From contig NW_004798372.1 of assembly GCF_000002075.1 (NCBI RefSeq), positions 81,338 to 142,242 of the forward strand: DNA of 60,905 bases. Direction: 5' to 3'. Origin of the DNA: Aplysia californica. Its lineage: Eukaryota. Below, piece after piece: positions 1 to 60,905 of this stretch; position 1 is the stretch's first letter; every line of letters starts with the position of its first letter. The notes under the pieces are model-generated. The model ran no database searches. It worked only from the letters and a program-made list of their open reading frames with translations, and was not told where the DNA came from. The translations under genes and the position numbers were made by a program.

Positions 1-1441
1 TATTTCTTGCCAAGCACCAAAACCTTACAGAAGAAAATTTCAAAAAATGTTGGGATCTCAAAGTTGACTTTAATAAAGACCGTAAAGGAGACTTTACATC
101 AAGAATTATAAGAAAATGTTCCAATTATTAAGTTTTGATTGGTCCTTAAAATGTTGTGAACAAAACCCATGGGAAAACTTCATTTCCACAGATATAGCAA
201 AATCAGCTATACTAGCTCCTCAAATTAGTGCTATAATATAACTATCTTTTCCTTAAAATTGGGTCAGGTAAAAAGAAACCAGATAACAAAAGAATTGCAG
301 TAAGTACACGAGTACAAAGAAAATAGAAAAGTAGTAGGCTAAAGCTGCAAACACTGGTCTTCTCTCAAAAGTATAAGATTCTTAACAACGTAGATAAACA
401 TCAAAACTACGTTCCAGTCTTGGCTAAATAATTCTAAGAAAAAAAAATTACAAGAATCTCTGACTTACTCTCCAGCAGTCGCCTTGTGGAAGGGCTAAGG
501 GCACAAGTTCTGTTACTGTAAGAATTTGGCAGCACATAGTCTCCCTTGTCTTTGCTTGCTTCTAAAAGGACAATTCTTTTGTTCTTAAGCATTTTGTTGT
601 TTCCTGGAATAAACAAGTTGCACAAGGATCAGACTAAAGTGTATTCTAAAAACATAGCCTTGCCTACAATTATATTTAGTTTGAAATTTGAGAGACTCAT
701 CTCAAATATGGGTTTTATTCTCGCGAGATTCTGGGGAAAGCTTTCAACTCATTACACCCGAAGCAGCGACTCAGTCGTCACTGGCCGAATGCGCTTTCTG
801 CGAAGGGGTAACTCAGTTGTCATTTTCCGTATGGACTTATTAACCGTATCCGTACGCCCTGGGGTCATTTTGTACCCCGGGTTGTATTCTTCCCATTAAC
901 AATACTTCTAGTGCGAAGATCTCTTTCAAACTTTCAGTATTTCTCAAAAAATTATTTTGACAGACTGCTATGCAAAGTGTACAAATCAGATTAACGAGTA
1001 AATTTCCTCTATGGAAAGTGGTGGCACAGAATTCCCCATGTCGTATGGATACGATAGTAAAACACGAAGTACGGATACGGGTAAACAGTTCTTTCTGCTA
1101 TTTTCTAAAGGCCTTCCAGAATTTCTTCAGATCAACTGGTTTTTCAGTTTTAAGAGGTTTCTCAAATTGTGATTTATCACTGTGCTCGGATTATTTATGT
1201 CATGTTCAGTTTAAGCAGACTCCACTGTAGGTTATATCATACCCAGCTGAACAGTTTTCTGACAGGAGTCAAGCAAGGGGCACTATTACTGTTTTTCTCC
1301 TCCAGCAATGCCTGTAACATGATGCCTTTACAATTAGGCGAAGGTCTCAATCCGAATTTTGAATCATTAACTTCTCAGATGCCATGATGGCAAGGGTCAC
1401 TAAGGTCTACAAAAAGACCTAGAATCTCGGCTACTCTGATA

Positions 1442-1584
1442 GGGTGTCCAGGCACCCTTTAGTTAACCATTGCACCTGAACAAGATTTACAAGGTTGGTT
1501 TTTTTTCTGTAATCGTGAGATCAAACTGCACCGCAAATCACCTATTACATCTAACTTACTGATAAAATTATGGCCTGGACACCC
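1442..1584. mobile_element. Small TA-flanked MITE in COQ6 intron 1
   Basis: Perfect TIR GGGTGTCCAGGC with TA on both sides (1440-1441, 1585-1586). Confidence 0.55.
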
Positions 1585-2847
1585 TAACTATATAATACAT
1601 TTTTAGGTTGAGCAAATAAAAGTAGCAAAGCGAGAGGATTTTTTTCAATATTATTATTATGCTGTGCTGATTGGTTTATGTGATAGACACTGGTGTGCAG
1701 ATACCAATAATTTTGAAATTTTGAAAATCGGTTAATAATTAACTTTTTAATGAATTTTTTTATGTCTTAAGTTAAAAAGTAGCCTTTTTGGTACTTTTTT
1801 GCACATAGGACATGATAGAAGAAATATAGGCCGAGGGTGTTGACCTGTTTTTAGTCCTTCTCAAACAGAAAAGAGTATCAACTTTGAACTAACCGACTTA
1901 CAGCAATGAAACTTGGTACCTTACAATAACTTTTTATGCCGAACGCAGTTGTGAGAACGGATTTTATGTGTGTATGCATAACTAATTAACATACAATAGC
2001 AAATTTATGCAACATCACAGCAAAAATATTTGAAAATTAGCGTAACACGCAATATTTTTCTATCCCATAATTACAAATAATACACTATCCTCTATATTGT
2101 AGTGCAGATGTTTATGCCCCCATCAACTTAATTTAGATCATTTAGGAGTCGTGCTGCTTTAACTTTGACCCTGCCTATTAGGGCCAACCTGGGCTGAGAG
2201 GGATACAACATCCCAGCAGAAAGACATTAAGCATTAATTGCTCACTTTCCTTGGAACTGTAAACATCTATTTTTGAAAATATCTCTTTCCCATTCTCAGG
2301 AAATTTCTCAGCCGCCTAGCGATCACGCGCCTCTTGCGTGCCGGCACCTCGCGTTTGGAATGCGCGATCAAGTTTCTAGATCTAGGGTTTTATCAATGGA
2401 TGGGTGGTCATTTTAAGTTGGTACAGAAAATCTACTAAACGCAGAGATCTGAAATTTTACAGCAATAAAGAAGACATGTGGGGCGCTTGTGTGGTCGCTA
2501 TCAACCCGCAGCTCCGCTTAGTTTTCGAACCGCAGAGGAAATTTGCACAAACACGGCAATATCTCCGGTTCTAGTAATCGTTCGGGATTGTACGCTGGCA
2601 TGTCGTTAGTTTAACCTCTCTTCTGGCTGGTTGCCGAGTTTAATTTATTTTCGTCCAGGAGTTTTCCCGTAACTAAACTTAGAAGAGAGTCACTTCTGAT
2701 TCCGAGCGTCCCAAAAAATACCCCTCGTGCGGAGGCCGATTTCCGGCCCAAGGCAGGCGCAGCGGGCGATTGGCATTGCTAATTTACTTTACTTTTAATT
2801 TTGCTTACACAATGACAATGCTTACATTGTAATACATCTTACAACTT

Positions 2848-3010
2848 CTCTAGATTTAGATTAGATCTAGAAAATCTAGATATATCTAGATCTAGATTAT
2901 TAGTCTAGATATATACTGAGATATATATCTAGATATAGATATAGATCTAGATCTAGATTATTGATTATAGAGATATATATATCTATATCTAGACTCTAGC
3001 GCTAGCTAGT
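2848..3010. repeat. Self-complementary (TCTAGA/AGATCT/ATAT)n low-complexity array
   Basis: Directly visible, just inside COQ6 intron 1. Confidence 0.85.
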
Positions 3011-3035
3011 CTGTAGGGCCTACCCGTGTACTTAC

Positions 3036-3210
3036 CTAACGCGCAGGCCATAGATCCACCAACCATTCCCCCACCAGATATAACAATGTCTGCGTAGTCA
3101 TTGTCCTGATTAGAAGATGTGGTGGAATACTGAGACTGAAAATGTTGCGAGAGTCGCCGATGTTGCCTTAGATGACATCGAAAGCACCTAGCAGTCAACC
3201 TTAACGCCAT
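3036..3210 (-). CDS. COQ6: Ubiquinone biosynthesis monooxygenase COQ6, first coding exon (rest of gene lies beyond position 1)
   Basis: ATG at 3210. Arg/Ser-rich mitochondrial-presequence-like N-terminus (MALRLTARCFRCHLRQHRRLS), then the FAD-binding motif YADIVISGGGMVGGSMACALG, matching COQ6 [20 protein letters not shown] as I recall it. Phase-1 donor G|GTAAGT at 3035. Head-to-head with FAM161 as in vertebrates. Confidence 0.88.
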
Positions 3211-3433
3211 GTTTATTTTACAGTTATTCCCCTCTATATAAGAACCGCAGATAATTTTTGTTGTTTGTTTTGTGAAGACTAAAATAAAGAAAATTTATTT
3301 TTTATTTTTACACACCAATAACTTTATGGCTTTATTTGCACCCATCAAAATGTTTTTAATCAGCTCATTTGAATTTTTAAAATTCCCTAAAACCAGAAAA
3401 ATTTGCTGCGAACTTTCAATGTATATGGCAACC
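3211..3433. promoter_or_regulatory. Compact bidirectional promoter/5' UTR region shared by COQ6 and FAM161
   Basis: Only about 215-225 bp separate the divergent ATGs (3210 on -, 3425/3434 on +). TSS positions cannot be determined from sequence alone. Confidence 0.6.
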
Positions 3434-6400
3434 ATGGCGTCAACAAGTCACGGTTTGTCTGTGTGGGCAAATGCCTGTGTGAAAAACCCAATTAATCCTA
3501 AAACTGGATTGAGTTCGACGCTTCCAGAGAGGTCAAGGATTTCCATTCGTTTTGATGATGCTCTTAATGAAGTTGAAAGAGCCCGTTTGTTAAATGCGAC
3601 TGTCTCAGGTGACGGTCGTGACTGGGCCCGTGAATCTTTGGAGGGAAAAGATGTCAATTCGAGATTACAAGCTGCAACAGAACAAGAGTTCTATGAAAAA
3701 CTGCAGCAACTTAAAGAGGAAAATAGAAAGACTATCGAAGCATATGATAAACTTTACAAAGAAAAGATTCTTTTGGAAGGAATTCAAAGGGGGCAGACCA
3801 CCACTTTTCAGCCTGATAAATCTGGTGTTGACAGAGAGGTTGAAAATAATGTTCTTGGTCTTGATGGAAGCAATGCTAGGAACAGTGGGCCTGTTACAAA
3901 GAAACCTCCACCTGGTAAACCATGCATTTCTACATCCAATGCACCAATATTCAGTCGGACGGTGACACATCGCTCCGATACTGCCATCAAGTCAGAGCAA
4001 CCGCCCCTTGTGAGATCTAGAAGCCTTGATGAAGGAGACTTGAAATTAGATGGTCTTCCTGTCATGGGAAGTAAAGACAGTGATGATTTTCTTATTCAAG
4101 AGGGCAACATGTCTGAGTATGAAAAGGCTCTAGAGAAAGTAGACAAGCTATGGGAGGATTTTAAGATATCTGAGTACACACAACGAAGACATTCTTTTTC
4201 TTCTAATGAGCGAAAAAGAGACATAGAAAAGAAAGAGAAAGAATGGAGGCATAGAATAACCATACCACAGCCATTTAGTATGTCTATAAGGGAGGCCTTG
4301 AAAGATAAGAAAAAAACAAAGGCACAAGTAGATCTTGAAATCAGACGTCTTGAAAAGCAAAGACTCGAAGAAGAAGAATGTGCAAAGAAGTTCAAGGCTC
4401 AGCCAGTGCCATCGCATGTTTATTTACCCCTGTATGAAGAAATCATGGAAAAAAATGAAACTAGGCGCAAGTATGCTAAAGAGTACTGCCAAGACTTACT
4501 GAAATCTCAAGTGAAGCCTTTTAATTTTGAAATAAGAGAACAGGAGAAAAAAGCGCAAAGGGTGCAGTCTGCTCCTGTCAAGAGACCTGAGAAAAAAGTG
4601 AAGACAACTTTCAAAGCAAAACCAGTGCCAAAGAATGTCTTCAACACTGATGTTGATGAAAAACTAATGGAGGATGAAGAATTGCGAAAAATTCGGGTTA
4701 GAATGAGGGCAAAGGAGCTTCTTAGAGAGTCATCTCTTCCTCCAAATATGGCAGCTCGGGAAAAGTTAAAGGAGCAGCAAAAGAAAGAGGAGGCAAGAAA
4801 AGCAAAAAAAAACGGAATGAAAAAACAACGGCCAAGAAGTGCACATGTTGTGCCAGACTATGATTTGCTCTACAGAGAATTTCAAAAAGAACTTGCCCGT
4901 CGCAAGACCATGAGAGAAGGAACTGTTGTCGAACCTTTTGAGCTTGAGACTGCAAGAATTAGACAATCTAGTCAAGAAAAAATTCAACATGACATAGAGG
5001 AGGATGAACGGCGCCTAAGAGAAGGACGTTGGCCATTCTCCGGTTCAAGGACAACACCAAGAAGTTCAATGAAGTATCTAGGTAAGAATGCAAAATAGTT
5101 TAACTTATGTGATTTCTAGAGTTTTCAAAATTATTTATTCAATGGTGGCAAATGCTTCTAAGAGTGACAGTGAAATTGAAAGTGCTTTCTTCAAGTTGAT
5201 TGTGAGTTGCTTTATACTTTGTCAGAAAGGTGCAGATCTGTGGGTCTTCAAAGTGAATCTGAGTCATGTCTTACAAAATTACAGCTACTTTGGTAGTGCT
5301 AATGGCAGATGCAACATTTTTGTTGCCCTCATGAAGTCTTTTGGGGTGAGCAACTCAACTGTCTACAATGGGCTGCACTTTCCTTCTTCGCTCTGCCATC
5401 GTACTGTTGAAGGCATCAAGTTATAGTGAGATGTTCTTATATTATATCGTTGACTCTTTTATCTTTTCTTAGTAAGATCTCCATTCTCTGACTTGAGACA
5501 GCTTGGTTATAATGACATTGCCGGGAACCACTCTCTGTACTAAAGGTCTTTCAGCTTTCTGATATTAAGATCCCACAGAGTGCTACAATGTACACTTGAA
5601 ATTATCTGAGAGAGCTACCCAGTGTTGAGGAGAAAAGTGGTTGTGCTAGACAGGTGGAGCTTTTGGATTTTGTCATTATAATGTAGAAAAAAATCCAAGG
5701 GCGGAAGTGAGAAATAGTCATTTGCACTGGTAATTGTCTTAGACAGGTGGTAGTTTTAGTAAGTTCAAATGTACATTAGTCTCTATCCAAACTCACGCCA
5801 TACAAAGGCATGCTCTGCTCAAATGCATGCTTTGGTCATTTGACAGGTTTTAAAGAATTATATAACTGAAACTTACAAATGCACAGTAACTACCTCTAAA
5901 TTCACACCTTGATCTGTAAAACATGCGGACAGGTAGAGTTTGACAAATGGAAATTTTTGCTGCATCCTACAAAGCTTGCATAAGACAAATGGATATTTAG
6001 CAAGATAACTCCTCATGCAAAACAAAGAGAGTGATATACAGAGTATTTACACTCAGTTATCAATGGACACAGAAGGATATATATGTTTAGTTTCATGCCT
6101 ATGAACATGATGTGCAACACTTGTGAATGCTGTAGAACACTAGACAGGCCTCTGTAGGATTAAAGTTGATCAAGTGATCAGCTGCTCTGGAAGAATTTAT
6201 GATGTAGGCTACTTCTTCAATGAATAACTAGAGAAAAGTCTCTCAGAATGTCTGATGTCATCCAAGAATTTGCCAAGTTGCAACTGACAGGTAGTCGAGA
6301 GTGGTCGCTTTGAAAGCCACCTGGTTTGCTATAATGACTACTTCCAATAGTGTCCTCTTATCTGTTTTATATTAGTTACTACACATCAGTACAGCGAATC

Positions 6401-9400
6401 AGTCTTTCTGCTTTTTTCCACCACTCATTCAACACTTTTTGTAGTCATAACCGCAATTGGAAAATCGTTTACAAAACAGTCACGTTTTGTTGCATATCGA
6501 TTTATTGTTGATATGGTGTTATCTCCCCCGGAAAGCAGACTCATCTTTTTAATGTATTGATCCATTCTGTGTAGACCTTTTTATCAACACCATCTACTTG
6601 TACTTTTTTAGCTGAGTTTGATTCTTTATGGGGAGAATTTTTGTACAGTATTTTGGTGTTTTTTTCCATTGGACTTTTACCTCTCCCGCTGGGGTTGACC
6701 CTGACTGGCTGGGTTAAAGCCTGCTTCCTAAAAATAATCTAAATTGTGTCAGTGAGGACGTAAAAATAGCTTTTTTAAAAAACAATATGAAAAATCATTC
6801 ACAACATACTGGTCTAGCACAATAGTGGAAACTTCTCCGACATGGAAAAAGCAAATTATTCACTACCCCACTGTGTACACTGAGAGCTTTGATTATTATT
6901 TTTCTGAGCATTTAGATACTTCTGCTATTCACAAAAATCGTGTCTTGTTACAACATCATTGATTCACTTCTTTATGACATGTTGTAGGTGCCCTGTCAAC
7001 CTCGCTGGACTCCATACCAACTAGCTCAACAAAAGCTGCTCAGCTGAGGACGACTGTGGTTCAGTAAGTAACCCTTTTTAGGCTTTTGCATCACGTCATT
7101 TATTTTTTGGAGGAAATAAGAAAGAAAGAGAGAAGGTTGTTTTGTTTTTTCAGGATTTGTTTGATTAGTTTACAATAATCCGTGTGGTAACTGCACATTT
7201 TAGCTTGAACAAATTAGAGCAAAACGAAAAGTGGAAAGATATGAAAGGAGCAAACCTGTTCAGACTGAAAAGGATAAGAGCTTTTGAAGAGCAATGTTAG
7301 TATTTCTATATGATTATGTCAGCATGCCTGTGGTGAGCTTAGACAAAAAGTGTTGTTTTTGTTTCTTAAATGGTGGGTTATCTTGTGTGATGTTGTTTGT
7401 ATATGGCATTGCTTTACTCCTGTAATGCCTGTAAAACAGCAACTTGTACTGAATGTTTCACAGGAAGCTGAAAATGTTTTGCAATTTTATTATTGAGTCT
7501 GACAGCATAATAACAAATTGTGAAGCACATAATTCATCATCATTGCCTTTTTCACCCTGGATCAGGATATAGGCCACGAACAAACACTTTCCACCTTTCC
7601 CTATCTTGGGCGAGTTGCTTGATGTCACTCCATGTCTTCCCACTTTTCTGTACATCCATTTCCATGACTCTTATCCAGGTTCCACGTGGTGTTCCCCTTG
7701 ATCTTTTACCCAGTGGGTACCAATCTAACACTTTCCTTATTATGCAGCTGCTTGACGTCCTAAAAGTGTGTCCAATCCATCATCAACACCTTCTTCCCAC
7801 CTCATCTCTGACTGGGTTCTGTCTCGTTTTTCTTAATACTTCCTCGTTGGTGATCCTGTCTGTCCATCTGATCCTCAGTAGCTTCCTCGGACACTTGTTC
7901 AAGAGAACCTGGATCCTCTTTATGCTCGTCTGAGATGCGTTCCATGTCTCACATCCATACAACAGGACTGTCTTCACATTTGAGTTGAAAGTCCTCAACT
8001 TTGTTCGTTGTGAGATATCCCTGGTCCTCCAAATCCTGTTCAAAGAAATAAATGCAGGGTGTGCCTTTCCAATACGGGACTTTTTTCAACGCTTGCTCCT
8101 CCTCTCTGACAATTATATTCCTGGGATAGCAGAAGGATTCGACGTCTTCTAGTGAAGCACATAATTAGCCATGTTTTTAAGTCGGGATAAATGGTATAAC
8201 TGTATAAATGTTATATATTATCAATTATAATGTATTGTGTGAAGACTACTTTTTGATTGTTCTTGTATTTAACAAAGTTAGAGCAGCGATAATGGAGGAG
8301 GTATTTGCTATGCTTGGTGGGGGGGGGGGGGGGGGGGGGGGGTTTAAAGGCTTTTGTATTGTATTTTTTTAAAAAGTAGGTCAATGCTAATTCTCTCAAT
8401 CAACTTTGGGGTGTTGTAGGATGTATATCAAAGAAAAGAGCTGATTCTGTCTGTAGAAATTGCATCTAATATTCCTTTGTCTGTAACCCATGTCTGTAGA
8501 AAAGAGAAAGAAAAATCAAAGAATCGCCAGAAAGAAGAGGAAGAGTCTGAGAGGAGGAGAAAGGCAAGAGAAGCAAGGTTGAGACGCTATTTGAATGAAA
8601 AAACAAGCAGTGATGAGATGCCTCACCCAAGGGAGTCGATTGCCACAAGGTTGAAGCGAATGAAGTAAGTATATCTCCTGTGACTTCTCCTGCTGTTCAT
8701 CTTTTTAACACCTATGGGACCGGCCTCACGCTTGACTTTCAATTTGCAAGCACCGGAGCTGCCACCCAGACTCAGTTCCTAACAAAGGTTAAAGATTAGA
8801 CCTTGAGCTACTTATAGAGTAGATTGCTCCTCAGTCAATGATAACAGGTTCCAAATCTATTTTTCATCACTTTCTTCTCAATCTGAAGGCTCTCGATCCA
8901 AATAATCAAGGTCATAGTCCGAGTCAACACTGTCTGTGTCCATACAAATTTTGTTGATCACTTAAGGTTCAGTGAAATACTCTATTTTATTGCTTTCCAC
9001 ATTTAATAGCCAGAAATTTGAAGCAAGATATCAAAAAGGAACTAATCGATGGGTTAATGAAAACATAAATATGTTTTGGGAAAAATCGACAGGCTTTTGT
9101 TTAGATCTAGGCCGTTTTGCTTGCAAGTATTCTCGTCTGCGGTCTTGGGGAAGGCTTTGCAAATATTCATGTCTGCGGTCCCATAGGTGTTAAGGTATAT
9201 TGTTAGCTTTGCTCTTCTCACACTCTGTAGGATATATAAGTATTTCAGTCAGTTTGTATGACCATCAAGCTGTGGCTTTTAACACTTTGCCGCCTCATCT
9301 TGCCGATTGGCGATATTTACCACCCAGTTTCTTTGGATTTTCCCCAAAATGCCTTTGCCTTTGATGGCAAGATTCTTTACTCTATGAGCCTTGTGATGGC

Positions 9401-12400
9401 AAAGTGTAAAAAAAAATGTCAGTTTGGTCCGATCCTACTGTGATCAATAGTTACAATAAAGGCCTACTGTAATTCTTTTAGTTTACAACAACATTATTTG
9501 TTTGTTTTTTAAATTTAAGGATGTGTGGCAGTTTTAAACTTTTTCTGTCCATGATTTTTGCTTTTCTACTAGAATTAAAATGTTGTAAATTAACTCATTC
9601 GATACGCCGAGCCGTGGGGGGCGGCGCGGCTAAAGTGCCGTCAGTACACTAAGCCGCTCCCGGCGGCTCGAGAACCGACGTTCAATTTTAGCTTGGTTTC
9701 TATTCCAATCCACATATCCATGTTAAAATAAAGGTCATAATGTAAAGTTGACTTCCGGGTCAAGCGTTTCCACCGAAAATCGGAATTCTGATTCAGTTTT
9801 GAAACACGATTTCGAAGTTTATGCGACATTGTTTTATCGCGAAGCCAAAATTATAGCCCAGACACCAGTCTTAGTACTTTTACACAACAAAATGTATCAT
9901 TATTTTGCTCACTAAAGAAGTGTAGGACTCTTCTTTATAATATTGATACTACTGGACTCAAATTGCCAGTGCACTGTAATTGAGAAATCAATATTTTTGA
10001 GTGCTAGATCTAGGCCTAGATCTAAATTGTCAAAATATTTTTATTCTCCCCAAAATCACTACCTTTTGGTGAATTTACTCAAAAGTACCACCCAAGACAT
10101 GTATAGGTTTATTCCAAATGCAATTTTCAATAATTCCATATAAGATACAAGTGTTTTTTTCTGTTTGGGATCCTTCTTTCAAAATTATTTAAAAAATTTT
10201 TTTTTTTCAATATGGGAGGTTTTGATCCAAATGTACAAATATTATGGAATGTATGTAAATAACTGCTCATTTTTCAATATTTTCCTGTTCTATATACAAT
10301 TATGGTTATTTTGATATATAATTTGACTAGGTGCAAACATATTTTTTGAGTTTCATCTGAGATTATACATTTTTTGTTTTCAAATTTTATCCGCAGCCAA
10401 TCACAATTGTGTTGCATAATCGCCTCTTACAGGAACCAAAGTTGAAAAATACTCAAATAAACGATACAGATGTATTCTACAAACCATACTGAAAATGTTG
10501 GTATATAATATGTTGATATTTATTTGAATTTATGGCCCCCAAGACCTGTGAACTGGGCACTAGTCATCATCTCATTTCGCCCTCCCGAAAAAAATTCGTC
10601 CACAAGCCGAAAATAATACGTAGCGAATGAGTTAAATTCAGAACATGTTTGTATTCGTGTTACCATTATTTGTTTTGATTATAAAGTATTGACTTACCTG
10701 TAAGTCTACCAATGTTTATGGTGTTGTGGTTAGGCTCTTTGCCATTGCAAACAGATTTGAATTTGATTCCTGAGTGGAGAATTTAAAAAAAACCAAAAAA
10801 TTTAATGAGGTATTTTTGTTTATCTGTTGGGAAGTTGTGTCCTATTGAGCCTGAGATGGCTCCAACACATCGAGTCTAAGTAGCCCACCCCCTTGATGGT
10901 CTATCATGTGTTAAGGCCGGGGATGTAGAACATTTACATTTATATTTTTTTGTTCTATAATTATATATGTATTAATCTGTACACAGGCAAGATGATCGGG
11001 CAAGACAGGAGGCTTATCAGAGAGAGATTCAGGAAATGAGGGCTCGGGTAGAGCAATCTCCACTGTTGGTGGAAAAGTTCATGGCTGTAAGTAGCCTATA
11101 TCTGGTCACAGATATTTGGTCAACGTTTGTTTCTGTATGTTTCAGCTTTTTAAAATCTGGGGTTTTGTTTTCTTATTCATGGGTTAATGTTCCAAGCAGA
11201 GGCACTGTGGGTTTTTTTTCAAAACAGAAAAAGCTGATGTATGTGTTAGCTGTGGCCACTCTCAAGTTTGAACTTTGACATTCGTCATTTTATGGCACTT
11301 ATAAACCTCTGGAATCTTTAGCTTGGGATGAATATTTTATAAGATATTTTGTCAATCTCTTTTGAATCTGTTGCAAAGGTTTAGTCATGACTGTAGTTGT
11401 TGATTGGAATGGGCCTCAAAAATGTTTGTAGTGAAAACAATCTCTCAAAAAAAGTTTTATTCCGTGTTCGTCATCTGTTTTCTGTGACGACACTGGTAAA
11501 ATACATTATAATAAAGCTTACTATAGGGGGCTCTTAGTGGTCTTGAGGTATAGTGTTTGCCTCTCATTCAATAGGTCCCTGGATCAAACCTGACAACAAC
11601 AGAGAATTTTTTTTCTCCAAAATGTTCTCCTTTCCTGCTCTCTGATCATGTTCTGTCATCTGCTTTCATCTCCACTTTCTGCCCCCCCCCCCTTTTTTCC
11701 CGGCTCCTGTCCTGACTCTTTCTATTGCTACTCCTGGCTCCTTATTACTGCTGTCTTTCAGCCACATCCCTGATCTTAGGGTGGGTAAGATGAAACATCT
11801 AACTTTCTCGGATATGGACATAAAAATATTGAAGGTCCCATGTGCAAGTTGGGCACATTAAAGATCCCTTGATGGTCCTAAAATCCATAAGAGTTGGCTT
11901 CGGCAGCCACCTGTGCAAAATTAAAAATCAATTCCTACCAAAACTGAAAATGCTTGTGTCCCACAGGCTCCATATGACATTATGCAGTTGTGAGCACTGT
12001 AAAACGCTTACCTAAACAAACAAAGAAAAAGCTTACAATGAGTTTTTATTTAATTGATATATATATATGTGTTGGATTGCATATTGGGAAAGTGTTTTTG
12101 GGCTCAACAAATATGTGTCCACAACTAAAGAGCTGAAGGATTTATTTTGGTCACCTTGTTTACCAATTGGTGTTCTATGAAAGTCTCTCGGCAATGATTT
12201 GCTTCTTTGCTTCCAATCCTAAATGAAAAGTTTTGGATAATCATTTTTCATTTAACTGAAACAATATTTATGACCCTATCTCAGATTGATGTTTTCGCTT
12301 GCTTGTCTGTAGGAAAATGCCAAGAAGGAAGCAGAGAAAAAATTCAGCACTACAGTACGCCAAGCAGGATTCAGCGACGCAGAATTTAGTTCAGGGCAGA

Positions 12401-12513
12401 AGTCGGGCTCGTCTAGCTTCAGACATGAAGATGAGGACCAGTTCGGTACAGGAAGTGCTGACCTCACATACACAAAAGGAACAGATGAGGATGAATATGA
12501 AGAGGAACAGTAA
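3434..12513 (+). CDS. FAM161A: FAM161-family (UPF0564) centriole/cilia microtubule-binding protein, about 729 aa, 5 coding exons
   Basis: Exons 3434-5081 (alternative ATG 3425), 6988-7063, 8500-8664, 10987-11086, 12313-12513; all GT-AG with consistent phases (1,2,2,0), TAA at 12511-12513. N-terminus MASTSHGLSVWANACVKNPINPKTG resembles FAM161A MATSH...PVNPITG. Contains UPF0564 motifs ITIPQPFSMSIRE, KKFKAQPVPSHVYLPLYEEIME, KPFNF, FKAKPVP, SSLPP. Probably the single pro-ortholog of FAM161A/FAM161B. Confidence 0.88.
7533..8150 (-). mobile_element. 5'-truncated RTE-clade LINE fragment
   Basis: Degenerate ORF2 C-terminus TKLRTFNSNVKTVLLYGCETW...LLRIRWTDRITNEEV...WIGH...GKRSRG..., ending in a short (ATG)n tail near 7535. 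Contains stops. Confidence 0.85.
8709..9189. mobile_element. TTAA-flanked non-autonomous DNA element (piggyBac-type MITE)
   Basis: Perfect 14-bp TIR CACCTATGGGACCG; TTAA at 8705-8708 and 9190-9193; subterminal repeat TGCAA.TATTC..GTCTGCGGTC near right end. Confidence 0.85.
9594..10631. mobile_element. TTAA-flanked non-autonomous DNA element (piggyBac-type)
   Basis: TIR CTCATTCG(A/C)TACG, 12/13 match; TTAA at 9590-9593 and 10632-10635; no coding capacity. Confidence 0.8.
11526..12027 (+). mobile_element. tRNA-derived SINE (family A, about 500 bp, Meta/MESC-like core)
   Basis: tRNA-like head with A/B-box remnants, CT-rich body, core GCACATTAAAGATCCC..GATGGTC, A-rich tail; TSD AAAGCTTAC (11513-11521, 12028-12036); homologous to three other copies in the window. 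Confidence 0.85.
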
Positions 12514-15500
12514 CAATAACCAGGGCTTTAAAATAGATAACACATGAGCTGAGATAAGAGTAAGCTACAGAGCAATCTGTTTTATCAGCTTCAATATTCA
12601 ACACACCCCACCGAGTTGTCTGTTGCATTTGGCAGCTGCTCGTGACAGTCACACCTCTACTCGGAGAACAGGCCCTCTTATTTTCAGAAAGCCAACGCGC
12701 AAGAATTTAGATAAAACGCACAAGAAACGAATTGACTGCAAATTGTTCTGACCGTTCTAAGTTTAGAAAGCAGAATTTTTAAGAACATGAAACAATGCCA
12801 CAGCTTGAGAAGTCATGCAGATTCTACAACATGAACTTTGAATCTGGCCTAAAATATGACTGCTCCACATATTTCCCAGATAGGTAACAATAATTACTGC
12901 TTGGTTTACTCTCAGGGTGATTTTTTTTGCTTATTCCCATCCTAGGGGTGCAATGATATTGCAAATTTTAGAAACTTTTCTCTGTTAAAATTTTTCTTAC
13001 ATTTCATAATGATAATGGTCAGAGACAGAAGTATCTCATTGAATTGTTTAAAAAATCTTGTTGTCTTCACAGTTCCATAACTCAGTTTGTTCCTTGTTGG
13101 CTTAGAATGCATAATACCATCTAAGGTGCTTAGGTCCAAGTTCATGTGTGAAGTAACCTACTTCTTTTTTTTGTTAATACACTACTTGTTATTTATATTG
13201 TTTCTGTACAAAGGTTTTGACAAATCGTTTTTTTTTGCAAATGATTTTTATTGAATTGTGATATCCTTTTTAAAAAAAAAACTATATGATGGCTTACACA
13301 ATAAATGTAGTGTTCATGTACATATAATTCTGTGTATTATTTTGTAAGCAAGTTATCACTTGCATCAATCATGTCACATTTGTCAGCACAAAGATGAGAA
13401 CTTGTCTGCACTGTGGATTGGTTAGTTGTGTGTGGTTCCTCTTATCAAGTGTCACAGACGAGGGAAAAGTCGTGACACGTGTAAGTGTTGTCTTAATACT
13501 TGCTTCTGTCTGATCGCAGATGCATGCGTTTTTAGTCTGCCGTCTGTCTATTCGACCTCTTCCAGAATGGGAAGATATTTGTGCTGTGTGTGATTGTCTT
13601 GGCTCTCAGCACAGACAGTTCTTTTGTTTAGTCAGGACAATCCCCTTTGTTTTGATATTAGTTTGAAAATTGGTGAAGTATCGGTACCTTGCCCTTGAGT
13701 TACCCTTGCCCTGTTCTACCTAGCTTAAATACTACATCTGACCTTACTTGAAATGACGTCATGAGGTTGTTGAAAAAACATACACTTATACTTAAAAGTT
13801 GTCTGATTGGTTTTCCACTGTTTTGAATATGGGTAGGGAATGCAAAAAAGACATCGTTGTATCTGACAATCAATGTATATCGGACCTTTCTAGTGGGTCA
13901 GGCTAAATACTGTTGCTCAAAGCTTAATTTTTAGGCAGAAATTCTGCTGCTGCTGTTCTTAATAATCTATTGAAATGTTACTTCTGTAATATTTTCTACC
14001 CTCTGAGCCCTAGCCATCGGTAAACCGGTACGATAGCTCGTAAAATTGCCTGTATGCCTAGCCACTGGTTCACTGGTTAGTGAGACTCTATCCACAACGC
14101 GGCCGGTTTGGGACAACAAAATGTGCACAGAAACAGTGTTTACTGCTCAGGATGTTACTGATTATTTTGAAGATCTTTCTGAATTAGATACTGGTAATGA
14201 CGAAGACTACCCTTAGTGTGGTATGGAATGTGATTCTGGTGATATGAAAGTGAGTAATATAGGTGTGAATCGCTCAGGAGAGGTAGCCTTGGGAGGTCAG
14301 TGCTCAAAGGGTTAAGGGGCAAAATGTGAGAATGAAATTCTGAAGAGTACAAGTACAATGCCTCAAATGCTCAAAGTATGTTATTATCAAGCACATTCCA
14401 CTTTCAGCTTCCTAGATTGTGTCTTTTACAAAGTCCATGGCTCTCCGACATGAGAACTAAAAATGGGGTATAAATAGTTCTCCTGCACAAGTGCCCTTAA
14501 CTTTGTTACTCGTGTGTGAATGAGCTGCAAAAATCTTTTGCACTTTCTGTTGCAGTGTTTTACTGCATCGACTCACCTTTTTATTGTATTTCACATAATT
14601 TGACAACTTATCGTACAGATTCATATACCGTGAAGCTGATATAACTTATACTTATTACTTATAGACATATTTCTGGTTTTTATTTCTACAATTTCATTGA
14701 TGAAGACTACCATTTCAATGTAAATTGGGAGACATTTTCATAACTGTTTGAAATATATTTCCATGTTTGTTCAGAATACTTTCTTGTGATAATATTGTAT
14801 TGTAAGAGTAATTGTACTGTATTCTTGTTATTGCATAGAATCTACTGAAAGTTCAGCAGTCAAATCTTTGCTAGAAGTTCTTGATTACTGAGTGATTAAA
14901 TGAAAGACATTTTATACAACTGCATATTAACATATAAAGTAAGTAAGGCATTCTTTTTTCTCGTTAACTCAGTCATTTTACTTATCAACATTATATTATT
15001 CTTTAGTTTCTAATAGTTATAAAAATACTTACTGAATAAAATCTGAATACAAAATAGCCTTTTGTGTTCTCAATATGTAAACTTTGTCTTAGTACATGTA
15101 GTCTAACCTTGTTTTACCACCACCCTTGGGACGGGTATGAAGTTGGTGGAACAGCAGGGCTGGAGGTTCATCACGGTTCATTTTTTGTATAGCGCTGACT
15201 GCCCAACATCGAGGAACATGATTCTGCTGTGTGATCTGTGTTTGAAAAGTGTCTTTTTCTTGGTGATATAACATGTAAATGCACATGTATTCAAAGCCGA
15301 GAGTCTTCTCTCTCTCTATTTCTGCCTTTCTCGTGGGAGAAAGATTATCAAGTAGCCAACCAGTGGGTATGAATTTGCATTGGTTAGAGAAGGATCACAC
15401 AACTCAGACAGTTGGCAGATGGTGGTGTGAAGGCAAAAATGCGTTTATATAGGTGTTCTCTTTTGTATATTGGCAAAACCTGGCGGTACAAGAGGGGGGG

Positions 15501-15742
15501 CGCGATACAACGAGGTTTGACATACATTTTGCCACAATTCTAACAGCCTGAAACTGGAAGAGCTTGGGCAGTTGTGGATGGCTCAAGTGTTCTTCAATGT
15601 AGTTTATTTTGTGACCAAAGTTATAAAGTTTAGGCACACCAATAGCTTAGCTGGTACCATGCTGAAATATAGTATGGATTACCCTCATACAAATTCTCAA
15701 ATGTGTGCTCTTTTATGATTAGGTAGGACTTTTGTTTGTTTT

Positions 15743-15900
15743 GTTTTAGTAGAGGGTTTTACGGGGCTCGCAACTGCATAAGATTAGAGGTGTTGCAAGA
15801 GAGTAAAAAACATAAAAAAAGAAGAAAGGGAGATAAGGACGATAGATGTTCGATAGGAAAGAAGGAGCAAACCACACCAGAGCACCCACCAACCACCCAC
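15743..15900 (-). repeat. Copy of the ~170-bp dispersed repeat
   Basis: Reverse complement matches 53290-53467. Confidence 0.75.
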
Positions 15901-18900
15901 GTAGGACTTTTCAAGGCTCTCATTCTCATGTCTTATTTAAATTTAAGAAGAACCATTATAAATAGTTTAGAAAGTTAATCCATCAACTACCACAGTTCAC
16001 CAGGAACAAGTTTGTTCTGAGTTCGAATAAAAAGACACACAACATCACAGTCAGTCATTCAGTGCAGTGGAAAAGTAAGACAGACCGACCAAAACAAGAG
16101 AGGGGAAAGGTAAAAACAAAGGGCCCACCAACAGTTCCCTCTATCCATCCGCCAAGAAGAGATGAGGATAATACAGTGCTGACAAGAAGTAGAGTAGCTG
16201 AGGATCAAACTTCAACCTCAAGTAACAGAAATTGTAATGAAAAAAATAAAGAAAAAGTACTTGGTGAAAAAAGGAACTGTTTGTTTGACTGAAGCGAAAC
16301 ACATCGAAATAATAATCATTCAGAGCATGAAAAAAGTAAGACGGACAAAAATTGAACTTCGTGATAACTCGTTTTTATTTTATTGTTGTCTTAAAAAGAA
16401 AAAAAATAACGTTGACAACATGTCTTATTCAGACACTGATGGTACAAAACAAAAGACGTACAGCGCCACCCACAACAACACAGTATCCTGTTGTTATGGA
16501 GACATGACACATACAATGAACAGGGCTAATCCAAAGTACATAGTACTTGGGTTGTGGGCCTTGAGCCCGAGGTTGTCATACTTCTACAAATAAAGTCTGG
16601 TGGTGGCGGTGGCTTCAGGGATGGAACTGGATCATAAAACCAATTGATCCATAGGGACGTTTCACAATACATGTTTCATACCAGGGGGTGAGCAGAGATA
16701 TTGCGTTTACGAATGCTCCGCACAGAAAAAAAACCCTCCCCAACTCAAACCCAATTTAAAAATCAAACTGATGAAAAATTCCAGAAGAATCAGAGAGCCA
16801 CTTCCACCCCTGCTTCCAATTGGAGTCAAAGTTTCAACAAAACATTTTTTTAAAGAATTACCAGCTGGTACATTGTTACTGTCAAGCTACACTGGCTAGA
16901 GAGTGGCCACTAATAAATGCATCCACATATACAGATGCCACCATGTCCGCTGAGGAAATGAGCCACATCGTAATATCAGAATAAACCACTGCACTATAGA
17001 AGTACTTGCGAAAAAAATCACCATTATATCAAATAGTACCAGTGATGAGTTCAAAATATACATACATTGAGAGAGCCTTGGCAGTCAGGCTAGTGGTTTT
17101 CTACGGTTTACAAGGAAAAAAACCAACCCATCTCAAAGACACAAAGAGTACAGGCAAGGGTATTAGAAACACAACTCGTACTCAAAAGTGATTTAACTTA
17201 GGAAGAGACGAATCCACTTCCAAATTCTCTCTCTCTCTCTAAAAGCAAGAGAATAGACATCCCCCACGACAAAATGCTTCTGATTTCTGATGAAAAAAAC
17301 TTTCCATTCATCCATGGACTTGAGACCTCAAAATACATCCAATTGTCAGTTTCAAAATCGAAGCATTGTAAATTACAGTGTTGAAAATAAAGGCTATAAT
17401 TCCTATTCTGTCTCTTTGATAAGAAGGAGAAGCCATAGAATGTCTAAAAAAACACACTAAAACAGCTCACACATGTTCAAAAAGGCTTTAAGAAAGAAGA
17501 AAAAGATCTTACTACAACACTATGGCACATAGCAAGCCGAGCTGAACCCACCATGAACATAGTTCAGTTTACCTACTAAGAAATGCAAATGGCATGCCAG
17601 TTCCCTTCTCATATCGGCAGCCCAAAACAAGAAGAAACTACTGTACAACAAAGACACAAAAGGCGACAGATACAAGACTGCAACAAGTCAAGCTTAGCAA
17701 AGACAAAGCATCATCAATCAATGAATCAGATTCAACTAACTGCTGGTCTTTTGAGAATGATTGGACACAACAAAAAACTTTGGATTGAGTAAGCAAACCT
17801 GCTGACTCTACTATGTACAACAAAATCTAGCACTTACTGAACACACAAGTGTCAATAAAATGTATGACAATATGAAAGCATGTATTCACATTCTGTGTAC
17901 AAAATAAAACATTACTGAAAACATTCTTACCATTATATAGTCATACTAACTCTCTAAGCAGTTTCTTCAACATTGGTATGAGCACACATAATGCCTGTGT
18001 CTTGAAAATCGAATGCACCCAGTACTTCAAGACCTCTGTATTTTATTCTGATACAACTGCTTCACTTTTTAACCACGATCTGAGATTTAAACAAAATCAC
18101 TCCAAACCGTACACATATATCCAACTATCAAACGTACACCTCTTTTGATCATCAACAGACCTCGACATATGCACTTCCAATTCTTGCATTGACACAAAGC
18201 CAGTATAAACATCAAAATATGTCATAAATGCAGCTAGGAATAACATGAATATGCATCACCTCACAACACATGACGAGCAAAACTTCACTGTTGACATGGC
18301 AAAACAAAGGAACTTTAAAAAATCAGATCAATTAAAGGTTATTCCACTATTAACATACCCACTTATTATGGACAACGCATTTACTTTCACACCAAAGCGG
18401 ACCAAAAACAAAGCCTGTAGGCCATCCACATCCTACTAAACTGTTATTCTCTCGGCTCCACCACGCAAAGGCAAATCAAGGTACACCAGCAGAGACTGGG
18501 TATGTATGAACACGGAAGCAGTTTGGCATGGAACAATTGAGATTAGCAAGCTGTTGGCTCTGTACAAAAGACGTCAAGACATAGCAGCAGTGTTTGATCT
18601 CCATCCATACCCCCCCCCCTTTCTCTATTGGAAACTCACAAATAAAATATTTTCTTAATAGCAGCAAATATTTATCCACTTCTAAGGCCAACATTTTGCA
18701 AAACATTTCTCCAATATTCTAAAACAAATGTGTACAGCTGAAAACATCATTCCCGATTAAACTAAATGCACAGCACTACTTGGGGCAGTCAATGAAACTT
18801 CACTATCTCACAAGAAATCACTCAAAGTCAATATGTGGAAAGGCAACCAACACCTCAAAAGGGTTCAAAGGGAACTCTTTTGTTCTAATAAAAAAAGAAA

Positions 18901-19761
18901 GCTAAAAAAATTTCCTTCTGATGTTTATAAGCACATTTAAGAAAATTCAGATTCGTGGGTTTATAAATCATCCTTGCTGTACAAGCTAGACTTGAACAAT
19001 GGCAGGAAAATAAAAGTCACATTCAGTGCTGGAACTGCCAAGATATTGGGGAAACTTGCCATGAAAAGTACATCTTTTTAAAGAAAAGTTAGAAATCCTA
19101 TAAACTACCTGTCTTCCTCCAAATGTTGCTTTACTTTTCATAAGACATTCTGCAGGGTGGGAATTTGTAGAGCAAAGATGAAAGAGTTCTCTTTGTCATC
19201 CTCCAGTGTGACCAAATTTGAGAAATGAACTAAGCCATCCAACAAATACAGGTAATGGAACCTATGGGGCATGTCATGCTGAAAAGGAAGGGTGGGGGAG
19301 GGGACACAGGACACAAGACGGGCAAATACATGTAATGTGGAGACAAAGGAGGATCGGTTCATGCTCAGTATAAGTTAAGTCTTCTGGTACTCTGTGAGGA
19401 AGAGGGGCAGGGCACCACAGCTCTGGGCAAAATGGACCAGGACAGTCATCCTCTGTGGTACAGTACTACACACAACACAAATAGCACCGGTCCTGGCAAA
19501 ATATGCAGCGGGAAAAAAAACCCCAAACTAACCATTCTTTCCACTGGGTCAATTACACCACTCACACTGTTTTTCCTCACACACGCAATGCAGAATAACC
19601 ACAAACACAGTCATCCTCACCTTCACATTTCTCAGAAAGCAATTTTTCGACATGCTGAAAAAAAAACCCCAAGCATCCCCCTCCCTCCAACATTCTTGCT
19701 TGCAAACATACAATTAACATCACCCCCCCCTCCCCCAACCAAATGTCGTGGAATTTGCCCC

Positions 19762-22700
19762 TCAGTCCTGCATTTCCTCTGGTACTTCATGAGGTCCCAC
19801 AATGCCTGGCACGGCCAGCTGTTGCTTGCGTTTTTCGTCCTGTGCACTTCTGATAGCCGTCTCTCTCTCCTCCAGGAACAAATCCTCCAGGTCTTCTCCA
19901 GCGAATTCCTAGAGGGAACAAAATAAATTTCATATAGTTCGGACCAAGATTGCTAATAGTAGTTTCAATTACAGACTTGCAATTTAAAAATAACTGAGAA
20001 GGTTCCTCTTATGCATGTAGCCACCCCTCCCCCCAACACACACACAAAAGAGTAAGCAAGCATCATCCATGACAATGTTAAAAATACACACACACAAAAA
20101 AAACCTTTCCACAATTACAGATAACTACTGTTGCCAAACAATTTTAATACACTGATTATATATATATATATTTCCATTTCTCTTTCCATTTTCCCTCTGG
20201 CTAGTCAACAACACGTCATCAACTATGCTGTTGTACACACGTACAGGGTGATTCAAAAAAAACTTTACAACTTTTTTTCGAAATATTTCGCGCAAATGTT
20301 GTTCTAGAAAGATGAAATTTGGAACAGATACACTTCATTCAAAAGGAATTTGTTTGACATAAAATTCACACAGAAAAAAATTGTTTTCAGAACGGAAAAC
20401 GCATTTTAAAAAACCACACCCATAAACGTAAAATGCGCCAGTTTAAAAACAAAAGACACTCTCGCAAGGAAAGTCATGAGACGATTGATTTGGTTTTTGT
20501 CTTCTTTTTCTTCATAACATTTAATTGGTCCAACCTTTTGACATTAAACAACATTTAACTTCTCTTAGGAATTTAAAGAACTAACATTTTTGTTCTGGAA
20601 TTTTTAAACAAATGCTCCAAATGTCCTCCTTTGGACTCCAAACATTTTTTAATGCATCGTTTGAAATGCTCGATGACGGCCAAACACAGTTCCCGCGAAA
20701 TGTTTCTCACTTCATCACGGATTGCTTGTTTCATAATTTCAATGTTTTCAAACTGGTTTTGAAATATCCTGTCCTTCAGATACCCCCACAAGAAAAAGTC
20801 TAAAGAATTCAGGTCAGGAGAATGCGGAGCCCAAATGTGTTCACTTCTGCGACTGATCACATGATCTCCAAATTGGACAGCTAGTTGTGTCATAGATCTG
20901 ACAGAAACGTGTGGATTGGTCCCATCTTGCATGAACCACTGGTCATGGCGATCCAAGTGTCAGAGTCTCCCCAGATCCGTGCAGAATTTCTTCAGCACCT
21001 CGATATATCGGTCTGTGTTCACAGTTGCAACATGTCCGTCTGCGTCTTCAAAAAAAAAAGGACCCACCAAACCATAGGTGCTTAAAGCCACCGACACTGT
21101 ACACCTTTCTGAAGGACAGGATATTTCAAAACCAGTTTGAAAACACTGAAATTATGAAACAAGCAATCCGTGATGAAGTGAGAAACATTCCGCGGGAACT
21201 GTGTTTGGCCGTCATCGAGCATTTCAAATGCGTTAAAAGATGTTTGGAGTCCAAAGGAGGACATGTGGAGCATTTGTTTTAGAAATTCCACAACAAAAAT
21301 GTTAATTCTTTAATTCCCTAAGAGATGCTAAATATTGTTTAATGTCACAATGTTCAAACAAATAAATGTTATAGAGGAAAAGAAGACAAAAATCAAATCA
21401 ATCGTCTCGTGACCTTCCTTGCGAGAGTGTCTTTTTTTAAATTGGCGCATTTTGCGTTTATGGGTGTTTTTTTCATTATGCTTTTCCGTGTGAAAATTAG
21501 TTTCTTCTGTATGAATTTTATGTCAAACAAATTCCTTTTGAATGAAGTTTATCTGTTCTAAATTTAATCTTTCTAGAACAACATTAGCGCGAGATATTTA
21601 GAAAAAAAGTTGTTAAGTTTTTTTTTTGGATCACCCTGTAAGTGGCAAAGCTTCAAGGAGAAATCATGCCAAGCCATAAAACAGCTTATTACATCATTTT
21701 TTTCAATACAAGTACAGTATAACCTGCTGTAATAGCCTCCTGTATAAGGCAATCACCTGTACAAACAACCACTTCCCACTCTTCATGTTTTTTTCTTCAT
21801 TATAATGACACTGCCCAGGACATTACCAGTTTACAATTACAACAACCAGTTTTTCCTCCATTATGGGTGGCCATACCATTTCGACTGAAAATATTAAATG
21901 ACACCCAAAGCATAAAATAAAGCATAGACCTCCTTACCCTAATTTGGACCAAGAAATCCCTTAAGTGCTCTTTCAGGGCATTGCAGTCTTGATCAAAACT
22001 GAAAAGGCCCTCAATGAAGATTTTGATTTGTTGTCTGGGGAAAGAAACCAAAAAAATTGTACATAAACCAAAGAATCACATAAGTGACTATCTTTTACAG
22101 ATGAGCTCAAGTATCTTAACAGCTGTTTACTTCCAAGAGATTCTAAAATTAGTAATACTTAAAAAGCCCCAAAAATGTGATTCCAAAAAGCAAAGACAAG
22201 ACAATGAAGCAAACATTTCAATACTCATTTGAACAACAACAAAAGAAGCAGTCAAGAGGTTTTCACCTTTTAACTCACTGGCTGCTGCACCTGAGGTGTC
22301 TTGGGAAAAATCGATAAACAAAGTGTTGCCATTACTCTTACCCCTTGGTTTCGAATTTCATATAATTTATTTTCTATTATTCGAAAGTGTTTTCGGGCTA
22401 GTCTTTACGGTTATGCAGCTGCTGTCCTTTATGAATCGATTGAGCATTGTTCCAGTTACATCCCTTGATAATTGACTTAGATTTAGATACAATTGGTCGC
22501 ATTTAAGCACGGGGGCTATCCCGAAAAGTGCTGTTTTGAGAAAATCGAAGCTAAAGTTTCTGCCCCTTGTTCAGTTTCTTGAAAATATGAGGAAAGTTTT
22601 GTCTATAACCACACAAATATACACACCAATGAAACCAAACTTCTCCTATAGGTAGGGCAATGCCCACTTTTGGTGTAGGTCAAGATTTCTTGAACCCCCG

Positions 22701-25700
22701 AAATTTGGGTTAGCCAGCTCGTCTCATCCTTAAAAGCGACCAATTTCCCAGGCAACCCAAAACGCATTTGGACATGATTACAAGCGAAACTCCCTACATT
22801 TTCAATATTGATGACTCATATGTTAATGGGTCAGAACGGACCTAGATCTAGACTTTCCAAGTGCTGAAGAAGATGACAGCAATGCTGAGCCAAATTATGT
22901 AGAAGGTTCAGAGTTTAGTAGAAGCAAGTGAAAGGCTGTATACGATGTTTCATTGTTGGGTGGTGCTAAGGTCACAAATATTTTTTTTACAAAGGTGCCA
23001 AAATTTTGGGCACTCTTCGGATGTTGAGCCATAAAGTGCCCGCAGCAAATGAGTTAACAAATAATCCCAATTCCGATAAAAACCTGTCAGCAGTGTAAAC
23101 AACAATCAATTCCAGCCTTACAAATTTGGAGCAGACCACTTTTCATTTGCATGTCATAGGAAATGACAAAATTTAAATACACCTCTCCTGTCCAATAAAG
23201 AACCTCGACAGCCACAGCCAATAGCTTCCCATCCCTTTGGGGGGGGGGGGGAGCGGGCAAACTTTTTCTAGAAGGTGCTCTTTATTCGTTCTGTTATGTA
23301 GGAAGCTGACAAACAAGGATCTTTCGGCTGTGGGTACATAACAACTTCAGCTTCTCAAAGCTGGTGCACACCATGTTTCTTTGGCATATCATAGGAAGAT
23401 ACTCACTCGTTCAGGTGTGGGAAAGCTGTCTTGAGCAGAGAGAGGAGGAACTCCTGCACATAGGCCACGTTCTGTGCCGCAGCCATGTTGGGAGAAAGGG
23501 GCACGGTGATCTTGTTGTGCTCCAGCAGGTTGAACATGTATGCCAAGATGGTGGCCTGCAGCGTCAGGCCTGGAAAAACGCACACACAGAGACAGTTTCA
23601 GTTTGAGAAGGAAAAAAAAGGCATTTTGACACAAAAATTGTCACATTTTGTGCAGGGAACTGGCAAGATAGACAGAAACGAAAGAGGGGAAATAAAGTAG
23701 GACCTACCAGCGGTATTCTTTAACCATCCCCACACACAAAAACCACAAGTCAGATATTTCCGCGACACTAAAGCTTCCACTTTTAACTTAAACCATACAG
23801 AGGGGTTGAAGGGGGCATCCGCAGCGGACGTGCATCTCACCTGCTGTGTGGGAACTGTCAGTGATAACGGAGAAGAGGTGCTGCAGAATGTCTGTGAAGT
23901 AGGTCTGGTAGAAGCTTTGGGCCGTGCCCTCTTGCCTGGACATCTCCTGCAGGAGCACGTACAAGATGTCAAGCCCTGTGTCTGCCACGTTACGCATTGT
24001 GTGCTTGAAGGCCCAGATGATTGAGTCTAGCACCAGTTTGAACTGAGCTGCTGGGATGTTCAACAGGGCTGAAACAAATAATTATGAAACATTTTGTATG
24101 ACAATGTCCTTTCTATAGCAATTCTCAGCATGGTAAATTCTAGGTCTCTCTTTTCGACAGCCTTCAAGCAACAAAAAACTACAAAATCTTGGAATGAGGA
24201 CCAAAGAACAATAAATTGAACCAATTGTAGTTTTGCAAAAAGGATTACTTTACAAACGAATTGACACAATAGTAGGTATAAAGGCACGGGACAGTTGTTC
24301 TCACATAAATCTTAAAAACTGAATATTACACAAAACTTAGCATACATGTATTTCTTAGCCACAAACATTTTATCTCAAACTATTAATGTCTAAAACATTC
24401 ATACATTGTCAAGGAGAAAAGTGGCCATATTACACAGAGCCATTATATTATTTTTTTAAAACCCAAAACTAAGGGGTAAACTGGAAGTGGCTATTTGTAC
24501 AGATGCTTGCGTTTTATACAAGTGGCTGTTAGAGCTCAATATACAAATAGTTATAAACAGCAACTAGATACTACTTACCTTGAAAACTGTGGGAAGTAAC
24601 AGCTTGCAATAACAAGAAAAAGTTTGTTCTGTGTTCTGGAAACTCCTCAAAATCCTGAAATGAAATCAAACCAAATGAATAAGTACCCATTCTGACCACT
24701 AAAACTTTTCAGCATTGTCATAAATTAATCAAAAGCATCCCTATATCTTACTTCAAAGAAAAGCACTAAAAGCACTCTGAACCTGTTGGCAGTCTTGTTG
24801 AAAGGTACAAAAAAATCAGGACATGGGACAAAACAACAGCAAGTGAATGAGCAAAGGGGGAAACAAGTTTCCATTATCATTTACAGTAAGGCACAAAACT
24901 ACGAAGGATACCTCACAACAATTAATAGGTTGACAAGGTAGACTGTAACAACTAAAGCTAGGCAAATAAGGACATCCATTCTAGTTGAAAAATATACATA
25001 AAATATCACTGCAAGCACACATGTGAAATTTACTTCGATGAACTGTCTCTTTCCATTTTTCATATATACTCTAACCACTGGATCAATACCTATGGTTTCA
25101 AAATGACCTGTCTATATTATGTCCAGCATTCAAGCCTATAAAAACATTTTTTTGAAACCAGCACATACGACGGTAAACCTCCAACATTTTAGGGACAGAC
25201 CACGTTACCCTAACTCATTAATCTATCCTGTCCCCGTGCTTCTTTTTCATCATTCTTTTTTTTGGCAAGTGTTTTACGGCGCTCGAAACAGCATAAGGTC
25301 ATATGAGAGCGCAGGAACACATCAAACATTTTGAGTTGGTAGGGAATTTTGCTTGGGTGGCGGCCTGAATTTAGACCACCAAGGGATCTTTAACTTGCGC
25401 AACTTGCACTCAGGACCTCCAAGATTTTTCGCCCTTGTCTGAGAAGGCTAGGTGTAGATCTTTCCTACCAGCAGATCAGGGGTGTGGCTGAAAGACAGCA
25501 GTAAGAAGGAGCCAAGGAGTAGCAGTAGAAAGACTGCAGAAAGAGTCAGGAGCCCAGAGGAGAGGGCAAAGGAGGTGAGGGGGTGGGGGCAGAAAGTGGA
25601 GACGAAAGCAGATGACAGAACATTACTAGAGAGCAGGAAAGGAGGTGAAAGGAGACCATTTTTGGGAAGAACAGTTTTCGGTCGCTACCGGGATTTTAAC

Positions 25701-28700
25701 CCAGGACCTTTGAAAGAGAGGCGAACACCTTAACCTAGTGGCCACGAGAGCCCCCTTTCATAATTTTTACAAAAATGCATTTCAACAAATACCAAAAAAA
25801 ACACCAAAAAAAAACAAAAAAACTCAGGAGAATATGGTAACCAGTTTTTCAGTACTCACTTTGTTGATCATGGTCAATGTACACTCGAAGAGAGCATCGA
25901 AGATTTGAGGAATATCTTTTGTGATGCATCCCTGAGGGAGAAAACAAAAAAAAGTTGTGACAAGTTTTGACAAAATGGACCGTCTAAGCAAACAAAAAGT
26001 AAACAACAGTATGGGGATCACTCTCATTGCAAAATAAAACAAAAACTATATTTAGAGAAACATAAAACTGCACAGAGTCCGTTGAAATTAACTAATATCA
26101 AAATGAAATTTGAAATTGTTCCAAGTCACCTTTAATATGGAAGTGAAAAACGTTTCACAGCCTCATTATGAGTCAAACAATTTAAGGTACAGCAAAGGAA
26201 AAGGGTGGCACCCTCCAACAATCCACATATCATGCCATATCCTACCTTTAAACTGTTGACAATGGTTGCCATTGTACTGAGTACCTCCGGTTCTCGCGCG
26301 GCTGGCACATTCCTCTGGTAGTCCAGCAGAACAGCTTCCAGAAGAGGCAGGATAAAATTCTCGGCAACCTGAAGCACACACCAAAACAATAACAATAGAA
26401 ACATAAAAAGTAAATACAGGGAGGAGAATAAATACGGTTTGTGTAGCAAAAATCAAGGTATCTTCACCTATACAAAAAAACTACAAACTCCAGGAAAACC
26501 TAGAAACGGCCTCCGCCTGGGAATTATCACTGATAACAGAATATACACAAATTTTTCAACATAGAACCCATCAAAACTCAAAACCAAAAGGCTCAACGAG
26601 CCAGTCTGGACTATTACAAACTTTTGACCTGTCTCCAGTGCAATTTTCAGATTTATAGATGTGTATATATATCAATATATATTCATTGTACTTGGAAATT
26701 TGATAACATAAATGACAACATATCGCGACCTCAGTGCTTTCTTGTTGTATCTCTATTTTTTCATAACATTGAAAATGGGACTTCTTCTTAAGCTCACTCT
26801 TTGTTATGAACTGTTTTCACTGTAAAAAAAAAAAAAATGGAGATATGACAAGAAAGCACTGAGGTCGTGATATGTCATGTAGATACAAAATGATTATTTA
26901 GAGTAGCTATACTTACAACTACTGCAAACCCTTCCAGATCAAAACTTGGTATCAAGTCTCAAAGAAATCTCAGAGCATGAAACAAAAGAAACCTGTGTGC
27001 TCCAAGATCTTTCGTTCTTTTTTTTTGTGTTGTTTCAAATATTTTACTCTTTTGATCATGAAGGAGTCAGACTGCAACGACCCCTCCAGTCAAGGCAAAC
27101 CTAGACTATGTGGTACTGCACCCCAGCAGAAAGACTAAGAGCTCAACAAAGGAACACAAACATGAAATACGATGTTGTTGGTCCCAAACATACATCTTCA
27201 ATCTTTTTTCCCAAAACACAGTCAAGTGATAAGTGACATATACCACCTATGTATATTTTCTCTTCTCACCATCTGTGGGTCTGTTGACCGGTTGACCCAG
27301 CCCGAGATCAGCTTGAGAGTCTCCTTTTTCACTGTCCTCATGGAGCGGATCAGCGGCTGTTTGGTCACACTCTCTCCGTTGGTGGCGATAGCACTACTGA
27401 TGTTCTCACTCATCACCTGGTGACACATGGTGCACATTTTACACAGGAGCTAATCAATTCATAGACTCATGCAGGATGGTGAGACAATTTGCTATGTATG
27501 CTGAGGTATGTGTTCAGAATGCAAAAAGGGCATGGTCTGGACTAGGGTGAGGGGCTGAAAAAGTTGGGTGTTAAAAAGTACAACAGTGAAAATACACCGA
27601 GTTCTAGAATTCAAATGATTGCACACAAAAAAACGAAAATCCCCTTCACATCGCTCTCTACCATCCCTCACCTTGTACACATTGAGCATGTCGAGGTAAA
27701 TGCGTCCGAGCTGCACCACGTAGGGATGTCCCAGCGCCTTGCAGGCCCGCACATTGGTCTTGAGGATGTTAGCCAGCTGTTTGACCGCTTCTGGGTCCTT
27801 TAACACTTGCACATTGTGGGTGGCCTGGTTTATGATGCCATCCCACACCTGAGCACACAGCCACACACGGGGAAAGAGAAAGACGGATACTCATTAATAT
27901 TACAGCATGAACAAGTCACTACAAGCTCAAAAAAGTTTAGGTAACATGCTTTATTTTATTTTTTTCAGAATGACTCAAAAAACATGATACTGTACATTAA
28001 AACTGCTTTTAGCATTGTAAACATTCATAGGGGATATCTGTCGTACAAGAAACAGATATCCAAAAATGTTACAGTCCGGTTTTCTTCAATTTGTAAGAAA
28101 ACAGACAGCTTTTCCAAAATATAACAAACAGAAGAATGGAATATTTTTTAAATACAAAATTTCATGAAACAGATTTTTAAAAAAAAATATATTGATGCAA
28201 ACATGCTTATTTGACTTCTCTCTGCTTAAACAAATCTTGACCCATGGTCCGGAAAAAAAATAACAACCCAGATGAGTCTGCCACCTAACAATCTCTGCTA
28301 GCACAGAACCCCAAGCCCTCACCTGGTTGGGCAGCAGCATGTAACGTTCAATGAGGTGCTCCTGGGCCAGTTGGTCTGTCTGCGCCCCGATCATGAGGCC
28401 GACGGCCTCGTAGAACGTGTGCACCTGCTGGGGCTGCAGGTCACAGATGATGGTGTTGATGCCGTTCAGGATCTCCTCGATGAAGGGCATCACCTCGCCC
28501 ACCTGCACTTGCACAAAGTGGCGACGACACTTCTGGGCAATCTTGATGAAAGTATCGCACGCCATGTCTTGTACACCGTCATGGGTTTCTGAAAGGAAAC
28601 AGAAAGGTAAATATTCAGTCAGAGGAGAAGAAAAACAAAAACTTCCTTTTTCAAACTAAAGACTGATGAGTAAATACAGGTGAAGGTGGGCAAAGGTAAC

Positions 28701-31700
28701 AATCATTTTAGTTTCTTTAAATTTAACACTCCCGCCCTCCCCAAATTATATAACCAATTTCTTCTTAGTCAAACTAGAAGTAAAACATATTCACCATACA
28801 CATTGAACACATCTAAAAATCAACAAAGAAAAATTTTTTTTTAAAAACAGAGCACAAAGTCGAGAAGTAAATGACCATTAAAGAGATACTTTTAGTGCAA
28901 CACAATAAGGTCATATAAGTGCCGAAGATTAGAGGTGTTACAAGAAAGTCACAAACACAAAAAAGAAGGAGGGGAGATAAAGACGACAGATGTCTGACAG
29001 GAAAGAAGAAGCAAACCACACCACAGCACCCGCCAACCACCCACAAATAAGATACAACATCTTGATTTATACTCAGACCATTAACCTCTTCGCTGCCGCG
29101 CCCATAGAATTTACGGGCCTAAGACTGGTTGTTTTGATACCAATTATAAGGAAAATTACTGCTAAAATTTTGTAATTATTATTGGGGTACCTTCCCTTTA
29201 TATTGACCTACTCCCCCCCCCATTTGAAAGCGTCAGATTCAGATTTTTAGCTCGAACAGAGGATTAGATCTAGATTCACCGCACAAAAAAGATTTACTGG
29301 CAGTAAACACAGATCAGCTTACATGTATATTTAGGCGTTGTATAAGGTAGGAAAAGCCTCTTTACCTGTAAACACTCACATAACATGTATTCCCCTTTTT
29401 TTGGTCTCAGTTATAAGACAATTATAAACACGAGCAGCGTCCTCTAAAAATTAAAGATTTTTTCCAACAGTGAGCCACTCACCATGCATAAACTCAAAGA
29501 GTTTGTTGACCACTGTTTTGAGGAACCTCCAGTGGGCCCTGAGGAAGCGTGGGTACTGGCCCACCACGTACATGATGTTGGAGGCGATGATGGCCTTGTT
29601 GTCCTTGCCACGCTTTTGCTCACACAAGCCCAGCAAGTCCTGCGTGGGATTCAAGAGAGACAACAGTAAAGACTTAAAGCACGTTCAAAGCGATACGCTG
29701 CCCTTTAATTCACACCAAAACAATTTAATGATGAGAGAATAGGGGTGCCACATAGAACAAATAACCCCACAGCGAAATCAAAATCCGTAACGTTCAATGT
29801 TCCCGCAAATACTAAATTTCTAGAGGTGGCACCCCTAAACATACCATTTAACCCCAAACAAACACACTTCTGAAACATATATATATATTTCTTATAGCGG
29901 CATGGCATTACATCTCAATCGTCAGAAACAATCTCTTAAAATGATCAATCTTTCTCGTGTCTAGAATCAAAATTATTCACCCATTTTTGTTTGTCATCGA
30001 GTTGCATTTTACGATGGCCACACTGCACACAACAAACAAAAAACTGCAAATTAGTATAACAGTGAAACTGAAAAGAATGAGAAGACCACAGCAGAGAACC
30101 CAGTAACCATCCTCTACTGATCGGAAATTTACAAGAAGAAAAAGAGGGAAAAAGAAAAATGTTTAACCCAGCAAACCACTAAGAATTAACTGCACTATGG
30201 AAGTACCATCCGCGGGCAACATCTCTCACCTTAATGACTGTGACCAAGAATCTCTTCTCATCATCTTCATGCATGGCACCACTGATAGAGCCAATGGCCC
30301 AACAAATCTGAGGAACAAAATGTACAATGCAGGCCAAGAGTCAGTCATACAAGTTCCATCAGTCTAAGTAAATTGATTTGGTTCAACAAAAAAACATGCC
30401 TTGAAACCATTTTAATTAAATCGAGCATATATCGACTGCTCGGTGCAAGACTCCGTAATATGTCACTTTTTACAAAGATGTGTGTTGGAGTCTTACACTA
30501 AGTGGAGGATATAATTATTGCAACTGCTTTCGCAGACATGTACTTTCCTTAAATCTTCTTTTTACAACAAATACTTTACAGCTTATCCAGGTACTGAAGT
30601 ACACTACAGGTCCGCTGATTTTCATAACTGAATTCTCTTGATTAGATCTATCTAAAGCTGTAGAGAAAAATCCTGTTCCTCTTGGCCTGAACATAAAGGC
30701 AATCTCAGCATGCTTCAACCCATTCCCCTTGACTCATTTATATGAACTAACTACAGGGTCCCCACCAAATCCTGGACAATTTTTTCAAGACCCCAATTCA
30801 AGGGAAAAATCAGGCCGCTGCGCGTCAAGAATGATCCCAAAAAAAGCCAATCTATCAAAGATAAAAAGTCAAAATGTCTATAAATGAATGCAAATGTACA
30901 TTTTGTAGTATTAGTCTCCAAACAATAGATGACTATAATACTGAGTGACTGACAAACCAGCTTCTCAATTTTCCAAGGGAGGGGCCTCATCCATTTTCCA
31001 GGAACACGTTACATAACAATGAAAGCGTGTGCTCCATTTATATCTAATATAATACATGTATTTGTTTGTGAATACACACACACACACACATGTAGGTACA
31101 TTATATCCAGTTAACAACATGTCAGTGTGGCACTGGGATCTTGAGAGACTTTGATATTTCAATCTGTTCTTACTTATTTATATTTTCCCATCATCATATT
31201 AGCCAACATAACAAACTATAGACCCTATATAAAAAAATGAATCCTGTTTTGAGCCTTAAAAAAGACCTAGAACTAGAAAATCGACTGTCAATAACCAGTC
31301 TGGGTGTCCTGATTCATATAATAAACGTGAAGACGAAAACCATTGCTGCAACTCAAAGTAGAGTAATAACTAGAATGGCTCAAGTACACCTATTCAGTGT
31401 GAGAGGTGTAAGAACTGGGGGGCGGGCGCGGCGCAAGATGCAGTGACACTGAAAATCTGCCAATCTTGAACAGAAAGCTAATAAAATATAGATATAAATT
31501 ACAATCACCCCATCCAATGAAACGCGAACACTTTAGTTCAATAACAAGGCATGACGGATCCTGATTCCACACAAGGCCTGCACCAACGTGCGCTCTGCAG
31601 AGAGCTCTAAAGTAGTACTAGTAGTAATCAAAATGCTAAAAATTTGCTTCCAAGTTCAGTTTTTGTCCTCTAGCGTTGCCTTCAGCTCCCCCCCCCCCAA

Positions 31701-34700
31701 TCCCCGTCCACGAGTGTATCTTATAAAGGAGTCCTCTACTTCACAGCGCTCAGGCCGCCGGTACTCACAGGTTCATTGACCGGTCACGAGGGCGAACCTG
31801 TCAAGACGCTTGTATAACTCCTTTTTCTTTCTTTTTTTTCCACAAGCGACAGCAGAGGGCAATTTTTAATATTGATTTATTTTCAAGGAGACACACCGTT
31901 CATAATGCACAACCTGCATGTTACAAATGTTGCGTTATCTATCAGACTATTACCGGAAAATTTCTGGGCGGTAACGAAAGCAGATCTTGATTATTCCCGA
32001 TCGAGCCTCGGTGTCACACATACACTTCCGTCACAGCGGTTCAATTACATTTCTTCTTTAGGATTCATCAACCATACAGTCTAGATAGCTGCACATTATA
32101 CAGGCCCTATACTTTCCCGACTTACCGACCCATCACAAAATTCCCGACTTTTTCCCGACCTATCTCAAAATTCCCGACTTTTTCCCGATTTCCCGACCCT
32201 GTGGGGACCCTGTAACTACCATCATTCCTTGGATCCAGGGTTTGTTTTTGAACTCTATTATTTCCCAGATATGTTCAATTAATTAACAGAGGACACTGTG
32301 GGTAGGGACAAAATGTGAACATGTCTTCAGTCAGTATGCTTTTTGTTGCAGCACAGATATTTATCTCATCAATATTGGAAATTTAAAAAAATTTCTGGCC
32401 TTTTTATGTCTCTGCTTTGTCCTTTGTTCACTTTGTGATAAAACTGGTTTAAACTTCTAACTGGACACAAACGAGCAAAATAGTAACTTTACACAGAGAT
32501 AATTTTTTGCAGTATAGAAAGAAATAATAAAAGTGTTACACTGAAAAAGATACTCTCCTTTACTGTAAAGCATGTGAATTCTTAGAACAGAAATGCACAG
32601 ACCAGCAGACCACAATGACAGCAACAGGGAACGACAAATGAGAAGTGACTTACAGTATTTAGATTTTTCCACGACCATTCTGTGCCATTGACCTGATTGT
32701 GTAGTTTTTCAGTCATGATGTTTTCTGTATCGGTGTAGTCCAGATGAGTGAGGTACACTGAAAAGTGGAATCAAACTTCATGTAAGAATCTCCAATAAAA
32801 AATAGCACAACATACAAACTTTTCTAAAAAATAAAAAACAAGGAAAATCAACACCAAAACATACATTGTCAAACATAAACAAACTTCGAACTGTCCGCTT
32901 GCCACACCGATAACGTACAAAAAGAATCTAGTCTGCTATTTTCAATCTCTACTTTCCACCCACGCAGCGCGCAGAACGCAACACATATCCCCATGGACCA
33001 GGATACAGGTGCGGTACACTCTATATCAAACCGGCGCCGATCGGCGTCCCGTGGGGAAAAGGGACGGCTTCTTCCTGTCGCCCAATGGGGGCAAAGTGTT
33101 TTTTAAAAAACCAATATGCCCCAAAACTAAAGTTAAATCGAATATTTAATACCAATAACCAATTACATATAATTCACATGTAATTCAAAGCAAATTTATG
33201 AAAATAACCGCATTGATGTGTAAGCGGCTATTACGCTTTAATTTTTTCATTTTCTCACATGCTTTGTTATGTTTCAATTTTGAAATGTATAAATGATAAG
33301 AAAGAGTGACTTACCTAATGTTTCCCTCATATTTTTATACAAGTTGATTGAGTCTGTGTCTTTCATGAACTCCCTCACCACTTCCCCCTGGTCATTCTCC
33401 ACCACAAGGACCTCCTCAGGTTTTGCCATTCGTGAGATCATCACCAAACGGACCTGTGAAGATTCAACAAGGTTTGTTCATGAACTAGATATACAACTCA
33501 AATGTAAGATGTCGACGACTCATCAGTAATCAGGACCAGGACATTCGTTTAAGAAGAATTCACAAAATCAGCAATAAAAATTAAAATGCAAATGCTAAAA
33601 TGCCAAATAAAAACCCACATCATGAATCAAAGATGAGATGATAAAAGCTGTATACTGACATATCCTTGGTCGAAAAGACCTGCAAAACACATAACTGATA
33701 GTAACAATTGTAGCATACCGCGCAGATATACCTGATAAACTTTTTGAGTTGTGATTGATATTTAGCATGGAAACAGCCACATTTCACCAACATAAGGACA
33801 AGAACATCGAAAAGAAGTAGAGGGAGCTCACCCCACTACAGCCCCCGTCAATCTCCCGCACATAATTTTTTAAGTAACAAGCACAAATAAAGAAATGAAA
33901 TATTGTTCTGCAAAACCAAGCATCCAGTCCAAACCAGAATATAACAAATGTTCTTGTTGAAAAATTGGGTCCATTTTCTTCCACACAATAAGCACAAAAA
34001 GCAGCCATCAACAATTATATTTCTAGTGCTGGTGTACTACTGGTCAAAACATTGAACATCAGCCAGAGAGACAATCCCACAAAGCAGGCATTAATATTTA
34101 TGCAAAAATATCTAAGTGAAAATTACTTTGTTTTACTATGACTTTCACTCCCTTACTAGCCAAAAACAAAATACTCATGTGTTGTAGGTATGGTGCTAGA
34201 ATCATCCCCTTCAAAATTAAAAAAACCTGCACTCACTTTTGAAAGCACAGGGTTATACAGTAATCTTCTGGCTGGCATCTCTTGGTTCTGATTTCGCAGT
34301 TGAGAGAAAATGAGTGGTGGTGATGATGAATCTGAGAAAGGATTTTCACGGTACAACTCCGAGGCCAGGGAGCTCCAATATTCCAGGCAGATTTTGAAGA
34401 TTTCAACCTCCTCCACATGTGAGATCAGGATCAGGTAATGCAACGACTGTAAAATTCAGAACAGGAATATGTTCAATCGTTGGAAATTTTTTTAAAAACC
34501 TGACAAAGACACCAAAAAGACAGAAATAATGGCGTATTTTGTCATTGACAAAGCTTTTTTTGTTTTTGTATTCGTTTCTGTTATAACATACAAAATGAAT
34601 GAAGTAAACCTTGATTTCAAAGGGGGAATGAAAGTTTTAAAACACTTGACAGACAAATTTGAGTTTTACTCTTACTAAGTATCAAGTATATGTTCTTCAC

Positions 34701-37700
34701 ACAGGAAAACAAAATTCAGTTCAGGCATTTTTCATTCCAACTAAATACTGAAAACTAAGGCAAGGTAGCTCACTGGTTCATCTGATGAAAAAAAGGAGTT
34801 CAAAAGCAGCACATTTTAGTTTAATATTGCAAATTGACAGACACAGTTAATTCAACTGGCAAAAATATAGCACAACTCCGATTTACCTCCATTAAGAGAG
34901 AATGCAATTCTGGTTTTTTCTCCACTAACTGGGCATGTTCTTTGAGGAAGGTACAAAGGAATAAACTGAGGTTCTGAATAAAGTTCTGTTCATCATCTGT
35001 GCCACCCTGGTATGCCTCTTTAATGTTGGTCTCCAAAGGAAGCATCTGAAACAGTTGAGGACAGACATTGTAAGGTAGAAATAAAACGATGAGGACATTA
35101 ATCATTTATCCAAAGATGTAAGTCTCGTGTTAAGAATATTCAAGCATCCTAGTAATAATGGTCGTTTAATGCTGGGTAAAAGCAAGGCAAACAGATTTGA
35201 AACTATACACATAATAAAGAAACTAATGAGAGATAATGTTAGCAATAACAGAACTAGAAATACATTATACTTTCAATATCATCCACAAAACAAAATACAT
35301 CCAATACAAAATAATTCAGTTCAGAGCACTTTCACTTCTGCACATCTATGCATACATTTGTTTATCTAATTATGGCTATTCAAGACACATACATGCACAT
35401 TTCTTATGCAGTTGCGAGCACCATAAAACCTCTACTAAAACTAAAAACTAAACAAGCAAATTTTCTTGTTCTTTCGTTCTCACACACAAGCACAGACCCC
35501 GTAGGTAACTACCAATATAAATTTCTGACACCCCTCCCCTTCTTAACCACCAATACAGATGAATAATTTATTGCGAACCTGTTTGAGTTGATTCATCCCA
35601 AGAGTAAACAGTTGAAGGAATTGCTCATCATAGCTCTGCGCAGCTTGAACACCAGCTGAAGATACAAAGACAATTATATAACCTAAATAAAACTAATGTA
35701 GGATTTGGACTTCTAAACAGGGTTCCCACTCATCATAACAATTAAGTGCAAGATCCGCAGGAGACATGCGATGATGAAGATTCGCCATTCATTTCCTTGC
35801 TAGGATGCTCTCAAAGTCATATAATCCTGATCTTTCCCAATCACCCATCTGTTAGGCTCTCCAAGTAAGTTGCTCTGGGTCTACCACTGACTCTCACTCA
35901 TCAAAGAGACAAAAATTTACTCCTGGATTTTGTAAGCATTTTCCAAGGGATTTTTTTTTTAAAAAGATGACAGAGCGAAAGCGAAGAAGAAGACATGAAC
36001 AGAAATGCAAGATAAAATGCATAATATGGTCAGATCATGGATAGTCCCTTTCCATGGAGTGTCATGGACAGGGGTTGTAGAATAACTGTAATGTCAATAA
36101 AGGCATAATGACAAAGGTCTCCACAGGCTCACCGTCGTAGAGTTAAGAATGGAAAAAAAAGTTTGATTCTTGCGAAAATAAAAGAACCGCTCAGGATGTT
36201 CTATATGCCTTTGACTCTGATTGTGCACTACTACGCAACATGATGCACACTGCGGCTGACTGTCTCAGTTTCAATCTTGATCTGCTTTTTTGGTTGCAAA
36301 AGCAAAAGAATTTTTTCACCTTTGACAAACTAATGTTGGCCTTTTTTTCCAAGACTTTTCAAGACCAGATTTCTTTTTTCCAATAAAAATAATGTGTCAT
36401 TTTGGAAGAAAATTTGTTCTAGTTTGGTATTTCTTTATTTTGAATGCGTAAAGTTGAGGCCTTCTAAACTTCAAGGAAATATTTTAACAATAGATCAGGT
36501 TAAAAATTTGTTTTTCTAAGACTTTTCAGGGGCTCTCGTGACCTAGAGGTTAAGGTGTTGGCCTCTCATTCAAAGGTCCCGGGTTTGAATCAGGGTAGCG
36601 ACGGAAATACTTTTTTCTCTACTCTAAAATTGTCTCCTTTCCTACTCTCTAGCAATGGTCTGCCGTCTGCTTTCGTCTCCACTTTCTGCCCCCACCTCCT
36701 CTGCCCTCTCTTCTTGGCTCCTGACTCTTTCTGTAGCCTTTCTACTGCTACTCCTTGGCTCCTCCTTACTGCTGTCTTTCAGCCACACCCCTGATCTTCT
36801 GGTAGGAGAGATCTACACTTAGCCTTCTCGGACAAGGGCAAAAAAATATCGGAGGTCGCAGGTGCACGTTAAAGATCCTTTGGTGGTCTAAAATTGATAA
36901 GAATAGGCTTCGGCCGCCACCTGCATAGAATTCAAAAGAACCTACCAACTGAAAATGTTTGGTGTGTCCCGCGCGCTCATATGACCTTAGGCAGTTGTGA
37001 TCGCCGCAAAACACTCACCCAATTTTTTTTTTTAAAATAAGACTTTTCCCAGAATTTTGCCAATTTCCCAAAATTCCAAGAGTTTTCCAGTAAGTTCAAG
37101 TAGCCAAAGAGCAAATAAGTTTTCAAAAGTCGGACTTAGGGATGTTACAATAATATTATATCTAAGTAAAATTGGAGGGGGGTGCCCAAACCAAACCATA
37201 ACTATTCCACCAAATTCTTATGATGCGCATCCCCTTGATTTTCCGACTTTCTCACTCTTTTTTGTGTGTTTTCATTCATTTTCAAGGTGCTTTCCAGACC
37301 AGGAAATCTAAAAATGAAATTCCTGGCTTACTCCCATTTTCCAGCTGAGTGGGAACCCTGTCTCATGTATTCTTTATCAAAAGAAGAGTAGACAACTACA
37401 TCCTTACACAAATGCAAAAAAACAACTAAACTCAATTCTTTTTTTTTTAAAAAGCTAGACTCCCACTACTTTCCTCAACAACAAAAAAGGCCAGCACATA
37501 TTGGTGCTGGTCCCAACACATTTGATAACAGTTATCTTGGCCATTGAGGATCTGCTATGCAGAAAGCCTCACATTAATACAAAAAGTTAGTAAACATACA
37601 TAAAAATTTTTAAAAAAGAATTATATATATATTTTTATAAACCTGAAGTGCATCCTTACTATTTACATTGAAAATTACATTTTTGCACCAGACCTGAGCC

Positions 37701-40700
37701 ATTCTCAAAAGGCTGGCTTATAAACATTTCAACATGCCTAAATTTACAGTCGAATGTGCTCTTCAGAATATAATGCATCCTTTACTAGATGCGTTACTTT
37801 CAATACAACCTTTACTAGATCATTTACTTTCTAAAACCAAAGACATTTCTTTAAAAAGTTGAGAACTTTGGTTGATTTCATATTCAAACAAACACTTTCA
37901 CATTTTTCAATAGAAAAAGGTTGATTTCATGCAGCTTCATTTGAGTTTTCTTGAACTTCATGAGAAAAAGGTGACGGTTCAGACATGCTTCTCCTTTGAA
38001 AATGGCTCATCTGTTCAACAAAATCAAGAATAATAAAGCACTGATAAAAACTGAAAACCTACCAATTTCAGTCAGACACTTCATTGTGATGTTTCTAAAC
38101 ATGGGGACATTCAGGAACTGAAAAAGAACATTTTGATGTAAGAAAACCAACCAAGACAATCCAATATTTTTTATTTTATAAAAAAAAAAAAAAACCCACT
38201 AAAAATTATATTGATTGAAAGTAAAGAGACTTCCTCTTTAGCAATGGTATGAAAGTATTCATGAGAAGTACTACTGCACAGAAAAAATGGATGAAAGTCG
38301 CAATAACAATATTGAGGAAAACTGGATTAAAGGTAATTTTTTCACAAATATGCCTCTATGATCTGTATAAATATTTTAACTTTTCATCCGAGCAAGGATG
38401 TTACTTACATTAAATAGTAAAAGGAGGGTTCACCCATGTTAAACACTAAAGACAATGTTTATAGCAAAGTACACCCACGAGTTCTTTCTAACACAATAAC
38501 AGAAACGAAATACCAAAACTCAGAAAAGTGTCTGTTTAATTTGAATAAAACTTTATAAAAAGATAAAACATTTGAACGTATGGAGACAGAGGTTATCATT
38601 TCACATGAAAGTCAATTTGAAAAGGAAAAAGTTTACCTAGCTTAAAGTCAAACAGATTGCTATAAAATTAGCACTCTCTTAAAAATCAATGACATTTGTG
38701 TTCTCCACGATAAAATAGTGGCAAAAATATGCAGAAAAGATACCTTGTAAATGAGGGTGGTAATGAGTTTGGTCTCAAAGATATATCCCAGTGGAATCCA
38801 GTTGAGGAACCTCAGCAAGGTCTCTAGTGTGGCTCCCACCAGCGGAGCATTCTGGCTGTTGTCCTGGGAAGACACATGATCACATTTCAAAATGCAGAAC
38901 GGCATTGAGTTGCTTTAGGCTATTCAGTGCAATAATGACCAAACTTCATGTGGAGCAGCTATGGATAACTGTGAGATACAGAAGAAGCGAAAGAACTAGG
39001 CTACAACAGGTAAAAGGCTTCTATACACACTCATAAAACAAGAACTAGTTTCTACAATTTCTGTGCAACATAAAGCTAAAATAACGACAATTCATCTCAA
39101 TCCTTAAACAATAAATTCATTTTTTTATGTGATGGTCGACAAAAAAAAAAAAGAAGAACAAAAATAGCTCCATTTTGATGATCAAAAGGAATTGGAAGAA
39201 GACCTCAAGCTCTACATAAATTCCCTTACGAACAATAAGCAAACAAAACTAGAACAGTACTCCTCTAGACAAGAAGTAACTGGCCATACAGCGTTTTCAG
39301 TGTCTACGTCTCCTTGCGGCATTTCAAGTATACGCACTTTGAAAGACAACCCTATACAAATTCTCTATCAATGAGAGTCTAACTCACCATAACGAACTGG
39401 CAGAGTTGGAAGATTTGTGAGAATTCACTGCACATTGTGTCCTTGAGATGCTTTGCCTTTGCTTGAGTCATCTGACCACTAGAGAAGTCAAACACCTCCT
39501 CACTGAAAAAAAAAAAAATTTTTTTTTGTCAATCAAGCACTCAAAACACAAACATTCAAACATAAACACCTTTCTAGAATCTTAAAAGAGACAAAAACAA
39601 ACAAAAAATAAAACAAAGACACAAGGGCAAGTTGACATTCTTCCACAACTTCTTCACCCACCTGAGTAATTTGAGTATCACCATGTTGTTCTGACACAAT
39701 GACTCATTGGTCTTGCTAGCACCGATGATGTCACTGATAAAGGTGGGCCAGTTACGAGGCCATTCATACTTCAAAATCTGGAACAAAAAAACAGTGCAAA
39801 CAAAATTTTAAATATTCCCAATATCAACAAACAGGCAAAAATAGATTGAATCATAACAATAGGAAATGAAAACATTAGAACATTTTTTAAAGACACGACT
39901 TTACTGTATATTCATATTTATGGGCATTAATAAGTTGTTGCAAAGTTGACCTAAGATATAAAAAAATCTCCTGAGAAGGTAAAAGCAAGCCAACACTCAA
40001 ACTTCATGGCACCAGAGACAGAAATCATCACCTGTAAAACATCGCAATTCCCGAATACAAATCACCCCCCTCTTCATTCACTTTGGCAAGAGTGAAAAAA
40101 AAAAAGGACCTATCACAATTTCTAAACATGTTTAAACAGCTTACACAAACAAGGGTCTCAATGGTGGCAAAGTGGTAACAAACCTTATTCACAGCCACTG
40201 CCTGTACATTTTTTCCATTAATAATGAGTAAACACATATGTATCAAAGGCTGGATTTTCTTTTCATGATTTGACCCTACTTAAATTCATTAGCTTTATGC
40301 AAATTAGTGTACTTATCTTTAACAACAAGTTTACCTCCTACCTCTTTCAGAGTACCCAAAATTTTCTCTATTGTTCCACGCAGCCTCTCCTCTACCCCCG
40401 ACTTGGACCAACACCTTATACAGTCACAGTGAACAACTTGTTAAAATCTCTTTTTATGACAAGGCATTCAGGCCCACGAGCAAAAGCTCAATTTATGCTA
40501 GACTGACAATAACAACTCCATAACCAAATTGTCAACATTTGTAACAATGCGACAGCACAAGTACATTCCTTAAAGCAAATTAGAAGGAAAGAAAAGAAGG
40601 GATAGACTTAAAAGAAGATGGGAACAATACATAGAAACCCAGCTTGGAACCAAAACAACTCAAGCTGGCAGAATGGCAAGTGACAGATTGTTTTATTGCA

Positions 40701-43020
40701 GAAAGGTCCGAGACACGATGCCCAACTACTGGGGAAAAGCTATGAAGAAGGAAGAAGATGTAAATTACTTAGGCTCAACCATTGAAAAGAGTGACTGTTT
40801 TAGTTTTAGTAAGTATTTTATGGCATTTGCAACACAATTAAGTCATATAGGTGCCGAAGACTAGAGGTGTTGCAAGATAGTAACAAACAAAAAAGGAGGA
40901 GAGATAAGGATGATAATAGATGTTTGATTGGAAAAAAGGAGCAAACCACACCAGAGCATCCGCTTAACACCCGCAGAGAGTGACTACACAAACAACAAAA
41001 AAGTTAATTGCACAAACCTGTACTAAAATCATATTGAGCTTTCCAACATAAACCTTTTCTCTTTCCAACAGTGTGGCCTCTGAAGAGGTTTTGATGATTA
41101 ATCCAACAATGTACTTTTTTATTCCTGAAATAAAACAAACACGGAAAGACAATTAGTTGTACACATATTTTGTATAACCATGTGAGATAACTGTTTTAAA
41201 ACACCCACAATGCCATAACAATGAACATAGCTTGTGCAGAAAAATACCAGTTACAGTCATACAACATACTAAACAGAAGAAAACATTTTGTTGAATGAAG
41301 CTACATAATATCATGTTGGTACATAGTGAAGACAACTACACAATGAAGGAGATTAAATCTTTTGACTCAGTGGGCCATAAGGCATACATGGTCTATAAAA
41401 AGAACCTAGTGCAGCCTCTTGCAATGTTTTCTCTAATAAGGGCCAATGGAACAAAACCCCACAAAGAAACCAGATTTCATTACTCAGGTGTGCCGAAACC
41501 ACCACACACACCAACCGACAGTCCCATTTTCTGAAAATGTATCACAACTCAATTTTTTTTTTAAAACAAAGAGACATAATACAATCTTTGGGGGAACAAC
41601 AGAGCCTTGCCTGGGAAGGAGAGACTAAGGTTAAGAAGGAAAGACTTTCCGATTTATAAATTTTTCTCTTTTTATCACTTTCACTTTACTTTGCTGTAAT
41701 GTAAATAAAACAAATTAGATACAAACCTAAAATCAACATACCCATCAAACTAAAGGACAAAAAAAAAAAAAAGAATAGGATACTGAAACAATAAAAACTG
41801 CATCATATAAAAAACCAACAAATTGAATGCCCAATCAACCCATGAAACCACAATTAATTGGGCTGCCACTACAACAGGAGTCCTGCAAAGTAGGAAATAG
41901 AGGGAAACTGTAAGTAAAAGAGGTCTGAATTAAAAAGAAAAAACCTGTGAATTTTCCACACTGTGGACTTTACTGCACAGATATTTGACAATAGTCATCT
42001 TCAAATTGAACGTATCTATCTGCCACACTCACCTTCACACTGTGCCCTGGGCAACACCTTCCATCTGGTTTTAATTACATTTTCAAGGATCTGAAGAGCA
42101 TAATACTTGGTCTGCTGATTACTCGAGAACTCCAGAATGGTGTCCACTCGAGTCCAGGCATCTGGATGTTCCTTGAGCCGAGTCAGAACTTCCTGGGCCA
42201 TTCGCTGCTGCTCAACAAAGAAACAGGAATCCAGCATTCAGAATGAGGAAATCAACACAATTTTGTTTAAAAATTCAATTTTGCACTAAACAGCGATACT
42301 CTGTGAGTCATATGTTGTTTTTCTAGGAGCTCCCTTTTCAGACTAAACCATTTGCAAAGAGCACTCACCTATTACAGTGTGTTCCAAGGGGCATTTAACC
42401 TATAATACAGTTTCACACATTTTTTTTTTTTTTTTTTTTGGGGGGGGGGGGGGGGGGGAGAGCACATTTGAGAGAGACAGAAATACTGCCAGTTACAGAT
42501 AATCTCTTGCAGTATGACTTTCAATAAAAATCAGATATTGAGAAGAAAAAAAAAGATATTTGCAGGAATTCAATGGTGACATTTTGTGGGAAATACAGTA
42601 GAACAAAATAAAATTTAAATAGGAAACACATTCCTTCAATAGATCTTTTCAGCTGGGATAAAAGAAGCTAAAAGTACTATTAGTTATTCTTCCTCCAGGT
42701 GCAAAATATACTAACAACTTTTAAAATAAAAAGCAAGTAGTAATAATCTTACTGCAACAATCCTGCTGCAGGAAACAAATACAGAGGGTGACCGTTAACT
42801 TCTTGCCCTGGTTTCAATACATGACATGAAGCAGCCAATGACATTTCATCATTGTCATCGGGAAGTTCCCATTCCTTTTTATTTGCTTCAAAATACAACC
42901 CACCTGTTGTCCATCTGCAGTGTACATGCATGACACAATGCTGTCCAGAAGTGGGATGTCAAGTTTTTGACTGAAATCTAACAATTTCTCTGCTTGCTCT
43001 GGTAGAGTCGCCATTTTCAT
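19762..43020 (-). CDS. XPO1: Exportin-1 (CRM1), about 1074 aa, 24 coding exons
   Basis: Exons (- strand): 43020-42904, 42207-42033, 41124-41018, 39777-39662, 39502-39388, 38863-38744, 38117-38063, 35655-35579, 35045-34887, 34446-34237, 33453-33315, 32757-32654, 30307-30230, 29639-29483, 28588-28323, 27848-27672, 27416-27270, 26368-26246, 25931-25860, 24654-24579, 24068-23841, 23569-23407, 22034-21938, 19908-19762. Total 3225 nt, GT-AG, phases consistent. Diagnostic peptides [49 protein letters not shown], and C-terminus [16 protein letters not shown]. An acceptor at 43044 implies an upstream non-coding exon. Confidence 0.97.
20244..21638. mobile_element. Foldback (palindromic) Tc1/mariner DD41D (rosa-type) relic in last XPO1 intron
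   Basis: TA flanks at 20242-20243 and 21639-21640, termini CAGGGTGAT...ATCACCCTG. Arms 20244-20780 and 21108-21638 are reverse complements and both include transposase C-terminal sequence ([12 protein letters not shown]...KGGHLEHLF). Motif QDG[13 protein letters not shown] has 41 residues between the last two Asp. Confidence 0.9.
20573..21100 (-). pseudogene. Truncated DD41D mariner transposase catalytic-domain fragment
   Basis: GPFFFED...[11 protein letters not shown]...(in-frame TGA)...[10 protein letters not shown]...[16 protein letters not shown]; N-terminal DNA-binding part absent. Confidence 0.85.
22274..23053. mobile_element. TTAA-flanked non-autonomous DNA element (piggyBac-type)
   Basis: TIR CTCA(C/T)T(G/T)GCTGC; TTAA at 22270-22273 and 23054-23057. 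Confidence 0.72.
25258..25755 (-). mobile_element. tRNA-derived SINE (family A)
   Basis: Reverse complement aligns along its length with the 36529-37037 copy (GGGGGCTCTCGTGG...GTTAAAGATCCCTTGGTGGTC...ATGACCTTATGCTGTT...GCCGTAAAAC). Confidence 0.85.
26719..26874. mobile_element. Small MITE/hairpin (~156 bp)
   Basis: About 45-bp imperfect inverted repeat CATATCGCGACCTCAGTGCTTTCTTGT.../...ACAAGAAAGCACTGAGGTCGTGATATG. Confidence 0.7.
28890..29044 (-). repeat. Copy of the ~170-bp dispersed repeat
   Basis: Reverse complement matches 53290-53467 (near-identical spurious ORFs [13 protein letters not shown] in the ORF track). Confidence 0.75.
30754..32212. mobile_element. Non-autonomous hAT-like element with 6-bp TSD
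   Basis: Perfect 12-bp TIR CAGGGTCCCCAC; TAACTA at 30748-30753 and 32213-32218; array of TTCCCGA(C/T) subterminal repeats at about 32113-32197. Confidence 0.8.
35718..37360. mobile_element. Older non-autonomous hAT-like element (contains a SINE)
   Basis: 15-bp TIR CAGGGTTCCCACTCA; TSD decayed (TCTAAA/TCTCAT); TTTTCC-type subterminal repeats. Confidence 0.65.
36529..37037 (+). mobile_element. tRNA-derived SINE (family A) nested in a hAT-like element
   Basis: 11-bp TSD TAAGACTTTTC (36517-36527, 37038-37048); head GGGGCTCTCGTG...GGTTTGAATC; core GTGCACGTTAAAGATCCTTTGGTGGTC. Confidence 0.88.
40800..40963 (-). repeat. Copy of the ~170-bp dispersed repeat
   Basis: GCAAACCACACCAGAGCATCCGC and TAGAGGTGTTGCAAGA shared with the other copies. 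Confidence 0.7.
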
Positions 43021-43250
43021 CGTTATCTGTTACACATTGAATATCTGTGAAAAATAAAACCACATTTCACTTACTATGCACTGCTAAAAAAAAAATTGAA
43101 TCGTGAGACAAGATAAAAAAGAAGCTTCTTCAGTATTCACTTAAATTTCTAACCCCGGAATTATTTTCCATGTTTTGACGGAATTTTTGTTTACATTTTG
43201 CAAAATATGCAACAGGATATACAGGCAAAATGATAATAAAATGGCTAATC

Positions 43251-44022
43251 TAGCATCTGCGTTTGTCGCGGCCGCGATTTTTGGTCTGCGAATTTTGACT
43301 TTTTTCAGGAAAAAAAAGCTACTTCATAACCCATTACTTATTAGACATGTATTCTTCTTTATTTTAAGGTGTCCATGTATAGTTATTTTCATGCGAAGAA
43401 TATACGTACATTACATACTATTTATATATTGCTGTTTGTCTTTTATTTTCCTATCTTTGTTGTGTTTTACATTTGTTGGTGTGTTAATTTTTTTATTGTT
43501 CTGATGTGCTGTTTTTATTTTTTTAAATTTGGGTGTTTATATAGGGTAATGTAATTTAATTTGATGTTGTTCCTACCCTTTTAAAATTTATATAAATGTG
43601 TTATGAATAGCGAGTCTCCACCAAAACCGAATACTGTCACTGGCAGGCCCCTTGTGTGTGATTCTATAATTTACTTGAAATATCCGGTACTTATTCTTGA
43701 ATTAAATACTTTATAGGTTAAAACGGCCAATCTTCGGATAGGTGGACACACGCCCTTATTTGTTAATTTTTGTGGTTGTGTATATGAGCTGTTCTAAATT
43801 TGATTTCCTTCTGTTGTGAAACCTTTCTTGTTCACATTTTTACACTCAGTGTGGTTACAAATGATATTCTGGATGCTGAAAACAGCACACAAAATTCTGG
43901 TGCGTTAGATTTAGATGAAGTTACCTCTATCAACATGTTGCTACATACGTCTTCACAGAGTTGAAAGCTTGAAAATTAATGGCAACTTTTAGACTGAAAA
44001 ATGGCAACAAACGCAGATGTTA
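43251..44022. mobile_element. Non-autonomous hAT-like element in XPO1 first intron
   Basis: TIR TA(G/A)CATCTGCGTTTGT(C/T)GC; 8-bp TSD GGCTAATC/GGCTAATA. Confidence 0.72.
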
Positions 44023-45649
44023 GGCTAATACTGTGTCAAAATGAAACAGGAAGTGTAGTATATACATCTAACACTTCCAAGTCAAAATAAATCTACTCGG
44101 ATTCCTAAAAGATTGTATTAGCAGTAATGTTTCATGCACCCAGCAAACTGACTGGATGCTGGAACCGCCCACTTGGGTGGACTGATTGTACAGCACTTTT
44201 CTTCATTGGTAACCGGTCATTTCGTCACATCCCAATTATGTGTGACGAAATGACTTCGCTTAATATCTCTCCAAAATTGTTAAATTGTTATGCTAGTAAA
44301 GTTTTGTAGGATCAGCCTGAAGCTTTTTTTAAAAATTATATATATATATTTGTAAATTATTAATGAAAATTAAATCTTCATCAAACTGTTCCATAGTTTA
44401 AAAATAGTTTAAATAAGGCAAAAAAACATCATTGGGACCTGTAGATCTAATCCAATGAGGTTATTATACAGTAATGGAGGCTGTTCTAGATAGGAAAGAG
44501 GGTTTTTATTCTGAGGCCCTTGAGATTAGGAAAGTCAGCAGATTTATTTTGTTTTAAAACCCATTTATCTCATTACTATTACAGATGTCAAAATATAGAT
44601 GTCCTTGCGGCTCCATATTTTAAAAAAATAATAATCCAGTACCAGCTTAACAAAAACGGCAAACAACTTCTCTATTAAAGAAAGATGAAGGAAAAGGGGT
44701 GGGTGGAAAAAGTTTGTGTCTCCTTTAATAGTACTGTACCCGGTTTAATCTGTCATAGTAAGAAGTCTCCACCTGAGATCCCATTGTTTATGATCCCGGT
44801 TCACTTAAGATTCCGTTGTTTAAAGAAAAAAACCCAAAAACAACAAATTTTATTATAGAAAAGTCACAACTAAGATCCTACTCTGGAGTTTGAAGTTCCC
44901 GAATTTTAGACCAAATTTCTCTGAACAAAAAAACCTTATGGATCATCCACACTCGTACATGATAACATATGATCACATATCTCCACTCTAAATTTCTCGA
45001 TGAGTGGTACAAGGTTCGCCCCCGGCTCAGGGGCCTTACAATGAAAGGATCACACCCAGGGGTGAACTTTTCGACGTCTTTGATTTCTCCGAACATCTAA
45101 CTACAGCAAGGCGGGAATCGGTAGGCAGGGCCAAAAAGGCTGCATCAGATGGGATCACATCGAACTGTGATTTCATTGGCGCTTTTGCTTCACTGACCAT
45201 CTATCAGGTGTGCATCAGAATTTGCTACAGATTTTGCACATGTACTCTGGAGTCTCCGATTGCCTTTGTGTAATGTTGAGCCAACTTTTCATTTTTGTAA
45301 TTTTAATTGGTGCATTAACAAAACAATGATGAGTTACGACCTGAATATGAGCTGTGATTTCAGTCAGAGGTGAAGGAAAGTAGCAATAAATACTTCACAG
45401 GTAAAGGGGAGGAGCAATGAGTGAGATACTTAATTTGACTTAAAGGAACCCAACGACACAAGCTAACAATTAAGACTAGTTTGCGCATCAATCCCATTTA
45501 AAAAGACAAAGGATATTATATTACCTTTTCAATAATTAAAACCATTGGGAGGGTTGCACTAAAAAAAAAGGAAACAAAATTACCGTGCTCAATAATCCAA
45601 AGACAAAGGCAAAGGCATCATTGTATAATCATGTAAAAACGATGGCTAC

Positions 45650-46900
45650 TAGATCTAGCTTCTTCTAGTAGGCCTACTGGCGTTTCAAATAGCACGGGAG
45701 CTATTCAGAACGCGGCGTTGCAAATAGCGCTTGCCGATCTTTAAACTATTGGTAGGCTGTGTTTTACAACTCTACTAGTCAACATAAGGATCAAAACATA
45801 AAGTTCATGGACAGTCACCCCCCCCTTCTCGTTCTCTCTGTGTCCTCTCTCTCTCTCTTTTACTCCACCCCCCTCCCCCTCTCTTTCTTTTACTGTTTCT
45901 CTCTCCATCTTAATCTCCCAGGCCAGCCCCACCACCTTCACCCATCTTTATTGCACGTATTCTCTCCCATATTATTGTAGCCCACTGCCTAGCCCAACTA
46001 TAGGCCTAGAATTCTAGATCTATTCTTTGTAAAAGAAAAAACCGTAGTTCGAACTGGGTGACCATGCCATAGGTTGGTGCCATTTTGTATGTTCCACTGG
46101 GGGCATGCTGCGCTGTGCCGTGAAAAGAGAGAGGGGAGGGTCCATTTGTTGTAAGTGTAGTAAGGTGTTTGTTCGGTGTTGTACCGTCTGCTGTGTCAGT
46201 GTCTGTGTAACCTCTAAGAGTTGAGAGACAGGGATCTAGAATAGATCTAGACTCTAGATCTAATTTTAAAACTTTTTTACAAAATATAAGAGGAGAGTGC
46301 TCTGAGGGACTGGAATAATAATTTTCGGGAAGAAGTTGTTTTTGTTGAGGAAGGGGAGTGGGGGAGGCTCAGGTAAAAGGTTAGCATTTTTCAGACCAAT
46401 AATGTCCAAAGGGCTCACTGCCACTGTCCGATGACAAATGATACTTGATTAACTTGATAGATCTAGATCTAGATTCTAGATCTAAATCTAGATTCTGCCT
46501 CCGGCACAGGAGGCGGTCATCAAATTTTTAGAGATGAAAAGAACTTCTTGGCGGGGGAAAGAAAGTAGGCAAAGTCCGCAAAGAAGACTTTATTAACCTA
46601 TACTCTGGTTCTGTGTTTCTTTGGGAGTATGGTCCGTCTTTTCAGACATTTATTTTCTTTTTTTCCAATTCCATCATACGATTAGGAGCAATGAAATTCC
46701 ATGGTTAGTCTTTTCTCCAGTAAATACTATTTGTACTACGCCTCGTGTTTACAACTCGCGCGAGGAGATCGACAGGTCACATGACCTGCATGCTGCATGG
46801 CTGTTGCTTCAATGAAACCCTTCTAAACTTCCGTTGTTTACATCTCGAAACATGGCGGCGCCCATAACATTTCACATGATTCTTACCTTTACAGTGAGTT
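45650..46900. promoter_or_regulatory. Candidate promoter region for XPO1 (and possibly divergent ZNF410)
   Basis: Locally CpG-richer; YY1-like AAAATGGC (- strand, about 46079-46086) and AACATGGCGGC (+, about 46849); pyrimidine tract CCCTCCCCTCTCTCTTTTC on - strand near 46122-46140; flanked by TCTAGA arrays; candidate donors at 45583 (-) and 46374 (+). No TSS data. Confidence 0.4.
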
Positions 46901-48427
46901 ATACAGTGCTTTAAAACTAAATATGACCACAATGAAGAACCAACGACGTAAATTGTACATGAACATTACCTCTATGACCGCTGTCTTGAAGCTCTGTCCG
47001 AATTCTGAAGAAAACACCCAAACTTACAAACCGGTTGGAACTGGTACATGTTCGCCATATGCCTAGAGTTCGGCAAGTTCCGTAAACGATGAAAAACATT
47101 GTAAAAGCTTGTAAAATTTTCCAGAATCAGTTATAATAATTTTAATAGACAATAAAATGATATTGAGATGTATAAAATTATTTTTTAATGTGGAAGATGG
47201 AAGTGTACCAATTGAAGTTGTTCGTTGTTTTCCGGAGACTTTGTGACAGTGAAGTTATCTGGATTCTCATTGGTCAAATAATTTTTGCTCCTTCATGATG
47301 TTAAAAGTGTTAAATTCCTTCTTTCAAGTAAAACTTTCCTGTGAAAAATAAATATTTTATTGGAATCGTCCCTGTAAAGTTGTGGCATTTTCTAATTGCT
47401 TCTTATAAATGTATTTTTTTCGAATTTATGGCCATAAGCCAGAAGGAAAAATCCCTCAAATGAACCAATCACCGTGCGCCTCTGTTCGAGTCACAGTGAG
47501 GTATTAACCCTTTAATGCATTTTACCCACCAAACAGTAATTCAAAATCCTTACCTCACTGAATGAACTTAGGAAGACCATGAACTGTTGAGGTTTGTGGT
47601 GCGACTAATCATGCAATATAGTCTTATGGTGTATCTAAAAACATCTTTAAAATGATTTTTAAAAACCCGAAGAACGAGGCCGAGTGTAGGCATAAAACAA
47701 AATATGAACAAAGAATTATAGAATTAACGCGTCGTCATATATCAGGAATTTAAGGCCTGATCTCGATCGACATGCACTGTAATATAATATTATATAATTA
47801 TAGGCCTATATAACCATTAACATTTTAATAATTGCTTTGGCTGTGTGTTATTTCAAAATATTTGTTATATACAGCTTTCCTGATTGTCTGGAAAGCTTTT
47901 GCCGTTGTAGGATCTAGATCTACGTACATATGTACTATTTTCAGTATCAGTATTCTAATTCTAACTTTTACCAATAAAAAAACTTTTTGCTCTGTTCATG
48001 GCGGTAGGCCAACACCCTATGTATGATGTTTTATCATATCTCTAAAAATGTTTCTTTTTTTTTAAATCTCTTCTCAAAGAACTGGGGTTTCAGCTGGCCA
48101 TTATGCTATCTATACAAAGACAGCTGAGCATGATCTCGAGCAGCTATATAATGCTGGGCATAATGTAAACGAATGATACTTCCATTTTTATCTCATTTTC
48201 TAGTCCTCACCATCCTTCTCTAGCTCTCATCCTGTATTCTCACCTCGACCCATGCAAAAATACACAAACAGACGTACAGAGAATACATAAACAAAATCGA
48301 AGACCTATTTTTCAAGAATTGCAATTTGGCACAATAATCATTGCTGTTTTATTAACTTGATTTTTATGTTTGCTACTATTGTTAATTAAAGTCTTAGTGG
48401 TGTAAAATAAACGAAAAATATAAGAGC

Positions 48428-48600
48428 AGGTGGTTGGCGGGTGCGCCGGTGTGGTTGCCCCTTAATTCTTTCCTGTCGAACGTATCGTCCTGATCTCTCG
48501 TCGAATCCTTAGCGTACAAGAAACTTTATTTGTTTGTTACCGATACTCTCACACCTATAATATCGTTGGCACTTCATGTCCTTTTACCTAAACTAAAACC
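48428..48600 (+). repeat. Degenerate copy of the ~170-bp dispersed repeat
   Basis: GGTGGTTGGCGGGTGCGCCGGTGTGGTTG...ACACCTATAAT...CTAAAACTAAAA. Confidence 0.6.
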
Positions 48601-49365
48601 AAAAAAATAAAAGAGTGAGCTATATAATATGTAAAGTGTGTTTTCTTTTGCCTTTGCAGCTTATATACCGCCCTGTCGAAACGAAACGTTGATTTACACA
48701 AACAAAACATAAGCTGTCGATTTGTGTGCAGTTGTCGCAAAAGGGTGAAAACTAAAATTAACTTGACCCCTGTTCTTGTTTCTATTTTGAGTCTGGTAAC
48801 TTTCCGTTCTCACTGAGTTCGATCCACAACATTCGACTTCCGACTTCCTTTGGTTTCACAGAACTTGGATCCAAAAACTGTAGAAGGACCCCGAGACGAA
48901 ATACATTAAAAAGGAAAATCGAGCTATTGAAGCGATATAATGTGTATAAGAAATTGCGAATGAATTTGTCTTTTATGCCTGTTTTAATCGAATAGAGTTT
49001 GTTTCAATTATGCTGGAATTTTGTCAATGGAAAGCTGAGTCTTTCGATGATCCTATGCACTCATTCAGTATGCAGTGCAGCTGACCCCAAATCATCAATC
49101 GGCTGGTACGATGCGGTTCTGTCTTGTTTTTATGGTCTTTGAATCTCTTCTGAAATGTCGCTCTACGGGTTGATGCGCTATTTATTCTTTGAAGAAATAC
49201 ACAATCTTATAGTTTAACTCCTTGGGAAACGAGAGTCTAGATCTAGGCCTAGGTCTAGAATCTAGTAAAGCCCACTTCACTTGACCAAGCTAATAATGGT
49301 CTACGTTCTATGAGTTGGGTTTTTGGGTTGTTGTTTTTTCGTCTGAGATCCTTTGATTTAACACT

Positions 49366-49730
49366 GGCATCGGTGGCCAAGTGGTTTAACTCTGAGACTC
49401 TCAACGTTAAGGATGTGGGTTCGAATACTGTCAGGGGCCCTATATTTATTATTATATGTCCTTGGGAAAGGCACTTTACAATAAAATAATAAATTACATG
49501 GAATTTTCCTCACTTCATCCCGGTGGGAATGGTTGACCAGCTGTTTAGTCAGCGAAAGATCTTCAGTTTGTTAGTGTTTGAGATAGTGAAATTTGCAGCT
49601 TGCACTGTATGCTTCTGAAGAAGCGGAGAATATGTCTAAGTGTTCTGTGATCTGCTGGGGTAATAATGGTTGTCAAATGCAGAGCATGCTGTGGAGCGTG
49701 CGCTATAAATGACATGCAATATTATTTATT
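49366..49730 (+). mobile_element. tRNA-derived SINE (family B, CORE-like)
   Basis: A box TGGCCAAGTGG, B box GGTTCGAATAC, CORE-like TGTCCTTGGGAAAGGCACTTTA, AT-rich tail; a degenerate sibling lies at about 52176-52570. Confidence 0.7.
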
Positions 49731-49989
49731 TTAAGTAAGCATAACATACTAGTAACTAGATCTAGGTGAAACAGCTATGTTTCACTCTAGCCGATTTAAA
49801 TCGGAGTGTGTGATATCTTTATCTTTATATATTTTTATTTTTCATTGTTCTTGATGACAGCAGCTAGACAGTCAGTTTGATGTCGCGCACAAACTGTGCA
49901 GTCCTCTTCAAATCTGAGAGAATGTGCCAGTGCCATAGAGCTTTCTCTCTCAAGAAGAGTCACATTCTGCCACTTCTGTGTACTACAGG

Positions 49990-50170
49990 TGGCGTAGCGC
50001 GGGCACTGCAGAAGGATATGGTTGGCATCCTCTTGGTCGTGTCCACATTCGCAGATCGTGGACTCTCTCACTTTTTTAGATTTAGTGTTTTTATGTATAT
50101 AATGGTGTTTGAGTTTGTTGTGACCACAACGGAGTCGAAAGATTGTGAACTGGTCTGCTTTCTTTAGCTA
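49990..50170 (-). mobile_element. Non-LTR retrotransposon ORF2 C-terminal fragment (CCHC knuckle)
   Basis: Peptide CECGHDQEDANHILLQCPRY, typical of the LINE C-terminal zinc knuckle; no other domains visible. Confidence 0.55.
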
Positions 50171-50309
50171 GCATGTAGTAGGGGTATTTTTATAAATACA
50201 CAGCTGTTGCAAGTGAGCTATTCGTCACCTGAACCACGATATTTATTAAATGCTGTGTTCATGAAGCTTTCACCTTGGGTAGGATAGGATTAAGTTCATA
50301 AATCATAGT

Positions 50310-50741
50310 TATGTGAGGCATTGTGGTGAAATTAGGCGCTTGTCAAAATAATGAAATCAAAGAAGCTGGCATTTTTCTGTCCGTTTTGGCAATTTTTATT
50401 GAATTTTTTGTTTATTGACTCAACAACACCTTGAAGGTCCATTTTAAAAACAATGTGTGTGGATTTTACTGACAAATGTTTATTTAAGGCAGAAAAATAA
50501 ATTTGCAGCTTCTAAGGACTCTCAAGGTGTGGAAGTCGCCAAACTTTGGTGGCCATTTTCCCGCTAATTTTACCTCTGGAACCAGGAGACTCCTACCTCC
50601 TTCAATGGCAAATATCTCAACTTCTTTTCAAATTATTTTTTTCACCGAAAGCAAGACAAATGAACAAGTTTTAAAATGATACCAATCTCTACATGTCCAA
50701 AAATTGATGAGCGCCTGATTCCCCTGCGTCGTGACACATAT
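50310..50741. mobile_element. ~430-bp MITE (copy 1 of an inverted pair)
   Basis: Imperfect ~35-bp TIRs (ATGTGAGGCAT.GTGGTGAAAT.AGGCGCT / GAGCGCCTGATTCCCC.GCGTCGTGACACATAT); reverse complement aligns with 55423-55863. Confidence 0.78.
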
Positions 50742-51719
50742 TATGTAAACTTATGCCTTGAAGCTGCTCAAACTGCAAAAATAAAACTGTGTTCTAAATT
50801 TTTACTCCCCCCTCTCCTGATCTGAAGTTTCTTTTTCAATCTGATACTTATAGTTTACTGCACTGCTGTATCCAGTAATTGGTAGTCGTATAATAAGATG
50901 TTATTATAGAGTTGAATGAATTGCAGTTTTGATTGAAAGGAGATGTATGCAGAGTGATTTGAATCATTACCAAACATTACATTGCAAGCCTTATTCAGAC
51001 AACAGTCAAACCTGTCCGAGATGACCACCTATCATAACTGCCAAGTACTCTGATAAAATTGGAGCTCCACGATTTTATTTTACCCATCAAAGAACCTTGA
51101 TCGGATTACTTGATTAGCATAAAACCTTTCTTTTTAAATTCCGTTTCTGTCAGGTCGCATATATGACTTACTGCAAATGGTGTGAAAAATACATTTTTTA
51201 TTTGTGTTTATTTTCTATATTAGTGCAAATTGTCATGCATGAACCCATTTTTATTTTTGCAACGCACATTAATTTATTTGCTGTAGTCGGTTTATGTTAT
51301 AATTATCTTAATCTATTAGGGTCCTGGAGATTCTGGGTTTTTTACCCCCAAACTCCTATTATTAATATTATTAGTCATGAAGTTGTCAGCATGTCTGATC
51401 CATTGTCAAATCAAGGAGAAAGTGGTTATCCTAAATAGGTGGTCCTCTTGAACTTTGTCATTATAAACAAGAAACGGATGGGAGGAATGGAAGTGGTTGT
51501 TTGTACAGGTGACAGGTCATTGTCTTGGACAGGTGGTCGACAGTTGTATTTTTATTTAAAGAATCTGTGTCTGTGACGATCACATCAGTTTTTTGTTTAA
51601 AATGTCCCCCTATGTTTCTGGATGTTTCAAATTTTAATGTCCTATGACCTGTAACTCAAATCACTAATCACCTCATGTTATTTTGATCTAGAGATATGAC
51701 AGCACAGTAGGAGATTCCG

Positions 51720-54700
51720 ATGGATGAAGAAACCCCTCGAAATATCATGACCCAAGCTTTGTTTGGAGACAGTGGAATGCTTAGTGCTGTCGCTTCCCTC
51801 CTGAGACAGCATAATGGCACCAAAGTAAGTGCAGTATAAATTGTTAAAAATAAAAAGGTTCCTGTTATTGACGAAACATGGTTATAAAATTGAGATTGCC
51901 ACTTTTACTGAGCTTTGATTGTGGAATGTTTTGAGTCTTGGATTTTTTATTTTTTTTTGGTATTGTATGACCTTTCATTCAACAGGATTTTCTGTCATGT
52001 CAGCTGTTTTTTTTCCTGCCAACAATCCTGTATTGTCTAGAATCTTCTGCTTTACATTTAGATGGCTTCCTTTTGAAACAGTGATATCAATTGTCAAATG
52101 TAATTTAATAACAATAATAACAGTTCTTTCATCAATGTCTGACAATGACCATAATTATATACCGTCTATAGTCTTTTGGTAAGGCTGCTGGACTCGCAGC
52201 AGGGCGCAGCTTTGAACCCCTATTGGATGCAATGTTGTATCTTTGGGAAAGACTCTTTTAACTCTTTATTAACATTTTTGTTACATCGTCTAAGCAGGAT
52301 GGGTACTTTTTTTAAAGTGAAAGATCATCTAAGCAGGATGGGTACTTTTTTTAAAGTGAAAGATATATATATATATATATATATTGTCAGTCAGTATATT
52401 TTGAGTGTCTGTAAAATGTCTGCTAATACTTCTCAGTGAATACTTCCCAGGACGCTGAAAATGTTTTAGAATGTTATAAGTCTGTCAGGGTAATAATAGG
52501 TTGAAAGTTGGGTAGAGCTTTGTTTCAAATAGGGATATAAAATGCACTTTATATGTGCAATCTATTAAGGTTGTTATTATTCGAATATAAAGCTTCTTTA
52601 TTCTTTTTACAGATATGTTTATAATTAGTGTATCTGCTTTATTGTACATTAGATTAGAGCCTGCAGATATTTAGCAGAACTGTACATCTAATTTTCACCT
52701 TTTTCTTCAGGTAGATGAATAGATGCAAGTAATGCTAAAAGATTAGGTACTTTTTATTAAAGGATTTCATTTTGGTGTACTATTTCTGAACAACTTGATT
52801 TAGATTATAATTATATTTATGTATATATATATGATACCAAAATTCAAACAGGAAAAAGAAGTTCAAATGTCGACGCCTATGTTGGTCCTTACCAGTGTGC
52901 CAGGAAAAGATTCTCTTCATGCGAATGTTGTCCTTGGCTCTGCTCTAGGAAAAACAGCTGGCATGAAACTCAAACCTGATGCGCCAACCTCTACCGAGGT
53001 GAGTGTTGCTTTAGTTGGGTTGTTTTTTTTCTGTTTTTTTCTTTTTGTGTACAGATATTCTCTCTTGAATTGAGATGAAATCCACTCATTCTAATAATCA
53101 TAATGAATAATATATTACTTTTTTATAATTTCTGATGTAGGTTTTTTTTTCTCTGCTGTAGTATTGTAATTTTACATATGATATATATAGAGTTGTAGAT
53201 TATGAATGAGAACGGTTTGTACTCTCAGTTTAGTATCATCTTGAAATGCAACATCTATACATATATAGCATAGAAGTAAAGAAATGGGAGTGGGTGGTTG
53301 GCGGATGCTCTGGTGTGGTTTGCTTCTTCTTTTCTATCAAACGTATATCGTCCTTATCTCCCCTTCTTCTGTTTTATGTTTGTTACTCTTTTGTAACACC
53401 TCTAATCTTCTGGTGCTTAATGACCTTATGCAGTTGCGAGGGCCGTAAAACCCTCGACTAAAACTATACTAAAAGAAATGGGATAGTGCACTGTGGGGAG
53501 GACCTATAGGCAGTAAGCCCATAGCTGTTCAAGTAGCCAAGAAGTGTTGAATGAAAAGCAATTTGGGAACTTCCCAAAAAGTTTCCGTTTTATGACATAA
53601 TAGTTTTGTACCCTTTTCTCTGTTTATTTTCCTAATGTACTGTGAGGAGGTCTTTGGAGTATGGAATAACTGTGTTTATAAGGAGAACTACAGTCTCCAA
53701 CACAATTCATTTGACAGAAGGTTAGATCTATAAGTTGCATTCATCTGAAGGAGGAAAGTGACATTGTGCTTTGATTTTTATTGGAGTGTATCTAAAGACA
53801 GTGATCTATCAGGTTATGTCCCCCTAAAGTGTCTCTCCTCCTTTCTATTCTTCCTATGTCAGTCTTTCTCACTTTTCCTCTTGTAATCTCTCTTCCTCTC
53901 CCTCCCTCTCCATCTTCCTCTTTCTCTCTATGTCAGTCTTTCTCACCCTTCCTCTCACTAACATTATTCATGTACCCCCCCCCCTCTCTCTTTCTGTCTA
54001 TCACTCTCTCTGTCTTCCTCTTTCTCTGTNNNNNNNNNNNNNNNNNNNNNNNNNNNNNNNNNNNNNNNNNNNNNNNNNNNNNNNNNNNNNNNNNNNNNNN
54101 NNNNNNNNNNNNNNNNNNNNNNNNNNNNNNNNNNNNNNNNNNNNNNNNNNNNNNNNNNNNNNNNNNNNNNNNNNNNNNNNNNNNNNNNNNNNNNNNNNNN
54201 NNNNNNNNNNNNNNNNNNNNNNNNNNNNNNNNNNNNNNNNNNNNNNNNNNNNNNNNNNNNNNNNNNNNNNNNNNNNNNNNNNNNNNNNNNNNNNNNNNNN
54301 NNNNNNNNNNNNNNNNNNNNNNNNNNNNNNNNNNNNNNNNNNNNNNNNNNNNNNNNTTTTTACATTGTCCTGTATGTTTTGTCTATAGCCCACTGGCATG
54401 CTATCCAGCCTGGAGGAAGTGCACGCCCTGGCCACAGCGAGCCTCGTGGCCTCCACACAGCGTGACATTGCACAACAGCTGGCACAGGAAGCTGATGGCT
54501 TGGACACGCCGCGCCCGTCCCGTTCGAGCAGGGAGAAGAAGACCAGACAACTGGACCCCCAAGCAAAAAGGATCCAAGTGAGCAAAGGTACATGGATAAG
54601 ACTGGAATTTTATTTTTTTGTTGTTGCTGGATATGATTAAAGTTTTTGTTGGGTCTTCAGATGAAAGCAAGGTTGAAGTGGGCTTTTTTTTTAATGAATG

Positions 54701-57316
54701 AGATAAAGTTTTCAAAACAGTTTTGAAGATAATGAACCATGACTTGGCAAAATGCATTTTTTTTGTTCTGCTTCAAAGACTTATTTTTAACAATTTAGTT
54801 AAGATTATTTAAATTTCTCATTCTGGATTTTTAAAATTTTCTGTTAAGATTATTGTATTTTCTTATCCTCGGCAGCAAAACAAGCAGTATTGAAGACAGC
54901 TGAGAGTAAAGTGACCTCGGAGATGAAGACTAATATTGTGGAGAAGACACAAGATTCTGTGCAGCCAAAAGCTTTAACCTGCTCATTTGAGGGTTGCAAC
55001 CGAAAGTTTGCCTGGCAGAATCACTTAAAGTATCATGAGCTGACTCACACGTACGTATGGACAGAGTGGTGTGGTGTGGGGTAGAGGATTGCATTTCTTT
55101 TCTATTGATTACTTTTGTCTAGTGTCTTGCTTTACCGAGTAAATGAGCTTTATGATTGTGTTTTTGTACTCTTACATAGGGACTTTTGCATCTGTTTCTC
55201 TCTTACAAAACTAATTTATTGTGCTATGTCCAACACAACTGAAATAAAACTCTTGTCAGTTTTCTACTGTAATATTTTGGAAATTAAGTAGCCTCATCTA
55301 AGATACAGATATATCTACATGTTTCTAAGATAAGTTTATCAATGATGGGCCAACTTTAACAATCACATGTGGCTGATGGAATAGTGAAGAATACTTATGA
55401 CAAGGAAGAAAATACAAGATACATATGTGTCATGACGTGGTGGAATCGGGCGCTCGTCAATTTTGGGGCATATGAGGTTATTGGTATCATCTTAAAGCCT
55501 GTTCTTTTGCCTTGCTTTAGGTGAAAACAAATATCCATCTTTGTTGAATAGAAGTGGAAATATTTGCGATTGAGGGAGGTCAGGGTCGCCTAGTTTCAGA
55601 GGTAAAATTAGCGAGAAAATGGCCGCCAAAGTTTGGCAATTTCCATTGATTGAGAGTCCTTGGAAACTAAAAATGTACTTTTTTTGTGCCTTTAATCAAG
55701 GTTTTTCAGTAAAATCCATGGAGAAATGTGTTTTTATGGATGTAAAAGGTGTTAAGCCAAAAACAGAAAATTAGAAAAAATTGCTGAATGGCAAGGAAAA
55801 CGTCAATTTCTTTGATTCCATTATTTTGATGAGCTCCTGATTTCACCACGATGCCTCACATATACTTAAAATCAGTGGGTTGAAGAATGTGGAGTTGGCT
55901 ACAACAAATGGGGGATTGCAAAAAGCGACAACTATCACCAACAATGCCCCCCCCCCCACACACACACACACACACACACTCCAATGTAGGGGGCTCTTGT
56001 GTTCTAAAGGTATGGTGTTCGTCTCACATTCAAAAGGTCTGGGGTTTGAAATCTGTCTGCGGCGAAAAAATGTCCTTCTCTAAAAAAAATTGTCCTCTCA
56101 CGCCTATTTCCTGTTCTCGAGTTCTGTTCTGTCATCTGCTATCATTTCCACCCTCTCCCTTCTTCCACCACTTGCCTCCTCTGGGCTCCTTTCTCCTTTA
56201 CCCATGACCTTTTCTACTGCTACTTCTGGCTTCTTCTTACTATTGTCTTTCAGCTTCCCCTCTAATCTTAGGGTCGGTAAGATCGAACACCTTGCCTTCT
56301 TGAATAAGGATGAAAAATTTCTGAGTCTGAGGTCCCATGTGCAATTGGCACACGTAAAAGATCCGTTGGTGGTCTTAACCCCCGTCCCGCTATGCGCGTT
56401 CATCTACGCGAAGTAGGTCACTGCTCGAATAGCGCTGCGTGCGTACATCTACGCTCGCCGCCTGGCAGGGCGGGAAGCGCGCGAGTGGTAAATCTACGCT
56501 TCTAACCCTGACCTTCTTCAATGGAAAATTACTAATTCTTATTTATAGTAACATGACAACATCTATTACAAGATAGTTTATAAATATCATCCAATCAAAA
56601 TTCAGTTGTTCTTTTCCCGCTAACCTTCGAGATAGCGTCGCGTGGGACGCTGCAACAAGCCCTATTATCTCTTGACCTTTGGTCTGCTTGCTTGCTATCG
56701 GCTATCAGAGAGCGCACGTCCGAGAAAGTAAACACCTCTTTTGTTTTGCATTTTCGCGTTCTTTTTCCAAGTATTTCCAAGTTTAAAGTCATGGAAAATG
56801 ATGGAAGCATTCCTGAAGTGCTTGATTTGAGCAATCCTGACCACCTACGTCTTTTGATGGAGGCAAATGTGAGATATTTTGACCCCCCACTATCGGAGAC
56901 AGAGTCTGCTACTGCTTCCACTTCCAGCAATGTTTCTAGCGCTTCTCCTACTCCAGTGGATAGCTCATCATTGGAGCTTTCGTCACTGGTTGACAGTGAT
57001 TTGGAAGAGGATTTGTCTGAGCCCATCAACCCCCCTACGAGAGAACCTTTATCAGATGATGAAGATGAAACTCAACAAAGTAGCACGGATGAAGAACGGG
57101 GATGGAGGAGAGGTGCAACCAAGCCACCATCATGGGAGTTCAGTGGAACAAGTGGACTGCAGAGAGAGTTGAGTGACCCAACACCCCTTGGCTACCTCAA
57201 GCTACTCATCGACGATGACATGATGCAGAGCATAGTTGATGAAACAAACAGGTAAGTGTTGTGCAGTTTTATGTATAGATCTTAGCTAAAAAAATTGCAG
57301 TGAAATGTCCTTCTAC

Positions 57317-57373
<57 letters not shown>

Positions 57374-60264
57374 TGTGTGTGAGCGTGCGTGCATGCGTGC
57401 GTGCATGCGCGTTTGTGTGTGTGAGTGTGCGTATGTGTGCGTAGGTGTTTCATGCACATAGTGATATCATCAGGTTTTCAGCTGTTATTTGAGAATAAGT
57501 GAGAGGCATGGAAGGAAGGATAAAGTCAAAGAGTGAATATTCAGAGCATGATAACAAAAAATTAATGTGTACAGTAAAGAAAACATACAAATTCAATGTT
57601 ACATACACATCCGCAAATTATTTTTAGCTAAAGTCAAACTAATAGCTTTCTTATTGTTTCTATTTCAGATATGCTCAAACTTCGTTGGCAAACAAGACCC
57701 TTACCCCCAGCTCTCGCTTTCGCAAGTGGACCGATGTGACCCTCGAAACCATGTGGGCTTTCTTTGGACTGATCATCGGCATGGGGCTTATCATCGTGGA
57801 CGACCTTGAAGAGTATTGGTCCACTGACCCAGTCTATGCTCTCCCCCTCTTCCGATCTGTCATGTCAAGGGATCAGTTCAATCTGATTTTATCATATTTG
57901 CATCTCTGCAACAACGCCGACAATCAGCCGCGGGACAGTCCGAATTATGACCCATTATTCAAGATCAGGAAATTTGTTGATGCCTTGAATAACAATTTTC
58001 AGCGGACCTTCCACCCTGGGAAAGACATAGCTATTGACGAAGCTATGGTTGCTTGGAGGGGTAATTTGTCCTTCCGCGTATATAATCCTGACAAGCCGGA
58101 CAAATTCGGAATCAAGGTTTTTCAGCTCTGCGACAGCCAAACTGGGTACTGCAGCAACCTTGAGTTCTACACAGGGAAAAAAGCTCCGTCAGCGAAAGGG
58201 GCAACATTTGATGTTGTGGAGAGGCTCATTAGGCCATATATCAACTGTGGACGCACCCTGTATGTGGACAATTATTATACAAGCCCTGACTTGTTCACGT
58301 ACTTGAAGGAGCAGAGAACGCTGGCGTGTGGCACGATGAGAATAAACCGTAAAAATGGCCCACCCAAAACGATGATCCCGAAGTTGAAGAAAACAGAGAA
58401 GGAGACCGTTGCCCTTACGAACGGAGTGATCACCCTCCTTCGATTTTTTGACAAGCGGGAAGTCAATGTACTTACCACTGCACATGACAACTCTGTAGTT
58501 GACACTGGTAAAGTCAACAGGAGTACTGGAGACCCCATTATAAAACTCCATGCAGTGAATGAGTACAATAAACTCATGGGCGCCGTAGATCGCAGTGATC
58601 AAATGGTGGCGTACAATGCGTTCAAACGCCGTACTCTTAAGTGGTGGAAAAAAGCTTTTTTCCACATGTTCGGGCTCGGCGTCTTGAACGCATATCTTAT
58701 CTATCGAGCCACAACACCAGCAAGGGGCCAGCAATCCCACCGTATTTTTAGGAGAGAGCTTGTGAAACAGCTGGTGTCCCAAGCGCCAGTCGGAAGATCC
58801 CCTGCGTCAAAGTCAGGCAGAGAGCTAGGAGAATCAACAATATTCCGCCTCACAGCTAGGCACTTTCCAACCCCCATCCTCCCAAAATCTGACGCAGCGA
58901 AAAAAAGGAAGCCGCAGAGAGATTGTGCGGTATGCACTGAAAAGGGGAATCGCAAACAAAGTCGATTCGAGTGCACATCCTGCGATGTGGGGCTGCATGT
59001 GCATCCGTGCTTTCAGATCTTTCACACTTGTGTGAATCCTCGACGAGCCTTCAAAAGGCGACATCCTTCGGGAGAGGCCCAGGCTGAGTAGCCTGACTCC
59101 CAAGGCCGACAGATTTGGGAAAGGGGGATATGGGATGGGGTACTGTTACAGTGTAAATTTTCTATGTTGTAGGCCTACATGTTGTGTAATGTATAAGTGT
59201 GGTGGAAATCATTTTTGTGACTGGTGTGTGAATTATTCGTGGATTACTGGTACAGTTTTCTTCAATTCTGTTTTGGATTACCATTGATGTCTGCAGAATT
59301 CTACAGAAAAGGTCAGATTATTTTTGTATTCTNNNNNNNNNNNNNNNNNNNNNNNNNNNNNNNNNNNNNNNNNNNNNNNNNNNNNNNNNNNNNNNNNNNN
59401 NNNNNNNNNNNNNNNNNNNNNNNNNNNNNNNNNNNNNNNNNNNNNNNNNNNNNNNNNNNNNNNNNNNNNNNTTGGCTTTTATGCAAAAGATTTCTTATTT
59501 AGAAAATCATATTTTTTAAAATCATCAAATATATGGGAATACATTTATGTTTTCATATGGGCAATTCAATGCTCTTTAAGAAAATATATAGTTTAGCGGG
59601 GTTTAATAGGATTATAAAGACACAATGAGTAATTTTCTAACACATGGTAGGAATGCTCTATTTTAGCCAGCCACACCCCCATTGTTTTTAGTGGCAACCG
59701 GGAACCGCCCAGTGGAATTATGATAGCGCTTCCGGTTGACCTCGATCGCGGAAGTAGGGTTAAAATTGATAAAAGTAGGCTTTAGCTGCCACGTGGGTAA
59801 AATTCAAAATTAATTCATACCAAAACTGAAAATACTCTTGTCAGTATTAAAAGATAAGAGTACTTTTGAAATTGGAATGTGACTGCCTGAGGGCAAGGAG
59901 CCCTTCTAAGTAGATAAAATGGTCAGTATATGTAAAAATCAGTTGCACACTGCAGGTTGAAGAACCAACAGTCGGCTACCCTTGAGATCTAGCAGGGAAG
60001 GGCAAAGAAGAAGAAAAGTGTGAACATGTTGTGATTTTTCGTGGACTAGCTGGACTGGCTTTGTCTTTGTTTTTATTCTCAGCAATAACCGGCAACACAA
60101 GTGCCCAGTAGAGGCTTGTGACAAAACCTTCTTCACAGCCCAGCGTCTCAATGTACACCTACGGACACACACAGGGGAACGACCGTTTGCATGTTCCCAC
60201 CCAGACTGTGGGAAAAGCTTTACTACGGCGGGGAACCTGAAGAACCACCAGCGTATTCACACTG
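51720..60264 (+). CDS. ZNF410: ZNF410-like C2H2 zinc-finger transcription factor, 5' part (continues beyond window)
   Basis: Predicted exons 51720-51824, 52852-52998, 54389-54587, 54876-55050, 60083-60264 (phases 0,0,1,2,1). Fingers [23 protein letters not shown] / [23 protein letters not shown] / [23 protein letters not shown] match ZNF410 ZF1-3 as I recall them ([27 protein letters not shown]). Motif [19 protein letters not shown] resembles ZNF410 RVQELAHDSLIAATRAQLA. The first two exons are less certain and the N gap at 54030-54356 could hide sequence. Confidence 0.82.
52176..52570 (+). mobile_element. Degenerate family-B SINE with an internal 39-bp tandem duplication
   Basis: Similar to 49366-49730 (TGTATCTTTGGGAAAGAC, GGGTAATAAT.GGTTG, ATAAAATGCA..TTAT); duplicated unit TCTAAGCAGGATGGGTACTTTTTTTAAAGTGAAAGAT at 52289 and 52328. 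Confidence 0.55.
53290..53467 (+). repeat. Dispersed ~170-bp repeat, probable 3' end of a LINE
   Basis: GTGGGTGGTTGGCGGATGCTCTGGTGTGGTTTGCTTC...ACACCTCTAATCTTC...ATGACCTTATGCAGTTG...GCCGTAAAAC; at least five further copies in the window. Confidence 0.75.
55423..55863. mobile_element. ~440-bp MITE (copy 2, opposite orientation)
   Basis: Shares e.g. AGAGGTAAAATTAGCG.GAAAATGGCC.CCAAAGTTTGGC with the reverse complement of 50310-50741. Confidence 0.78.
56791..59091 (+). CDS. piggyBac transposase (PGBD4-like), 627 aa, two exons
   Basis: Exon 1 56791-57251 (acidic Ser-rich N-terminus), intron 57252-57668 (GTAAGT...TTTCAG), exon 2 57669-59091. Splicing restores the conserved ETNRYA motif. Catalytic DDD context IDEAM / VDNYYTS / GAVDRSDQ, C-terminal Cys-rich domain CAVC...[18 protein letters not shown], no stops or frameshifts. 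Confidence 0.92.
57318..57445 (+). repeat. Compound (GT)n/(GCGT)n microsatellite inside the transposase intron
   Basis: Directly visible. Confidence 0.95.
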
Positions 60265-60377
60265 GTAGGAAGCATGTTGCGTAATAGTTATGGGCCTATG
60301 TGGTGGGTGCTTTAGTGTGGTCTATTTGTGCTGTTATTTCTTTCCAGTGTGCCATTCCTGTCCAGTTAAAGTCTTAA

Positions 60378-60905
60378 GGGGATCCGCGGGTCTCGATCCT
60401 CTAGAAAATCGGGTATTTGCTTTAAAAAAAATGGAACTTCGAGTATTTGGATATTCTTACAGAAAAATATGTCAAGAATCTGTTTGTGAAGGTCCCAAAA
60501 CCTAAAGAGACCTCTAATAAATATAAAAATGTATTTGAAAGCGGTAGGGGGGGCAAAAAAATTCAAACAAAATGTCAAGAAATGCTAAACTTTACCCCTT
60601 GACAACAACACTTTCCGTGGCTGCAAGGTAATCAAGTTTGGTATCGTTGGAAAGGCCGTGATAAGAACTATTCGATTATTGCACTTTCATTTTCGTACGG
60701 AACTACTCTGGGGACCCATTTAGGTATGTTTGAAGATCCCGTACCAAATACCGGTTGGCCACTTCCGTCACATGACCGGACCGTGAATTTTCATTCGCCG
60801 AGCCGGTAGCAACGAAGGGGATTCCCCTCGCGGGCCATTGTTTACACTGCGTGCCGAAAGACAGAACGTGAACGTTTTCGCTGCATTTCAAAGAGTTTTC
60901 TATCG
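60378..60905. mobile_element. Probable DNA transposon end (TTAA then GGGG, Kolobok-like) running off the window
   Basis: TTAA|GGGGATCCGCGG follows a partial ~170-bp repeat copy, then CpG-richer sequence; the other end is not visible. Confidence 0.35.

Follow-up and report, generated by a model that had tools for sequence, protein, structure and literature searches.

The window analysed here, a 60,905-nucleotide stretch of the Aplysia californica genome, carries at 56379-59759 a piggyBac element of 3,381 bp with TTAA on both flanks (Table 1). The element lies in sense orientation within a 5,032-nt intron of a host gene, defined by a contig that joins 55050 to 60083 across GT..AG ends. The downstream host exon, 60083-60266, matches 6wmi_A over one 60-residue stretch (84 bits, E 3.5e-23); ZNF410 gave the best single stretch among the five hits listed, and many-fingered proteins scored higher on summed score. 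The same host intron holds a very high-copy, widely transcribed repeat at 55273-56036, with contig depth of up to ~95,000. Elsewhere in the window lie the long exon of a FAM161A/B-family gene (3326-5098, forward strand; Pfam PF10595, E 8e-59), what we take to be an exportin-1-like exon (28086-28565, reverse strand) and, presumably, a fragment of a Tc1/mariner transposase (20573-20932, reverse strand), the latter two with no Pfam match.

Table 1. Features of the piggyBac element and the surrounding host gene, in window coordinates
Feature	Position	Strand	Remark
Upstream host exon (part) with the first C2H2 finger of a ZNF410-like gene, followed by a phase-2 donor at 55051	54920..55050	+	
Left TTAA target-site copy	56375..56378	+	Other copies start at the same TTAA with different flanks
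Left end with an imperfect terminal repeat and, subterminally, three direct repeats spaced 45 nt apart	56379..56513	+	piggyBat-like layout
In-frame upstream acceptor region, AG at 56771	56747..56771	+	Pyrimidine-rich; kept in L005
Transposase exon 1, acidic Ser-rich N-terminus and conserved start of structured part (W105, F117, ETN 151-153)	56791..57251	+	
Predicted 417-nt phase-2 GT-AG intron	57252..57668	+	Best-scoring join; shared by L005 and L021
(GT)n/(GTGC)n microsatellite inside the predicted intron	57318..57439	.	Length differs between copies
Transposase exon 2, catalytic D277, D354, D461, plus D464 and Cys-rich C-terminal domain	57669..59091	+	
3' untranslated part and right end, including a run of N	59092..59759	+	
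Right TTAA target-site copy	59760..59763	+	
Downstream host exon, two C2H2 fingers, ZNF410-like	60083..60266	+	

The transposase is encoded by two open frames that an earlier note on this DNA had joined across a 417-nt GT-AG intron, restoring the family motif ETNR/YA (slashes mark splice junctions). Our results bear this out. The donor at 57252 reads CAG/GTAAGT and the acceptor at 57668 reads ...TTTCTATTTCAG/ (TTTCAG/), with a branch-point-like CTAAT at 57639; the intervening segment has stops in all three frames (6, 9 and 8). Joining 56791-57251 to 57669-59091 gives a protein of 627 aa with a single terminal stop. The regions scanned allow seven GT..AG joins that keep the frame, and in a profile test of five candidates the 57251/57669 join came top (741.7 versus 719.0 bits). 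The joined protein aligns without a gap at ETNR/Y to 72 full-length homologs. With a GT donor, a pyrimidine tract, a branch-like motif, an AG acceptor and a restored frame, the break carries the signals of a U2 intron, and it is likely an ordinary spliceosomal intron.

The protein itself is free of lesions, as the note had also held. D277, D354, D461 and D464 are present and conserved in the 72-homolog alignment, C573, C576, C589, C592, C601 and H606 of the Cys-rich domain are at least 95% conserved, and W105, F117, T152 and N153 of exon 1 are at least 97% conserved. Pfam recognizes DDE_Tnp_1_7 (E 3e-81) and scores zf-Tnp_2 at 23 bits, just below its cut-off of 24. The best match among solved structures is piggyBat (9c0f, E 4e-122), followed by Trichoplusia ni piggyBac (6x67, E 4e-58); among named homologs, the closest come from sacoglossan sea slugs, the best full-length ones being 57-62% identical. 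An unspliced frame would halt after 154 aa at an immediate stop, giving the acidic product that the note described; no Pfam domain was found in this product, which contains neither the catalytic core nor the Cys-rich domain of the C-terminus. A frame confined to exon 2 (446 aa) begins at residue 182 and lacks the conserved residues 105-174.

The microsatellite lies inside the predicted intron, as claimed, and looks incidental to it: at the identical site, the intron of a related family contains an (AG)n tract; L075 and others differ again. With its length varying between copies and a different repeat in the related family, a functional role for the microsatellite is rejected for now.

Both ends of the element are fixed by the junctions of other copies, in the genome and in sequencing runs, and in run X20 the right end is joined to a different flank. 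The claim of a real-looking intron in an element with TTAA duplication and termini stands. As in other PBLEs, there is a TTAA target-site duplication, also at other insertion sites, and the terminal inverted repeats are imperfect and start with C. They are poor, matching at 10/16 positions between left and right, with CCC at the start of both; the cited part of PMC5381638 allows wide variation in PBLE terminal inverted repeats. PBLEs usually have one uninterrupted reading frame, whereas this frame is split at codon 154, which makes the element a PBLE variant, not a non-member. Domesticated PGBD genes are single fixed copies that have lost their ends, whereas here the ends are intact, there are several copies and insertion sites are polymorphic.

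Among well-characterized relatives, piggyBat of Myotis lucifugus is the closest in layout. Its three catalytic motifs align with the window transposase, both proteins have an acidic N-terminus with casein-kinase-type motifs, and both elements have weak terminal repeats with motif repeats ~44-45 nt apart at the left end only, the right end of piggyBat being plain (PMC11707139, in part). The portion of PMC11707139 cited here mentions no intron in piggyBat, whereas the window element, which is putatively active, has a predicted one. T. ni piggyBac shares the DDD transposase, Cys-rich tail and TTAA target, but has a single frame and 13-bp terminal and 19-bp subterminal inverted repeats (cited section of PMC5381638).

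Copies, selection and a shared target site

Searching the same genome gave four matches to the left 925 nt of the element and ten to the rest, self counted. Two copies, L005 (88% identical) and L021 (79%), carry the predicted intron with its microsatellite and acceptor, and L005 also retains the donor. The segment is therefore found in three copies (window, L005 and L021), and the possibility raised earlier, that it is a copy-specific insertion, is rejected. Young left ends occur at two other places in the genome, L006 (99.8% over 524 nt) and L007 (98.8% over 80 nt); their right ends were looked for and not found. Runs X17 and X20 contain a near-identical copy with other flanks (left in both, right in X20), an insertion polymorphism; exon 1 of this copy carries one extra base. 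The element is recently mobile and low-copy; its young copies and the polymorphism bear indirectly on excision and integration.

In exon 2, L005 and L020 share 37 synonymous and 3 non-synonymous changes relative to the window copy (pN/pS 0.02), and this ratio indicates that exon 2 evolved under purifying selection. Against the decayed L005, no purifying selection was found on exon 1 (12 to 23; pN/pS 0.55, and 1.34 for codons 100-153). Divergence from L005 is uneven. At neutral sites the catalytic exon (57669-59091) has diverged 3-4 times as far as exon 1, intron and untranslated sequence (56379-57668): four-fold positions in the exon-2 core differ by 15-18%, the 3' part of the intron by 4%, exon 1 by 4% and untranslated sequence by 6%. 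Because exon 1 and the untranslated parts have changed as little as the intron, special constraint on the latter is rejected, and the pattern suggests recombination between subfamilies as the simpler reading.

The flanks of the X17/X20 copy, seen as loose ends at window positions 56375 and 59763, match exactly both sides of a TTAA at G000:C22:2483844 (L056, L066). In the assembled genome this same TTAA carries a different piggyBac family, L066. The site overlaps an AATAAA behind a reading frame and lies in the 3' end, with three occurrences in the genome, of a 306-aa open frame (L066:6205-7125, reverse strand); no Pfam match was found for this frame, which is probably another mobile element. 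Two paralogous empty sites differ by 1 and 2 bases. Because the genome has roughly 5.6 million TTAA (extrapolated from the window), two piggyBac families at one TTAA in different animals hint at a hotspot or targeting, the alternative being an unassembled paralog. That the two families are unrelated and occupy the site in different animals would fit targeted behaviour.

piggyBac families with predicted introns in this genome and beyond

A protein search of the genome gave at least 78 matches, from 74 of 593 candidates scored, and 59 loci of more than 300 aa formed the tree set (drawn from all match rows except 12, with the partial L020, L021, L025, L093 and L096 left out). The earlier note had considered an intron in such an element uncommon, an assessment that fails here: a predicted intron is present in 14 of the 41 piggyBac families sampled at 80% identity (11 of 35 at 70%), at least 12 of 80 metagenome loci have comparable breaks, and Pokey of Daphnia offers a precedent (PMC3575242, in part). 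The 27 families counted as intronless include L076, whose N-terminus is missing, and L068, and introns within the poorly conserved first 40 profile positions would escape detection. The 1-kb break of L068 was rejected as an intron and read as a passenger insertion; L059 and L061 were rejected as intron-bearing and have frameshifts. The joins are the best-scoring canonical ones in L026, L057, L058, L060, L062, L066, L067, L069, L073, L074, L075 and L082, and were read by eye in the decayed L022, L024, L070, L071, L089 and L094.

Six families (seven loci) need one GT-AG join to give an intact frame, of 605-627 aa. L066/L067 (14/14 terminal matches), L073 (12), L069 (11), L058 and L060 (10 each) and L062 (9) have ends bounded by TTAA; those of L082 are weak (7), and a search for such ends on L057, L074, L075 and L089 found none. 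L066 and L067 (G000:C22 and C31) are 2.7 kb long and 99.3% identical, with TTAA duplications and an intact 605-aa frame after removal of one intron of 332-338 nt that is full of TAGATC repeats; on their sequence they are the cleanest intron-bearing candidate for an active element. A clade with CAC ends (L057, L058, L060, L062 and L069) has introns at two sites, and four of its members give intact frames of 606-623 aa; its outgroup, L063, is intronless.

The predicted introns fall at sites corresponding to window residues 154, 187, 190, ~217, 233 and ~267, every one before D277, and that of L089 may mark a seventh. Were sites uniform over the searchable profile, six would all precede D277 with a probability of ~0.002, a figure computed after the pattern was seen. 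The tree has six changes of intron state; it is unrooted, and gain and loss are indistinguishable from it. The hypothesis of a single clade uniting the 14 intron-bearing rows tested was rejected (p-AU 1e-23), and so was a common origin of sites 187 and 190 (3e-5), and one origin of site 154 is compatible with the tree (0.15). Because the sites are distinct and lie among mostly intronless relatives, separate and repeated intron gains by piggyBac families of this genome are likely.

A break at site 154 also occurs in L022/L071 (56-61% identical in aa) and L024 (49%), in which exon 1 is still homologous to that of the window (41% and 38% aa, respectively). The L022 intron aligned to the window intron with a score of 28, no better than shuffled sequence, the shuffle maximum being 31. 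A host repeat, TAGATC, reaches 19.7 per kb in ten of the introns; neighbouring exons have 0.44 per kb and the window as a whole 1.0. The intron of the window element contains a single one, and that of L075 none. A common origin or Introner-like source of the introns was rejected: apart from L022/L071, only the host TAGATC is shared, and one clade is rejected.

Outside this genome, clear GT-AG breaks were read by eye in at least 12 of 80 metagenome piggyBac loci. None of the 80 is broken at the window's intron site, which 50 of them span in a single frame. Their introns lie elsewhere, including late sites (profile 204, 256, 420 and 450), and because of this the bias towards early sites belongs to the sample from this genome, not to piggyBacs at large. 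A shared late intron marks two metagenome groups, at profile ~420 and ~450: one comprises L147, L149, L151-L153 and L181, and the second L155, L157-L159, L162, L164, L169 and L174. TTAA-bounded ends are found on L113, L155 and L159. In L187, seven GT-AG introns split a piggyBac-like transposase for which no TTAA-bounded ends were found, and this gene is possibly domesticated. Two predicted proteins, P0031 and P0071, start exactly at site 154, and others at the first Met beyond.

Introns have precedents in and around the piggyBac superfamily, in different settings. Pokey is likewise mobile; its 16-bp ends are imperfect, and a single canonical GT-AG intron interrupts its transposase gene (cited parts of PMC3849761 and PMC3575242). 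Its intron is short (68-84 nt), late (after about codon 487 of 668) and confirmed by RT-PCR (PMC3575242, in part), whereas that of the window is 417 nt long, at codon 154, ahead of the catalytic core, and predicted. Pokey inserts into a specific TTAA of 28S rDNA, as described in these sources, whereas the flanks of the window family vary and the window copy sits in an intron of a zinc-finger gene. PGBD5, PiggyMac/PGM and TPB2 are also piggyBac-derived transposase genes with spliceosomal introns (PMC3902484 and PMC5381638, in part), but they are domesticated, and PGBD5 is described there as single-copy, without ends and with most catalytic aspartates lost. The passages cited from these two reviews take introns in piggyBac transposases to indicate domestication and describe mobile members as having a single frame. 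In molluscs, the Tc1-like TLEWI elements of bivalves provide a case of DNA transposons gaining introns and moving afterwards; they differ in belonging to the Tc1 family, having 2-5 introns and mostly unpaired ends, and being read as domesticated, and the cited part of that study did not find them in the gastropod genomes searched there (bioRxiv 10.1101/656579). The literature searched, with Repbase and Dfam outside its scope, yielded no account of repeated intron gain in the mobile piggyBacs of one genome. The supplement of PMC5381638, as far as cited here, lists a sea-hare element, AcaPBLE, and Repbase, Dfam or that supplement may already hold these families.

Transcripts and readings of the intron

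The reading we prefer, and hold to be quite probable, is that the host spliceosome removes the intron, that the full enzyme mobilizes the element by the usual cut-and-paste route and that the intron is inherited by the whole lineage. A left-end promoter, or read-through from the host gene, would give a pre-mRNA in which splicing would link exon 1, with its 154 codons, to the exon that encodes the catalytic residues. The resulting enzyme of 627 aa would bind the left end, with its repeats, and the right end, which is plainer, excise the element cleanly and insert it at TTAA, a route known from piggyBac and piggyBat. As these elements move as DNA, any intron that they acquire would travel with them at little cost. 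Unspliced RNA, stopping at codon 155, would be a dead end, and slow splicing would damp activity; tissue-specific control is possible, but is needed to explain nothing observed. The window intron is likely one of several separate gains by the piggyBac families of this genome.

Seven of the 24 listed sequencing runs were examined, three of raw poly(A) reads and four of contigs (X4, X5, X17 and X20). The earlier note had looked to spliced reads across 57251-57669, and these seven runs, with thin depth or contigs only, gave none: the joint is missing from the complete joint tables of the four contig runs and from the joints listed for the three raw-read runs, in which the element has a depth of ~2 or less and both host exons have zero depth, so that these three are uninformative. 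No entry in the run listing is recorded as RNA. Spliced host mRNA is present in all four contig runs, which therefore contain RNA. Contigs of X17 and X20 cross the donor unspliced, and one X17 contig crosses the acceptor unbroken. Contigs drop rare forms, and gaps in the contig cover of X4 and X5 were excluded as evidence. The copy in X17 and X20 sits just past the end of another reading frame, in a putative 3' untranslated region; because it does so and is frameshifted, its RNA may be read-through, and it may also be pre-mRNA or DNA. We infer splicing of the predicted intron, which these runs neither demonstrate nor refute, and the missing joint is the main result against our preferred reading.

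The predominance of unspliced RNA in X17 and X20, runs that do splice the host gene, would also be expected of a regulated switch in which the intron is retained in the soma and removed in the germline, confining transposition as in the P element. Retention would create an immediate stop, and with all six mapped sites ahead of the first catalytic residue it would always kill the enzyme. We nevertheless regard such a switch as unlikely: X17 and X20 come from one study with tissues unrecorded, the RNA is from the frameshifted copy discussed above and is open to the same three explanations, contigs lose rare forms, and the donor is near-perfect consensus. The P element is also a cut-and-paste element in which retention of an intron, IVS3, truncates the transposase, but it belongs to another superfamily, its tissue-specific splicing is proven and its truncated product keeps a THAP domain and represses (PMC7776569, in part). 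The parallel with the P element drawn in the earlier note does not extend to that product, as the 154-aa peptide has no Pfam family and no known DNA-binding domain; judged on its sequence it is at most an off state, not a P-type repressor. A broader reading, selection for early introns through at least six gains in about a third of the sampled families, all ahead of the catalytic core, by which DNA transposons would be taken for host genes and evade surveillance of intronless RNA or acquire a built-in off switch, is somewhat unlikely, a shade less so than the germline switch.

The position of the element in its host allows for another product, in which the ZNF410-like exon splices to the AG at 56771 to give a zinc-finger-transposase fusion, perhaps en route to domestication. 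There is an in-frame, pyrimidine-rich 3' splice site before the ATG, kept in L005, within a host intron of the same sense; two of the eight AGs in 56700-56791 are in frame, and that at 56771 has the most pyrimidines. CSB-PGBD3 shares this anatomy, with PGBD3 on the same strand in a host intron and an acceptor just before its ATG in the host frame, but PGBD3 is domesticated, consists of a single exon without interruption, has a poly(A) site and forms a fusion that is proven (PMC2268245, in part), whereas the window element has an internal intron, is a young mobile copy that keeps both ends, and no fusion is seen. By chance alone one acceptor in three would match the frame, the host mRNA of all four contig runs passes over the element, and neither AATAAA nor ATTAAA was found in the readable 3' part (59092-59759, which holds a run of N). 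No fusion RNA was found in the four contig runs, where cover is thin, and no loose end at 56772 was among those listed, X4 being uncovered there. Such a fusion is decidedly unlikely. Both the regulated switch and the host fusion can coexist with the main reading.

Finally, the 417 nt might never be spliced, an old insertion having broken the gene, with the 446-aa downstream frame or another copy supplying the enzyme. The RNA is seen solely unspliced, and the L068 family offers an example of a 1-kb passenger-like insertion. This is nonetheless highly improbable, given that the frame is restored by exact GT-AG ends, four clusters have a break at this site and differ entirely in its interior, two-exon frames are intact in six families, and the short frame would lack the conserved residues noted above.

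Implications for mobile piggyBacs

Taken alone, the element adds little beyond Pokey; the interesting part is the repeated, position-biased gain of introns. Contrary to the picture in reviews, intact, TTAA-bounded, young piggyBacs in this genome carry predicted introns at many sites, a pattern that suggests that mobile DNA has gained introns repeatedly. Surveys that look for one long frame would score such elements as broken and would miss active transposases. In human cells, introns protect transgenes from HUSH (PMC8770142, in part), and the family set described here serves the question of whether introns shield mobile DNA from silencing. With families both with and without introns in one genome, and with copies that can be dated, it is also a system for studying how new introns arise.

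What the first reader, a model, noticed from the sequence alone, without database searches (positions are those of the whole stretch)
55051..60082. piggyBac in a ZNF410 intron is splice-phase compatible with the host: candidate zinc-finger/transposase fusion system
Seen: the host exon encoding ZF1 ends in phase 2 (CAC AC|GTACGT, 55050) and the next host exon starts in phase 2 (60083). The sense-oriented piggyBac between them offers three phase-2 sites. (a) Its internal acceptor TTTCAG|A at 57669 gives ...[12 protein letters not shown]..., i.e. ZNF410 N-terminus + ZF1 fused to the whole catalytic core and Cys-rich domain. (b) A long pyrimidine tract ending TTCTTTTTCCAAG|T at 56772 is in frame with the full transposase ([12 protein letters not shown]). 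(c) Its donor AG|GTAAGT at 57252 can splice to host exon 60083, giving the acidic transposase N-terminus + ZF2 onward. Established: CSB-PGBD3 arises from exactly this intronic exon-trap arrangement. Inference: this may be a nascent host-transposase fusion or an element that modulates ZNF410 dosage. Phase matches can also occur by chance, and acceptor (b) is AAG rather than YAG.
Basis: partly seen in the sequence, partly recalled or inferred. Interest (0 to 1): 0.88.

Follow-up and report, generated by a model that had tools for sequence, protein, structure and literature searches.

The report
Young piggyBac transposon in ZNF410 intron
An intact, recently active jumping gene (piggyBac type) sits in an intron of a sea slug's ZNF410-like gene. 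The host RNA seen splices cleanly over it, so the matching reading frames are best read as a one-in-three coincidence, not as a fusion gene.

Summary
The host intron 55051-60082 is phase 2. It holds a sense-oriented piggyBac-like element (56379-59759, TTAA on both sides). The element's 627-codon transposase gene is split by its own phase-2 intron (57252-57668).

The fusion reading is not supported.
- Sites (a) and (c) rest on one coincidence: two phase-2 introns, about 1 in 3.
- Site (b) is one of two in-phase AGs among eight, which is what chance gives.
- One RNA contig joins 55050 directly to 60083, the canonical splice.
- No chimeric junction appeared in four runs, but depth on this locus was very low.
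- In two polyA RNA runs a few sense reads lie on the transposon and none on the host exons.

The element looks like a live transposon. Its catalytic DDD and Cys-rich domain are intact. It reaches about 6-7 times single-copy depth, nearly identical, in a second individual that also carries this insertion. dN/dS is 0.24 against older broken copies.

The gap (59333-59471) lies 241 nt after the stop codon, so no frame crosses it. The genome holds at least 88 piggyBac loci. This scan had already noted similar intronic piggyBacs in MED29, HCF-1 and PLK4 on other DNA of this genome.

Verdict: an ordinary young insertion. A nascent fusion is possible but unproven.

The parts
54876..55050 (+). Host exon A of the ZNF410-like gene. 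It encodes zinc finger 1 and ends in phase 2 (AC|gtacgt).
   Evidence: translation; the best PDB match is ZNF410 6wmi chain residues 5-32 (ZF1). X19 RNA contig record 1 covers 54874-55050.
55051..60082 (+). Host intron, phase 2, 5032 nt as assembled (gap length is estimated). Most of it is transposon-derived.
   Evidence: the X19 contig joins 55050 to 60083.
55422..55864 (.). Very abundant MITE-like repeat with terminal inverted repeats (CATATGTG...GGTGGAATC / GATTTCACC...CACATATA). It is unrelated to the piggyBac.
   Evidence: inverted ends; depth in the hundreds of thousands in DNA run X5, and most of the raw RNA reads laid fall here.
56107..56378 (.). Left half of an abundant interspersed repeat of about 520 bp into which the piggyBac inserted.
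   Evidence: in other copies (L014, L015, L010) the two halves are contiguous; those copies read ...GGTGGTC-CTAA/AGAA-AAT... at the site.
56375..56378 (.). Left TTAA target-site duplication.
   Evidence: Copy L002 has TTAA + CCCCCGTCCCGC next to a different flank.
56379..59759 (+). piggyBac-like transposon. Its ends are 5'-CCCCCGTCCCGC ... GCGGAAGTAGGG-3' (CCC...GGG, 8 of 12 inverted match).
   Evidence: boundaries from the repeat flanks and other copies; ends; about 6.4 times single-copy depth in X5.
56709..56772 (+).
   Evidence: 8 AGs, 2 in phase; the tract is conserved in L002 only as much as its surroundings, and is absent upstream of the ATG in relatives L021 and L022.
56791..57251 (+). 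Transposase exon 1 coding part (153 codons + 2 nt).
   Evidence: aligns to residues 7-147 of the intronless homologue P0003.
57252..57668 (+). Spliceosomal-type intron of the transposase gene, 417 nt, phase 2, GT..AG, with a (GT)n/(GCGT)n microsatellite. There is an in-frame stop 1 nt into it.
   Evidence: exon 1 stops at P0003 residue 147 and exon 2 starts at 149; both splice sites are kept in the 88% copy, and the acceptor in the 79% copy; the intron sequence is found only inside this family. Splicing itself was not seen in RNA.
57669..59091 (+). It holds the DDE_Tnp_1_7 core with D at codons 58036, 58267 and 58588, the Cys-rich C-terminal domain, and the stop at 59089-59091.
   Evidence: PF13843, 3.5e-81; PF13842. 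(piggyBat 9c0f 4e-62, piggyBac 6x67 5e-37; IDE / VDNYY / VDRSDQ aligned). (positions).
59333..59471 (.). Assembly gap inside the element's 3' non-coding region. It was not filled.
   Evidence: L003 is collinear on both sides; both sides are at multi-copy depth.
59760..59763 (.). Right TTAA target-site duplication.
   Evidence: X5 record 14 bridges 59759/59760 with 288 and 66 letters.
59764..60015 (.). Right half of the interspersed repeat that was split by the insertion.
60083..60264 (+). Host exon B. It starts in phase 2 and encodes ZNF410-like fingers 2 and 3.
   Evidence: 6wmi residues 34-93, gapless. X19 record 1 is contiguous with exon A.

Best explanation
This is a young, structurally intact, probably autonomous piggyBac-like DNA transposon. 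It inserted by ordinary cut-and-paste at a TTAA inside an older interspersed repeat, which lies in the intron between the ZF1 and ZF2 exons of a sea slug ZNF410 orthologue.

The element belongs to a recently active family. Its transposase gene carries its own phase-2 intron, so it must be spliced to make the 627-aa enzyme.

The host gene removes the whole 5-kb intron, transposon included, and makes normal ZNF410 mRNA. The phase compatibility with the host is a coincidence. If host-transposon chimeric RNAs exist at all, they are splicing noise.

Shown: element boundaries, target-site duplication, intact domains, family copies, the canonical host splice, and presence of the insertion in a second individual.

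Inferred: current activity, splicing of the element's intron, and no function for the host.
For: Element identity:
- TTAA on both sides and the split of a repeat that is contiguous elsewhere.
- PF13843 at 3.5e-81 plus the Cys-rich domain.
- Alignment to piggyBat and piggyBac structures with the three catalytic Asp motifs kept.
- The exon model is collinear with the 612-aa intronless homologue P0003, residues 7-147 and 149-607.

Recent activity:
- The element's depth in DNA run X5 is 310-330, against 47-52 for its unique flanks. Only 4 differences from the window copy are reported.
- A 99.8% identical 524-bp 5' fragment lies on C73, and a 99% fragment on C774.
- dN/dS is 0.24 against the frameshifted 88% and 91% copies, so the lineage stayed under selection for transposase function.

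Host splicing and RNA:
- The X19 RNA contig (2128 nt, depth 12) runs 54874-55050 straight into 60083-66. No unique intron sequence is covered.
- Raw polyA runs X21 and X22 have 0 reads on the host exons. About 6 reads each lie on the element, all in one direction.
- No chimeric joint was reported.

Insertion in a second individual: X5 unitigs and contigs cross both insertion junctions, at single-copy depth on the left, on a haplotype with 7 flank differences.

Background:
- The genome holds at least 88 piggyBac-related loci.
- No annotated protein at 90% identity or more, stand-alone or fused, exists among proteins of 260-828 aa.
Against: - The splice sites offered are strong. CAG|GTAAGT is a perfect donor, and a 17-of-20 pyrimidine tract precedes CAG|A. 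Some chimeric splicing is therefore mechanistically plausible.
- RNA depth on this locus was too low to exclude minor isoforms. There were zero host-exon reads in the raw runs, and only one RNA contig set.
- Only 15 of 61 joints were printed by read laying.
- Splicing of the element's own intron was not observed either.
- Activity of the element is inferred, not tested.
Confidence: 0.85

Rival explanations
1. Nascent host-transposase fusion by exon trapping, the reader's route (a). ZNF410 pre-mRNA splices from 55050 to the element's internal acceptor at 57669 and ends in the element's 3' UTR. The product is ZNF410 N-terminus + ZF1 + transposase residues 155-627, comparable to CSB-PGBD3.
For: - The element is in sense orientation, in phase, with a strong acceptor.
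- Capture through transposon-borne acceptors is an established route (bioRxiv 10.1101/2020.05.07.082677; PMC3902484).
- X19 holds low-depth contigs on exon 2.
Against: - No 55050|57669 joint was seen. X19 has zero depth over 57560-57743, which includes the acceptor.
- The X19 exon-2 contig carries 58408A, the allele of the X5 multi-copy contig, not the window copy's G. That RNA therefore cannot be assigned to this locus.
- There is no canonical polyA hexamer between the stop and the element's end in the readable sequence.
- ZF1 alone cannot confer ZNF410 specificity (bioRxiv 10.1101/2020.08.31.274324).
- The product would lack the first 154 residues of the transposase.
- No such protein is in the database.
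- The element is young and multi-copy.
Confidence: 0.06
2. The element modulates ZNF410 output through routes (b) and (c). One form is a 480-nt in-frame cassette exon (56772-57251) between ZF1 and ZF2. The other is a transposon-promoter transcript joining the acidic transposase N-terminus to ZF2-5. Either would give altered or dominant-negative ZNF410.
For: - Both joins are in frame, and 56772-57251 is 480 nt with no stop.
- The donor at 57252 is a perfect consensus.
- Human ZF2-5 still binds DNA in EMSA (bioRxiv 10.1101/2020.08.31.274324).
- PolyA reads lie on exon 1 in X21 and X22.
Against: - The acceptor is AAG, with no conservation beyond background.
- X19, which has the host mRNA at depth 12, has zero depth over the whole of exon 1.
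- No 57251|60083 joint was seen.
- In X21 and X22 the host exons have no reads at all.
Confidence: 0.03
3. Assembly artefact. The piggyBac, which contains a gap and belongs to a near-identical multi-copy family, was wrongly placed in this intron by the scaffolder.
For: - There is a gap inside the element.
- The assembly holds fewer near-identical copies than read depth implies.
Against: - In the independent DNA run X5, a contig crosses the right junction (288 + 66 letters).
- A unitig at single-copy depth 49.8 runs from the unique flank 55988 through TTAA to 56404. That is 30 letters = k-1 into the repeated part. It falls under the tool's 31-letter rule, but it is the expected unitig end.
- A TTAA duplication flanks the element exactly where a repeat is split.
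Confidence: 0.03

Closest known systems
piggyBac-like elements (PBLE) of animals, e.g. T. ni piggyBac, bat piggyBat, and the Aplysia californica AcaPBLE listed by Bouallegue et al. 2017 (PMC5381638)
   Same: TTAA target duplication, CCC...GGG ends, the DDE_Tnp_1_7 core with three catalytic Asp, a C-terminal Cys-rich domain, and a multi-copy family with broken older copies.
   Different: - The transposase gene is split by a 417-nt intron with a microsatellite.
- The closest relatives in other sea slugs (62-65% identity) are single uninterrupted ORFs.
- The terminal inverted repeat is short and imperfect (8 of 12).
- I could not test whether this is the published AcaPBLE, because no supplement is held.
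CSB-PGBD3 (primate ERCC6 intron 5) and other host-transposase fusion genes such as KRABINER
   Same: A sense-oriented transposon in a host intron with transposon-borne splice signals in a compatible phase. This is the first step of the three-step birth model (PMC3902484; bioRxiv 10.1101/2020.05.07.082677).
   Different: - In PGBD3 the acceptor lies upstream of the whole ORF, a polyA site follows it, the fusion RNA and protein are documented, and the copy is fixed and conserved for over 43 My.
- Here the strong acceptor is inside the gene, no canonical polyA signal is readable, and no fusion RNA was seen.
- The copy here is young, mobile-looking and one of several.
Human ZNF410 (PDB 6wmi), the five-finger activator of CHD4
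   Same: - Exons A and B are the best and collinear match to ZF1 and ZF2-3.
- The spacing of the DNA-contact residues named in the paper is kept: W..H..Y in ZF1, QR in ZF2, T..N..N in ZF3 (reading against bioRxiv 10.1101/2020.08.31.274324).
   Different: - Only three of the five fingers lie in the window.
- Orthology rests on PDB matches, not on a tree.
- The function in molluscs is unknown.

Membership tests
piggyBac superfamily transposon (PBLE) | TTAA target-site duplication at both ends | tested here: met
   TTAA at 56375-78 and 59760-63. Paralogous copies of the split repeat have a single CTAA or AGAA there. Copy L002 also starts TTAA|CCCCCG next to a different flank.
piggyBac superfamily transposon (PBLE) | Terminal inverted repeats of about 12-19 bp (CCC...GGG) | tested here: inconclusive
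   The ends are CCCCCGTCCCGC and GCGGAAGTAGGG, with only 8 of 12 positions complementary. The 3' end is seen in this copy alone, because L002 and L003 are truncated.
piggyBac superfamily transposon (PBLE) | DDE_Tnp_1_7 transposase core with the catalytic Asp triad | tested here: met
   PF13843 at 3.5e-81. IDE, VDNYY and VDRSDQ align to the same motifs of piggyBat 9c0f. Assigning these as D268/D346/D447 equivalents rests on established knowledge of T. ni piggyBac.
piggyBac superfamily transposon (PBLE) | C-terminal Cys-rich domain | tested here: met
   PF13842 at 1.1e-4, just under the cut-off. The C-x2-C...C-x2-C...H...C...H pattern aligns with piggyBat.
piggyBac superfamily transposon (PBLE) | Mobility: several copies at different sites | tested here: met
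   Copies on C208, C699, C73, C763 and C774. About 6.4 times single-copy depth in X5. Actual transposition was not tested.
Host-transposase fusion gene (CSB-PGBD3 type) | Transposon in a host intron, same strand, compatible phase | tested here: met
Host-transposase fusion gene (CSB-PGBD3 type) | Splice acceptor just upstream of the transposase ORF, and a polyadenylation site after it | tested here: not met
   Upstream there are only an AAG and a CAG with a poor tract. The strong acceptor is internal, at 57669. There is no AATAAA or ATTAAA between 59092 and 59759 in readable sequence, though the gap could hide one.
Host-transposase fusion gene (CSB-PGBD3 type) | RNA evidence for the chimeric junction | tested here: not met
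   Only 55050>60083 was seen, in X19. No chimeric joint was reported in X21, X22 or X19. Depth was very low, so minor isoforms are not excluded.
Host-transposase fusion gene (CSB-PGBD3 type) | Fixed orthologous copy kept by host-level purifying selection | not testable with these tools
   No related mollusc genomes can be searched by synteny here. The insertion is shared by two individuals only. dN/dS of 0.24 is between paralogous transposon copies and says nothing about host selection.
ZNF410 orthologue (host gene) | Tandem C-x4-C C2H2 fingers collinear with ZNF410 ZF1-ZF5 and with its base-contact residues | tested here: met
   6wmi is the top hit for exon A, covering ZF1 residues 5-32. It matches exon B without gaps over residues 34-93. 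ZF4-5 lie beyond the window and were not examined.

The most novel reading that the evidence does not exclude
The insertion is the first step of a host-transposase fusion caught in a mollusc while the transposon is still mobile. In some tissue, possibly germline or neurons, a meaningful share of ZNF410 transcripts would splice into the element's internal acceptor, or its exon 1 would splice to ZF2. The product would be a ZNF410-transposase chimera or an N-terminally replaced ZNF410 with an effect on the host.
Probability: 0.06. Interest if true: 0.6.

Novelty: new member of a known kind. Interest (0 to 1): 0.22.

Why it matters
As a fusion candidate it matters little. Nothing beyond a one-in-three phase match supports it, and the host mRNA seen is normal.

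The element itself has modest value.
- It is an intact, intron-bearing piggyBac family with several near-identical copies, so it is a plausible currently active transposon in a neurobiology model sea slug. It could be tested as a native gene-transfer tool.
- Its closest relatives are intronless, so it is a clean case of intron gain inside a transposase gene.

With the other intronic piggyBacs this scan noted in the same genome, it could also serve as a young, unselected baseline when asking how often such insertions yield chimeric RNA.

Tried and rejected
- Inverted-repeat search of the intron. It found only microsatellite pairs and no clear long TIR. Boundaries came instead from other copies and from the split flanking repeat.
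- Looking for the element's 3' end in copies L002 and L003. Both are truncated or rearranged after about 59313 and 59517, so the 3' terminus is known from this copy only.
- Protein database search with exon 2. No protein at 90% identity or more, so no annotated stand-alone or fused product. The best hits are 62-65% identical sea slug piggyBacs.
There is none.
- Intron as an independent repeat or introner. Rejected, because the sequence is found only in this family.
- Supplement of PMC5381638, to identify AcaPBLE. It is not held.
- Raw polyA runs X21 and X22 gave no reads on the host exons, so they could not test host junctions.
- Domesticated PGBD gene. Rejected, because the ends and TTAA are intact and the family is multi-copy and near-identical.
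- Not done, by rule. Each exon was searched by reference on its own.
- Species. The assembly size and contig number match my memory of Aplysia californica AplCal3.0, and an earlier scan note calls it a sea slug. No tool here confirmed the name.
Full report
OBSERVATION

I read 54700-60905 and translated the pieces.
- Host exon A is 54876-55050. It encodes ...[25 protein letters not shown] and ends AC|GTACGT, phase 2.
- Host exon B starts at 60083 after ...ttattctcag. It encodes [16 protein letters not shown]...HQRIHT and ends at about 60264.
- The canonical junction codon is ACC (Thr).
- Between the exons lies an ORF starting at ATG 56791. It ends CAG|GTAAGT with the last exon base at 57251, and resumes after ...ctatttcag| at 57669. 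It runs to a stop at 59089-59091.

THE GAP

The N run 59333-59471 starts 241 nt after the transposase stop codon. No reading frame and no proposed junction crosses it. Its only consequences are that the intron length is approximate and that a polyA signal or splice site could be hidden there.

Both sides belong to the same element.
- Copy L003 matches up to 59332 and again from 59472 in the same order and strand.
- Both sides are at multi-copy depth in DNA run X5, and contigs run into the gap from both sides.

I did not read or use any letters for the gap.

WHAT THE HOST GENE IS

- Exon A's best PDB match is human ZNF410 (6wmi) finger 1, chain residues 5-32.
- Exon B matches the same chain at residues 34-93 without a gap, covering fingers 2-3.
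- Pfam finds C2H2 fingers.
- The contact residues named for human ZNF410 keep their spacing: W232/H235/Y238 in ZF1, Q264/R265 in ZF2, T292/N295/N298 in ZF3 (bioRxiv 10.1101/2020.08.31.274324).

'ZNF410-like' is therefore well founded. Only fingers 1-3 are in the window.

WHAT THE INSERT IS

Exon 2 matches Pfam DDE_Tnp_1_7 at 3.5e-81 and the piggyBac Cys-rich finger. It also matches the solved piggyBat (4e-62) and piggyBac (5e-37) transposases. The IDE, VDNYY and VDRSDQ motifs that hold the catalytic aspartates are aligned and intact.

The exon model is validated by the 612-aa homologue P0003 from another sea slug.
- Exon 1 aligns to its residues 7-147 and exon 2 to 149-607.
- The missing residue is the split codon AG|A.

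The boundaries come from the rest of the genome.
- The sequence left of 56378 and right of 59761 is the two halves of an abundant repeat of about 520 bp. The halves are contiguous in other copies.
- At the join those copies read a single CTAA or AGAA, where the window has TTAA-[element]-TTAA.
- The element is therefore 56379-59759, with a TTAA duplication and CCC...GGG ends.
- The inverted repeat is short and imperfect, 8 of 12 positions.

AGE AND ACTIVITY OF THE FAMILY

In the assembly this is the only intact copy.
- C208 (88% identical) and C699 (91%) have frameshifts and stops and are truncated at the 3' end.
- C763 (79%) and C201 (about 65%) are older fragments.
- A 524-bp 5' fragment on C73 is 99.8% identical, and an 80-bp piece on C774 is 99% identical.

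In DNA run X5, a different sample from a different year, the evidence points to several almost identical copies that the assembly largely lacks.
- The flanks carry 7 differences from the window.
- The element lies at word depth 310-330, against 47-52 for the unique flanks. That is about 6.4 times.
- Only four differences from the window copy are reported.

dN/dS of exon 2 against the two old copies is 0.24, with dS 0.30-0.41. This is the usual sign of a transposase lineage kept functional. It says nothing about host selection.

Both splice sites of the internal intron are kept in the 88% copy, and the acceptor in the 79% copy. The intron sequence occurs nowhere else in the genome. The closest relatives abroad, P0003 and P0001, are single uninterrupted ORFs. 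The intron is therefore a family-specific gain.

IS THE INSERTION REAL, AND IS IT SHARED?

In X5 a contig bridges the right junction with 288 and 66 letters. On the left, a unitig at depth 49.8 runs from 55988 through TTAA to 56404.
- It enters the repeated part by exactly k-1 = 30 letters.
- That is one short of the tool's 31-letter rule, but it is the expected form of a unitig end.
- It does not break at 56378, and it has the same depth as the flanks.

I therefore infer that this second individual carries the insertion, probably on both chromosomes. This rules out a misassembly and a private insertion. It does not show fixation.

RNA EVIDENCE (the one call allowed)

X19 behaves as RNA: exons are joined and the unique intron stretches have no cover.
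- Its 2128-nt contig, at depth 12, runs 54874-55050 directly into 60083-66. This is the canonical splice.
- The same run has short low-depth contigs (depth 2-10) on 56391-56489, on parts of exon 2 (57756-58661) and on 59204-59332.
- It has nothing on exon 1, on the 57669 acceptor or on any chimeric join.
- Its exon-2 contig carries 58408A, the allele of the X5 multi-copy contig, not the window's G. That RNA therefore cannot be assigned to this locus.

The two raw polyA runs (X21, X22, about 15 million reads each) gave less.
- They have no read on either host exon.
- About six reads each lie on the element, on exon 1, exon 2 and the 3' UTR. All are in one direction, which for a stranded library means sense transcripts.
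- Transposon RNA thus exists where host-exon RNA is not detected.

No chimeric joint was listed. Caveats: depth is very low, only the best 15 of 61 joints were printed, and the element's own splice was not seen either.

CHANCE

Sites (a) and (c) are the acceptor and donor of one intron. Both are compatible for the single reason that this intron and the host intron are phase 2, roughly 1 in 3, times 1 in 2 for orientation.

Site (b) is one of two in-phase AGs among eight in the last 99 nt (56692-56790) of the open leader, where 2.7 are expected. It is an AAG. It is not conserved beyond its surroundings, and it has no counterpart in relatives.

The genome holds at least 88 piggyBac-related loci. 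This scan has already noted sense intronic piggyBacs in MED29, HCF-1 and PLK4 on other DNA of this genome. One such phase match is expected.

WOULD THE PRODUCTS MAKE SENSE?

- Route (a) keeps only ZF1. In human ZNF410 that finger makes only van der Waals base contacts, and at least three to four fingers are needed for binding (bioRxiv 10.1101/2020.08.31.274324). Route (a) also drops 154 N-terminal transposase residues.
- Route (a) needs polyadenylation inside the element. The readable 3' UTR has no AATAAA or ATTAAA, only weak variants. The first ATTAAA is at 59846, in the flank.
- Routes (b) + (c) together would make a 480-nt in-frame cassette. Route (c) alone needs the element's promoter.
- None of these has RNA support.

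COMPARISON WITH THE KNOWN

As an object, this is a piggyBac-like element. Every defining feature is met except a clear TIR, which is inconclusive.

As an arrangement, it equals step (i) of the host-transposase fusion model, insertion into a host gene (bioRxiv 10.1101/2020.05.07.082677).

It differs from CSB-PGBD3 (PMC3902484) in these ways:
- There is no acceptor upstream of the ORF.
- No polyA site is readable.
- No fusion RNA was seen.
- It is not a fixed old copy.

It should not be filed as a fusion gene. PiggyBac elements of Aplysia californica are already listed in the literature (AcaPBLE, PMC5381638). I could not check whether this is the same family.

VERDICT

This is an ordinary young insertion of a probably active, intron-bearing piggyBac into a TE-rich intron.

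| Reading | Confidence |
|---|---|
| Ordinary young insertion, no fusion | 0.85 |
| Real fusion or modulator, both routes together | about 0.09 |
| Misassembly | 0.03 |

Interest is 0.22.

Noticed in passing
window 57252-57668; L021 3001-4839; L022 3001-4779: The transposase intron is a family-specific gain. Three diverged copies in this genome carry it. The closest relatives in other sea slugs (62-65% identity) are single uninterrupted ORFs. The intron sequence occurs nowhere else in the genome.
   Followed up: partly
window 55422-55864: A MITE-like repeat with inverted ends of about 25 nt, at enormous copy number (word depth in the hundreds of thousands in DNA run X5). It is strongly represented in polyA RNA, mostly on one strand, and accounts for nearly all raw reads laid on the stretch.
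   Followed up: no
window 59816 and 56348 (run X5, table 5c): One single-copy-depth DNA contig joins 59816, then 7 other letters, then 56348. That is a go-back joint spanning the whole piggyBac plus short flanks. It is either a chance match in the abundant flanking repeat or a tandem duplication that the assembly collapsed.
   Followed up: no
window 56391-56489: RNA-run contig (X19) and raw polyA reads (X21) lie within about 12-110 nt of the element's left end, upstream of any expected promoter. This could be read-through from a flank, a start site at the terminus, or DNA carry-over.
   Followed up: no
L004 (G000:C73:240479-244002), locus 1501-2028: A 524-bp 5' terminal fragment of the same element, 99.8% identical. 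It breaks off inside exon 1 into unrelated sequence, and its end reads TTAA-A-CCCCCG, one extra A compared with the window copy.
   Followed up: partly
window 3272-5098 (+): A 608-codon open frame with a FAM161A/B domain (PF10595, 7.7e-59). It is a large exon of a neighbouring gene upstream of the ZNF410-like gene, in line with the scan's microsynteny note.
   Followed up: partly
window 54910 and 58408: 54910 A>G is a synonymous Lys in host exon A, seen in both X5 DNA and the X19 RNA contig. 58408 G>A changes Val to Ile in the transposase, and A is the allele of the X5 multi-copy contig and of the X19 RNA contig.
   Followed up: no
G000, 88 places listed: At least 88 piggyBac-related loci from many families. 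Many have open frames of 400-770 codons without stops (e.g. C102:253425-254825, C1390:38193-39572, C280:811432-812781). The genome is unusually rich in potentially intact piggyBac transposases.
   Followed up: no
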